Positions 1 through 64,000 of a stretch of DNA of 64,000 nucleotides are shown here, one piece after another. Each line of letters opens with the position of its first letter. Positions within the stretch are counted from its first letter, which is position 1. This DNA comes from Chrysemys picta bellii (Eukaryota). The DNA is taken from NCBI RefSeq assembly GCF_011386835.1, contig NC_088795.1, forward strand, positions 23,622,001-23,686,000, in the 5' to 3' direction. The notes under the pieces are model-generated. The model saw only the letters and a program-made list of their open reading frames with translations, did not search any database and was not told where the DNA came from. A program made the translations under genes and the position numbers.

Positions 1-521
1 CTTGGGGTAAAAGCAACTTTGTTAAATAGGAAATGTAATCATTCATCAGTGTTAACCTAGGATTGTGTTATATGTTTTGTTTTATATGTATAACCATTTC
101 TGTTTCCACTTGTTATCTTTACTCACTATTTCTTAAGACTTAACCTTTGGTTATGGTGGATTCACTATACGTATATTTCAGTGCTGTAAAGTTATAAAGA
201 ACCCAATCCTGAGTTGTAGCAATCAAGCTGACTGTTTCTTTGGGCACAGCTTATCAGGTAATTTCTGAGAGTGTCCAGTGGTTAAGGACTGGATACTATA
301 GGAGGACGCTTTCAGAGGAGCTCAGGGATTGGGATCCATCTATTGTTAACCTGCAAGGCAAAATCAGGTCTGGCAGAGCTCTGAGTAGATTGTTCAATTG
401 GCTAACAGACTTGAGGGAAGAAGAAGCAGACACTCAGTTTAGTACCAGCAAGTCTCTCTCTAGCTGAGGCACAGGATAACACAGTGACTCTCCCTCCTGG
501 GCACCCTGAGAAACTGGCATA
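1..521 (+). mobile_element. 3' part of an LTR (Gypsy/ERV-like), cut by the window start
   Basis: T-rich segment followed by a GA-rich U5-like segment ending ...GGGCACCCTGAGAAACTGGCATA; layout resembles the solo LTR at 42867-43630. The 5' end is outside the window, so no TSD can be tested. Confidence 0.45.
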
Positions 522-1672
522 TCTTCAAAGAAATGTCATGTGTTCTGACTACAAAACAAACCTGTTTGTCCATAACAAAGCAACAGAACTACTCATCTGG
601 ATTCCAAGTAATTGTTCAGTTTCTGCACATTAATGAACCAGAAGTAAACCCAACTAACAAGTTCTCTGGGTTTGGTTTTAGATTCTAAATGCCCTCAGAA
701 TTTGAGCAGTGCTTGTTTATTTGTTTTTAAAGTCCAGTTTGGGAGTTCTGATTCAGCCCATTATAGAATGCCAACTGAAAAATTCAGATCTGAATTTGGA
801 TCTAGGTTTAATGCTCACATACAAAAGTTCAGGAGCTGCGGGTGTTCATGCTGAGGTTCCAGTGTGGGCTACTTTTATTATGAACCTATACCACAGCCAA
901 AGCTATAAATATGCCTGGGTCTTAAATTATTAAGGAAAAACTGACGTTGACAAATAATTGTCTATGGGATACTCAATGACTTACAATATAATGAGTTTTC
1001 CCCTTATTTTATGGTGTTTTAGAACTTTTTGATGCACAATTAAGTTTAAAAAACAGGTATAAAATTGGTTTAACACTATCTTAATGATTTGTTGTTTGCA
1101 GGGTTAAGGGGGCCAAGTGCATGCTGGAACTTAATACAAGGTCTTCAGGATATGGCAAGTAAATCTGCAGATAGCAGTACATCTGGCAGTGGTCAAAATA
1201 GGTGGCCACAGAAGTACTATAACATCCTTGGGCATGGAGCTAGATTGGATAAGGATGTATATTTTCCATGGAAAACAAATCTGCAATCTGAGTAAATTAT
1301 CAGGTCATGTTCCATGCGCCATAAAAGTAACCTTGGCTCAGAATGATGTCATGTTTGAATGGCATTTTAGCATCATTCCAGTTGGCCATGTATTTTATAG
1401 GGGCTTAGCCACTGCCATATAGCATAATAAAAAACATCATCACTTTATTAGAATAACCAATCTGATGAGGCACAATCTCCTGTTTAGAACAGCAATTCTC
1501 TACATGTGTATCTCCAGAAAAAGGTTTTGAACCTTAATTCTGTAAGCTTGCTTCTCCTGCCCAGCTTCCCAACAACTATCACTTATGGTCTCAGCCTGCT
1601 CTCACCATTGTAACTCACACTTTCAGAAGTGTTATCTGTCCTGTGTAGACTGGGGCAGTGATCACGTTGGCC

Positions 1673-1690
1673 GGGGGGGGGGGGGGGGGG
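1673..1690. repeat. poly-G homopolymer (18 G)
   Basis: Direct reading of the sequence. Confidence 0.95.
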
Positions 1691-2299
1691 TGGAGAGATT
1701 TTCAAAGACACAAATGTCAGTCCCCTGCAACCTTCAATAATTTATGGGAAACATGACTTTTATTGTGTAGTTCTCATTCTGACTTTTTCAATGTAGTGTC
1801 TTCTCTTGAAAATTTTGCATATTAAAGTTAGACGCTAGTTAACTAACAATTAGTTGGTGTCAAGATTCTACCTCACAAAGTTAAACCACTATATTTAGTC
1901 TTCAGTACAAGCGTGCATACATTTCAGGAAATTTATTGCCGGGGTTTTGTCTTACAAACCTCTCAACTCCTTCCCCCAAGATACAGTATGATCATTTTTC
2001 AATGCCCACAGTGCTGCAGCCTAAACAACTTTGATGGATAGGATTCAGAGTACTTTATGTTAAAAAAAAAAAAAGGCATTTCTTTAGGTTTGATTTTAAC
2101 ATGCTTCTGTTTTAACTTTCAATAAGCTTCCTCATTTCCTTAGATTTATGATTAATATAATTTATAACAATGTTATATGGGCCATTTAAAATTGTATTTG
2201 CTTTAACTAGATCACCTATTAGTCTTTTTTTTTAACTGAAAAAAAATAAGATGTTTGAGTTTTTCTAATGCTTTAAATTCTTAGGATGTTAATGTCCTT

Positions 2300-2560
2300 C
2301 AATATATCTAATTATATCAGTCTTATGACTAGATGAATTCTCAATACAATATTCCAATGCCAAAGAATTATCTAATGTAGCCTTAGCATTCTTAGTGTTA
2401 TTGTTGACTGCTCTGGTGCATGAATTTTTTGTGTTATATTCCATTGCCAAACCATTTAGAGTAGAGTTCATTATTATTACATGTCTTTTTCAAAATGCAC
2501 TGGCTCTAGTTCAGTGCCATTTACATTTTATATTTGTATTGTATACACTTTAGATGTATC
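2300..2560 (-). mobile_element. very old CR1/L3 RT relic
   Basis: Minus strand gives YKM-NGTELEPVHFEKD..IIMNSTL..SCTRAV..KNAKATL, weakly matching the CR1 RT C-terminal pattern (YKM..L...EKDLGV..QC..AVKKANA.LG). Heavily decayed. Confidence 0.3.
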
Positions 2561-3171
2561 TATTAAAAATTTAATCTGCTGTATAAGGAGATATTCTACA
2601 AAACATACATATTTCTATTTAATATTTCTCATATTGTTATTTCTATATTCAGTACAATTTCTCCAAAAAATTGTCAGTTTGTATGTTCTCTATGGATTAA
2701 AACTCTCAGTTTTAGTTCTTCAGAAGGCTCAAAATAAGCCAGTGCTTTTATACCTAGGTACCTAATTGTATCAGTTTGCCTATGGAAATTCTACTGAAAG
2801 AACAACCACATGACAACCAGATTTCCAATAGTTCTGATGTTTCTCAATTTATTTTGTAACCCGATATCAATCTGAATGTTCGAATTAGCAAAAAAAAAAA
2901 GGACTGGAATTGTGGTTTCTGGCTTAGATATACACACAGAAGGGCATAATCTGCATGTAACATCAAGTTATGCCCCCTGGAACAGACTTGTATGCCTTGG
3001 ATATCCAGATATAGCAGCTGCCAGGGGCTCAAGAGCCAAATCAAAAAAGTAACAGAGACAATAGGCATCCGCTTGGTACAACAACAAAAATTAGTCAAAG
3101 TGTATTGGACACCACAGAGGTTGCACAAGAGAAAGGCTGTATCCTCTGATGTTTATTGGCACTGTAACAAA

Positions 3172-3315
3172 GGGCTTGACTACACTTAAAATGCTGCAGT
3201 GGCACAGCTGTGCTGCTGTAGCACTTGAGTGAAGACTCCACCTTTGCCAATGGAAGGGGTGCTACCATAAGTGCAGGTAATCCACCTGCTTGAGAGGTGG
3301 CAGGTAGGTCGACAG
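3172..3315 (+). mobile_element. PIF/Harbinger-type MITE, 5' half only
   Basis: Starts GGGCTTGACTACACTT, the (G)GCT..GTCTACACT TIR motif seen in many copies here; ends abruptly at the CR1 5' junction. Confidence 0.7.
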
Positions 3316-5067
3316 GAGCCGTCCTTTGTAGGTAATAAATCTGAGGAATTGTCACAGATTGAAGTGTCATTAGAGGAGGTTTTAGAATTAATTGATAAAC
3401 TTAAAATTAACAAGTCACCGGGATCAGATGGCATTCACCCAAGAGTTCTAAAAGAACTCAAATGTGAAATTGAGGAACTATTAACTATGGTTTGTAAACC
3501 TGTCCTTTAAATCAGATTCTGTACCCAATGACTAGAAGATAGCTAATGTAACGCCAATATTTTAAAAGGGCTCTAGAGGTGATCCCTGCAATTACAGACC
3601 AGAAAGTCTAACATCAGTACCGGGCAAATTAGTTGAAACAATAGTAAAGAATAAAATTGTCAGACACATAGAAGAACATAAATTGTTGGGCAAAAGTCAA
3701 CATGGTTTCTGTAAAAGGAAATCATGTCTTACTAATCTATTAGAGTTCTTTGAAGGGGTCAACAAACATGTGGGCAAGGGGGATCCAGTGGACATAGTGT
3801 ACTTAGATTTCCAGAAAGCCTTTGACAAGGTCCCTCACCAAAGGCTCTTACGTAAATTAAGTTGTCATGGGATAAGAGGGAAGATCCTTTCATGGATTGA
3901 GAACTGGTTATAAGACAGGGAATAAAGGGTAGGAATAAATGGTAAATTTTCAGAATGGAGAGGGGTAACTAGTGGTGTTCCCCAAGGGTCAGTCCTAGGA
4001 CCAATCGTATTCAGCTTATTCATAAATGATCTGGAGAAAGGGGTAAACAGTGAGGTGGCAAAGTTTGCAGACAATACCAAACTGCTCAAGATAGTTAAGA
4101 CCAAAGCAGACTGTGAAGAACTTCAAAAAGATCTCACAAAACTAAGTGATTGGGCAACAAAATGGAAATTATATATAATGTGGATAAATGTAAAGTAATG
4201 CACATAGGAAAAAATAACCCCAACTATACATACAATATGATGGGGGCTAATTTAGTTACAACTAATCAGGAAAGAGATCTTGGAGTCATCGTGGATAGTT
4301 CTCTGAAGACGTCCACGCAGTGTGCAGCGGCAGTCAAAAAAGCAAACAGGATGTTAGGAATCATTAAAAGGGGATAGAGAATAAGATGGAGAATATCTTA
4401 TTGCCCTTATATAAATCCATGGTACGCCCACATCTTGAATGCTGCATGCAGATATGGTCTCCTCATCTCAAAAAAGATATACTGGCATTAGAAAAGGTTC
4501 AGAGAAGGGCAACTAAAATGATTAGAGGTTTGGAACGGGTCCCATATGAGGAGAGATTAAAGAGGCTAGGACTTTTCAGTTTGGAAAAGAGGAGACTAAG
4601 CGGGGATATGATAGAGGTATGTAAAATCATGAGTTGTGTAGAGAAAGTGAATAAGGAAAAGTTATTTACTTGTTCCCATAATATAAAAACTAGGGGCCAC
4701 CAAATTAAATTAATGGGCAGCAGGTTTAAAACAAATAAAAGGAAGTTCTTCTTCACACAGCGCACAGTCAACCTGTGGAACTCCTTGCCTGAGGAGGTTG
4801 TGAAGGCTAGGACTATAACAGGGTTTAAAAAGAGAACTAGATAAATTCATGGAGGTTAAGCCATTAGCCAGGATGGGTAAGGAATGGTGTCCCTAGCCTC
4901 TGTTTGTCAGAGGGTGGAGATGGATGGCAGGAGAGAGATCACTTGATCATTGCCTGTTAGGTTCACTCCCTCTGGGGCACCTGGCATTGGCCACTGTTGG
5001 CAGACAGGATACTGGTCTGGATGGACCTTTGGTCTGATCCAGTATGGCCATTCTTATGTTCTTATGT
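3316..5067 (+). mobile_element. CR1 LINE, 5'-truncated ORF2/RT fragment with 3' UTR
   Basis: ORF fragments KSPGSDGIHPRVLKEL, YLDFQKAFDKVPH, KFADNT (FADD motif mutated), RNKRKFFFTQR-like C-terminus; stops and frameshifts; 3' tail ATTCTTATGTTCTTATGT. Confidence 0.97.
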
Positions 5068-5668
5068 ATAAACAACTCCAAAAGAAATAGCATAGTTGTG
5101 TGATACACAAACCATTAGATCATGGCTCTCTTAGAGCAGGTATCTCAGGAAAGTTGTACCTAGAAAAGAAAATAGGCTCTGCAGAATTTCTCTCACTCCT
5201 GCTAATCCTTCGCATTTGCTGCAGCCTCTTGCTTATGGTAAAGATCCAATGGAAACTATTAATACAGTTTGTGAGATTTTAAATATCTTTGGCAATTCAG
5301 TGGGTTTCCAGGACAAAATGTGCATTTTGATCCTCAAAATGCAGATCATTGTATAAAACGTTGTGTGCCCCACAGGTAAGAATGGCTGCTTTTACAGTAT
5401 TGTACATATGACTTATCCTAAAACTAGTCCAGAGAGAGACATTGAAAATTTAGCTGAGGGGCTAAATTTTACCACGGTTAATTTGGATTCAAGTGTAGTG
5501 AAAGCAAGAACAGTGAGTTATTTCCAATGCTTTAGACAAAGAAGTCAGGAATTGCTTTTTTTCCCAAATAAACCTAGTGCAGAGAGTCAGTTTGCAGGAT
5601 AGCTAAGTCTTATTTAATGCAGAGAACTATGAAAAATAAATGATTAGGCAGAGATCATACAGTATAAT

Positions 5669-5755
5669 GGGCCAGGTCCTCGGCAGATGTAAATTAGCAC
5701 AGATCCACTGAAGTTAAAAGCGCTATGCCGATTTACACTGTCTGAGGATATGGCC
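5669..5755. mobile_element. short palindromic (hairpin) MITE
   Basis: GGGCCAGGTCCTC...GAGGATATGGCC ends; arms are imperfect reverse complements around a CCACTGAAGTTAA-type centre. Confidence 0.7.
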
Positions 5756-7707
5756 TAATACGTTTCTACAAATAAGCTCTCGTATGGATATCGCGGCAAG
5801 TGTTGACTTGGTCTGTACTCTAAACCAGACAGAATGCAACTAATCAATAGCGGTACGGAGTGCAGCTGTTACTGTGCTGCTCCAGTGACTAATGGACAAA
5901 ATATCTGACTCAAAATCTATTATTTCCTAGATAGAAATAAAGCCATTAGAATAAAAACTTGATCATGAAATCACAGTATCACATTTGGAAAATAAACAGC
6001 TCAGCTTTGCCCAGAGCAGCAGTAAAACATTTTTCCGTTCCATTCACATCTCTTAGCTTAAATACGTGTCCGGCATTGTAGTGTCACTCGGTTCTTGGCC
6101 ACAAGTGTAGCAAAAACATGTCTTTCAGGAAGCAATTTTCCATGCTTGGTCTCAGCCTGGGAACATTATTTTTTTTCCTAAATGAGACTAATATTGGTTT
6201 AGCCCTTTCTCTTGTTCCTGCCCTTCCTTTATTGACTGGCTTGGTAGCGATCTTGCTTTCTGATTCCCCTCCTATGGTATTGGGAGCTATATTCACTTGC
6301 TCTGATCATCTTTCTGCTCCAGATACTGCCCGTATTCAACAGAGAGAGATCTGAACAGAGGAAGCACTTCAAGATCACCAGTGAGACCAGATCCCAACAC
6401 CATAGGGAGGGGCAGAGACCTGGGGCCAGATATACACATATGTTTAGGCGCCTAAAGATGCAGTTAGGTTCCCAAGTACACCGTTTAGGTGCTTTTGACA
6501 GTTTTTAAGGGTAATTAGGTGCCACATAAGCATAGAAAGGCAGGTGCTTAAAGAGCACCTGGTTCAGGTATGAGAATGCAGCTAGGCACCATAGTATCTA
6601 GAGATTTGTGTAACTGCTGAGCTGGGTGACACTGAGCACCATTGTAAATCTGGTCTCGGGGCTGTAGGGGTACAGTGCTCAGCCTTAGGACCAAGTAACA
6701 GATCCTGGGCTTGGGCAATATCCATATGGATTAACTTGTGATAAAATTGCTGATGCACTATTTTTGACATGCACTGGCTTATTTTGCAATTAATTTTTTG
6801 GTTTGATTCTCAATAAGAACAGACAGTGAATTATTCAGTTATATACTTTTACAATTTGTCAAAGCTGCTAGATGAGACAATACAAAACTAGACAATATTC
6901 CATACACGTAACATGTTAGGGTGGGGGCAACTAATAGAATAGAAGACGTACATGAATTGGCAGCTGAGGGAGGGGACTGGAGCGGGAGAGAAAGAGAGGA
7001 GTGGTTAGGTGGAATGGAGGTATAGCATTCTTTGAGCCATCTCAATATTTTGCTTTTCTCCAAATGTATCTGGAAACAGGGTCCAGACTTCTGTGTGTTC
7101 ATATGATTGCTCTCTACAGCAACAAGCTATTCTTTCTTTGGCTCCTAACTCAAACAGCTTCAAATACCACTGCTCTGTTCTGGGCATAAGCCTACTCTTT
7201 CATTTTTATAAAATCATGCACTTGGTGATCACTGCAACCTTCAAGAACCAAACTTTTTATGGTGGAGTTAAACCCAGTTTAACTGTAAATAACTTAAAAT
7301 ATAATTTTCAGCTGAGGTTTATCTGCTGAAGCTGAGTACTATTTTAACTCATGTCCACCTGAATCCACATCTGTCTGAATGATAGACAGCCCCACAGCAT
7401 ATGCATTAGGGTTCCTTTTGCTTTGGTCTGGTCTACGCTAGGGAATTAGGTAGGTAAGAAGGCACAATATTTTTAAAAGCAGTGGAATCATCACATCATG
7501 CTCGAAATAAGAAGGACAGAAGGTTCATGAATGACTCTGTATGTCATGATGTGGTACAATTTGTCCAGGAATGCATAGAGGAGAGTTGCACAGGGTCAGA
7601 TAAGGGCCCTGGACAATGGCTTTGTAACTGCACAGGTAAAAAAAAAAATCATACACCTACAAGGAATAAAGTTCACCCTACCTGCAGATCACATATTTGC
7701 TGATTCG

Positions 7708-7806
7708 GTAATCCAGATTCCAGCCTAAATTCTCTGCTGGTGCAACTCCATGGAAGTTAATGGACTCTGAGGTCAGCAGAGTTGTGCCAGGAGAGAATTT
7801 GACCCT
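7708..7806. mobile_element. short palindromic MITE
   Basis: GCCTAAATTCTCT...AGAGAATTTGACCC inverted ends with a CCATGGAAGTTAATGG centre. Confidence 0.6.
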
Positions 7807-7980
7807 ATGTGCCTGAGGCTTACCTCCACAGGAACGTCTAAGAAGTTAATTGACCTCTGAAACATTGTCATCAACGAGTGAAGTGAGTACACTAATGAAA
7901 TAAGTCATCTTTGACCCCAGAGTTGTTTGAATAGCAGCTGTGGGGGAAAGGAACAATATTGAACTGCATCATTTGTCAGA

Positions 7981-8256
7981 TGTCTGATCTACACTGCAAA
8001 GTTTTGCCAGCATAGCTACATCAACTGGGAAGAGGGGTCTGATGGAGGGAAATCACACAAAACCATGCTGGACAAAAGCCGTTTTGCGGTAATAGTGGCA
8101 AAAGACTATTTCTGCTGGTATATCTTGTCATTAAGGGATGTGTCAGAAAAATAACTCCTTTTGCCTGTATAACCTGTGTGTCCACTAGGGAGCACTGCCA
8201 CAATAGCTACAGCAGTAGAGCTATGCTAGCAAAATATGTGCAGTGTAATCAAACCC
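7981..8256. mobile_element. PIF/Harbinger-type MITE, decayed
   Basis: GATCTACACTGCA...TGCAGTGTAATCAAACCC termini. Confidence 0.65.
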
Positions 8257-9159
8257 AGAGGCACTGCCTGGTGGTCTGAATCCAAGCTTCAGAGTTTGGG
8301 GCAATTAAATTCTTATCACAACCATGGAGGACAGTGGGAATCTACCCATGAAGACAGTGTGAAATGCCGTTTCACTGCCATTAGGAAGGGGAAAACCAAA
8401 CAAAATTACCACATCACTACCGACAATCATAAGAAAAAAGAATAATCTGACTGGCCACCGCAAAGTGGATGAAACCACACTCTTTATCATTACATCTTTA
8501 ACAAATATCCCATCCATCACAATCTTTCCACTGCTAAGAGGACAGCTATACAGTCCCTGAAATCTAACCACCAGATAGGGATCAAAGTAGCAGACAAAGT
8601 CCTCAACCCTCATGACTACATTAACGAGGCCGACCAACAACTCTCCGACACCAACTACTATAAAGAACTCACAGAAAACCCCCACCACAATTTACCCAGG
8701 AATTTAAGGACATCATCAAATCCTTCCCAAACCACTCCAAGAGAAAATCTGCAAACTTATCCCACATGAACCCACCCAGGGACCTTCTAACATGCTTCCT
8801 AATATACACAAACAAGGGAACTGAAGGAGTATTGGAACTCATACAAACCATCCTTAAAACACTCACTGCACAAAGGGCCAGCTTTCTGCAGGACACAATT
8901 GACTTCTTTCAGAAATTCTGCTATATTAACAAACTCCCTCCAAACACCATCCGTGTCCCCATGGATGTCACCTCCCTATACACCAACATCCCTCACAGTG
9001 ATGGCATAGCTGCCTGCCTCACATATTTACAAGACAATGGAGAAACCTCAGATATCCACCCAGAACACATTGCCAAACTCATCCATTTCATCCTCACCTA
9101 CAGCAGTTTTACATTCAACAACAAACTCTTTGTCCAAATCATGGCAACAGCCATGGGTA

Positions 9160-9500
9160 CACAGGTGCCGACTTTGTGGGTGCTCCAGGGCTGGAGCATC
9201 CATGGAAAAAAATTAGTGGGTGGTTAGCACCCACCGGCAGCCAGCTCCCGCCTCAATCCCAGCGGCTCTCATCCACCGGCAGCCCTGCCGATCAACTCCT
9301 CCCCTGCCGTGAACAGCTGTTTCATGGCATTTAGGGAAGGGGATGAAACTGCGTGGTAAGAGGCACGGCAGGGGTGGAGTGGGCTCATGAAGTGGCAGGA
9401 CCGGGACTTGGAAGAAGGGGTGGGGCCTGGAGCAGAGCTGGGGTGGGGGTGGAGCGTGAGTTTGAGCACCTCTCCCCCCCCCACCCGGCCTGGAGGAAGC
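9160..9500. mobile_element. hAT MITE nested in Penelope RT; right TIR missing
   Basis: Left end CACAGGTGCCGAC; CATGGGTA at 9152-9159 is repeated at 9501-9508 (8-bp TSD, inside a 12-bp direct repeat AGCCATGGGTAC); GC-rich interior. Confidence 0.85.
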
Positions 9501-10646
9501 CATGGGTACCAGGATGGGTCTCCAATATAACAACTTCTTTATGGGCCAACCTGAAGAAGAATTTCTGGACAAATGGACCATGAAACCAATGATACACCTG
9601 AGATACACTGATGCTATTTTCATCCTCTGGACAGACAGTTTAAACTTCCTCACAGATTTCCACCACAACTTCAACAACCATCACCCATCCATTATACTCT
9701 CTCTGGAACACTCCCACACTAGCATCAATCAGCTTCAACAATGGAACCCTACAGACAACTACATACAAGAAACCTATGAATCACCGTATCTACTACCATA
9801 GATCCACTAACCACACAATCTGTTATCTACAGTCAGGCACTCAGATACCACAGAATATGCTCCAAAGAGAAAGTCTGGGATATACACTTTAACACACTCA
9901 AAACTGCCTTCACCCAACAAGGACACACCATCAGAAAAGTAAATCACATCCTGGAACGGGCCACCCAAATTCTCCAAGAGAACCTGGTTCAATACAAAAA
10001 TAAAGCCCCCTCCAACCACACACCCCTAGTTGTCACCTACCACCCCACACTGGTACCCATATGGGGTATCAAACAACACAGCCCATACCCAATCAGGACC
10101 ATATCCTGAAATAAATATTTCCTGAATCCCCTCTTCTGGTCTTCAAACAACCTCCCAACCTCTCCAAACTCCTCATCAGAAGCATGGTCACACAGACCAG
10201 GACACACCAACTCAAAGTGACACCCGACCTTGCCAGAACAACAGATGCAAAACCTGCAGACATATCTCCTCTGCTACGATGATCAATACACCTTTCAAAA
10301 TCCCCAGGTCCTACACATGCATATCAAAACATGTGGTGTACCTCATCCAGTGTATTAAGTGTCCCAATAATAATTACTTTCAAAAGATGAGCCTGAGAGC
10401 TTAAATTCATAACTTTGCTAGACACTGAAAATCATGGACTGAACAGAGACACTGGATTTATGGATTGTTACAACAATCTATAACAAACCCCCATCTACTC
10501 CCCTCCCACCTCTTTGCTCTCTATGACTGGAGGGTTGTTAACAGGTCACTTCACCTTGAATGGTCCCTTGAAATATGTGTTAACTACTTATGCTAAACAA
10601 TCTGTTCCATCTTGTATTTAGCTGTGACACTCTGAGTAAGTTTCCC

Positions 10647-10687
10647 AGACCTGAAGAAGAGTTCTGTGTAAGCTCAAAAGCTGGTCT
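10647..10687 (+). ncRNA. degenerate minimal type I hammerhead ribozyme in Penelope pLTR
   Basis: AGAC|CTGAAGA|A|GAGT-TCTGTGTAA-GCTC|AAAAGCT|G|GTCT: helix I AGAC/GTCT, CUGANGA core, helix II, palindromic AGCT helix III; G12 reads A and the cleavage base reads G, so probably inactive. Confidence 0.65.
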
Positions 10688-10871
10688 CTCTCACCAAATG
10701 AAGCTTGTCCAATAAAAGATATTACCTTACCCACCTTGTCTTCTCAATGGATCCATCTGTTTATCAGATACTATTTAGACACTTTAGTTCGGTTCATTAG
10801 ATCAAATCATTTTTGTGTGATCCAAATTATTCCTTGAAAGGCAATATCTACTTGCCTTCTTGGTTTAAAAA

Positions 10872-11059
10872 CACCTCTACCCCGATATAATGCGACCCGA
10901 TATAACATGAATTCGGATACATCGCAGTAAAGCAGTGCTCCGGGGGGGCGGGGCTGCGCACTCCGGTGAATGAAAGCAAGTTCGATATAATGCGGTTTCA
11001 CCTATAACGTGGTAAGATTTTTTGGCTCCCGAGGACAGCGTTATATCGGGGTAGAGCTG
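10872..11059. mobile_element. Tc1/mariner (Tigger-like) MITE
   Basis: TIRs CACCTCTACCCCGATATAA / TTATATCGGGGTAGAGCTG; TA on the right, left dinucleotide reads AA. Confidence 0.9.
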
Positions 11060-11630
11060 TACTGACAACACCAAAGAAACCATTTTGATGTGGGCACTGT
11101 AAAATTTCTATACTGAAAAATGTTTCTGTCATCTCCAGAGTGGTTCTATACTGCATTCCATATATTATATTGCACATAATGAGAAAATGGGCATTCACAC
11201 CACAAAAATGATTGATTAGATGCACCGTCTTATCAAAAATAATAATAATCAAAGACTAATCTTCAGTAACATATTTTTAAATTAAACCAACTTATTTTCG
11301 GTACTGTCTTGTAACTAAAGAGAGAAAATGGTTTTACTACTCCGAATATATTAATATGTATTCAATTCTTCCACATTACACTGCAGTAAAGCTTAACAGT
11401 TCTTTTTAAATGACATGCCCACCACCACAGTATCACAAAAAGTGACGTTTAAAAACAAGAAAACTACCAGAAAAGGTTTTCCAAGAAATAATTGCTTAGA
11501 AGACTTAGCTCTCTTGAGCCTAATTCTGTACAAGGTAACTGACTTTTATTATTACAGAAAATATTGTTCCTCCTATACAAAATTATGTGTAAGAAGTCAA
11601 AAACCCTAGTGGAGTACCGATTCAAGTAAC

Positions 11631-12904
11631 CATAGAATCATAGAATATCAGGGTTGGAAGGGACCTCAGGAGGTCATCTAGTCCAACCCCCTGCTCAAAG
11701 CAGGACCAATTCCCAACTAAATCATCCCAGCCAGGGCTTTGTCAAGCCTGACCTTAAAAACCTCTAAGGAAGGAGATTCCACCACCTCCCTAGGTAACCC
11801 ATTCCAGTGCTTCACTACCCTCTTAGTGAAATTTTTTTCCCTAATATCCAACCTAAACCATCCCCACTGCAACCTGAGATCATTACTCCTTGTTCTGTCA
11901 TCTGGTACCACTGAGAACAGTCTAGATCCATCCTCTTTGGAACCTCCTTTCAGGTAGTTGAAAGCAGCTATCAAATCCCCCCTCATTCTTCTCTTCTGCA
12001 GACTAAACAATCCCAGTTCCCTCAGACTCTCCTCCTAAGTCATGTGCTCCAGCCCCCTAATCATTTTTGTTGCCCTCCGCTGGACTCTTTCCAATTTTTC
12101 CACATCCTTCTTGTAGTGTGGGGCCCAAAACTGGACACCTACTCCAGATGAGGCTCACCAATGTCAAACAGAGGGGAATGATCACGTCCCTCGATCTGCT
12201 GGCAATGCCCCTATTTATACAGCCCAAAATGCCGTTAGCCTTCTTGGCAACAAGGGCACACTGTTGACTCATATCCAGCTTCTCATCCACTGTAACCCCT
12301 AGGTCCTTTTCTGCAGAACTGCCTCCTAGCCATATGGTCCCTAGTCTGTAGCAGTGCATGGGATTCTTCCATCCTAAGTGCAGGACTCTGCACTTGTCCT
12401 TGTTGAACCTCATCAGATTTCTTTTGGCCCAATCCTCTAATTTGTCTAGGTCCTTCTGTATCCTATCCCTACCCTCCAGCATATCTACCATTCCTCCCGG
12501 TTTAGTGTCATCTGCAAACTTGCTGAGGGTGCAGTCCACGCTATCCTCCAGATGATTAATGAAGATATTGAACAAAACCGGCCCCAGGACCGACCCTGGG
12601 GGCACTCCGCTTGATACCGGCTGCCAGCTAGACATGGAGCCATTGATCACTACCCGTTGAGCCCGATGATCTAGCCAGCTTTTTATCACCTTATAGTCCA
12701 TTCATCCAGCCCATACTTTTTTAACTTGCTGGCAAGAATACTGTGGGAGACTGTAACAAAAGCTTTGCTCAAGTCAAGGAATAACAAGTCCACTGCTTTA
12801 CCCTCATCCACGGAGCCAGTTTTCTCGTCATAGAAGGCAATTCATGACTTGCCCTTGTTGAATCAATGCTGACTGTTCCTGATCACTTTCCTCTCCTCTA
12901 AGTC
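11631..12904 (-). mobile_element. CR1 LINE 3' fragment, (ATTCTATG)n-tail subfamily
   Basis: Minus ORFs with LSKFADDTK and [26 protein letters not shown]; plus strand starts CATAGAATCATAGAAT (reverse complement of the octamer tail). Confidence 0.97.
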
Positions 12905-13782
12905 TATTAAGAGCATATTAAGAATGCCAAATCATCATTACATTAAGGTCATACATCAAATGAAAGGCATTATTTTCAAATCTATCAGAAATTACCTTCC
13001 CAATCACACCTACCATGACCTTCAGCTTCTAATAGACTAGGAGGCATTCACATCTGACCATTCATAGAAACCTTAAGCAAATTATATTACAAGTTGTTCA
13101 CTTTAAATCGAACCCATATGCTTTAAATAAAATTGCATACAGAATTCTACCTCCTGACAAAGCACCTCTAAATAATTTTAGGAGAAATTCTATGAGTCCT
13201 TTACGGTTTATGAACTGGATTTGCAATACAGGCAACCGCTAAAGGCAATGCCATTTTACAGCAATAGTAGGCAATTGTGAGATGATAAACATTCTTTTGT
13301 GGTACATAATGGAAATTATACAGGCAACTGAAACAGTTCAATCACCTTTTATCAGGTTGTCCTAACCAGTCTGAAAATATTCATCTTTTCAAGTTACAAA
13401 GAGAGGCCTTCTAGAATGAACTGTCAAAGTAGATGCAAATCTTGCAACAGGATTCCATGGCCGGACAAGCTTACTGCACTGGAGATCTAAGTTAATGTCA
13501 GCTAAAATAAACTGTTGCTATTAGAGACAGGTTTTTCTCCAGAGATTTAAAAAAAAATCAAAATGCAAAGATGTCAAGAGATCTCTAGTAAAATATAATC
13601 AACTTCCTTAAAGTTATGCCTATTCTGTGCATGAAAATAAGCTAGCAGTAGCCACACTTTCTTCGAAGTAAGCTCCATGGGGAAGGTTCTAACAGTCAAC
13701 AAGGACTCCTTTCTTCAACTTTACTGGCCATGTTTTGACAATTTGAGGGTCACACGCAAAAAATTGCTCCCACATGTGTGTA

Positions 13783-13982
13783 TGTAACCCACACACCTTC
13801 TGGGTGTGGTGTTCTGTTCCATCTAATGGCACCGAAACCACTTAAAGAGAGAGATAAAATGAGTCTGCTCTACAGCCTTAGCTAACAGGCTTTTAGCTCA
13901 TGCGGTAGAGGCTCATGCACTAAGCTTCAGAGGTCCCCAGTTCAATTCTGCCTGCCGACGACCACAGTCTGTCAGTGTTACA
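13783..13982 (+). mobile_element. solo LTR of a tRNA-carrying TRIM (Helenus-like)
   Basis: TGTAAC...GTTACA termini; TGTA at 13779-13782 and 13983-13986 (4-bp TSD); internal A box TAGCTCATGCGG (13894-13905) and B-box-like AGTTCAATTC (13939-13948). Confidence 0.75.
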
Positions 13983-14684
13983 TGTACATTTGCTGCTGCT
14001 AGGTATGCAACTAAGGACACAGTACATGCACAACCAACTTCTTAGTTGTCAAACTGGGTATTCTGCACAAGCAACTTCCTAGTTTGCACACAGACTTGCA
14101 TGAAGGCCTCAGTTCAGAGGACAATTTAAGTATGTTCTTAAGTTTATGTAGGTAAGCAGTCCTCCTGACTCCAGTGAAACTACACACAAACATCTAACTT
14201 TAAGCATGTGAAAGTCACTTACTGCATCAGAGCCTAAATGCACTGACATTAATTAACACAAGTAACCAATAAAAACCCTTATGAGGTTATTCAAAGCTCT
14301 CATGTTACTGCTACATACAAATTTAACAACATTATCACAAAAGGGCCATAAAACTGATATGCCATTTAGTTCCAGCCACTTGTTATTCAGGACAACACAC
14401 TAATTCTCTTTAATTAAAGGTTTTAACTAAGGCCCAAATATGCAACTGTCAAAACAATTTCAGTATTTTAATTCTTGGTTACCATTCTAAAAAGTTCTAA
14501 AGGAATCTGTTCATTTATGAACTGGTAAATTTTCATCTAAATGAATCCTTGCCGTCTTTATCCTCACTATAGTTTGAAAGTTTAAGGTTATATGTGATCT
14601 TCTATTTGTTTACTTTTTTTTTTAAATTGTATCAGTCCAATATTTTTTTCCAAAGAAGTCGTCCTTTAAAAAAGGATCGCCTTT

Positions 14685-14792
14685 GCCCCCAATTAAACAA
14701 AGTACTTAAGCACATGTTTAAATACAAGTCACATGAGATCACTCATATGCTTAAAATTAAACACACGCTTCAGTACTTTGACAAATCAAGGC
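14685..14792. mobile_element. short palindromic MITE
   Basis: GCCCCCAATTAAACAAAGTACTTAAGCACATG...CACACGCTTCAGTACTTTGACAAATCAAGGC arms are imperfect reverse complements. Confidence 0.65.
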
Positions 14793-16279
14793 TTTTGTTT
14801 CTATATCATGGCACTTTCTCATCTATTGGTAACGTGTGAATGGATTTCCTTATTGTTTGTATTTAGCAGCAGAATACTGGCCCCAGTGCACCAGAGGAAC
14901 CTTTCTTACCGCACTATCTATAGGCTCCTAAGACTGTCCATTGGCGATAGCATGAGCTTTCAATTGACAGTGTGGTCATAGACGTTTAAAGGAAAGTTAT
15001 TTTTAAAGCATAATTGAAATATTCCAAGTCTAGCTTTCCCTCCCACACCCTTTGTTAGACACTTGCAATGAAAGGGAAGATTCCTCATATCACGATTCTA
15101 TCTCTGCATCTTCTTGATTTTGATTTTAAAGGATTAAGCCTGACTATCTTCAGCATTTCCTACCCAGATAAAAGATTCTTTAGAATAAGTGTTATCATCT
15201 GTGTCCTTTCAAGAGAGACTGGCTGAACTATCACCATAGCAACACAAAGAGGCCTTGAAAACTTGCACTGAATGTCAATACATCATTTAAAAAAATATTT
15301 TATTACTACAAATTTAAACAATGGATCCATATTATGTTCTAGACCAAATGTGTTTACAAATCTGGGAGGGAGGGAGGAAGGGAGGGATAGGAGAGGGTTG
15401 GGGACCACCTACTTTCATTCTGATTATTAACTTTTGCTGAGAAAAAAATAATCCTTTGCTGCATTTCACAGTGTGCTGTGGAGAAGGAGGGGAAAGGATT
15501 CACAGAAAGTAGCTTCTTATTACTCACTTAACATTGATGCCATACTTCATCGAGGACAGAACATAGGAGAAGTCACAGCCCTTACCCTAAGGAGATGATA
15601 ACTTCCCACCCTACCAAATGCATCTGGCACAAGAGCAGAGCAATGTGTATTCTTGGCACTCCCCCAGCCTCAAGAGAGCATAGTTAGATGCCAGAGCATA
15701 GTTAAAGCCCTCAGCCCCACTCTACAACTGTAATTAGTACCATGTAATAGGGATTGGGGTATATTGTTTTTTTTTTTCCCCTTCTCGGTGAAGCAGAGGA
15801 TATCACCCCCAGAACTTTCTGAGCACTGACTCCTTATTGCCAGCAAGGAGGCCTAGGAGTCTGTGCTCAGCTGCTGCTGCTCTCTAACCAAGTTCTTAAC
15901 AAATGTACTTTTAGTGAGGGCAGGATTTTGCCTACTGCATGCAAATCAAATATGATCTAATAATTTCCCAGATATGCTTAATGAACAGCTTTCTAATTAA
16001 ATATTTATGAGCTCCTCCAAAACAAAAATCATTGGGGGGGGAGCGTGTGAGATAAAATTGGTCTTTTTTTCCCCCCCTAGTGCCACTGTATGTTGGCTTA
16101 GGGGCTCTTCAAAGAATTTGAACTTTCCTGCTACCTCTTCTGGCATGTTCATTTGCTGCTTACAGTAATTAAGATAAACAAATACCATATATTATTTAAA
16201 AACGTTAAGCACTTTTGTTCCCAAGACATAACAACAAAGTTAACCAAACATTAGGCAGTTCAAACTAAAGGCCTATTTT

Positions 16280-17084
16280 AGTTGGTTCCACTTTTTGTTT
16301 TTGTGTTGGATGGCTGTCATGAGGTTGTTTTGTTTTGGTTTTGGTAATTTTGGGTTTCTTGCATGATTTCCAGGTAAGTTTCCTGATTTTTTTTCCTTCC
16401 AGTGTGTTGGAGTATGTAATGATTTCTTGTTTGAGCTAGTCCCTTCTGGAATATGTGAGGTTCAGGAGGTGGTTCTGCATATTTGGAACTGTAGGTTGTG
16501 GCCAGAGGGATCTAGATGGTGAGTCCTCTGGGGATGGTATTTTGTTTCTTGTATTTCCTCAGGAAGTAGATGACATGGTTAAGTTTCGCCTCCTTTTTCT
16601 TCATGTTGTGGAGTTTCCATTTTACACAGCAAAATTCAATATCTTCCACTGTTTGCAGTGTTGTTGCAGCTGTGTAAGTCCCAGGATATTAGAAAGACAA
16701 GGTAGATGAGGTAATATCTTTTATTGGACCAACTTCTGTTGGTGAAAAGACATGCTTTTGAGCTTACACAGCAGTCTTCAGGATCCGTGAAAAGTACTGA
16801 GTGTCACAGCTAAACACGAAGTGGAACAGATCGTTTAGGATAAGGAGTTAACACATATTGTAAAAAGCAACAGAGAGTCCTGTGGCATCTTTAAGACTAA
16901 CAGATGTATCGGAGCATAAGCTTTCGTGGGTCTGACCAAGTGGGTATTCACCCACGAAAGCTTATGCTCCAATACATCTGTTAGTCTTAAAGGTGCCACA
17001 GGACTCTCTGTTGCTTTTTACAGATCCAGACTAATACGGCTACCCCTCTGATACTTGAAACATATTGTAAGAGACCAATCAAGG
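16280..17084 (-). mobile_element. inverted Penelope pLTR plus the start of the next ORF (5' part of Penelope insertion 2)
   Basis: About 16650-17084 is the reverse complement of the pLTR at 17967-18153; below 16649 the minus strand reads (V)EDIEFCCVKWKLHNMKKKEAKLNHVIYFLRKYKKQNTIPRGLTI*, containing the PLE N-terminal FL..C....IP.GL pattern (C mutated). Confidence 0.85.
16860..17059. mobile_element. ultra-truncated Penelope (second family) forming a hairpin, nested in the first family's pLTR
   Basis: Arms 16860-16931 and 16950-17021 match at 70/72 nt; flanked by direct repeat ACATATTGTAA (16853-16863, 17060-17070); contains CTGACCA-A-GTGGGT-ATTC-ACCCAC-GAAAGCTT-ATGC hammerhead remnant. Confidence 0.9.
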
Positions 17085-18153
17085 ATCACCCACACTTACT
17101 TACACAGATCCAGTAACCACCCTGAACACACCAAGAAATCTCTTGTCTACAACCAGGAACTCAGAACATAATCCAAGGAAAAGTCTGAGATGCATACCTT
17201 AGCATACTTAAAACCACCTTCACCAAACAAAGACACTCCATCCAAGAAGTAGATTGCATCATGAAATGGGCACCCAAATACCTCGAATAAACCTGCCTTA
17301 ATACAGAAAAAACAACAACCTCCAAATGCAACCCCCCTAGATACCACCTACCACCCACACTGGTATCATTAAACCCCAAATTCTTTCCTGAACCCCCTCT
17401 TCTGGCCTTCAAACAGCTCACCAAGCTCATCATTAGAAGCAAGCTCCCCACAGATCAGGACACACCAACTGAAAGTGGCACCAGACCCTATCAGAACAAG
17501 AGATGCAAAACCTGAAGACATATCTTTACGGTTCATATGATAACCCCCACAACACACTTTTCAAGATCCATGGGTCCTATACATGCCTATCACAACATGT
17601 GGTGCACCTCATCAAGTGCACTAAATGTCCTAACAACAACTATTTGGGTGAAAGAAGACAATCACTATCCTCTTGAACGAACTCACACAGAAAAATGATG
17701 AAAGACAAAAACACTGCATCACCTGTGGGCGAACCCTTTTCACAAAATGATCACTTCATATCTGACCTCTCAGTCCTTGTCCTCAAAGGAAGACTGCACA
17801 TCATCTTAAAAAAATCAGTCTAGGAGCTTAAATTCATAACTTTGTGAGATACGACAAATCGTGGACTGAATAGAGACTCTGGATTTGTGGCCCATTACAA
17901 CTATCCATAACCCACTAATTCCCTCTTTTGTCCTATGACAGCAGAGATGTTAACTGTCCACTTCACTTTGAATGATCTCTTACAATATGTGTTAAGTCCT
18001 TATGCTGAGCAATTTGGTCTACCTTGTATTTAGCTGTGACACTCTGAGTGCCTTTCCCAGACATGAAGAAGAGCTCTGTGTAAGCTCAAAATCATGTCTC
18101 TTTCACCAACAGAAGTTAGCCCAATAAAAGGTATTACCTTACCCATCCTGTCT
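17083..18153 (+). mobile_element. Penelope-like element 3' part (RT C-terminus, GIY-YIG, pLTR)
   Basis: Homologous to 9780-10745; GIY-YIG region (YTCLSQHVVHLIKCTKCPNNNYLGE); pLTR with AATAAA at the end. Confidence 0.93.
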
Positions 18154-18759
18154 TATTTATATTATTACACATTTTACTTGGTACTTATATATACAGAGCA
18201 TCCGTTCCTAGCCTTAAAAACATATAGCATACTTTCTCATTAAATATGTTCACTTTATGGTCTTCTCAACAAGACCATTTTTATAGCCATGTTTGCACCT
18301 CTGTCATACCACACTACTGCCTCGCATCATTATTGGGGAGCACACCCTCTTTCAACAGTATTTGGTTATTTATTTCAATTTTATTTACATCTACACACAC
18401 CCAAAAACATTTTCAGAAAGACGCACAGAAAGTGTACACCCAAGATACTGTTAAATAGACTAACTCCTACATTCTATTCAGCAAACATCATCTATAGTTT
18501 AGTAATCCCTGATTTTACAATCTAAAGCCTTGAACCTCCAAGCTGCTCCATATAAATGGAATCATCCATCCATGCAGAGTTGAAATGAAGTCAGTGTGGT
18601 TCTGTATGGCGACTGGAGCCTGACAATGCAAAGCCAGTTTGCAGGCTTGGCATCTAAGAGGGACACAAACAGAAGACACACTGAGATATCTAAATGCAGG
18701 AACACATTACTGGGTTTGGGTTTTTCCCCCAATTCTAAATCCTTTATTAGTGGCCCTCA

Positions 18760-18900
18760 TAGAAAAAGCAAATTTTAAAGGAGATGTTGAATGAAAAGAG
18801 GGTCACAGTTTAATGAATGAGGATGGAAATGATGTTCGTGTAGACAATAGCGTGAAAAAAATGTATGGAGATAGGAGAAAGAAATGAAAGGGGCATTAAG
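18760..18900 (-). mobile_element. old L2-like fragment
   Basis: TTTTAAAGGAGATGTTGAATGAAAAGAGGG resembles the reverse complement of the L2 3' region as I recall it; short and decayed. Confidence 0.35.
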
Positions 18901-19125
18901 AATGGTGCTCCACAACACTCAGTCATTACGCCTTAATCCTCCCAGTAAACTGTAGCCTTGTATTTTATTTAAAGTGAATTTAATAATGTTGTATTACACC
19001 ACCATGGGGTTTGGCTCTGGTGGCTTCAGTTTCGAGCTCAACAAAGTGAAAGCCACTTCTGATACCTGCTTCAGATTCAGAGTGTCTAGGAACACACATA
19101 CAAGTACACACAAGTACAAGATCTA

Positions 19126-19419
19126 GGCCATGTCTACACTAGCACTTACGTCAGCAAAACTTTTGTTGCTCAGGGGTGTGAAAAAACACACCCTTGAGTG
19201 ACATAAGTTTTGCCAGCATAAGCGCTCATGCGCACAGCGCTATGTCGGTGGGAGATGCTCTCCCGCCAACATAGCTACTGCCACTCATTCAGCTGGTATT
19301 ATGATGTTGACGGTAGACTCTTTCCCACTGGCATGATGCGGATACACAAGCACTCTTACAGCAGCAGAGCTGTATCAGTACTGCTATGCCACTGTACGCT
19401 TCTAAATATAGACATGGCT
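19126..19419. mobile_element. PIF/Harbinger-type MITE
   Basis: GGCCATGTCTACACT...TATAGACATGGCT TIRs; CTA on both flanks. Confidence 0.88.
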
Positions 19420-22132
19420 CTACTCTGTTTTACAAGTTTTATTAAAGTTACAATTAAGTTTATGATTACCCAAGCATTTAAAAATCCTATAAAGACCTAT
19501 GCACAAGTTACAAATATAGTTATACTGACTTCCTTAACAATATTCTTAGGGTCTGATGGATGCCTTACCAATTAATCATCAGGAGAGGGATGATTCCTGC
19601 TAGCATTTTCCTGTAAATAATTAATTTTACCTAATTTGAGAGCCCTCCTTTATCTTGTGATTATGACTTCACTGACATTCTGTGCATTTGCACGGAGGTG
19701 TCCATTCACTTTTTCCTCATTTGTATTGTGTCCCCCAAGAATACTGGGGCACTCCATTTTTCATAGGTTCCTTTTATTCTCATTAGGAGTTACACAGATA
19801 GTGCACCCTGCGGTTAGAGCATGTGTTAGAAAAATGTGACTATCGGGTATCTTGTAATAAAAAGTTAATCTTGCCTTTAATTTTTCACAATATCACTCAC
19901 TGGCAAATCTTTTCTCATAATTTTGTGGCATAATTCTTTGGTCACTTATGTCAAGGATTTCTTAAATCTATGGCCTAGTATTGCTAAACTGACATTTTAC
20001 AGGCCTCAGCTTGTAGGTTTGCGATTCAGCCCTAAATACTTAGATACCTAATACACACTTATGTCTAAATACTAATCAATCTCATACGTCTATAATCCTA
20101 CAACTTAAATCTATTTAGCATACAATGATTATATATGACATGACATGTTAGTTAATCATAACATCACACAATAAATGAATGATAAAATTAAGTAACTGGT
20201 TCCAATATGCTTTGAAAATTTCAAGGTAATTTACTGAAATCTTAATCAAAGATATGCTCAGCAGTTCTGGAGATGTGTTTCCCTCCTGCCCCCTGTATAG
20301 TCTGGGAGATGTATTGTTACAAATATACTAATCAAGTGATAGTATTTGCTTTCGATTCATGCGGATACATTCAAATATGTTTCAGCAGTCACAGTGCAAG
20401 AGGTGCACATTTTGAAGTATGCAAATCTCTACAGTATCAGAGGTCAGAGCTTGTTACTGAGACCCGTGTGTGCATGAGACCAGAGACATTGATATGATTG
20501 CCACGGTGCTTTTGAAAACATCGCCAGTGTGTTTTTAAAGGGGGGAAAAACAGACTTGCTAATATCAATTAGGTGAAGGAAAAAGTCAACCAGGAAGCAT
20601 CATTCACTCCTTGAGCACATACGGAAATTGCCTTAGACCAAATCCACAAGAGATTACAAAGGCGAAACTGCAGATCATTATTAGTAGTGGAGAAGGTAGA
20701 ACAAAGAACACTGCAGGTTTACCTCTCAGTGGAGGGAAAATACAAATTTACTGTAGTGTTTCAGCCTGAATACTCTAGATCCCAGTCCAAAACTTTGAGT
20801 CCTAAAACCTTCTTCAAATACTTCTTATTCAGAGAGGTACAGAAGGATATGATGCAGAATCATGTTCCTAAAATACCATTACACACTCTATAAAAATATG
20901 TTCCAATATTTGACTGAATGTAATAATAGCAAAAGTAATGTCTATGATGTAGCTAATCATTTAATTATAGATAAGTCATTTGTTGTGAGTCTATCTCAAA
21001 AGTGGAATACATATTACAGTTGGATACAGGCCTGAGCCATGGAGTTCAGATCTTGATCTGGATCTGAATTCAAACTGCCTATGTAGGTTAGAAGGAATGG
21101 GGATGGACAGACTTCAGATCTGGTGTCGCGGGTCAGATCTGTTACTGGTTGCAATAAAATAGAAAGAGCGCAAATATTTCTAAGTTTGATCCTGACTTAC
21201 CACATTTGAATCTAGGTTGAGGACCTGATTTCTAGCTTCTTAACCTTTCAAAGTTTGCAAGTGTTCAGACTAAGGTTTTGTGGAAATAGAATTTCTGATA
21301 ATAAATATCCAAAATTAAGTTTCCTTACTGCTAGCTGAACTGAAGATAAGGACTTTAATGCAGCCCGAAGATCTATCCTTGAGTAATGATGGTTGATACT
21401 ATAGAATCCTAAATTATTTTTAAAATTACCTTGTGCATTTTAAAATGTATGGCCTACAATGTTAACTGCAGTGCTTTGTCACTGCACAAAGTATTTTCTT
21501 CTTTTCATTAAAAATGTGTCTTTTCCATTCTCCAAGAACTCAATTGTTAAGGAACAACCATCCTGCCTGGTATTTCAAGATAAATGCTGCTACCCATGCT
21601 GTGGTTATGATTCTCATCCAAAGCAGTGGTGCAAGATATCAAACTACAGTCTGTTTAATTTGATAGGATTTACTTGGAAGCCCACTACTACACTCCTGAA
21701 GCTGCCATCAGACCTTACATCAAAGCAGTAAAACAGTCACTGAAAAATACTGAAATATCGAAGTAGAGCAAAGCTTTTAGGAATGAATGGTCTTTAAACT
21801 ATCAGTTACTGAATAGAAAGATTATGCAAGTATTAAGAATTATTTATATAGAAATACAAAACCGTAATAAAACTCTTTAAAAATCTATTTCCTGGGATAT
21901 GAATGTCCGTTGCCTACCTCACACTGAAAAACCTCCTCATTACCACAACCACTGGAAGGTGTTTACTGTTAAACAAAAGAAACTTACCCAGGCTCAGGCC
22001 AATTTCTGCCCTCAGCTATATCATCATAAATCTTGGGGAAGTGGAAAGGAATTGCTCATGCATATCTAAGGGCACAATTTGGTTTTGCTGCTTAAATTGC
22101 AATGGAAACAAATATTTTAACAATTCACTCAC

Positions 22133-22253
22133 CGTTTGGTCACATCAGGATATTTTGGCTCTTCTTTTTTCTTTGCTTCCCCAGGTGGTTCTATGGGTGT
22201 AAGTACTACGGCAGCACAGGAGACTATGGACTGATATGAATCTTCCCGGCAAA
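22133..22253 (-). CDS. CCSER1: internal coding exon of CCSER1 / FAM190A (coiled-coil serine-rich protein 1), 121 nt, phase 1 in / phase 2 out
   Basis: Acceptor TTTTATCTTCACAG, donor CG|GTGAGT; open frame (V)CREDSYQSIVSCAAVVLTPIEPPGEAKKKEEPKYPDVTKR matches the recalled human CCSER1 segment VCREDSYHSVVSCAAVVLTPMEPMIEMKKREEPEFPEPSKQ; to my recollection the human exon has the same length and phases. Too short to appear in the ORF track. Confidence 0.93.
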
Positions 22254-22531
22254 CTGTGAAGATAAAATACTTTGAGTATTACAAAGCAGACTCGATGTCA
22301 ATTTAAAATTTATATAATCATCAATTGACATTCACAATATGATGAAAAAAAGAAACACCACAACACTACATTGCATACCTGACTACACAGCATCTCAATA
22401 TAAGGGTTATTGTAATGAGCCCCACCCAGCATAGACACACTGATGCTACAAGATCACTTTAAGTCAGCGATGGGGTAGCGTTTCAAGGAAAGGGTTATGG
22501 CAGGCTTAGAACCTAGAACTAATTGGTATAT

Positions 22532-22592
22532 GGGCTTGATCCAGCACCCATTAAGTCTTTCCATTGAATGCAGTAGGTTTTGGATCAGGCCC
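22532..22592. mobile_element. short palindromic MITE
   Basis: GGGCTTGATCCA...TGGATCAGGCCC inverted ends. Confidence 0.7.
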
Positions 22593-23199
22593 TCCAATAC
22601 ATCCTTGTGGGCTACCTAATTTATCTTCATTGCTGAGCTTCTCAGGAGTAATGGAGCAAAACTCTTGTGACCAATTTGCATGGAAACAAGCCACTGAGAA
22701 TATATTTATGATCCTATTGGTGGGATATGCCAATATTTTATTGTCTGTGAAAAGTTCTCCGAAATTTTGCTACCTGTTTATCAAGGAGTCTCTCTTTGTT
22801 CTGGCATTCTCATCATCTAGGGGTTCCCACAGATTATTTTCTATATTGTTATTCAACATAAACTGTCCACTCTTGCTTTACAATATTCTCATGGAAAATC
22901 CATGACTGTTGTGAAATTCAGCATGTATTTAATCAAGTAACACATAATAGTCAATATTAAAAATAATTATAAGGCATTGTAAGTGTGTTTCAAAAAGAAT
23001 AAATTCTTCATTTTAATGAATACATTTGCAATTAAACATGGGCTGGCCTCAACCTGAGCCAAGTGGCCAAAGGTCATTCTACGTCATTCTGCCTCTGTTA
23101 CCCCTCTCTTCGGGGCCGTTTACAAACTGATTGTCCACACGTAGTTCAAACAAGCTCTCTCTTGGAGTCTACTTTATTGAGTCCTCTGGTCCTTTAGGC

Positions 23200-23361
23200 C
23201 AGTGGTCTCCAAACTTTTTTGATAGCGCACCCCTATCAGTAAAAAAATGTTGAGCACGCACCCCCTGCTGCGCCAAAGCAAAAAAACCAAAAACAAAAAC
23301 AAAACAAAACTGCCGCGCATCCCCAAGGATCCTCTTGCGCACCCCACTTTGGAGACCGCTG
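23200..23361. mobile_element. hAT (Charlie-like) MITE
   Basis: TIRs CAGTGGTCTCCAAA / TTTGGAGACCGCTG; 8-bp TSD CTTTAGGC / CTCTAGGC. Confidence 0.93.
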
Positions 23362-23955
23362 CTCTAGGCCTTAAGGCCAGTTCACTGTCTGCCTGCTGAT
23401 TAACAAAGCACAAGCTCATGCAGTCTTTGGCCCAGCTGGCCATCACAAGTCTCTTCCCTGCTTGGACAGGGTCTCCCCGAGGCCTCCCTGCCTGAAGAGC
23501 CTTCTCCCACTCTCTCCTGCTTCTTCAGCTTTTTCCCTGCTGATTCAGGATCTGCAGAAGCCTTCTTGCTCCCGGCAGTATCTACAGCCATAGCTGCAAT
23601 CTCCTTGTCTTCCCACCTTTACTGCCACTTCCTGCATTGTTTTTTACATGCGGATCACTTGATGCAACCCAGGTGTGTGTCATCCTGTAACCAGGGCTGG
23701 CTTATCCCACGGTCTCCAGCCCATGAGCATCCATCCCTTTGTGATGTAATGAGCGAAAAGCTTTGTTCTCTCATTCTCTGCCTTTTATAATCTTCCCCGG
23801 CTCTAGTGGCTAGATTGTTACCTCAAAATCCAGTCCAATTAAGGGACAGTGGATAGTGAATAACTGTGCTGGCCCAGGAGCAGGACAGGGACCTAACTGT
23901 GATTCTGAGAATAACAATTTGGATGCCTTATTTCATGGTGGAAGTAGGCTGCATC

Positions 23956-24131
23956 CAGGGCCGGCGCAACCCATTAGGCAACCTAGGCGGTCGCCTAGGG
24001 CACTAAAATTTGGGGGGCGGCGACCGCGGCGGTATTTCGGCGGCGGGAACTTCCGCTGCCTCTGCGGGGGCGGCATTTCGGGGCGGGACCTTCCGCCGCC
24101 TAGGGCGGCAGAAAAGCTGGCGGCGCTCTTG
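23956..24131. mobile_element. hAT MITE, CpG-rich and probably young
   Basis: CAGGGCCGGCGC...GCGGCGCTCTTG ends; perfect 8-bp TSD GCTGCATC. Confidence 0.93.
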
Positions 24132-27093
24132 GCTGCATCAATCCCTTTTCTGCCACAGATGACTGCCACCTCCACCATGGCTCCATGATGGGATGGGACA
24201 GGAGCGCATGGTGCAGAGTCTTGGCTCCACCCTTTCATCTGTGCAGGAAGAGGAATAGCAGCTCTCCCCCATGCAGATGGTCTGGCAATGTGGGTAAACC
24301 ACACAGAGGAATAAGGGGGATATTTACTGTCTTGTGCAGGCATGCAGCAGGGCTCATGACTTTCCTGAGTGATTAAACTGAACAGTACAGATGGCCCAGG
24401 CATGGGGAGAAATCCATGAGGTGTTGACAGGAAGAGAAGCTGTACATTAATCCTTTAGTGGAATTCAGGTAACTATTTTTGAATACACTTGACATCTTCC
24501 TGGATTTTTTATCCTTATATAATAAAATATTTGTGTCCCTTCTTGAGTCTGTCTAAACTACTGGAAACATAAACAGAACTAGTTTATAAAATGTCACTTC
24601 CATCTCTTCTTTAAAAGTGATGTCTATAACCTAGTCACTATCCTATATATTGACCAACAAAAGAAGGCTGACTCCAAAGACAAGTTGCAGCCTATACTTC
24701 TCTAGATACTTTATTTTATATCTGGGATATAAACTATAGCTACGTACGTATAAACAAAGAGGCAAATATTGTGTGTGTGTGCACCTGTGCACTGCCAAAT
24801 GCCCTCTCCAATACACATGCAAAAATAGGACAGTACTGGACCAAGCAACCATCTTTTGCTCTTATTTTATAACAGTAGACTGGGTGCCCTTCCAACAGCT
24901 ATAGTTTCACACTGTCATCTTGCAACTTGCAGAGTGAACATCCAGAGCTATCTGATCCCTATCTAAAGAACCTGCAGAGGATATTCTGCCTGATAATCTT
25001 GATCAATTAGTGTTTTCTTATTCAAATAACCTTTTCCAGAAGAAGTTCATATGAGCGGACCAACTCCTGAAATCTGACTACTTTAGTTTAGTAGGCAAGT
25101 GGTTTGCTGTGGTAGAATAACCCCCTTACACATATGGTTAAAGGTGAAGGTGAAGCCTCCTTAACCCTGCAGAGGTTTATTTGCCTGATCAAAATTTATT
25201 CTGAGTTTGGGACATTTGATCAACTGTTTCTTCTCCTTCCAACTTCACGCAGAGATGCAATGTTGGCATCGTTTCTCAAAGCAACTACATCACTACCTTG
25301 CTATCTTGAATCTCTGCACACCCAGCAGTACATCATTATGGTACAGGGTAATTAACTAAAATGTCATGAAAAGATGGCAACAAGAAGCAATATTCATATC
25401 CTCTCCTCTTATTATCTGTTCATAAATTTCATTACAGAAATAAGAATATGCCTGACTGCAGGCTATCAGCTTTCAATAAGACTAATGGTGAAAGACTGCG
25501 TACTTTTTGAGGACATTTTGCTTTCACATTTTCCACTTCTTGTTTTCCTCTAACAAAGTCCCCCTCCCCCCCCCCCGCCCTATATGTACTGCTAGCATAA
25601 ACAATCATCGGTGTAATAATTTTATATAGTACCTTTTATCCTGAAGGATCCCAAAACACTTACAAACCTCAAGGGGTTTGTATACATATAGAGATTTAGC
25701 TGTCAGTTAAATATAGCCACTTCTGGGGTGAAACAAAATCTCTTTGCAGCACACTGGGATGTTACACAAGTTAAAACATTTCCAACTGAAACTGCAGGAA
25801 GAATTTAGGTAAACAAAATATAATTACCTGAGTTGAAATTTAGCCAGAACACCCCAGTATAAATGCCCTCTCACTCTATTATTAAATTATTTGTTAAAGT
25901 AATTGCTTTATTTCGTTCTATTGTCGTACTGAGTTTTGTTTTTGCATGTATTACTGTATTTTATGATGTAGATTTAGGATATGCTATTTTTGAAGCTGGA
26001 AACAGTTCTATCAAATTATTTATGCATATATGCTTCAATGTTTATTCCCCTCTGTATGTTATGGTTCACTAGCCCTTACTAATGATACTTTTTTCATGTT
26101 CTTGATACTGTTCTTGTTGGATTTGGTATAGAGATAAATTTGTGAAATACTTACTTATTTTCAATTCAAATACTGATTCCAATTTGTACCACACCACATG
26201 AGTAACAAGTAAGGGCTTCCTGCCATCCATGAATAAGAAATATACCCATCGTCAAAAGTAGATGATTAGATTTAATATATTTCACTTCACTTATTATCAG
26301 CAAATAAGCGGGGCAGTAATAAATTCAGATACTTACACGTTTGAAAAAAACAGTGAAATGTAGTGTCTGAATTTCCAAGCTCATGTACAGTTTTGGCTCA
26401 TTGCCTAACTACGAGTAAGGTTCTATTCAACATGTGTACAGTATCAGACTCTGGCCCAATGGGAGTAATATACAGAGTAGCACTACTTCTGCCATATGTG
26501 GTGATTTTTTTCAACACCACATGTTTGTGTTACTATACTAATCACTAACTTGCTTCACAAGAGCTAGCCCTGGCCCTCTAAACAGAAATATTTAATATGA
26601 AATCTGAGATCCAGTTTTGCTCAATTTGTAGGATAGAAAAGATAATTGCTCTTTTAATTGCCTGCTAAATGCCAGGAAAGTGGTAACAAAATATGTGAAG
26701 GACATGCAAACTTTGTGGTTGGATTGGCACTAGATGTCTCATTAGCACATGTGCTTTTGCAAACCTCCAGAATTGGTTTGTCCTTGAAACCCATTCATTA
26801 CAACAACTGAGCACGAAATCAGAGTTAAAGTATATAAGCAACTAATTTTATACGCTACATAACAATTCCTTTTGCTGTCAGAAACAGTAATATTTATTAC
26901 CACAGAAATGCATTAGAAATTGAAAAACTTCTGGCAAAATATCTTGTAAGTCACATACAAATGAGACAGTACTTTCTAAAAATGTTCTCTCCTTTTTTTC
27001 ATAGTACAAGGACAGCTCTTGTAAACAAACTCATAATGACTGCAAAATAAAGAAAATAATGAGAAGAGCCTGGCTCCTCTTTATGGTCATTTA

Positions 27094-27348
27094 GGGTATG
27101 TCTACATTGCAATTAGACTCCTGCAACTGGCCCACACCAGCTCACTTGGGCTATGATGTAGGTGTTCAGACTCAGGCTGCAGCCCGAGCTCCGGGACCCT
27201 CCTACCTCACAGGGTCTTAGAGCCTGTGCTCCAGCCCAAGCTCAAATGTCTACACCACAATTAAGCAGCCCCTTAGCCTGAGTCCCATGAGTCCAAGTCA
27301 GCTGGGCTGGCCAGCCGCAGGTCTTTAATTGCAATGTACATATATCCC
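27094..27348. mobile_element. PIF/Harbinger-type MITE
   Basis: GGGTATGTCTACATTGCAATT...AATTGCAATGTACATATATCCC TIRs. Confidence 0.85.
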
Positions 27349-27554
27349 CTGAAAAATATTAATGTACTTATTTTATAATAAGGAGCTTATATATATATAT
27401 GATAACCTCCCTATGAATATATGTCCACAGATTACTGAAACAGGAAAATACAGTCATTTCATGTCATGTACATCTCTTCTAACATTCTTCAACTTGTGCT
27501 GTAATGAAGTACTTACAGTTTTGTTGTAACCCCTGAAATTTCCTTTCAAATCTT

Positions 27555-27770
27555 GGGCCAGGTCACCACTATAATTTTACATCGGTATAATTACATTACT
27601 CAGGGGTATGAAAAATCCACACACCCCAAGGTCACTGTTATAGTGACCTAACCCCTGATGTAGACAGCACTATGTTGACAGGAAGACTTCTGTTGACATA
27701 GCTACCACCTTTTACAGAGGTAGATGAACTATGCCACTTCACTGAAGCATTTTAAGTGTAGACCTTGCCC
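27555..27770. mobile_element. PIF/Harbinger-type MITE, decayed
   Basis: GGGCCAGGTCACCACT...AAGTGTAGACCTTGCCC ends; CAGGGGTATGAAAAATCCACAC interior shared with other copies. Confidence 0.75.
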
Positions 27771-28229
27771 TTGATGTTTAACGAGTAGCTCAGATATTTA
27801 CTACTAGCTATTCCTGGCTCAGGTCAATCCTGGTTGGTTTATGTACACCCAGAAGATAATGTATTACCAGAGGAATATATTGTCTTTTCTTTTCAAGAAC
27901 AACGAGAATTACTAACGTATCAAGTTTCTCTTAATTCAGGTCATTAACTTTATTAATACAGAAGTTTTAACTCCCCTACTTAATAATACAAATGGCCAGG
28001 AGTCATTAACATCTGACAGCTGTTCAATAACCTGTGTGAAAGTAGTGGCCTCAGTCCAGCTCCCAGTAGAAAGGTATCCAACAAAACAAAAACCACTACA
28101 AAAGGTACTAATTGGCATCATAGTTGGGATAATTGAATCATCATTAACTGGTCATAGAGGGTGAAATACACTCTCACTGCCAGAGATGGTTCCTCCAAGG
28201 AAACACTAAAGCATATCAGTGGGACAGTA

Positions 28230-28545
28230 CTCGGCAAGCTTATGCTGCCAAATATGATCTAACTAGTCTGAGGATAAACAGAGGGCTACCGTTCACAAAT
28301 GCTAGATTCATTATAAACAGTTTTTAATATTAGAAAAGAGGCAGAATCAGGTTAGCATTGCTCAACAAAAAAATATGCTCCCTTGATACAAGAAACCAAG
28401 GGGTCTTTTCATGAAACTAATAGCAAGTATTACATATTTAGAAGACAAAGGAAAATTTTCAAACAATGTGTAGCTAACCTAGGAGATTCTGTGCAGGGGA
28501 TCAGCGCCAAATAAGAGGTGCTGGATTTAAAAGCGCTAGATAATT
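28230..28545 (+). mobile_element. old CR1 3' fragment
   Basis: Decayed match to the CR1 ORF2 end (CATGAAACTAAT..AGAAGACAAAGGAAAATTTTC..GGATTTAAAAGCGCTAGATAA). Confidence 0.4.
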
Positions 28546-29317
28546 AAAAGCATTGCACATGATGCATGCTAAAGCATGAATAATCAAGTATCATGGTTTG
28601 GAACATACACTGATTGCAGAGAGGTCCGGAAAGAATCCTTCAACCTCGATATCCACACAACAGGCTAGGTGCACTATATTGATTGATAACTTTTCCCTGA
28701 AACATCACGCATGGGTCACTGCCGAAGACAGGCCACTGAACTATCAGGAACAATGTTTGAATCCAGCATGGAAAATCCTATGTGCCTGTTTATTACAGAA
28801 TGAAGCAAAACAGGGACCCCAACTATCCCTGACTGTGGCCCCTAGGGGCCACCACAATACAAGTATTAATAATACAGCTTCTTCACTATTTTTCCCCCCC
28901 CAGTCATGGTAAGACTCAGGAAAGGACCTTAATATTTGAGCCTACTGAATGTATATATAATTAAAGATAGGTAAGAGCTGTAACACCTCAGGCTACTAAC
29001 CACTGATTATTCAACGCAGCAACTCAGACTGATGTTCAGAGCTTAACTAATACCATCGAGAATGAGAGATTTTTGCTACTCATTAAAGTGATAAGTCCAT
29101 TTATATATGTATACTTTCTGTGATGCTCACCACTTTCATTCCACATAAAGCTTCACCCCCATCTCTTTGCCTCTTATTAAATCCCCCCCGTTTATAGTCT
29201 CTGTGGGGGCAATATATGCTTGCCTGGCCAAATTTCTCTATACAACAACCAGTAAAAGAAACCTGCAAACCTAATGAATGCTGAATACCACGAGAACAAG
29301 ACGCAGAGACATCACGC

Positions 29318-29806
29318 TAGGGTTACCGTATGTCCGCGTTTTCCCAGATATTTCCTCTTTTTTTGATCCTCCACCCTCTCTCCAGGTGAATTTTTCAAAT
29401 AAGAGGAAATGTCTGGGATTTTTGCAGAGCAGACATTGCGGCTCAGAAAAAAGCTGGCTCCATGTCTCAACTGGTCCCTTTCCAGCAGCCACAGCTGCCG
29501 GATCCTACCCACCCAGGCCCCGGCTCCCAGCCCTGAGAAGGGGGCGAGGCAGGAAAGCGCTGATGGACAGCTGGCTCTGCGTCCTGGGCCTGCCACCATG
29601 ACAGGGAGTGACACTGCCCCCCACCTCGAGAGTGAGGCCATGGGTACCCCCCTCCAGTACCCTCAGGTCCCCCTCGAAGTATACACACATCCCTCCAACA
29701 CCCAGCAAAAAACCCCTCCAGCACCCCTCAACTGTCTGCCCCCACCATTCCCACCGACCCTCCCAGTAGTGTCCTCTTTTTGGGAACCTGAAAGATGATA
29801 ACCCTA
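29318..29806. mobile_element. hAT (Tip100-like TAGGG terminus) MITE
   Basis: TAGGGTTACCGT...GATAACCCTA; 8-bp TSD CATCACGC / CATCACAC (one transition). Confidence 0.88.
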
Positions 29807-31002
29807 CATCACACCACCCTTCACCTACCCTGTGGAATGTTGGTCTGAAATGTGGGGAATGCAGTTCCAAAGCCGTTTTGGTTCCCCTCTTAATGCACTT
29901 CTTTTTATGAAGTGAGGAATGGGGGCATGAAGGGAATTTTAATCGGGTAAGCTTTCTGTTATTCCAAAATAATCTGGAAGTGTTACCCTTCCTCTCTGAT
30001 GAAAGTGATTCCTTATTTTCAAAAAGTGTAACTATCAAGTACAGAACACATGTATACTAATCGCCAAGTGCACGTGCTCCATTTAGCTGTCTGATGAAAA
30101 GTAAACGCCAGGGAATATATTGCTGCAGCTCAGTGGTGGCATCTGGCAGGGCTCCTGCCCTTTTTTCAAGATGAACAGGATAAAGATCCACCCTGGTCCT
30201 CCCCACTTGTAGGGTCACTCTGGGCTACAGGAGAAAGACACTTTCCTGAGGCCTATGGGAAAGGGGCTAAATTGGTATCTAGATTAACAGATGTGTCTCT
30301 AACATTTGATTGATGTTATTTTGCAATTGCGAAACAGGCTGCAATCGTATAATTAAAAACTCGATTGTAATGCATATGCACGAGAAAGAAGAGTTGAGGT
30401 TGGATGCACCAAGAGAGAAGTTATAAATAGCAAAAGAATATGAACGATAGTCCTTAAATTTATACCATGCTAGTGTGTGCTTGAAGAAAGACCAAAAGGG
30501 ACTGTGCCACTTTGTTATTAGTATAGTTGGAAGGAATTATATGAATAATTGCTATGCTTTCTACCATCAATAGGGTATATGATACGCAAGCAGAATGACA
30601 CAGGATCGTTGTTCCTAAAATTCAGATGGGGAGCTACTGCATTTTTTTTTCCACTTGAATTATTCAGTTACTGAGGAGTAGGAATGAAAAGCATTGGGGG
30701 GAGCATTTAAAAGAAGCAATCCTGGCCACCCGACCAGGAGCTGTTGGTATTAGAGTAATTTCATAAGAGATGAGCTTGTGACCCCAAGTAGTCTGTTAAT
30801 TCTGGCAACCCTGATAAGAACTGTGGTTAATTTATTCAATGAAGCGCTTTGTTGATTAACATTTCTTTAATTAGAAGAAAAGCTATGCTAATTCAATCTG
30901 TCTCTTGTTAGTTCTTTTCACCAAAGAAAACCTGAACTCTATAACTAAAATGTTAAATAACAGGGTGAACCTCAAACATTTTGGATTTTCATTTGTATAG
31001 AC

Positions 31003-31336
31003 CGGGGTGGCCAAACCTATTGACCTTCCGAGGCACACCTACCAGGGCTTGGGGCTTCAGCACCGCAGGAGGCACCTGCCTGGGGCTTGGATCTTCAGCC
31101 TTGCTCTTGCTGAAGCCCCGAGCACCAGCTCATGCACTCTGTGGGGCTGAAGCCTCAAGACACCCAACCCCACTGGGCAGAAGCCCCTACCCTACCATCC
31201 CACTGCAAAACTGAGGTCCTAAACTCCTCTCCACCCCAGTCTGGTAGGTGGAGAATGGGGCGTTGGGGTCCACAAGCCACACTTGAACTGTAAAAGAGCT
31301 TCATGTGGCTCGCGAGCCACGCTTTGGCCACGCCTG
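31003..31336. mobile_element. hAT (Charlie-like) MITE
   Basis: CGGGGTGGCCAAAC...GCTTTGGCCACGCCTG; perfect 8-bp TSD GTATAGAC. Confidence 0.93.
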
Positions 31337-33741
31337 GTATAGACACTCAAAATGATGCTCCTTCTCTAGATCTCTTGCACAATGGGGCTGGAAGTCCTTG
31401 TCAGAACAAACTCTCTCCCAAATTCTTTAATTCTCGTTTCAGATTAAGCCAGGGGGAGAAAAAACAAACAAACCCAAGACCTTTACAGCAATATTTTGAT
31501 ACCTGAGCTTGCAGTCTTCCCCAAAGTGAATAAAAGTGCACGGGGGAAAAGTTAAGAGAAAAAAATTCAAAATCTCAGAAAAACTTCAGTTCTGATTTGC
31601 ATTTTGAAGGACAACGTCTCTGGGTTCTTATTCTAGTGAACTTGTTAACATTATTTTAAGATTCTCTGAGTTACTTGCACACTAGTGCATTGTGGTATAC
31701 AAGAGAAAGGTTTGAGCACCAAGGAGTGTGAGGTCCGGAAAGGGCACTACAACATCAAAGTGTGCCTTTTCAACAAGCTCAGCATTTTTTAGGTGCCGGA
31801 TCACTTTGATTTAAAAGTCAATTTTACAGAGCTTGCAGTCACCTTTATAATTCCATTTTGATTTTTCAAATCTCGATCCTATTTTGCGACTACAAACAAC
31901 TGGTCCTCTTCACCCATTCCTTAGATTCCTTTAGTGGCCAGATCTATTTTTTTCATAAATGCAGAGATACCACCTACCCTAAGCGCTTTGGCAAAATCCA
32001 AGTACAATTTCGATTGAACAATCTCCTTCTCAGCCCTGGACACACAACAAAATCTCTCTGTTGTACTCTGCATCACTAAGCCTTAAAGGCTGGAAGCTGA
32101 TGCTTAAAGCTGTGGGAAAGGTCACCGCACTTGGGGATGAATACACTTTTCACCAGCCTACTTATGTAAGTAAAGAATATGCTGTACATTCCCTGCTGCT
32201 GCAGACTAGATTTGATTTAGACCTTGGGGAAAAAAAGGAAATAAATATATATCCATACCGTTACTAGTTCTATGCTTACTCTAGCCCCTCTTATCCCTCA
32301 GACCACTGCTACATTTCAAAATATCAGCCAAATGAATGCCTAGAAGCATGGAACTATATGCCCATAGCCCCCAAAGGGTTAGTTGTAATAATTCTGCAAT
32401 AAAACCGCAGGGCCAAGTCTTAAACACAGCGTAGTCACAATCAGAACATTTGTAATAGCTACAATTAGAGGTCCATTACTGGCAAATGAATTACATCCTA
32501 TCAGCTTCATGAGTTTTCCACCTTTTTCATAGTAGTCATAAAGGCTGCACTTGTATCTCCTTTGTGTTATCTAGATTGGAACCCAAGTGAGAAGATTACG
32601 CAACTCAGCAATAATCAGAAAAGATGGCATTTTTATGACATGCTAGCAATTCTGTAAAATCTCCTTCATCCTTGGAATTCATGGATGTCCAACAGCCTAT
32701 CCAATAACACAGTGGCTTGTGGCAATCCATTTGCTGAAAGGCATAACTGAATCTAGGTTCCTAAAGTCTGCACTATACATACACAAAGTGAAAATAAAGT
32801 GAATATAAAATTAAGTTGAAAAGGTGGTAGTAAAACAAGTTTTTTCTTCTTAGCATAATGTTACTTTTAACAATGTTTTAAACATACTTCACTTCTTCCT
32901 AGTCACCCTCAACCAGAACGTTTAACAACATGTCATTACAACACTTTGTAAGAGAAGAAAACATACTTGGAACGTATTGGCATAATAAGATATAAAGAGT
33001 CATTTAAGCAAAAAAGCATTTATTCTTCAACTTTGTGCTGCTTAATATACCAGAAGTGTGTACAGAACACATTTCAATAAGATCTTGGGCCAGATTGATT
33101 TTGGAGTTTTATACTGCTGCCCCATTACTGAAGTACATAGTTCACTGAAGTCAGTGGAGCTATGACAAGTTTCACCATCTGAGGATCTATTTTATTCTTA
33201 TATGTTTTTCTAGCCCTTTTATGTTGCTACTCTTTCAATATGATAACCACATCAGGAAATGTTACAAATTTAGAAGGCCAAATAAATGGGAATCTCATAC
33301 TGGTATTTGAAGAACTGGTGTTTGAAAATTAAGTACAAATTGAGTTTTCCAGCTGTAACTCTTTAACGACACCTACAATGTACTTCAAGTGTATCTATTC
33401 ATACTTGACACTGCTCCTCAGACTTGGACTTTCTCATCTATAGTATTTGTTCTGCACTACTATAACAATTTTAAGTAGTTCAAACAGTTTACATATGACT
33501 TGACAAATTCCCATTCAGTGTAGAAAATAAAACAGTGTTCTGCATATATGTAAGGAGTCAAAATCTGGCCGCACATGCATGCTGTATTCCCATTGACTTA
33601 AGTTCAAGTTGCTGCAAAACACCTGAAGACAGAATTTGGCCCAAAGACACTGAGGTGGAACATGTTTTGTGTCCATCCACTAGTCCTGCCCCTGAATTCA
33701 TGAAGATGTAAAATGATTAAGTAAAAGATGTTTACTTAATC

Positions 33742-34132
33742 TAGGGTTGCCACCTTCCTAATTGTTGGTAACCTGACCCCCCGAGACCTCACCCCTCCCT
33801 CATCTCTTTCCCCAGGTCCCGCCCCTGCCCCATCTCTTCCCCGCAAGGCCCAACCCCCACCTCTCGCTCCTCTGCCTCCCTCCCCCATCACTCACTGGAT
33901 CGTCTCAAGGAGCCTGCCTGCAGGTAGAAGGCAGCCTTGCCTGAGCAGGGATGGGGCAGATTAATGACCTGGCAGCCTGCCCCTGCCTCGCAGTAACTGC
34001 ATTTTTAGTCCGGGTGACATTTAGGGTCGCCAGGTCCACGAAAACTAGGCACCTGGCAACCCTAAATGGCACCCAGATACAGAAGCCAAAAACCAGACTG
34101 TCCTGGTAAAAACCGGATGGGTGGCAACCCTA
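33742..34132. mobile_element. hAT (TAGGG terminus) MITE
   Basis: TAGGGTTGCCACC...GGTGGCAACCCTA; 8-bp TSD ACTTAATC / ATTTAATC. Confidence 0.9.
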
Positions 34133-34185
34133 ATTTAATCTATGGTAATTCTATGGCCCCATTCCATTAATGTAATGTCTGGGTG

Positions 34186-34260
34186 CCTCACAACACCCCT
34201 GTGAGATACAGAAGTACTCTTATCCCCATTGTACAGAGCGGGAATGAAGGAACAGTGAGA
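34186..34260 (-). mobile_element. MIR/CORE-SINE fragment
   Basis: CCTCACAACACCCCTGTGAG...TATCCCCATTGTACAGA matches the reverse complement of the MIR core as I recall it. Confidence 0.7.
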
Positions 34261-34302
34261 TGCTATTATTATTTGTATTAGCAAAGCACATAGGAACTTC
34301 AA

Positions 34303-34654
34303 GGTATGTCTACAATTACAGCAGCGTGCAGAGTACAGACACTGCACATCCAGCCAGCATGGGTATAAGTAATAGTGTAGACAGCGAGGCACAGTTTAGG
34401 CAACTAAAGTAGAGTGTCCTACATGCCTGAACCCTAACATATATATGGCTCTCTACATGTCCAAGCAGTGCCTCCACATCGACACTATTTTTAGCAGCCT
34501 CACATCTTGCTGCCTCCCTGCTGGAGAGGTTTTCATTGCTGCATGTGGCCACACATCACAATGACAAGTGTGACTGCAGCCTGCTTTCATTGTGGCATGG
34601 TGCTACTCGTGTATTGCTTGTACTCTACAAACCATCGTAAGTGTAGACAAGGCT
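34303..34654. mobile_element. PIF/Harbinger-type MITE
   Basis: GGTATGTCTACAATTAC...GTAAGTGTAGACAAGGCT ends. Confidence 0.8.
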
Positions 34655-35294
34655 TCTGTCATGAACCAGCCACCAGTTGTGCTAAGCTCTGAACAAATGC
34701 AGAACAAGGAGAACATCTCTGTGTCCTAGTGACTTGCCAATGATCCCAAAAGAAATCTTTGGTAGTGCAGTGAACTGAACCCAAGTCCCAAGATAGCCTC
34801 CTAACCACAAGATCACTAGGTGACACTCAACAAGGTTGTTGGGGTTTCTAGGTTTGTTTTTTTATGTTTTCAGCTTTAGTCTCATAAAAACAGAACAACA
34901 AAAGTTTGTTGTAAATCTTTCTAAAACATAATTTTACAATAATAAATATCTATGAAGCACTCACCATATGTGCTTCATTTTAGAGTAAATTAATTTGATA
35001 TCATTTTAATAATATAGCAAGTTTTTTGTATTCATTTCTGAATGTGTATCTTTTTGAAATTAAACCTATTACAAAACAAACTATGAACTAATCCCCAAAT
35101 TTTGTATGTAAGTATTGCTTACAAGCCACAATTTAAATAAGTAAATCAAGATTTATACTACGTTTGTCACATGTCTTAATACCCAGGTTGGATATCGAAT
35201 TAAATTTCTGCTAAAGTATTTAATACTCTAGTTCGTTAGCCTTGTTTCCACAAAAAAAGCCAGCACTTTGTGATGATGCATCACATGGCGATAA

Positions 35295-35582
35295 GGGCAG
35301 GTCTTCACTACGGGGGGGGGGGGTCGATTTAAGATAGGCAAATTCAGCTACGCGAATAGCGTCGCTGAATTCGACGTATCGGAGCCGACTTACCCCGCTG
35401 TGAGGACGGCGGCAAAATCGACCTCCGCGGCTCCCCATCGATGGCGCTTACTCCTACCTCCGCTGGTAGAGTAAGCGCGTCGATTCGGGGATCGATTGTC
35501 GCGTCCCAACGAGACGCGATAATTCGATCCCCGAGAGATCGATTTCTACCCGCCGATTCAGGCGGGTAGTGTAGACCTAGCC
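35295..35582. mobile_element. young CpG-rich PIF/Harbinger MITE
   Basis: GGGCAGGTCTTCACTAC / GTAGTGTAGACCTAGCC TIRs; TAA on both sides (3-bp TSD); about 35 CpG by manual count. Confidence 0.95.
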
Positions 35583-35765
35583 TAAGTCACCAGAACAGAG
35601 AAATACTAACCTCCAATTCAAAACCATATCAAGATTCATAGATATAACAATAGATCTTGATGGATATGGGACAGGCACATGAAAAACAGGACTGTCCTTC
35701 AAATTTCAGGACTTTATGTATGGTGTTAAGTTTGTCTCAACCAACTGGATGAGTTTGTTAACTTA

Positions 35766-36690
35766 GGCCTGGTCTACACTCAAAACATACACCAACATAG
35801 CCGTGTCAGTCAGGGGTATGAAAAACCACACTCCTACTGACATAGCTACACCGAGAGAAGAGTGCTTCTGATGGCATAGCTAACGTCATTGGTGAAGGTG
35901 GTGTTCCTAGACTGACAGAAAAACTCCTTTTGTCAATGAACACTATGGGTATGTCTATACTTGCAGAGTTTTTGCGCTGTAAATTTCACCAGTGATAGAG
36001 AACCAGTGAAAGTAAAGCTCTGGTTTATGTACTCACTTAATTCCTCAGGTGTCAGAGAGAGTGTTTACATCACCAATGAGAGCAGCGCTCTAGGGCTCTC
36101 TCACAGTGCAGCTCTCTCCAGTTTGAGGATGGGTCTTGTGGGAAGGGAGCGGGGAGAGATAGCGGGGCATCCTGGGTCCCTGCACAGCCTCCTCTCCCCA
36201 AACATTGATAAGCTCCAGTAGCTCAGCATTGCTCCAAGCATGGGATTGTTTGCTCTGTGGAGCAGGCACTGTCACCTGGCCAGATAAGTGAGCACTTGCC
36301 AAGAAAACAGGAAGGGGAGTTTCAAAGTTCCCGGGGCCTTTACAGGGGGAGGGGTGGATGTCTGTTTACCTGGCAACAGAGCAGCAGAGCTGCTGGCTAG
36401 AATGGCCACCTAGGCACTATGGGATATCCGCAGGAAGCTAAAAGCTGTGTAAACAGGAAGAACGTGCCTTCACTTGCACATCACTGCAAAAGCATCACCG
36501 GTAAGAGCTGTATGCCTCTCGTGGAGGTGGTTTTCTTTTTATGGTGAAACTTCTGAGTTTCACTGCAAAAAGTCATTGGCAAATGTAGACGCTCCCATGG
36601 TTTTTGCGCAAAAACGGGCAAGTGTAGACATGCCCTTAATCTGCACTAAGGGGGCTAGGCCAGCATAGGCTATGTCCTACACTACAGAGC
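35766..36690. mobile_element. PIF/Harbinger MITE interrupted by a larger Harbinger derivative
   Basis: GGCCTGGTCTACACT start; MITE-type interior to about 35946 resumes after 36635 (ATCTGCACTAAGGGGGCTAGGCCAGCATAG); right end unclear. Confidence 0.6.
35947..36635 (-). mobile_element. Harbinger deletion derivative carrying a Myb/SANT-like ORF fragment
   Basis: 18-bp TIRs GGGTATGTCTATACTTGC / GCAAGTGTAGACATGCCC; minus ORF 36090-36302 contains AWSNAELLELINVWGEEAVQ, the N-terminal helix pattern of Harbinger Myb/SANT (trihelix) proteins. Confidence 0.88.
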
Positions 36691-38334
36691 CTAAAATAAG
36701 GCTGTACACATGAAACATCTCAGTTTCAAAGTTGTCCTGGAAAAGAGGCCAGTTTCAAACGTTCACATGTTAAATTGCCTTTGAACTGATTAACCATGCC
36801 ACATAATTTGTGCTACTTACATAAACAATCATGCACTCAATGGTTTAGATGTGAGACACCAGATTCTGGCTGCTCACATGAGGCTGCACAATAGGTGCTG
36901 GGCATAGGGGCAGGTGAGGATCAGGCAGCCATTTTCTCCACTGGATCACCTGTCCACAGAATAGTCAAAATTCTGGTGCTGAGTGTAAAGTGCAGAGGGA
37001 TGTGTTAATGCTGTCAGGAGTTTAGATGTTTCAAAGCTGGAAGTGAAGGCAGTCCATGCAGCATCCTTTAAAAGGAGGTAGTAGGTATATGCACTCTCAA
37101 GCATGCCTGGAGATACTGAGAATGCCTATGGCACATGTCCTGGTGCTAGGTACATCTGCACCCCTTCCCATAGTGTTATACATTGGTTGGGTTTTATAAT
37201 TTTAGTCCAAATTCTAAAAAGCATCTATGACAGTCCCTCATGACAATAAGTGTTGTTTTAAAACCTATTTTTCTCTTTTAAATTATTGGGCTGATTCACA
37301 GAATATCCTTTTAAAATATGGATGGAGTTCTACTCTGTTACACCATTGTGGGCTCACTCTGCTGATTTCAATGGAATTAGTTGGGATGCACACAGATATA
37401 ACAGTGGAATATGGTCCCCTTAGTCTAAGGGAAAAAAATCTCCTGGAATAGAGTGTGCAATCTCTAGAACACCATCTCGTGCAGGGGAAATGTGAGTGCC
37501 TAGACATTTGCACATCCAGTTTTCACAATCACAGAAAGATCTCTGCAAAAACCATTATGCGGGTCCACTAAAAAGTGTAAGTGTAGCAATTTGTCATGCA
37601 ACGACAGATAGCTATTCATTTTTTCCATTTCATATTTGGGCACATATGAGTACAGCATACAAAACTTAGCATTAAACCATCAAGACATCATCTTTAAATA
37701 ATATTCATTACCGTAAGATATTATGATTAGAGGTTTGGTTCTGAGGGAGTGCAGTAGTCATGCTTTTCAACTGACAACAACAGGGGTGAGGTGGGGAGAA
37801 ACACCCTTACTAGCTTTCATCTACCAATTACCATGCAGGAAGATGTCACCATTAAACGTTTCCGACACTGCTGTTCGTGACTTGTTTTGTGACCTGGACA
37901 TTACTAAAAAGCATATTCACAAATGAGTGAAAGGTTACTACATTAGACTACTGATCTGAGCCTCAACTATCATGTCTAATTTTGTCAAATTGCAGTACGT
38001 ATCATAATTCTATGGTGAGATTTATCCATTAGCAAATAACAGAACCTCCCTCATTGCATGTAGCATTTCAGGTCAGGCTCAAGTTATGGTCCGAATAAAA
38101 ACATTCATTTATTCACAAAGAGGCTAAAGACAGTAATCAGCTAAATTCACCTCCACTGAGAAAATGTATAAATATATTTAAAAAGTCTGAGAATTATATA
38201 TAATATATATTGTGCTTGTTTAGTCATTTAGACATCACTGCCTTTAAGATAATCCTATCACAGTAACTAAGAACAGGAATGCGGTCACGTGGGTGGGATC
38301 TTGGCTTTGTTGCTAACTTGACATCAAAATAACA

Positions 38335-39430
38335 CCTTCAGCATCTCTGGGAAGACAGTGCCATTGACAGAAGAGCTTTATAATGGAACAGAGAGCTGTG
38401 ATCAAGTTGATGGCAGATACATGGCATGGATTCCTGTCTCCACAGGAGTTTGGCAAGGCTGCATTGATTGGTTGATGGATAAACTTGAGGAGGCAACTGT
38501 TGGCGGTGTTGAGCGGAACACCATCATGCTTTGAAAGCTCAAATACTTCAGTGACACTAAATCAATGCAACTGATGGCGGATCTGGTCGGGCAAGAAGCA
38601 GAGCTCATTGATCTGGTTATTAATATAGAAAAAACTAAGTCCCTGGCCATTGCCAACAAGCAGCTCCAGATTACCACTAGCCCAGTATTTACCTCTCTGT
38701 ATGGGACATGGAACAGCTGGCAACTGTCAGATATTTTGGTAGTATCATAAATAGTGCCAGATGATGCTCAAAGATGTGGACACTTGTAAAGCCGCAGCTG
38801 GGGCCATGTTTTGAGCATTTCAGAGGCTTCTGTGAAGATGTTGTGACATCAAGCTTGCTACAAAGCTGGAGATCTATAGAGGAACAGTTATACCAACTAT
38901 ACAGGGCCGCCCGGGGGGGGAGGGGGCAAGTGGGGCAATTTGCCCCAGGCCCCAGGCCCCACAGGGGCCCCCACAAGAATATAGTATTCTATAGTATTGC
39001 AACTTTTTTTTATGGAAGGGGCCCCCAAAATTGCTTTGCCCCAGGCCCCCTGAATCCTCTGGGTGGCCCTGCAACTATATAGTATGGAAGTGAAACTAGC
39101 CTGACATTTTCTGTCCTTATCTTCATCAGCTGCTCCATATCAAGTGGCAGGACAATATTAGAAATGAAGATATTCAAAGCTAAGCTCAGCAACTGCCTCC
39201 ATCAGCACTGGTTCTGTTTTGGCATCTTTCTTGGTATGGACAAACTATTAGACTAGAAGACCAACAAATTCCAAAGAATGTGTACCATGGCCGGTGATCA
39301 CGTGGGCATCAAAAACTTAGGTGGCTCCAGAGGATTGCCACTGATGTATGTAAACTGAATATCCAGACAGACCACCATAAAGACCTAGCCCAGAGATCAA
39401 TATGGGTGGTGTTTGATCTGCAAGCATCTA
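38335..39430 (+). mobile_element. RTE-clade LINE relic (RT region)
   Basis: Fragments ELYNGTESC..DGRYMAWIPVSTGVWQGC, LVINIEKTK, TKLEIYRGTVIPT|ILYGSET (split by a hAT); many stops. Confidence 0.8.
38902..39071. mobile_element. hAT MITE nested in RTE
   Basis: CAGGGCCGCCC...GGGTGGCCCTG; perfect 8-bp TSD CAACTATA. Confidence 0.95.
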
Positions 39431-39820
39431 AATTCCTTTAGAATTTGCCATGAAGATAATGATAACACCAAAATAAAGTTAACTTACAAAAAAACAACAG
39501 GAGACTCCCTGCAATATTTCCCATAATTTATCAGAAATATCTCCTGTTATAAGTAAAAGAAAAAACGTATAGTGACCAGAGATTCTAGCATGTGGTAACC
39601 CTTGGCAACCATTGACTTTTAATCATCTTCCCAACTTGCTGTCCTGGAGTTTCCTCAGGACTTCAGTAGTCTGGCATCCTGGTGACTTGGTTTTCAAGCC
39701 AGGCCACACTCTAGTCCCACCCCTTCCAGGGTACTAACATGCTTACTCAAACAACGTTCACCAAATGGCAAAAGAAGTGTGTAATTAACTCACAAGTTTC
39801 TGCCCCTCCTGAGCTACTCT

Positions 39821-40577
39821 TCATAGAAGCATAGAATCATAGAAGATTAGGGTTGGACGAGACATCAGGAGGTCATCTAGTCCAACGCCCTGCTCAAAGC
39901 AGGACCAACCCCAACTAAATCATCCCAGCCAGGGCTTTCTCAAGCGAGGCCTTAAAAACCTCTAAGGATGCAGATTCTATCATCTCCCTAGGTAACTCAT
40001 TCCAGTGCTTCACCACCCTGCTAGTGAAATAGTTTTTTCCTAATACCCAACCTAGACCTCCCGCACTGCACTTGAGACCATTGCTCCTTGTTCTGTCATC
40101 TGCCACCACTGAGAACAGTCTAGATCCATCCTCTTTGGACCCCCCCCCCTTCAGGTAGTTGAAGGCTGCTATCAAATCCCCCCTCACTCTTCTCTTCTGA
40201 AGATTAAATAAGCCCAGTTCCCTCAGCCTCTTCTCATAAGTCATGTGCACCAGCCCCTTAATCATTTCCGTTGCCCTCCACTGGACTCTCTCCAATTTGT
40301 CTACATCCTTTCTCTAGTGGGGTCAGATGTGGCCTCACCAGTCCCGAATAGAGGAGAATAATCACATCCCTCAATCTGTTGGCAATGCTCCTACTAATGC
40401 AGCCAATATGCCGTTAGCCTTCTTGGCAACAAGGGCACACTGTTGACTCATATCCAGTTTCTCATCCACCGTAATCTCTAGGTCCTTTTCTGCAGAACTG
40501 CCGCTTAGCCAGTCGGTCCCCAGCCTGTAGCAGTGCATGGGATTCTTCCATCCTAAGTGCAGGACTCTGCACTTGTC
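39821..40577 (-). mobile_element. CR1 LINE 3' fragment, (ATTCTATG)n subfamily
   Basis: Minus ORF MERVQWRATEMIKGL...; plus strand starts TCATAGAAGCATAGAATCATAGAA; small internal deletion near 40320. Confidence 0.96.
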
Positions 40578-41135
40578 AGCTCCAACATATATTAAAAGTC
40601 AGTCCACGTTGCAAAAGAACCCAAAAAACCCAGCTCTGTTCCAAAGAAAAGTAAAATGTGTTATTGAAAATGTCAGCCTAAGCCTGTAGCCACCCCCAAG
40701 CAATTCTGATGTGGTAACCAGAAACAATGCAATCCTAGTCCCTTCCTTTAAAGAACATGAAAAAATTTGTAACAAGGATTTTCCTTGTCACAAGGGCAGA
40801 GAGCCTGGATGCTACCTTTTCAGTAGAAACAGGAATGGTAGTTTTATTTCTGTTTCGTGATCTTACTTTCTACGTGGGGCGTGTGATGCCTTGGAGAAAA
40901 AGAGGAAGGGAAGCAGGAGAGACTGCCTGATGCAATGGCATGTTATAGAGAAGAGTATAAAAGCCTCTGCAAAGCTTTTCTTTAGGCACAATACAATCCC
41001 CTGAAGGAATGACTGCTCTAACAACAATATCCTGTGCTGTCACTCACCACAGGTATATCTGTCAAAACTCAGCAGCAGGCGTGTTCTGGAAGCACAGTAT
41101 CTTGGACTCAACTACCAAAAGATATTCTCAACTGA

Positions 41136-41396
41136 GGGCAGGTCTACATTACCACTTAAGTTGATCTAACCTCGCTTAGGGGTGTGAAATAGCCCTCCCC
41201 TGAGTAACGCAAATTTTGCACTGTCCACACTGGTGCTATGACGGCGGGAGACACTCTCCTGCTGACATAGCTTCCGCTTCTTGCTGAGGTGGAGTAATTA
41301 TGCTGTAGGCATAGCGTGTCTTCATCAGACGTGCTACAGAGGCGCAGCTGCACCGATGCAGCTGTGCCCATGTAGTGCTGTAGTATAGATTCAACC
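41136..41396. mobile_element. PIF/Harbinger-type MITE
   Basis: GGGCAGGTCTACATTAC...GTAGTATAGATTCAACC ends. Confidence 0.8.
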
Positions 41397-42495
41397 TCGG
41401 TTAAAACACTGATTTAAAGAGAATTAATATTTATTTGCTGTTGTTTATATGGAATATATGCTATCACAAGATTTTATTTAATCAATTAATACTAAATACT
41501 CCTCCTAACAAAACAATTTTTCAAGAGAAATCACTAAATAAAACAAAATAATCTTCAGATCTCCTCTTCTTTAGCAAGTTTTAAAAACAAAAACCCACTA
41601 CGGAAAGCTCTTAAATAAGTATTTTTGTTTGGTTAGTGGGAGCGAGAAAGGACTGACACTACAAGGCTCTTTGAAAATCTGTTTGTTTATGCATTGGTGT
41701 CTGCTGGAGGCACCAGGGGCACAGGTCATGCTCATAGAAAGGAACTACTATGATTGTAAACTGAACTGGGGGCTTATCAGATACAGAACAACAGACTCTG
41801 CGGACTTTAATGATGATGCAAAATACTGGTTAGTCCCTAATGCAGCAAATTTACCAGAAACGTTCATTACTTATTCACTCTTGCACAAGTCCTACACCAT
41901 CTACTAGAAATCTGCACTGGACATTGAAACTATTGGACCTATGAAACATAAAACAATGGTTGTGTGGCTGCCCAAGGAATAACTCTTCCATAGTTATAAT
42001 AAAAAGATAACAATGGATTTTACATCTTCCCTTTCTGAAATGAGTGGTTTTCACTTTTGACTCTTTGCTGTGTATAAGTTTTGTACCTATCTTAACTCCA
42101 GAAATTTGATCTAGTACTATCTTCAATGCCTGAATGTGTCTCTTGAGAAATTACAGGTGCACTGTACTGATAACTGATGCTGACTTTTTCCAGGTTAAAA
42201 AAATAAAATTTAAAAATGTACAAAATCTCAGCTTTTAGTATTATTCAGAACATTTACATGAACATACATTAAACCAAATAATTCTTTTGTGAAGCCTAAC
42301 CAGCACAGACCTAGAAGGATGGACAATTTCACCTACACCTCTAAGGCTTGTGTTTGAACTAGTGGAAGATCTTGCTGGGGGGCTAGACACCTTCAGAAGA
42401 GAGGAGGGGGCTGTGTGATCACCCCTTAAAATATCTGGGTGTGGACTACATGGACCTTGCATCCAGACATGTAGAAGTAAGCAGGTGCTGCCTGA

Positions 42496-42562
42496 GGTCA
42501 TCTCCAAGAATCCAGGGGCTAGGTTGCGACTTTGAGCCAAGCCTGGATTCTTGGAGATGACC
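42496..42562. other. perfect 21-bp inverted repeat with 25-nt spacer (pre-miRNA-sized hairpin)
   Basis: GGTCATCTCCAAGAATCCAGG (42496-42516) is the exact reverse complement of 42542-42562; a further GGCT/AGCC pair follows a 3-nt bulge. Confidence 0.9.
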
Positions 42563-42597
42563 GTGACCAGTCACTGGTTAAATCTATGTGTCAGAGT

Positions 42598-43990
42598 TAA
42601 GTTCATCTTGTTGATTTCAGACCGATCCTCTAATCTGCCAAGGTAGTTTTGAATTCGAATCCTGTCCTCCACAGTGTTTGCCATCCCTCCCAGCTTGGTG
42701 TCATCTGCATATTTTATAAGCATACTCTCCACTTGCAAGTCATTAATGGAAACGTTGAATGGTACCGGACACAGAATTGACCCCGTTAGATAAGGCCTCC
42801 CAGTTTAACAGCGAACCATTAATAATTATTCTTTGAGTATGGTCTTTCAACCAGTTGTGAACCCGCTGTGACAGCTAGAGCAAACTCCTACAAAATCTTT
42901 AAGAGATTTTATTGCATTAAATGTATGTATCATTGTGGGCCAATGATTTATGGGGGAGGGTGACCAAAGCCCTCTAGAAATTAACAACAGTTAGGGCGGA
43001 GGGTGGTTAGACAAATTCATTCAGGTTGAAACACCTCCAGAGAAATATACCTACCTGGATAGGCTAGAACATACCAGTTCAAACTGGATTCTAAAGAGAC
43101 CACCACACAAAGAAAGGACTTTTAGATAATAGCCTGAGTTAAACTGATTCAGAGCCTTCTGTCTGGTCCAGCAAATGGACAGGACCTTCTGTCAAAGTAG
43201 TGGAGGCCCAATCTTTCCTGGGAAAGGGTTGCACCCCTGTTCAAGTCGTGGGAGTGTGATCTCTGGTAAGCTTACTAGCAATCATGTAGGGGGTTTTATT
43301 GTTTTTAAGATGTTTTCTCTGTATTGCTTTCACCTTAAGAATAAATGTGCTTGCTTAGAAAGAACTGTGTGATAACTTATAACTGTAGGCAATTATGGTA
43401 TGTATAGCCTCCAAAAAAAAGCAAAGCACACAGCTGGGGATGTCACAGTGTAATCAGAGAATGGCGAAGCCTGGAAAAAACCCTGATATGAGAGAGAGAC
43501 AGACAGAGAAAGAGACGTGTGGGTTTTCCACCCAAGAGAGGTGACAACTACGGAGCTGGGAGCCTAAAAGTGGGTGCCCGTGCTGGGCCATGGAGGGGGA
43601 ATACAGATGCAGTTGCCCTGAACAATGACAACCATTTTATAGTAATTTAAACTAGACTATATTTCCCTAGTTTGCTTATGAGAATGTCATGTGGGACTGT
43701 TTCATAAACCTTACTAAAAATCAAGATATATCACATCGACTGCTTCTCCCATACCCATATCCATTAGGCCAGTAACCCTGACAAAGAAGGAAATCGGGTT
43801 GGTTTGGCATGACTTTTCCTTTACGAATCCATGTTGGCTAGTCCTTATACCCTTATCCTCTAGGTGCTTACAAAGTGATTGTTGAACAATTTGTTACAGT
43901 ATTTTTCCAGGTATCGAAGTTAGATTATAATTCCCCAGGTCCTCTTCATTTCCCTTATTAAAGATAGGTGCTATGTTTGCCCTTCTCTGG
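42598..43990 (-). mobile_element. older CR1 RT fragment, split by a solo LTR
   Basis: CCCAGCTTGGTGTCATCTGCATATTTTAT (minus strand IKYADDTKLG) left of the LTR; CR1 sequence resumes at 43631 (CTTACTAAAAATCAAGATAT, GGTTTGGCATGAC). Confidence 0.88.
42867..43630 (+). mobile_element. solo LTR (Gypsy-like), about 764 bp
   Basis: TGTGACA start and ATGACA end; interrupts a CR1 at a defined point; internal AATAAA in a T-rich block. TSD too decayed to resolve. Confidence 0.8.
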
Positions 43991-44364
43991 CACACCAAAA
44001 GTACTTGATGCAAATAGCAGGAGCTGACCCCAATTCTCTGAGATAAAAAGATGCCAATAAAGTAAAAAGTGTATAAAACTGTAATTCAACCCATCCTAAT
44101 GTACGGAACAGAGACTTGGCCAGCCACAAGATTTATACACATTTCTGAGAAAAGTAATAATAATTATACTTATAAATGTGAACTCTCCCTCTGAAGGTCT
44201 CAAAGCACTTTAGAAACATCAAGAAATTAAATCTTAAGTTGTGAGGTAGTTATATTCTATTCTATCTCCATTTTATAGCTAAGCAAACTGAGGTACATGC
44301 CGATTAAGGGATAGGCAAAGCACTGACTAATGATGAGGAACAGGTAGTCATGGCACCAGTTCAA

Positions 44365-45108
44365 ATAAAATATGTTTTAATACAGCCAAATGCAAAGTCA
44401 TACAAATAGGTATGTACACAAGTAGCTGCCAGTGCAATGTTGTGGCAAAAAGAGTTAATGGGATCCTTGGATGTCTGAACAGGGAGATAATGAATAGGAG
44501 TCGGGAGGTGATTTTATTTCTATATCAGGCACTGATGAGACCGATAGCATAATATTATGTCCAGTTCCAGTGTCCACTTTTTAAAAAGGATATTGAAAAA
44601 ATTGGAGAGGGTTTAGATAAGAGCCACAACTGATTTGAGGGCTGAGAAAAATGTCTTACAATGTCTATTACGATGATTGACTTAAAGAGCTCAGTCTACT
44701 TAGCTTATCAAAAAGAAGACTGAGAGGTGACTTGATTATACTGTGTAAGTACCTTCACAGGGAGAAAAAATCCAGCTATTAAAGGGCTCTTTTATCTAGC
44801 AGAGAAAGGCATATCAAGAACCAACGGCTGGAAGCTGAAGCCAGATAAATTCAAATTAGAAACGAGGCACAAATTTTTAACAGTGAGTGTGATTAACCAA
44901 TGGAACAAACTACCCAGGGAAGTGGTGGATGGATATCTCTCGATACTTCCAAATGAAGATTGGATGTCTTTCTAGAAGATATGCTTTAGCCAAAGGCAAA
45001 CAAGTTATTGGGCTCAGTACGGAGGCAGCATGGTGAAATGTAATGGCTTGTGACATAGAGGTCAGAATAGATGATCTGATGGTCCCTTCTGGCCTTAAGA
45101 GCTGTGAA
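44365..45108 (+). mobile_element. older CR1 3' fragment
   Basis: GCCAAATGCAAAGTCATAC, AAAAAGAAGACTGAGAGGTGACTTGAT, AGATGATCTGATGGTCCCTTCTGGCCTTAA 3' end. Confidence 0.9.
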
Positions 45109-45113
45109 AGCGA

Positions 45114-45363
45114 GGTCATGTCTGCATTGTGTATTAGTCCACACTAGAGGGGTGTAAATTCTAGCATGTACTAGCATGCTGTGCACTAACAGGCCTCTGT
45201 GGACCCTGCTGGCACAAACTAAAAGTTCCCTGGTGTTCATTAATGTAGTTCTAACTTTTATCGCACACCAGTCGGTTCCACACAGGCCTGTTGTTCAACA
45301 TGCTAGTATGCACTAGAATTTACACTGGTTTAGTGTAGACTAATACGCCGTGTAGGCAAGCCC
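45114..45363. mobile_element. fold-back PIF/Harbinger-type MITE
   Basis: Outer GGTCATGTCTGCA / TGTAGGCAAGCCC and inner TATTAGTCCACACTA / TAGTGTAGACTAATA inverted ends; arms complementary through most of the length. Confidence 0.8.
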
Positions 45364-46638
45364 TGACTTGCCCAATGGCAGACACCAAGTCTGTGATCCA
45401 GCTGGGTATAGGATCCAGATTTTGACACCTAAGCCTGTGTTTTAATCACATGACCAACTACAGTGAAGGAAATAACATCAGAATGACATTAAAAAAAAAA
45501 AAAAAACTTTCTACAATTTTTCTAAATCAAGCTATTTAAGATTCTTGATAGGTTTCCCCTTCCCTCCCTGAAATGTTCAACTAACCCTGGTTCTATCATG
45601 TTTTACATACATGCAAAGACAGTAAGGTATAGCGAGGGGGTTGCAAAAGTTCTGTGTTACGTCTACATTTTAAGCCTGATTCGGTTCTCATTTCCACTTA
45701 TTTTATGTTGGTGTCACTCCACTGATTTCAATGAACTTACTATTATTTACATTGGTGAAAGCAAAAGAAGAATCACATCCTATATTGGCAATGTAAAAAC
45801 AATTTTTTTATTTATTAAATATTATTCACTTATTTCATAGGTCGCACTTTCCCAACATATCTATGTTTCAGTTAATTTAGTATTGTAAGACTCCCTATAT
45901 TATACATGTAAAGCACATATTTGTGCAGTGTTTTATAACACTTAACATGTAACAAGTGAACACCTACATTGCAAAAATTAGAGTAGTTTCTTTCATTTTT
46001 TAAGGCACATTATTTAAATCACTTACAGAAATCAATACATTACAAGCCAACAAACAAATCAATGTAACATCTAAATCCAAGTCATTACAATTCATCTAAA
46101 TCTGTTTAGGTTCTGTCACTTATGCCAACTGCAAAGCAGGCAGTGAATGAATCAACTGCTTTTCTATTATTGGCAACAGATGATTTCAAGATGATAGGAG
46201 AATATCACTTTAAAGCTCTACCTTAATAAGCACCTAGCCTTATGTTTTTGGCTCTAACAAGGAAAGAGTGACACTTAGTGGCCAGGTAGTTTCAGTACAG
46301 TCTAACTTTTTGTAACAGTACGTATTCTTTGTGTTTCACACTCACTCTGTTACTCAGTTGACAGGCACAAATTTGCAGGAATGTCTGAAAACGTACAAAT
46401 GTGACAAAACTGAAGAGAAGCGACCTATTTTTCACAAAAACTTGGGCTGAATGCACAAGTAAATTGGAAAACAAACTCAAAGCCTGAATTACTGCAGTAG
46501 TTAATTATAAGAGGAAGGAATTTAGAATTGGGAGTCAGGAATACCGCATTTTTAATATTGTCACTGCCACTTACTCACAACATGATGTTGGGCAAGTCAT
46601 TTTACTCCTCTGCATCTGATTTCACTTTATCTATTTTA

Positions 46639-47472
46639 CAGCAAAACTTCAAAGATACGAATACCAGAGTTACGGACTGACCTGTCAACTGGACACCATA
46701 TGGAAGCGGAAGAAATCAATCAGGCAGCTGCGAAAACCAAAAAAACCCCCAGCAAATACTGTATTGTGCCTGTATTGCATCTTAAAAGTAGGCACATCTG
46801 GACTGCCTGTCCCTACCCCACCCCCTACTAACCATACACAGGGGAGCCACTTACAGGTAGGAGGTAAAGATGCTGAGGTTCACAGGCATAGCTGTGAGCC
46901 CCCGAGCACGCAGAGCAGGAGCAGCGCTAGGGTCTGTGCCGCTTTCCTGTAAGCCACAGGTGCTGTTTCCCTACCCCACCCCCATCCTGCCAGGAGGGGA
47001 ACAAGCTTGCAAGCTCAGTCCAAGCCTGGGAAAGAAGCTTCCCCAGCCCAGCTATGGTAGCTGCAAGGAAGCTGCTGGCGCTGGGGAGGGAGCTGCCGCT
47101 GGAACCTGGCCTGGAGAGAAGATGCTGGAGCCCAAGTTGCTGCCTTCACGCTGCACTCTGGAGGAGAAGCTCAGTTTTAAAGGGCCACAGCCTGCACCGC
47201 GCACCTACTGACACCACCGTGCCCCAGGGTGCCTCACTCATCACTCTTGCAGCCAGGGGGCTAGGACCAGCTGACTTTCCCCACCCACATTCGCTAGGCA
47301 GCCACTTGCAGGTAGGAGGTGAAGACCCTGAGGTTCACAGGCACAGCCGTGAGCCCCCACTCCGCAGTCCACCCTGAGGAGCATCCCATAATGTCTTGTT
47401 CAGAGTTACGAACATTTCAGAGTTAGGAACAACCTCCATTCCCGAGGTCTCCATAACTCTGAGGTTCTACTG
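46639..47472. mobile_element. Tc1/mariner (Tigger-like) non-autonomous element with GC-rich interior
   Basis: TA|CAGCAAAACTTCAAAGATACG ... ATAACTCTGAGGTTCTACTG|TA; terminal segments homologous to 57025-57942. Confidence 0.85.
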
Positions 47473-47660
47473 TACTGGGTTAATCATCATGGCATCAAGG
47501 CACCAATTACTGACAAGTTTCCTTATCTCGAGTAGAGAGGGCCTTACTTATATAATCAAAAGGCATTTTATGAGATGCCAGTAATGTCTGGACAGAGCTT
47601 TGAGAATGTGAAGAAGCAGCACAATTATTTATCATTATTATTATTGGGGACATACAGAGT

Positions 47661-47790
47661 ATTGTCTTGAGAGGAAGGCTGTGGTTAAGACACTAGGTTG
47701 GGACTCCTGATGTAAGAGTTCCATTCCTGTCTCTTCCTCAGACTCCCTGTGTGATTTTGTGCAACTCACTTAACCTTTTTGTGCCTTAGC
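47661..47790 (+). mobile_element. MIR/CORE-SINE fragment
   Basis: GTGGTTAAGACACTAG..GGGACTC..AGTTCCATTCCTG..CTGTGTGA..CAACTCACTTAACCT..GTGCCT. Weaker similar fragments near 44175-44300 and 46508-46625. Confidence 0.7.
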
Positions 47791-48373
47791 TCTGTGAAAA
47801 GAGGTAGCTGACAATCTGGCTCATAAACTGATTGTATGTACACAAAGTGAACTGAACGGGACACAGACAAATTTTGTAGGTGCAGAGGAAGATCATCTAA
47901 AAATGTGACCCAGCAAGTATAACAATGTTATACAACTGTAGAACATACGCAGAAATGGAAACAGGAATGTTTAAAAGATACTTATTTTCAAAGTATAAAT
48001 GACAGACTGAAGAGAAAATGTATATGGCCAAATGCAGGCCTGGAATAAGTGGATGGAACTCGCTTTGAAATCAGTGCAAGTGTCATATTGGATTACATAG
48101 AAATCAGAAAGACAACGGCTCCTATAGTCAACTTGCAACATCTACAAAATGCAGAATAACATTCATGGATATTAATTTATTGGAGCTGTCAGGGTGAACA
48201 GAGCAGGTTTTGGACCAATAACTGTGTAAACAATTATGAACCATTTATAATCCTTAGTTTCATTTTTGCCAGTGAATTTTTCAGTCTATATTTCTGACTG
48301 CGTTCCTTTAAAGCATTTTGGGGATCTGTTCAAGAACAATAAATTCTTATGAAAATACTGCAAATATCAGTGT

Positions 48374-48553
48374 GGGACAGATTTCCAAAGGTATTAAAAT
48401 ACCTAAAGAGCAAAATAAGTGCCAAGTCATATTTTCAAAAGCACCTAAACAGAACGGATTTAGAAGGCACTTAATCTGCTTAAGTGCTTTTGACAATCCC
48501 ATAGGTACCTATCTGCTTCATTAGGTGCCTAAATACCTTTCAAAATCTGCCCC
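48374..48553. mobile_element. palindromic MITE (TAGGCACCTAA family)
   Basis: GGGACAGATTTCCAAAGGTATT...AATACCTTTCAAAATCTGCCCC; related decayed copies near 6421-6600 and 51826-52021. Confidence 0.8.
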
Positions 48554-50314
48554 TAGTAAATTGCGTGTCTACCAGATCTACTACTCACTTACATATACTT
48601 CCTCTACATTTAGGATATCTGCACCTCTTCATCATTTCTATACTGTGCCCTTAGAGTGACCCAATACAAAATGAAAAACCCAGGTTCCTGAATAATGATT
48701 TCTAATAAACTACACCAGAGAGTCATGCAAACTATGTTAAAGTGACCAAATTGCTTCTAGCTAGTTCTACAGTGCAGCATGGAATATATATCTTTTAAAT
48801 ACAGATATAACATAGAAAGCGCTAATGACACCTTGCAATGCTCACCGTGATCCAAATGACTGCAAATGTCATTTCCAAAAGCCTGATCCAAAATGCACTG
48901 AAACCAATGGAAAGATGCTCACTGGTTTTAGCAGGCTTTGGATCAGGCCCCAAGGGCTGCCCTTGTCGGTTAAAAGGAAGGATAATTACAATCTGATCTG
49001 TTTTATGCAGGCTGTTTCTCATTTAGCTGCATGACCACAAATTATGTTAGAAGTTATTCAGCAACTCGCTATGGACTGGTTCACCAAACAACTTTACATA
49101 AGAACATGATTTACTCAATCTCAGGTGAGCAATTATGATCTCGACTGATTGGAATTTAAAAAGTGCGCCTAAGATTGATACTTGACATTTGTCTAAGAAA
49201 CAGTAGTTTAATAACAAGAATTTCTTTAAAGTTCTGCCATATTTTAAATCCCAGAAATACCAAATGTATTAGTAAAAATAGATTTTTATTTTTCATAAAA
49301 TCTTAAATATCAGTTTAATGCACTGCACTTAGCCCGCACTTAATGTGATCTTCATAATATAAAGAACCTATAAGTGAAAGGAATTGCTGTAACAAATGTA
49401 TAGCAGTTCTCCTTAAAGACACTTTTCAATTGCCTTAGATAACTAAATAGTATTTAATCTGTATTTTTAGTATTCAGTAGGTACTCCATATGCTAAGCAT
49501 AGGGAACACTGCAAAAACTGAAGTAACATTTTTTTATCAAAAGCAAAATTATGGAATATATAAAAGTGATATTTTGGTCCAATTGTTGTCTTTGACAGAC
49601 TGTTAAATGTAAGAAGATGAAAATGTATCAAAATAACACTAACCCAGTCTGGGATGACATGCATAAAATGTTGCCCCAAAAAGCCCAAATTGATCATATG
49701 CCAAGGTATGTTCAGTATCTGTTGACAGCTAAGGAAGAGACAATGTACTAAAGGAAGAGAATGCACCACTCAGTGAAGTTTTCTCATTATGTGTTTAGAC
49801 AGCATTAAGTGCTCTCAAAACTTCTGCTTCTATTTATTAATTCACCAGGCTTTGGTTATTATAGGAATACTGTCTAGTTATTTAAAAACTCATAACGTTA
49901 AGGGCCAGCTGTGATGCACTAAGGCCTTGAACACTAAGACCTTGAACACTTGACCTGGGTTTTTACCCAACTACCACTGACTCCTCTATATCTGCCTTAA
50001 TCCAATTGTGCAAGAAATGAGAACAATAACGGTTTAAAGAACTTTGTGATCTACAGAAGAAAAAAATCCATCATCATCTGACAGTGACATCCTCTAAATT
50101 CCAAGTATCCATTTTGATTTTTAGAACCACCAATAGATTTGTTACTAAGATCTTTTAAATATAAAATAATATATTAAATATTTTGCTGTTGAGTACTGTA
50201 GAGTGAGCAGAGACTGTACAATTTAACAAACAAATGTTTCCCAGAGTTGTCCAGTCAGTATTAATGATGCCAGGCCACAAACATGAAAGCAAAAGTACGA
50301 TTATTTATCCTATA

Positions 50315-51501
50315 GTAACTGTGGCTCTTCAAGATGTTCCAGTCAGTGGGGATCCCATTGTAGAGGCACACACACCTCATGCACACAAGACTGGATTATT
50401 TTTAAACAGCTGCCGCCACATTTTCTGTGTCTCCATATGAGAATACAAAGAATGGGGTGCATCCACTTCCTTTGCTCAGTTCTCTCACAGTTTAAAACCC
50501 ACTACAGCTGAGGATTCTGAAAAGCAGGGATGGAGGGTGGGTCATGCAACCCGCACTGACATCATCTCAAAGAAACGCAGTTATTGTAGGGTAAGTAACT
50601 GCTCGTTGTTCTTCAGGTATGTGTCAGTGAGCAGCCCATCGAAGGGGACCATTAAGAAGTATCCCCTTAGGATGGTGGGAATGAAGAGTACCAGCTGCAT
50701 TAGGCTAACAGTGACTGAAGTAACTTTCATCCGAACATGGTATCTGACCTCCCCATTAAAGTCCAGAGCATAAAAAGGTCAGTTGCCATTTTGCAGATTT
50801 CAGATATTGGAACATTTCTGAAGCAGGTGGATGTTGTTGTTTGTACTCTGGTGGAGTGTGCTTTGATGTTCAATGAGAGAGGTACACCAGCCAGCTGGAT
50901 ATACTGTGGTATCCATTCCTGTATTTGCTGTGAAGAGAAGGCTTGACCTTTAGAATGCCTAGCTCTGGCTGTAAACAGATGGAGAGAGACAGTCTGAATG
51001 TTTTATTATATTGACAGGAACAAACCAAAGTCCTAGATACTAGTGTGTGTAACTTATTTTTTTCGAGTACCAAATGTGGTTTCGAGAAGACAACTGGATT
51101 GATTGTCGGCTAAGGGAATTAGTCCATAGCAGGTTGGGCAAGGCCTACACCCTGAACGTTAAGAGTCTGCCATGATACCTGTTGTGAGACACCTCACCCC
51201 ACTGTACAATATATGTTGGGGGGGGGCATCTTTCTAGTTTTTTTGAAGATAAAGACAGTGAAGAAGTATTTGAAACTCTGAAAAAGGAGCAGGTTGAACC
51301 CTCATCAGGTTCTGTTTTACTGCCACAGGCAGTAAGAAGGAACTGAGGGAGGGTTGTGGCTGCTCTACCCTTTATGCCCTCTCACAACAGTGCATGAGGC
51401 AGTAGAGGACTTGTGGACAGTGCTATGCAAAAACTCCCATCTTGCACATTAGAAAAAATGTGCACTGACAGCAGAATCTAGGATGTCCCACACTTGAAGA
51501 A
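50315..51501 (-). mobile_element. DIRS-like tyrosine-recombinase retrotransposon relic, internally deleted
   Basis: Minus strand reads SKGQAFSSQQIQEWIPQYIQLAGVPLSLNIKAHSTRVQTTTSTCFRNVPISEICKMAT (HSTR at 50847-50858, the H-x-x-R motif); inverted ends TCTTCAAG.. / ..CTTGAAGA; CAGTTATTGTAGGGTAAGTAACTG resembles the DIRS ICR/ITR junction. Confidence 0.85.
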
Positions 51502-52630
51502 CAAAACACAAAGAGATCTAAGTGTTTCCTTTGTAGCATGTACTGATACTCTCACAAGGAAGAACAAAAGGACAGTTCAATTCAAACAATCGAAGTTAGG
51601 AAAAATTCAAAGGAAAAAGGAAAGGAAAGAAAACCATTAAACAACTCTTGGTAGTGTCCTTAACAAATGTTCTGTATAGAGATTACATCAGAGTAAACTA
51701 AATCTACAGGGTTGGTTTCAGTTTCATTATCCTTTATTGAAGGTTCCTAATTAGCGTTTCAATAGCAATGGTTCCTTGACTGGTAGGGCTGCAAAATGGA
51801 TATGCAGAAAATACACTGGACACCTGGGCCAGCTTCTTAAATATGGATGCCTAACCTTGGACATCAAAATAAGCGGCTTGGTTGTCAAATGTGTCTATCA
51901 CCAAATAACTCCCACTGCAGAGGCTGGATGCTCATTACTTTTAAAAACTAGGCCATTTATTAAGGTGCCTAAATATAGATTTAGAAGCTGAGATTTTAGG
52001 CTCACATTGAAAAAGAAGGCCCCAGGTCTCAGTTTTGTACCAAATTGTACCAAACCAAAATTGCCGCAGCAGAAACACCTAAATGTGGACACAAGGATAA
52101 AATGGGAATACAACACCAGCCACACAGCCAAGTAAGGCCAAACGGAGTTCACCCTGATCTTCAGTTTGGGGAAGAAAGCAGGGTCTACATGGCCACTGGT
52201 CCTGCCTGCAGGCAATTAGGTCCTGTATGATCAGAGAGAGGTGAAGAATGGTTCTGCTCCCAAGAAGCCAGTCAGTGAAGTTGAGCTGGCACAGGGTGGA
52301 AAATAACTGGCATCCAGTGAAGGGCTGCACTAAATTACTTTCCCATTGGAGCAAGGTGAAGAGAGCAAAAAAGAAATTGCGACTTTGGGTAACAAAAACA
52401 TTGTGCTGCTCCATGCACAGAGCATAGAGCTAATTACTTCTGGTTGTAAATACAACATATATTGGGGAGGGGTTGTAAAGAAAAACCAGGGTTAAATAGA
52501 AGAATGTTTTGTGATCCAGCAGCTACATAAGAATTTTCTAAGCAAAAATGACAACTAACCCAAAGTATCAAAGCCTTGCATACTAGTATAAGATTTTATC
52601 ATCAGTCTCATAGGATTTGGTGGTTTTCTT

Positions 52631-53891
52631 ATAGATTCATAGATTCTAGGACTGGAAGAGACCTCGAGAGGTCATCGAGTCCAGTCCCCAGCCCGCATGG
52701 CAGGACCAAATAATGTCTAGACCATCCCTGATAGACATTTATCTAACCTACTCTTAAAAATCTCCAGAAATGGAGATTCCACAACCTCCCTAGGCAATTT
52801 ATTCCAGTGTTTAATCACCCTGACAGTTAGGAACTTTTTCCTGATGTCCAACCTAAACCTCCCTTGCTGCAGTTTAAGTCCATTGCTTCTTGTTCTATCC
52901 TTAGAGGCTAAGGTGAACAAGTTTTCTCCCTCCTCCTTATGACACCCTTTTAAATACCTGAAAACTGCTATCATGTCCCCTTTCAGTCTTCTCTTTTCCA
53001 AACTAAACAAACCCAATTCTTTCAGCCTTCCTTCATAGCTCATGTTCTCAGGACCTTTAATCATTCTTGTTGCTCTTCTCTGGACCCTCTCCAATTTCTC
53101 CACATCTTTCTTGAAATGTGGTGCCCAGAACTGGACACAATACCCCAGTTGAGGCCTAACCAGCGCAGAGTAGAGCGAAAGAATGACTTCTCGTGTCTTG
53201 CTCACACCTGTTAATACATCCCAGAATCACGTTTGCTTTTTTTGCAACAGCATCACACTGTTGACTCATAACCCCTAGATCCCTTTCTGCCGTACTCCTT
53301 CCTAGACAGTCTCTTCCCATTCTGTATGTGTGAAACTGATTGTTCCTTCCTAAGTGGAGCACTTTGCATTTGTCTTTATTAAACTTCATCCTGTTTACCT
53401 CAGACCATTTCTCCAATTTGTCCAGATCATTTTGAATTATGACCCTGTCCTCCAAAGCAATTGCAATCCCTCCCAGTTTAGTATCATCTGCAAATTTAAT
53501 AAGCGTACTTTCTATGCCAATATCTAAGTCGCTGATGAAAATGTTGAACAGAACCAGTCCTAAAACAGACCCCAGCGGAACTCCACTTGTTATACCTTTC
53601 CAGCAGGATTGGGAACCATTAATAATTACTCTCTGGGTACAGTTATCCAGCCAGTTATGCACCCACCTTATAGTAGCCCCATCTAAGTTGTATTTGCCTA
53701 GTTTATTGATAAGAATATCATGTGACACCTTATCAAATGCCTTACTAAAGTCTAGGTATACCACATCCACCGCTTCTCCCTTATCCACAAGACTCGTTAT
53801 CCTATCAAAGAAAGCTATCAGATTGGTTTGACATGATTTGTTCTTTACAAATCCATGCTGGCTATTCCCTATCACCTTACCACCTTCCAAG
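52631..53891 (-). mobile_element. CR1 LINE 3' fragment, (AATCTATG)n-tail subfamily
   Basis: Minus ORFs with [32 protein letters not shown]; plus strand starts ATAGATTCATAGATTC; short internal deletion plus frameshift near 53270-53200. Confidence 0.97.
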
Positions 53892-54660
53892 CACCCACGC
53901 CTGGAGTCCTGTGAATATGTGAGAATCTCAACTTTCACTTAAAAAAAAAAAGACGACAACGATGTTTCTAGACCTCATGGTTGTGGGGAAAAGCTTAAGG
54001 ATATGACCCAAGTGTATCCCAAAGGCTTAAAAATTGGAAGACAAATAAGAATCAAAAATCCACATTTTTAAATCTTATTTTTGAATATTTTATGTTGGAA
54101 TACTACATTAAATTTACTTAAACAAGCGTAACAGATTACCTCTTTACAGCACATTTCTCCAGTACCCATCATACTAAGTCCCGATCAAAAGACTTTGGGT
54201 GCTGGTATAATATAACAGTAGTAATTCTAGGTGTGTAAAAGTAGGTTTGTAAGTTTGTTAATGTGCAATACTCATTCAGAGGGACGAATTTCAGTCAGAT
54301 GTATAATTTGCAAGTTTAGAAACTGTACATAAAATATTAAATATGAAAGCTTTTTTTAAATTATTCATATTATGAGTACCCAGGGAATTTTTTCAATCTG
54401 CATTCTTGTCTGTTTGCAGATGACATTGAACATCACTGTGTATGCTGGATCACAGATGTTGCTAAACAGAACAAACATGTTTTTGAAAAGCCAACTTTGG
54501 AGCACAGGGGGTGACACATACATTATACAAATCCAGCCTGACTTTCTTGAATGAAGAGAGGAAAGGATACATGGAAAACATCACTGTTGTCAAAAAGCTT
54601 GTCTGAGTAACAGCCCTATCTACTCCATGTTGTGTACAGCACCGAGAACACTCAAACTAC

Positions 54661-55778
54661 TACTCCAGGGGAATTCTGCGCCACTGTGCATGTGCAGAAT
54701 TAATGTCCCCCGAATATTTTTTTCTCCGCAGAAAATACATTCTGTCAGAGAGGCCATGCAATTACACCTTTCACCCACCAAGGGCAGCTGTGGCACCAGA
54801 ATAGAAGGCAGTCGGTTCACCGGCCATAGCAGTCAGCAGCCAACAAGGAGGATGAGAGGCTGTGTTCCTCACAGTGCCCTGCCCGTGGGGCCAAATGAGG
54901 AGGCACAGGGATATGGGGGAGCAGAAAGAGCAGGGCACATGGGGCTGGCTGGGGAGATAGACTGGGGTTCAGAAGGGCTAGTGGGAGGACAGACTGGGGT
55001 GGGAGCTGAATGCAAGTGCAGGGCCACATGGGGACAGGGGATGGCTAAACGTGGATGCAGGAACAATGGGGGTGAGGATTGCATGGGGGCTGGGATGGCT
55101 GAGTGGGGGTGTAGGTACACATGGGGATGGGGGGAGGAGGATGCAGGGACACACGGGGATAGGTGCGGAGGAGTGGCTGCGTGGGGGTGCAGGGACACAT
55201 GGGGGTGAAGGAGGCCTTGGGGTCAGGGAGGCTGAGTGGGGCTGCAGGGACACATTGAGACAGGGGCAGATGTGCCTGACTGAATGGGAGAGACTAGGGG
55301 TCAACCACGGTCTGCATGGGAGAGACTCCCCAACACCCTAATAATCCCCACCCAAAAAAACCCAACCTGTTCTATACTTCTCCCACCCACACCCAACAAC
55401 CCTCCAGGTTTATTCCCAGGCTCCTTCTCAGCAATTACTTCCCTCTCACTCAGCTCCTCCATTACCCCTGACTCCCTGAAGCCTTCGTACTGTTTCTGAG
55501 GGATACAGAAAATACATTTCTGTATTGTAGTTTAACTTGTTAATCAAAGATATGTATTAATATGCTTAGTAAGGAATATATTTGTCAAAAAGCATTTCCG
55601 GAATCATTTTTGTTGCCTGTGTTGCTACAGATATGCTTGCTTACAGGTATTTTGAAATAAATTACCAAAATCGTTTTAATAAAATATGCAGAAATTTAAA
55701 ATACTGTACACAGAAATTTTAATATTTTGTGGTAGAATTTTTAATTTTTTGGAGCAGAATTCCTCCCCCCCAGGAGTA
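54661..55778. mobile_element. non-autonomous DNA transposon with TAC..GTA ends and 6-bp TSD (IS3EU-like)
   Basis: TACTCCAGGGGAATTCTGC / GCAGAATTCCTC(C)nAGGAGTA; AACTAC at 54655-54660 and 55779-55784; subterminal (G/C)CAGAA(A)TT repeats; G-rich minisatellite-like interior. Confidence 0.72.
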
Positions 55779-57024
55779 AACTACATAAAGAGCATAATTC
55801 CCTCTAGACAACTAGTGAGTTCAAAATCTTGTGTTCCACCAACTGTCCAGTTGCATGAACTGGCAATATTCAAACCCACCAGCCCAGCTAGGATCTTTGG
55901 TGCACTTCCCCCTTGCCTGCATTCCTGTGTTTGTGGGAGGGCAACATTCAAGTCACTGTTAAAGTAGAATTCCCAGAGAAACAGTAACTGACGTTTCTCC
56001 CTTTACCTACAAAAGAAAATATTTTTCTTCACTAAAAAATGCCTCTCCCTCCCCAGTCTCTATAAATAGTTGATTCCTAGGACAATGTGAATGTCTCTCT
56101 GAATTGCATTTTCTGTATTTTGTCATTGAACAAACACGGTCAAGGATGTGAATCAATTTAGACAGGATCTTTTAAAAATGTTTCTGCAGAGAAAATCAAA
56201 GTGTTCCCTATGTTACATGCTCTATTTGCAGGTAAACTATTTCCATGCTGTTAAACTAGTATTTCACAGTTTTGATTATGGCGTTGCATTCCCTTGAGAA
56301 GTATTTTCACAGTTCTGTTAATTAGATTACAGTGTAGAAACACTGAAGTACAATATAAAGGAAATTACCCTTGAATATAATTTGCAGGAATACTCTGTCG
56401 TCTTCAAATTAATATTATTATTAGAACGGGAGTTAGTAAATGTGCAACTTTAATACATATTATATGCTAAAACTTACATTAATGCAACACGAAGTTTGCA
56501 ATTTTAAGTACTCAAAAGTCAGTTGATGAAAAAGTTCAGGTTCCCATAGTAACAGATTCACACACATTGTATATTAAAGGTGCACATTTAACTGTGCAAA
56601 TATTATTTCAGAAGATAGGTGCTCCTGCTCCCCTTCCAATCAATGGCAAAACTTTTACTGATATAGGTGGGAGCAAGACATGAGTGCATATATGCTTTGC
56701 ATTACTGAATTTTGAATGTTATAATATATACTACCTTAGTATTACAGTAATTTAATGTTCATTTTGTATGACAAAGGAGATTTTCAAAGGTAAAAAAAGG
56801 AAATAGGTACCCATTTTCCTTTGACTTTCAAAGGGATCTGCGTCTTTAATTGCCTATATGCCTTTGAAAGTCTCTCCCCCCCCCTTGAGTCACAAAAGGT
56901 GTCTCTAAGGCCCAGTCCTAGTCAGGCAAAGTTACTATTCACATGAATAACAATTTTTCCTAAGTGAGCAATGCAGTATCAGACCCTACATTTTAATCCC
57001 TGTTTTTCTTTTAAATTGGACATA

Positions 57025-57942
57025 TAGTAGAACCTGAGTTATGAACACAAGAGTTACGAACTGACCAGTGAACCACATGCCTCATTTGGAACAGGAAGTA
57101 CACAATCTATTCAGCACTGGTGAGGCCACATCTGGAGTATTGTGTCCAGTTTTGGGCCCCCCACTACAGAAAGGATGTGGACAAATGGGAGAGAGTCCAG
57201 CGGAGGGCAACGAAAATTATTAGGGGGCTGGGGCACATGACTTATGAAGAGAGGTTGAGGGAACTTGGGTTATTTAGTCTGCAGAAGAGAAGAGTGAGGG
57301 GGGATTTGATAGCAGCCTTCAACTATCTGAAGGGGGGGTGGTCCAAAGAGGATGGAGCTCAGCTGTTCTCAGTCGTGGCAGATGACAGAACAAGGAGCAG
57401 TGGCTCAAGTTGCAGCGGGGGAGGTCTAGGTTGGATATTAGGAAAAACTATTTCACTAGGAGGCTGGTGAATCACTGGAATGGGTTACCTAGAGAGGTGG
57501 TGGAATCTCCATTTTTAGAGGTTCTTTATGCCCGGCTTGACAAAACCCTGGGTAGGATGATTTAATTGGGGTTGGCCCTGCTTTGAGCAGGGGGTTGGAC
57601 TAGATGACCGCCTGAGGTCTCTTCCAACCCTAATATTCTATGAATCAGGCAGCAGCAGAGACAAAAAAAGCAAATACAGTGCAATGCTGTGTTAAACGTA
57701 AACTACTAAAAGAAGAGGGAAGTTTAAATAAAATATTTGACAAGGCAAGGAAATTGTTTCTGTGCTTGTTTAATTTAAATTAAGAATTGTTCTTCTGCAT
57801 AGTAAAGTTTCAAAGCTGTATTAAGTCAATATTCAGTTGTAAACTTTTGAAAGAACCATAATGTTTTGTTCAGTGTTACGAATATTTCAGAGTTACGAAC
57901 AACCTCCATTCCCCAGGTGTTCATAATGCTGAGGTTCTATTA
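57025..57942. mobile_element. Tc1/mariner (Tigger-like) element interrupted by CR1
   Basis: TA|TAGTAGAACCTGAGTTATG ... GCTGAGGTTCTATTA|TA; sequence is continuous across the CR1 insertion. Confidence 0.88.
57108..57642 (+). mobile_element. CR1 LINE 3' fragment with 4-bp TSD
   Basis: [25 protein letters not shown]...; ends ATTCTATG; AATC at 57104-57107 and 57643-57646. Confidence 0.96.
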
Positions 57943-58328
57943 TAAGTAGTACAGTCATCTACAGCTTTCCAAACCTTAGGTTCATTATCAAAAGAATTAC
58001 TGGAGAAAATTCCTCTTTTGGGGACCAATCTAAATCCCCGTGAGGCAAATAGAAAAATCCCCATTGAATTAACCAGGTTTTGTATCAGGGGGTACAAATC
58101 CCTAGAAAGCTGAAATTTCAGAACTCTGTCCAAATGTTGTATTGGATGGAGTCACACTGGGGATGAAATGATGAAAGAAACTGGAGGAAGCTGTAGCTAC
58201 AACACAGTTAAGCCAGAAGTGAATTTGGCTCAATGCTCTAAAACCTAACCCTGGTTTTTCTGTTTATTTGAATTTTCTGACAAATGTAAAGCATTTTGGC
58301 AGATTACTGAAATGTCAATGCTCTAGAT

Positions 58329-58558
58329 CAGTGGTCTCCAAAATGGGGTGCGTGCACCTCAGGGGGTGCACAAGAGGATCCTTGGGGTTGCGCGGCAGGA
58401 GGAGCGCTTTTTTTTTTTTTTTGCTTCAGCAGTTTGGGCGGATTTTTTTTTTTATTTTTTGCTTCGGCAAAAATGGTAGAGCCGGCGCGGCACGGGATGC
58501 GTGCTCAAAATTTTTTTACTGATAGGGGTGCGCAATCAAAAAAGTTTGGAGACCACTG
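58329..58558. mobile_element. hAT (Charlie-like) MITE, same family as 23200-23361 in the opposite orientation
   Basis: CAGTGGTCTCCAAA / TTTGGAGACCACTG; perfect 8-bp TSD CTCTAGAT. Confidence 0.95.
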
Positions 58559-60474
58559 CTCTAGATGTTTATAATGAGAAATTTACTTCAATAACCTTTT
58601 TGATACCAAATTTTAAGGGTATGGAAAAAAATAAGTTTATTACAAGAATCAGAAAAACAGGGATTAACATTTAGTGTCCAAATATACATGCCTTCTTAAT
58701 AAGGACTGGGACCCCCAAAAATGTATTTTATATTAGAACTTTCCATTTAAAAAATCCAATTGGCATTTATCAGTTAGTTGGGGAATACACAGGAACTGTC
58801 ATTTGACTGCATAAGTACCATTTAATTGTAATGTGAGCTAGCTTGTAGTAGTTATAAATACATTTTTTCTAAATATACTGATAAATGTGCTCATTTTCAA
58901 GGCATAGCCCAGACCGTAATTACCCTGTTATGCATTGTTGCCAGCTACTTTTTAAATAAATAGTGCCATATGAACACAAAATAAGTATTGATTGAAAATT
59001 GAAACTTAATTACATATAAGCAAATAAACTCAATCAGATATATTACCTGCCTAACATATATCCTTTATGGCACCCATCCAACTAACATGCAAGCAAAAGC
59101 ACACAAGTAGCTCCTTGAATGCAATAGAACAACTCACATTTTTGCGCTAAGCACACGTTTAAACACTTTGCTGGATCAGGGTCCACACAACAACAATTTC
59201 CCTGATTAAGTTTGGAGTTTATGAATTGTGCCCAAAAAAACCAAATGGCTCTAATTCTCTCTTACATTTGAAGTTAGAACAGGTATAAAGTGAGTTACAC
59301 CAAGTATGAATTGGACCCATTGTTCTTTACAATTTTTGGAATGAAAATTATCTTAGTTGACCATATATTGTAATCCAAAATCTAAAAGAAAAAACAGAAT
59401 AAATTCTACAAGACCTTTACTATAAAAGTTTTTTTTCAGATGATGTAAAATATTCCTAAATCTTAGCATTAACACAGACATCTCGTTATTGTATGTATTT
59501 TCCACTAGGCTTTAAAATAATAAAGTAAAAAACCAAAACTAAATAAGCTTTCTAACTTCATAATGTATTTTAAAGGATTCTACAGATACTAATTGAATCT
59601 ACTGTTAATCTAAAATAATGTATATAGAACCTTTCACGCCAATGTTCTTTGTAAATTTAATCTGATATTAATTATGACCATCACACAAGAATCATTTCAA
59701 TCACTACTGAAAGGCAGCCACTTCTTTAGTGAAACATGAAAGTTGTTTACCAGCACACAACAATACTATCAAACAAACAGTTTGGGGGTGGAAGTGAAGA
59801 ATACTTTATCCAATTCAATGTGAAGAGGCAATTTAGGTAAAAGAAAATCACAGCTCCTTGCATGCATATCATCTGTCACTTCCATGGGTTCTGTGGAGTA
59901 AATGCTTATGCTAATTTTAATTTTAAGTAACACCATCTATTACAATGTTTCTATGAAGGACAGCTTACATCTTAAAACGCTGCAGTATTAATTATGCACA
60001 TAAATCACTACAAAGAACACACGGTTAATTTTTAATCATTAATTAATTGTTTTGCTGTTTTTGTTACAAAGACTCATGGCTTAATTAAGTACCAGAGGAA
60101 TACTCTTTCATGTTTCCTGACAGCCACTGTCATAGATGAAAGTGTACTGTGATTTCCCCCAGCCCCTCCACCATTAGCTTTACGTCCTCTGTGGAAAGGC
60201 ATTCCTACCAATTCAAGGCACTATAATGCAGAGTATTAAGTAATACTGCGATATACTGTGGCAAAACTAGCTACTTGCATTTGACCACACAACTCCTATA
60301 GCGCTCTCCGGCAAGTCTTTCAGAAACTGTTTAGCACTGTTCTGTCAAAGAATGACACACAGTTATAAAAACAATTTAAGCTGCACATATTAAAGATATG
60401 TCACCTACTGTCAGCTATTCTGAAGTTTGCAGAAGAGATCATTCTTCTTAGGCACCCTCCCATCTTATTTCGTT

Positions 60475-60650
60475 ATTATTTATTATAATGACTAGGACCC
60501 CATTCTGCTAGGCGCTGCACAAACGCAGAACAAAAAGACCGTCCCTGCCCCCTAAGAACTTACACTTGAAATATAAGAGACAACAGATCGATACAGACAG
60601 ATGGATAGAGGAGTACAAGTAAACAATGAGGCAAAAACTGGTCAGTAATG
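60475..60650 (-). mobile_element. L2-type LINE/SINE 3' end
   Basis: TTATTATTT..GGACCCCATTCTGCTAGGCGCTGCACAAACGCAGAACAAAAAGACCGTCCCTGCCCC. Confidence 0.7.
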
Positions 60651-61395
60651 CAGGGCAATCAGTTCAAACAGTTCAATAAGGAATCAATTTAAGCTAAATC
60701 ATTAAGACGTTCTTAAACCGAAGAGTGTCCACCATGGGAGTTGCACCAATTTAACTTACCCCGTTTCTATTTATTTACAATGTCACCTGTGGGATAAGGC
60801 CTTTGATATAGCTTTCCCATCATAACTGAAAGCCTTCACACGAGCAAAAACAAGAACACCACAGAAAGGTCTTGTCCTATCCCGCCCCCCAACCCCAAAT
60901 AAAAAGAGACAAACATGCAAACCAACTTAAAGTGGATAGGAGGCTGCTCTGAAGGATCCTGAAAGGTTATTGTTCTTTGTTAAGTTCAATTGCTCTGCTG
61001 CTTCTCTCAAAAAAGCTCCCACTCTTTCCCCCTCCCCAAGTAAAGAAATACAGAAAGATAAACAAGTGACCACATCAGAATCACCACCACCACCATTTGT
61101 TAACCAGCACCTACGTCCTGCTAAGGTACCAAAGACTAACGTGCCAGGGAAAGAAAGCTGACCTCTCCCGTAGTAGTGGGCTTTTTGGGTCAGGAATGGG
61201 GAACACTGGCAAGGCCACAGGGAAGGAAGCTTGCACTACTCTTTGCCAGGAGGTACCTATTCAGTAGATGACAATTTCAGCATCCAAGGCTACCAGTAAG
61301 AATCCCTCAATGGCTAATAAATTCTTTGTCACACACAAGATTACCAAAAGAGAGAGATGTTATGTTTACTAAAGCAGAGATAAAAACTTTTGCTT

Positions 61396-61530
61396 ACTAT
61401 TATTATTTGTATATTAGTGTGTGGTAGCACATAGGAGCTCCAGTAATAGATCTGGGCCTCATGGGGCTATGTGCTGTACAAACACAGAATAAAAAGATGG
61501 CCCTTTCCCCAACAGCTTACAATTTAAGCA
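61396..61530 (-). mobile_element. L2-type LINE/SINE 3' end, second copy
   Basis: TATTATTATTTGTAT..GTGCTGTACAAACACAGAATAAAAAGATGG..CCCCAACAGCTTACAAT, homologous to 60475-60650. Confidence 0.7.
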
Positions 61531-63159
61531 AGTCAAAAGCACATTAACAGACACCTTCTGCTGTGGATGATAAGTGGTTGAATTTACTACCCCATTTATG
61601 CTAGCACAGATGTGTAATTTATACTAATAAGCCCCTGATCTCTGCAATGAGCTCTGTATGGGTTATGTTTCTATGATATGCCAGCCTGGAATTACTGGGA
61701 ATTCCATTAACTTTGTGAGAGTAATAGGCAGAAGCACCTGTTCAAACATCTCTCCCATTCTTCAGTTGTCAATTAAGTACAGTTTTATTATTTTCCATGT
61801 AAAGAGTTTTTATAAACTACCTGGCATACCTACAGTAACTTACTTCAATTAATCATACTAAGATTCAGAAGAAAAAAGTTAGGCCAATCATGGGTAAAAT
61901 ACAGCAAGAGTAACATGAACATTAAGAACTAAGGTCAAACTATTCAAACTGTGAGGTGTCTAAAGTTAGGCACCTAATAAGTGGTTTGATTTTCACAGGT
62001 GATCAGGGCAATATATGTAAGTGTAGAGGTTGACCGCAGGTTTTAAAATGCTCAAAATGTATGAATTCTGCAAGTGATACATCAGCCTATAACCATTCCC
62101 CATCAAAGGGAATTCTGAGTAGTCTAATACAAGAACATCACATTGCATGGGATACTCATGTACGTGTTTACTGACAGCATAATTCTCAGAATGACTGTGT
62201 AAAAAACGGCCTTGTGAGGTCCCATGTTTATTGTCTTTCCAAGACTCCAGATAAAATGTGTTCAATTTACAAGTAAAAGTTGGATTTTCTTTTTTCTAAT
62301 AACCACCTTTAAAAATTTAACCTGAGATCTGAGTTGGTTGGTTTCTTTTTCAGGCTTTTCTTTTCCGGTTTCTGAAATCAGATCATAATTCAGTGGATTA
62401 AAAAAATCTGTTGATTAAGAGTAAGACCAAATACAACAGCTCACTTCCTCTCAGTTGCATTGGCTCTGCCATGCTAATGGGAGTAATAAGTAGTAAATAT
62501 TTAGTTTTGTTAGAAAGGCAAGCAGATATGTCCCAGAATACACACAAGGAGCAGACCTGCTGAATAAGAAGGTGCCTTTTTTTATTTAGCCATTTTTCTT
62601 GTCATAATCTCATTTGAAGAAATTGTTCTGTACTGTATTTCAAAGGCTAGGTAGGAAAAATGTGATGTGGTAATTGCTCTCATTTTTATAGCCCTGCACA
62701 TGTTAAGTATTGAATACTGAGCTAAAGCTCTATGAAAAGAAGATGCTCAAACTGTCAATTCATTGGTAACATTGTAGTTTCATATATCATTGTCCCCAAA
62801 ATAGTTGATATTCATATAAAAAGTTACTTTCAAGAATGAGATTTAATTGTACCTCAAATCAGGGCATCCCATTTATAAGCTATCTAATTTAGACCAATGT
62901 CCCCCATGTATATAAATAAGAACTAGTCACTTACAGGAAATCAGAAGAAAGAGGAGGATGATTAAGAAGTAGAGGCTGAGATGGGTGGGGGACAAAATGG
63001 TGGAAGTCTACACATGCTCCATTTGATGCCCTCATCCTAGTGGCTACTTCGCCCTTTACTTCCCCCTCACCCGATGCATCATTGTCCATCACAGAAACAG
63101 ATGAGATGAAATTAAGGATGACATAGGCTTAAAAATACAGAGAAACTGAAATGTGTAAC

Positions 63160-63312
63160 TATCTCCCAAGGCAATTGGCAGCAACCTCATCATTGGTGTA
63201 ATTAAAGCTGCACTACAGAAAGGACTCCAAAAATACACAGCAGGAAACAATCCTGCATAGACAGGGAGATGGACTAGCTGAGCTAATAAGACCTTTTCCA
63301 TCAGTAATCTCT
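63160..63312 (+). mobile_element. old CR1 3' end
   Basis: AATCCTGCATAGACAGGGAGATGGACTAG..AATAAGACCTTTTCCATC. Confidence 0.65.
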
Positions 63313-63825
63313 GTGTTATTCAACTATAGTGGATAAACAATGTTTTTGCTAAAATGGTCATTCGTGAAAAAGGTGAAGGTTGGTCTTTAGATTTTTAGCT
63401 TTAAGCTTTAGAGCTAGCCACCCAGAGTGGTCATTAAAGATAGTTTACACTAGTCAGAGATATTGTGCCAAATTCTTCACTCACTTACACCTTATTTCAC
63501 TGGGGGTCCTTGGAATGAACTTTGTTCTACCGTTTTTTAGGCCTATTTGGAGATTGAGCATTGCATTAGCTCATTTTAGGAGGTCATCTTCAAAGCTAAC
63601 CTTTGTTAGTAACAATTTCTTTTAGTTCAAGCTTAACATCCAGCAAAACTAATGGCAAGAAAGAACCATTGGAACAACTTTCCAACTCACTTTTATCTTA
63701 ATGACTAAGCGCTATATGCAGAAACAAGAGGAAGTGGCCTCCAGACCCAAGGACTTGATCATTAGCTTGATTCTAGAACAGTTCCTCCATAGAGCTCCCA
63801 TTTAGATCAATTAGAGATTGATTAC

Positions 63826-64000
63826 AGCCAGTAATGTACCCTTGGGTGTACGCAGAGGTCTTACGGGGGGTATATCAACGCATCTAGATATTTTACAACA
63901 GGCTACATAAATAGCACTAGTGAAGTCAATACAAACTTGTTTATATTGCTCTATATACTATACACTGAAATGTAAATATAATATTTATATTCCAATTGAT
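63826..64000. mobile_element. hAT/Charlie-like element fragment, cut by the window end
   Basis: GTACCCTTGGGTGTACGCAGAGGTCTT..TTTTACAACAGGCTACATAAA..TATACTATACACTGAAATG resembles a common turtle hAT MITE as I recall it. Confidence 0.55.

What the first reader, a model, noticed from the sequence alone, without database searches (positions are those of the whole stretch)
13779..13986. 200-bp solo LTR carrying a tRNA-like Pol III promoter (Helenus-like TRIM)
Seen: TGTAAC...GTTACA inverted ends, an exact 4-bp TSD (TGTA), and in the 3' half a tRNA-like cassette with A box TAGCTCATGCGG (13894-13905) and B-box-like AGTTCAATTC (13939-13948). There is no poly-A or LINE-derived tail, so it is not an ordinary tRNA SINE. 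Established: Cassandra TRIMs carry 5S RNA in their LTRs, and, as I recall, a TRIM group named Helenus carries tRNA-like sequence in its LTRs with 4-bp TSDs in animals. Inference: a recombined solo LTR of such an element, an LTR/SINE hybrid transcribed by Pol III and integrated by a Gypsy-type integrase. The cassette faces antisense to CCSER1.
Basis: partly seen in the sequence, partly recalled or inferred. Interest (0 to 1): 0.7.

Follow-up and report, generated by a model that had tools for sequence, protein, structure and literature searches.

The report
Turtle tRNA-promoter mini retrotransposon (Helenus)
This 200-base stretch in a turtle gene is the lone end-repeat of a tiny, gene-less jumping element that carries a tRNA look-alike, is likely copied by RNA polymerase III and likely borrowed its enzymes from a Gypsy element; it belongs to the Helenus type described in 2024, for which I found no earlier record in a land vertebrate.

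Summary
Confirmed. Window 13783-13982 is a solo LTR (TGTAAC...GTTACA, 4-bp duplication TGTA) of a family with at least 889 LTR copies in this turtle genome. Two-LTR copies exist: about 207-bp LTR, 74-bp internal part, LTR, with a primer site matching 17-20 of 20 bases of the host tRNA-Pro end, a polypurine tract and 4-bp duplications. A and B boxes hold across copies, so it meets every sequence criterion of Helenus (Kojima 2024), whose list has no tetrapod and no vertebrate tRNA-Pro user. The helper was likely a relative of a Gypsy family found here (same primer site, similar 3' end, 4-bp duplication); the exact partner was not found. The family is old (LTR-LTR distance about 0.18) and this copy is decayed. 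One addition: an inverted copy of the A-box arm lies just upstream of the cassette and forms a hairpin; by eye the same layout is in most published vertebrate and bivalve Helenus LTRs, and the paper does not mention it. It would clamp the two ends of a roughly 290-base Pol III RNA. Transcription is untested. The scan has found Helenus on other DNA (fungi, a liverwort, invertebrates), none like this sequence.

The parts
13779..13782 (.). left target-site duplication TGTA
   Evidence: 4-bp duplications across the family
13783..13982 (+). solo LTR of a tRNA-bearing TRIM (200 bp; most copies about 207 bp)
   Evidence: two-LTR relatives
13783..13788 (+). 5' terminal inverted repeat TGTAAC
13868..13887 (+). 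inverted copy of the A-box arm (5' arm of the hairpin; predicted U3 end)
   Evidence: inverted repeat I1 (21 nt, 81% complementary); folding z-scores
13887..13888 (+). site of a 7-base deletion that removed the hairpin tip in this copy (the tip is the predicted Pol III start region)
   Evidence: alignment; 6 copies with this deletion against 889 with the tip
13891..13894 (+). run of four T ending on the first A-box base; as a rule the only T4 run of the element; predicted Pol III terminator
   Evidence: 30 of 30 and 39 of 43 LTRs; one other run in 30 LTRs and one in 30 internal parts
13888..13956 (+). tRNA-like cassette, nearest to tRNA-Cys(GCA) among the host tRNAs tested; not a folding tRNA
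   Evidence: mean score 54 against 22 for shuffles; negative
13894..13905 (+). A box
13939..13948 (+). B box, decayed in this copy (most copies GGTTCRATCC)
13977..13982 (+). 3' terminal inverted repeat GTTACA
13983..13986 (.). right target-site duplication TGTA
22133..22253 (-). context only: CCSER1 coding exon; the LTR lies 8 kb further along the gene, likely in the following intron

Best explanation
[quoted passage not shown] Shown: the two-LTR layout, the tRNA-Pro primer site, the polypurine tract, 4-bp duplications, the conserved boxes, the T4 run and the inverted arm. Inferred cycle: Pol III starts about 10 bases upstream of the A box in the 5' LTR (the hairpin tip), reads through the internal part and the start of the 3' LTR, and stops at the T4 run there, giving an RNA of about 290 bases with only about 11 bases repeated at both ends. 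The inverted arm, now at the RNA's 3' end, would pair with the A-box arm at its 5' end and hold the ends together for the first strand transfer. Host tRNA-Pro primes the minus strand, the purine tract the plus strand, and a Gypsy integrase inserts the DNA with a 4-bp stagger, preferring RTG|CWWG|CAY sites. The family is old and looks extinct; this copy, with its tip deleted and B box changed, is likely an inert relic in a CCSER1 intron.
For: Two-LTR copies: internal part 74 nt in 30 of 30 loci picked by that part; next LTR 68-74 nt after the LTR-PBS junction in 27 of 30 loci picked by the junction. PBS: 17-20 of 20 bases complementary to host tRNA-Pro plus CCA in 30 of 30. Duplications: 15 of 24 exact; in 30 loci taken in genome order, 9 of the 15 solos with both ends located are exact and 13 within one mismatch. 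Boxes within one mismatch: A 27 of 30 and 38 of 43, B 26 of 28 and 33 of 36. Helper: a Gypsy family with PNMA-type gag, RT, RNase H and integrase has the same PBS, TGTAAG...GTTACA ends, 4-bp duplications (2 of 2) and a 3' internal end like the TRIM's (2 of 2000 shuffles as good; the ERV-type family 575 of 2000). Hairpin: mean z -3.1 in 30 of 30 LTRs against +0.9 for the adjacent stretch; predicted 282-300-nt unit with 18.9 expected end-to-end pairs against 7.9 with the arm shuffled, 10 copies. Same hairpin layout by eye in 17 of 18 vertebrate, 33 of 51 bivalve and 3 of 3 nemertean Helenus LTRs of the paper's data file, with different sequences. Cyclization by end pairing is described for Ty1 (PMC7969010) and a short repeat from Pol III for Cassandra (as summarised in PMC10886601).
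Against: No transcript start, end or strand could be shown; RNA-type contigs cover the family but often run on into flanks. The hairpin folds as well on the antisense strand (z -3.5) and shows no compensatory change within the family (0 pairs). Two of 10 predicted units pair their ends no better than the control. Many published hairpin-type LTRs have only three T at this place and some have a T run behind the cassette, so the terminator reading may not be general. The young Gypsy family does not share the G next to the duplication (3 of 24 against 31 of 44, p 8e-6) and its LTR is unlike the TRIM's, so it is at most a relative of the helper. No long element with the TRIM's own purine tract or LTR was found.
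Confidence: 0.82

Rival explanations
1. Same element, but mobilised by an endogenous retrovirus of the gamma/epsilon type rather than by a Gypsy element.
For: An env-bearing family with an MLV-like integrase end uses the same tRNA-Pro site and has a 4-bp duplication; 9 of the first 30 exact PBS matches belong to it. G next to the duplication: 8 of 17, closer to the TRIM's 31 of 44 than the Gypsy's 3 of 24.
Against: Its 3' internal end is no more like the TRIM's than shuffles are (575 of 2000); its LTR ends differ; first base of the duplication is a pyrimidine in only 4 of 17 against 36 of 44 for the TRIM and 17 of 24 for the Gypsy. The TCGGGACG-type word before the purine tract is in the TRIM, the Gypsy and, in near forms, in published animal Helenus. 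Kojima ties animal Helenus to Gypsy.
Confidence: 0.12
2. The tRNA-like piece is a passenger (an old SINE head caught in the LTR); the element was transcribed by Pol II or by read-through, and the hairpin is a by-product of an inverted duplication or acts only as a local stem or DNA cruciform.
For: No expression data; no strand bias in folding; no covariation within the family; the hairpin tip is deleted in several copies of different sequence background, as expected of a DNA palindrome.
Against: Both boxes and their spacing are kept although the cloverleaf is lost; the single T4 run sits where a terminator is needed; the arm follows the A-box sequence in unrelated published families, often through G-U-type pairs on the sense strand (by eye).
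Confidence: 0.25
3. An ordinary tRNA-derived SINE or a chance arrangement.
For: tRNA-like head of SINE type; 200-bp size.
Against: Fixed TGT...ACA ends, fixed 4-bp duplications, no tail, two-LTR copies with PBS and PPT; the cassette is not more deeply covered than the LTR's 5' part in four genomic runs, so it is not the head of a separate abundant SINE at 85% likeness.
Confidence: 0.01

Closest known systems
Helenus (TRIMp3), Kojima 2024, Biology 13:119, PMC10886601 (whole main text read; supplement parts 5-7 of 11 read, the rest only searched by terms)
   Same: TRIM under 1000 bp; tRNA-like piece with A and B boxes in each LTR; PBS and PPT in a short internal part; 4-bp duplications as in animal families; many solo LTRs; occasional tandem arrays; cassette not a functional tRNA.
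   Different: Host: the paper's Table 1 lists coelacanth and ray-finned fishes as the only vertebrates, and 'turtle' does not occur in text or supplement. Primer: tRNA-Pro, given there for bivalves but not for vertebrates (His, Leu, Lys). Sequence differs from the listed families by eye. The upstream inverted arm is not mentioned in the paper.
LTR1_LCh / LTR2_Lch (coelacanth Helenus) and LTR-11_DR (zebrafish Helenus)
   Same: About 200-bp LTRs with TGTAA...TTACA ends, cassette in the 3' half, inverted arm just upstream of the A box with a T run at its base, short internal part (by eye).
   Different: Other primer tRNAs and other LTR sequence; T run of three rather than four. Common descent or separate origin was not tested.
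Cassandra (plant TRIM with 5S piece)
   Same: Pol III promoter inside the LTR; transcript reported to start in the 5' LTR and end in the 3' LTR with an 18-base repeat (as summarised in PMC10886601; the 2008 paper was not held); self-complementary LTRs predicted to fold into a long hairpin (passages of PMC7215508); tandem arrays.
   Different: 5S rather than tRNA promoter; plants; transcription was tested for Cassandra, not here.
Gypsy elements with PNMA-type gag (Metaviridae lineage near the PNMA genes; passages of PMC11011659)
   Same: A family of this kind in the same genome shares primer site, LTR end pattern, 3' internal end and 4-bp duplication.
   Different: It is autonomous, has 1.5-kb LTRs unlike the TRIM's, is far younger (99.7-100% identity over the parts of the LTR pairs compared in 2 copies) and has a partly different target preference.

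Membership tests
Helenus (TRIMp3) | two LTRs around a short non-coding internal part, total under about 1000 bp | tested here: met
   LTR about 207 + 74 + LTR, about 450-490 bp
Helenus (TRIMp3) | tRNA-derived sequence inside the LTR with A box (TRGCY...YGG) and B box (GGTTC) | tested here: met
   boxes within one mismatch in about 9 of 10 located sites; alignment to host tRNA-Cys far above shuffles
Helenus (TRIMp3) | PBS complementary to a tRNA end, directly behind the 5' LTR | tested here: met
   17-20 of 20 bases match host tRNA-Pro plus CCA in 30 of 30, two bases behind the LTR
Helenus (TRIMp3) | polypurine tract before the 3' LTR | tested here: met
   AGGGGAAG-type tract ending two bases before TGT
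Helenus (TRIMp3) | 4-bp target-site duplication (animal families) | tested here: met
Helenus (TRIMp3) | cassette is not a functional tRNA and is not the primer | tested here: met
   no ARAGORN or Rfam call at normal thresholds; 4 of 30 weak calls at a lowered threshold; cassette Cys-like, PBS Pro
Helenus (TRIMp3) | transcription by RNA polymerase III (untested for Helenus in the paper too) | not testable with these tools
   only contigs were available; they show no start, end or strand
Helenus (TRIMp3) | mobilisation by a Gypsy element (proposed for animal families) | tested here: inconclusive
   a Gypsy family shares PBS and 3' end but not the whole target preference; exact partner not found
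Helenus (TRIMp3) | identity with a named Repbase or Dfam family | not testable with these tools
   neither library is held; no turtle entry in the paper's Table S1
tRNA-derived SINE | tail of simple repeats or LINE origin, variable duplications, no LTR structure | tested here: not met
Retrozyme or ribozyme-bearing TRIM | hammerhead or twister ribozyme in the LTR | tested here: not met
   no ribozyme family in Rfam scans of the window copy and 20 loci; decayed or variant ribozymes could be missed

The most novel reading that the evidence does not exclude
Most animal Helenus elements, this turtle family included, solve the problem of a Pol III transcript with an almost absent terminal repeat by carrying an antisense copy of their own A-box arm in U3: in the RNA the two arms lie at opposite ends and clamp the genome into a circle for strand transfer. 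This would be an unreported, covarying RNA element shared from bivalves to turtles, and the turtle family would be the first Pol III-driven LTR element recorded in an amniote.
Probability: 0.35. Interest if true: 0.65.

Novelty: new member of a known kind. Interest (0 to 1): 0.42.

Why it matters
It extends Pol III-type LTR elements to amniotes and gives a family of about a thousand or more copies that can be misannotated as tRNA pseudogenes or SINEs in turtle genomes. It names a helper lineage (Gypsy with PNMA-type gag, tRNA-Pro primer) for an animal Helenus. The hairpin, if functional, makes an open question testable: how an LTR element driven by an internal Pol III promoter regenerates full LTRs with a terminal repeat of only about ten bases. 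The single copy in the window has no sign of a function.

Tried and rejected
ARAGORN and Rfam on the window copy: no tRNA or other RNA family; Rfam on 20 loci and on the tandem copy: nothing over the LTRs, so no ribozyme reading. Whole-LTR folding is not better than shuffles (z -0.3); only the arm region is. No second copy in the window. Searches for the direct autonomous partner: the TRIM's purine tract followed by another LTR start, 0 matches; a looser 3'-end pattern, 21 matches, all TRIM copies or pieces; LTR-PBS junction, 58 matches, none of the 30 examined leads into a long coding part. TRIM LTR against Gypsy LTR: score 45, shuffles up to 44. Covariation inside the family: none. An empty site in related organisms: none among the joints shown for four runs; 16 further joints were not shown. 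RNA-type contigs: cover LTR and internal part but cannot show a Pol III unit. A short-motif scan for the host gene found nothing; a splice-site scan found the exon. Pfam has no family for that exon. Literature searches for a turtle or tetrapod Helenus or for the hairpin: nothing relevant in the listings beyond the 2024 paper; subscription papers, Repbase and Dfam were not searchable. The published Helenus sequences were compared by eye only, so the hairpin counts for them are not computed.

Full report
1. The observation. The window reads TGTA, then 200 bases from TGTAAC (13783) to GTTACA (13982), then TGTA; the A box and the B-box-like word are at the stated places. No other stretch of 150-250 bases in the window has such ends and duplication, and there is no second copy in the window. 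ARAGORN finds no tRNA in the window and Rfam nothing over the element. The host gene is CCSER1: an exon on the minus strand at about 22133-22253 matches turtle CCSER1 proteins best (85-97% for six turtles, 75% for alligator) and is the only CCSER1 match in the window. The host is therefore a turtle by inference, and the element, on the plus strand, faces against the gene, likely in the intron after that exon.

2. The family. A search of the own genome gave 3088 first-look candidates, of which 40 were scored, at 85-89% identity over nearly the full length for the best. An exact 19-base motif from the LTR middle occurs 889 times, a lower bound for LTR copies. Of the 30 best loci 24 are solo; 15 of 24 have an exact 4-bp duplication, 21 of 24 within one mismatch, none at 3, 5 or 6 bp, against 2.2% exact for mismatched pairs. 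In 30 loci taken in genome order, 24 are solo and 6 are arms of two-LTR copies; 9 solos were dropped because an end could not be placed, and of the other 15, 9 are exact and 13 within one mismatch. Target sites are biased to RTG|CWWG|CAY.

3. Two-LTR copies. Several hits came in pairs about 280 bases apart start to start. The part between them had 453 candidates. In all 30 loci fetched it is 74 bases long; 9 of 30 have an exact 4-bp duplication around the whole element, and in many of the rest an outer end was missing or not located. In an independent set picked by the LTR-PBS junction (58 matches, 30 examined) the next LTR starts 68-74 bases on in 27. The internal part opens, two bases behind the LTR, with a site complementary to the host tRNA-Pro end plus CCA at 17-20 of 20 bases in 30 of 30 copies (tRNA-Pro genes confirmed in 10 of 11 loci) and closes with a purine tract. 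It has no coding capacity. This is a TRIM, and the window copy is its solo LTR; recombination between LTRs is the established route to such copies.

4. The cassette. The A box is within one mismatch of the rule in 27 of 30 best copies and in 38 of the 43 arms (of 58) where it could be located; the B box in 26 of 28 and 33 of 36. Among 29 distinct host tRNA sequences of nine amino acids, tRNA-Cys(GCA) scores best (mean 54; Ala and Phe 48; shuffles 22, at most 39); the set is incomplete, so the parent is tentative. Only 4 of 30 copies get a weak ARAGORN call at a lowered threshold. The window copy has A for G at the first B-box base and lacks 7 bases that most copies have just before the cassette; that deletion is in 6 copies of differing background against 889 with the tip.

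5. Age and state. The two LTRs of 13 clean copies differ by a median K2P distance of 0.18 (0.14-0.22; 0.14 without CG-context sites). With turtle substitution rates as I recall them (roughly 0.5-1 per thousand sites per million years) that is on the order of 100 million years; this is a rough inference. Contigs of four other organism labels run from both unique flanks into the element and none of the joints shown skips it, while the flanks differ by only 0-8 bases in about 500-600: the insertion is shared and older than those splits.

6. The helper. An exact 18-base tRNA-Pro site occurs 544 times. Of the first 30, 8 belong to a Gypsy family with PNMA-type gag, RT, RNase H and integrase, 9 to an env-bearing retrovirus-type family, 13 to unclassified families. 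The Gypsy has TGTAAG...GTTACA ends, 4-bp duplications in 2 of 2 copies and a 3' internal end that aligns with the TRIM's (2 of 2000 shuffles as good; the retroviral end 575 of 2000). Target sites are mixed evidence: pyrimidine first and purine last in the duplication agree between TRIM (36 and 37 of 44) and Gypsy (17 and 21 of 24) but not the retroviral family (4 and 10 of 17), whereas the G next to the duplication (31 of 44) is rare for the Gypsy (3 of 24) and intermediate for the retroviral family (8 of 17). This Gypsy family is young and the TRIM is old, and their LTRs are unlike. I read it as a relative of the helper. Direct searches for the partner failed.

7. The hairpin and the likely cycle. 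Just upstream of the cassette lies an inverted copy of the A-box arm. The region folds with mean z -3.1 in 30 of 30 best copies (control stretch +0.9) and -1.7 in the 33 of 58 arms that could be scored (control +0.6); the antisense strand folds as well, and there is no compensatory change inside this single, decaying family. A run of four T ends on the first A-box base in 30 of 30 and 39 of 43 LTRs and is as a rule the only such run in the element. From established Pol III behaviour (start a few bases upstream of the tRNA 5' end, stop at four T; recalled), a transcript would begin at the hairpin tip in the 5' LTR and end at the T run in the 3' LTR: 282-300 bases in the 11 copies that passed the filters, with about 11 bases repeated. 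The two arms then lie at opposite ends; folding gives 18.9 expected pairs between the ends against 7.9 with the arm shuffled (10 copies, two of them no better than control). Reading the published sequences by eye, I find the same inverted arm in 17 of 18 vertebrate, 33 of 51 bivalve and 3 of 3 nemertean LTRs, and not in the one ctenophore and three brachiopod LTRs; the wasp families in view were not scored. The arm follows the A-box sequence as it changes between families, often with G-T oppositions that pair on the sense strand. Against a general terminator role, many of those LTRs have three T there. End pairing as an aid to reverse transcription is known from Ty1 (passages of PMC7969010), and self-complementary LTRs are predicted for Cassandra (passages of PMC7215508). 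RNA-type contigs cover the family but show no start, end or strand. So the layout is shown, the cycle is inferred.

8. Comparison with what is known. Kojima 2024 (PMC10886601; whole main text; supplement parts 5-7 of 11 and term searches) defines Helenus as TRIMs with a tRNA-like piece in the LTR, PBS, PPT and, in animals, 4-bp duplications. All testable features are met. The paper lists no tetrapod, gives His, Leu and Lys primers for vertebrates, and has no occurrence of 'hairpin', 'inverted' or 'palindrom' in its main text; its figures and supplementary figures were not seen as pictures. Searches listed no paper on a turtle or tetrapod Helenus or on the hairpin (listings only; PMC13570524 passages merely cite the 2024 paper). 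Repbase and Dfam could not be checked, and the family may be there under a plain LTR name. Earlier notes of this scan report Helenus in fungi, a liverwort and invertebrates, two with twister-like motifs; none matches this sequence, and Rfam shows no ribozyme here.

9. Verdict. Real, correctly read by the first stage, and a new member of a known kind: a Helenus-type TRIM in a turtle, with a tRNA-Pro primer and a likely Gypsy helper. The copy itself is a decayed relic. What lifts it above a host record is the unreported inverted arm, which suggests a testable answer to how these elements copy themselves. Interest 0.42.

Noticed in passing
L132 (minus strand), L133, L253, L254: Young Gypsy family with PNMA-type gag, tRNA-Pro primer site and 1.5-kb LTRs; 1555 exact matches to its first 21 LTR bases in the genome; one copy has a single open frame of 1850 codons and 99.7% identity over the 886 LTR bases compared.
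   Followed up: partly
L134:447-7361: Young endogenous-retrovirus-type family (MLV-like integrase end, env piece) with identical 419-bp LTRs, tRNA-Pro primer site and 4-bp duplication; frames are interrupted in this copy; 258 matches to its LTR start.
   Followed up: partly
L104, L105, L106, L111, L112, L115, L116, L121, L124, L125, L129, L130, L131: Further LTR families with an exact tRNA-Pro primer site, not classified; no Pfam hit for the three frames tried.
   Followed up: no
L067:1307-about 1970: Tandem array LTR-internal-LTR-internal-LTR(part) of the TRIM with 96-99% identical units, far above the family's usual 81-87%: likely a local duplication or conversion.
   Followed up: partly
L255 around 1505-1650: A TRIM copy whose internal part runs into an inverted LTR (fold-back).
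   Followed up: no
L212 around 1650, L248, L231, L218, L246: Other repeats have inserted into the TRIM LTR at or near the A-box arm in several copies.
   Followed up: no
PMC10886601 supplement, parts 5-7: By eye, animal Helenus LTRs fall into two layouts: inverted arm upstream with a T run at the cassette start, or an intact acceptor stem with a T run behind the cassette; the split is not clean.
   Followed up: partly
window 4368-4844, 12057-12701, 52717-53938, 8664-9227: Open frames that read like reverse-transcriptase pieces of CR1-type LINEs and, at 8664-9227, of a Penelope-like element (labels recalled, not tested).
   Followed up: no
L020:2631-2748: Weak 5S rRNA match (29.7 bits, below the cut-off), perhaps a 5S-derived repeat.
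   Followed up: no
window 14027-14091: Two 28-base direct repeats, 82% alike, 37 bases apart, just right of the element.
   Followed up: no
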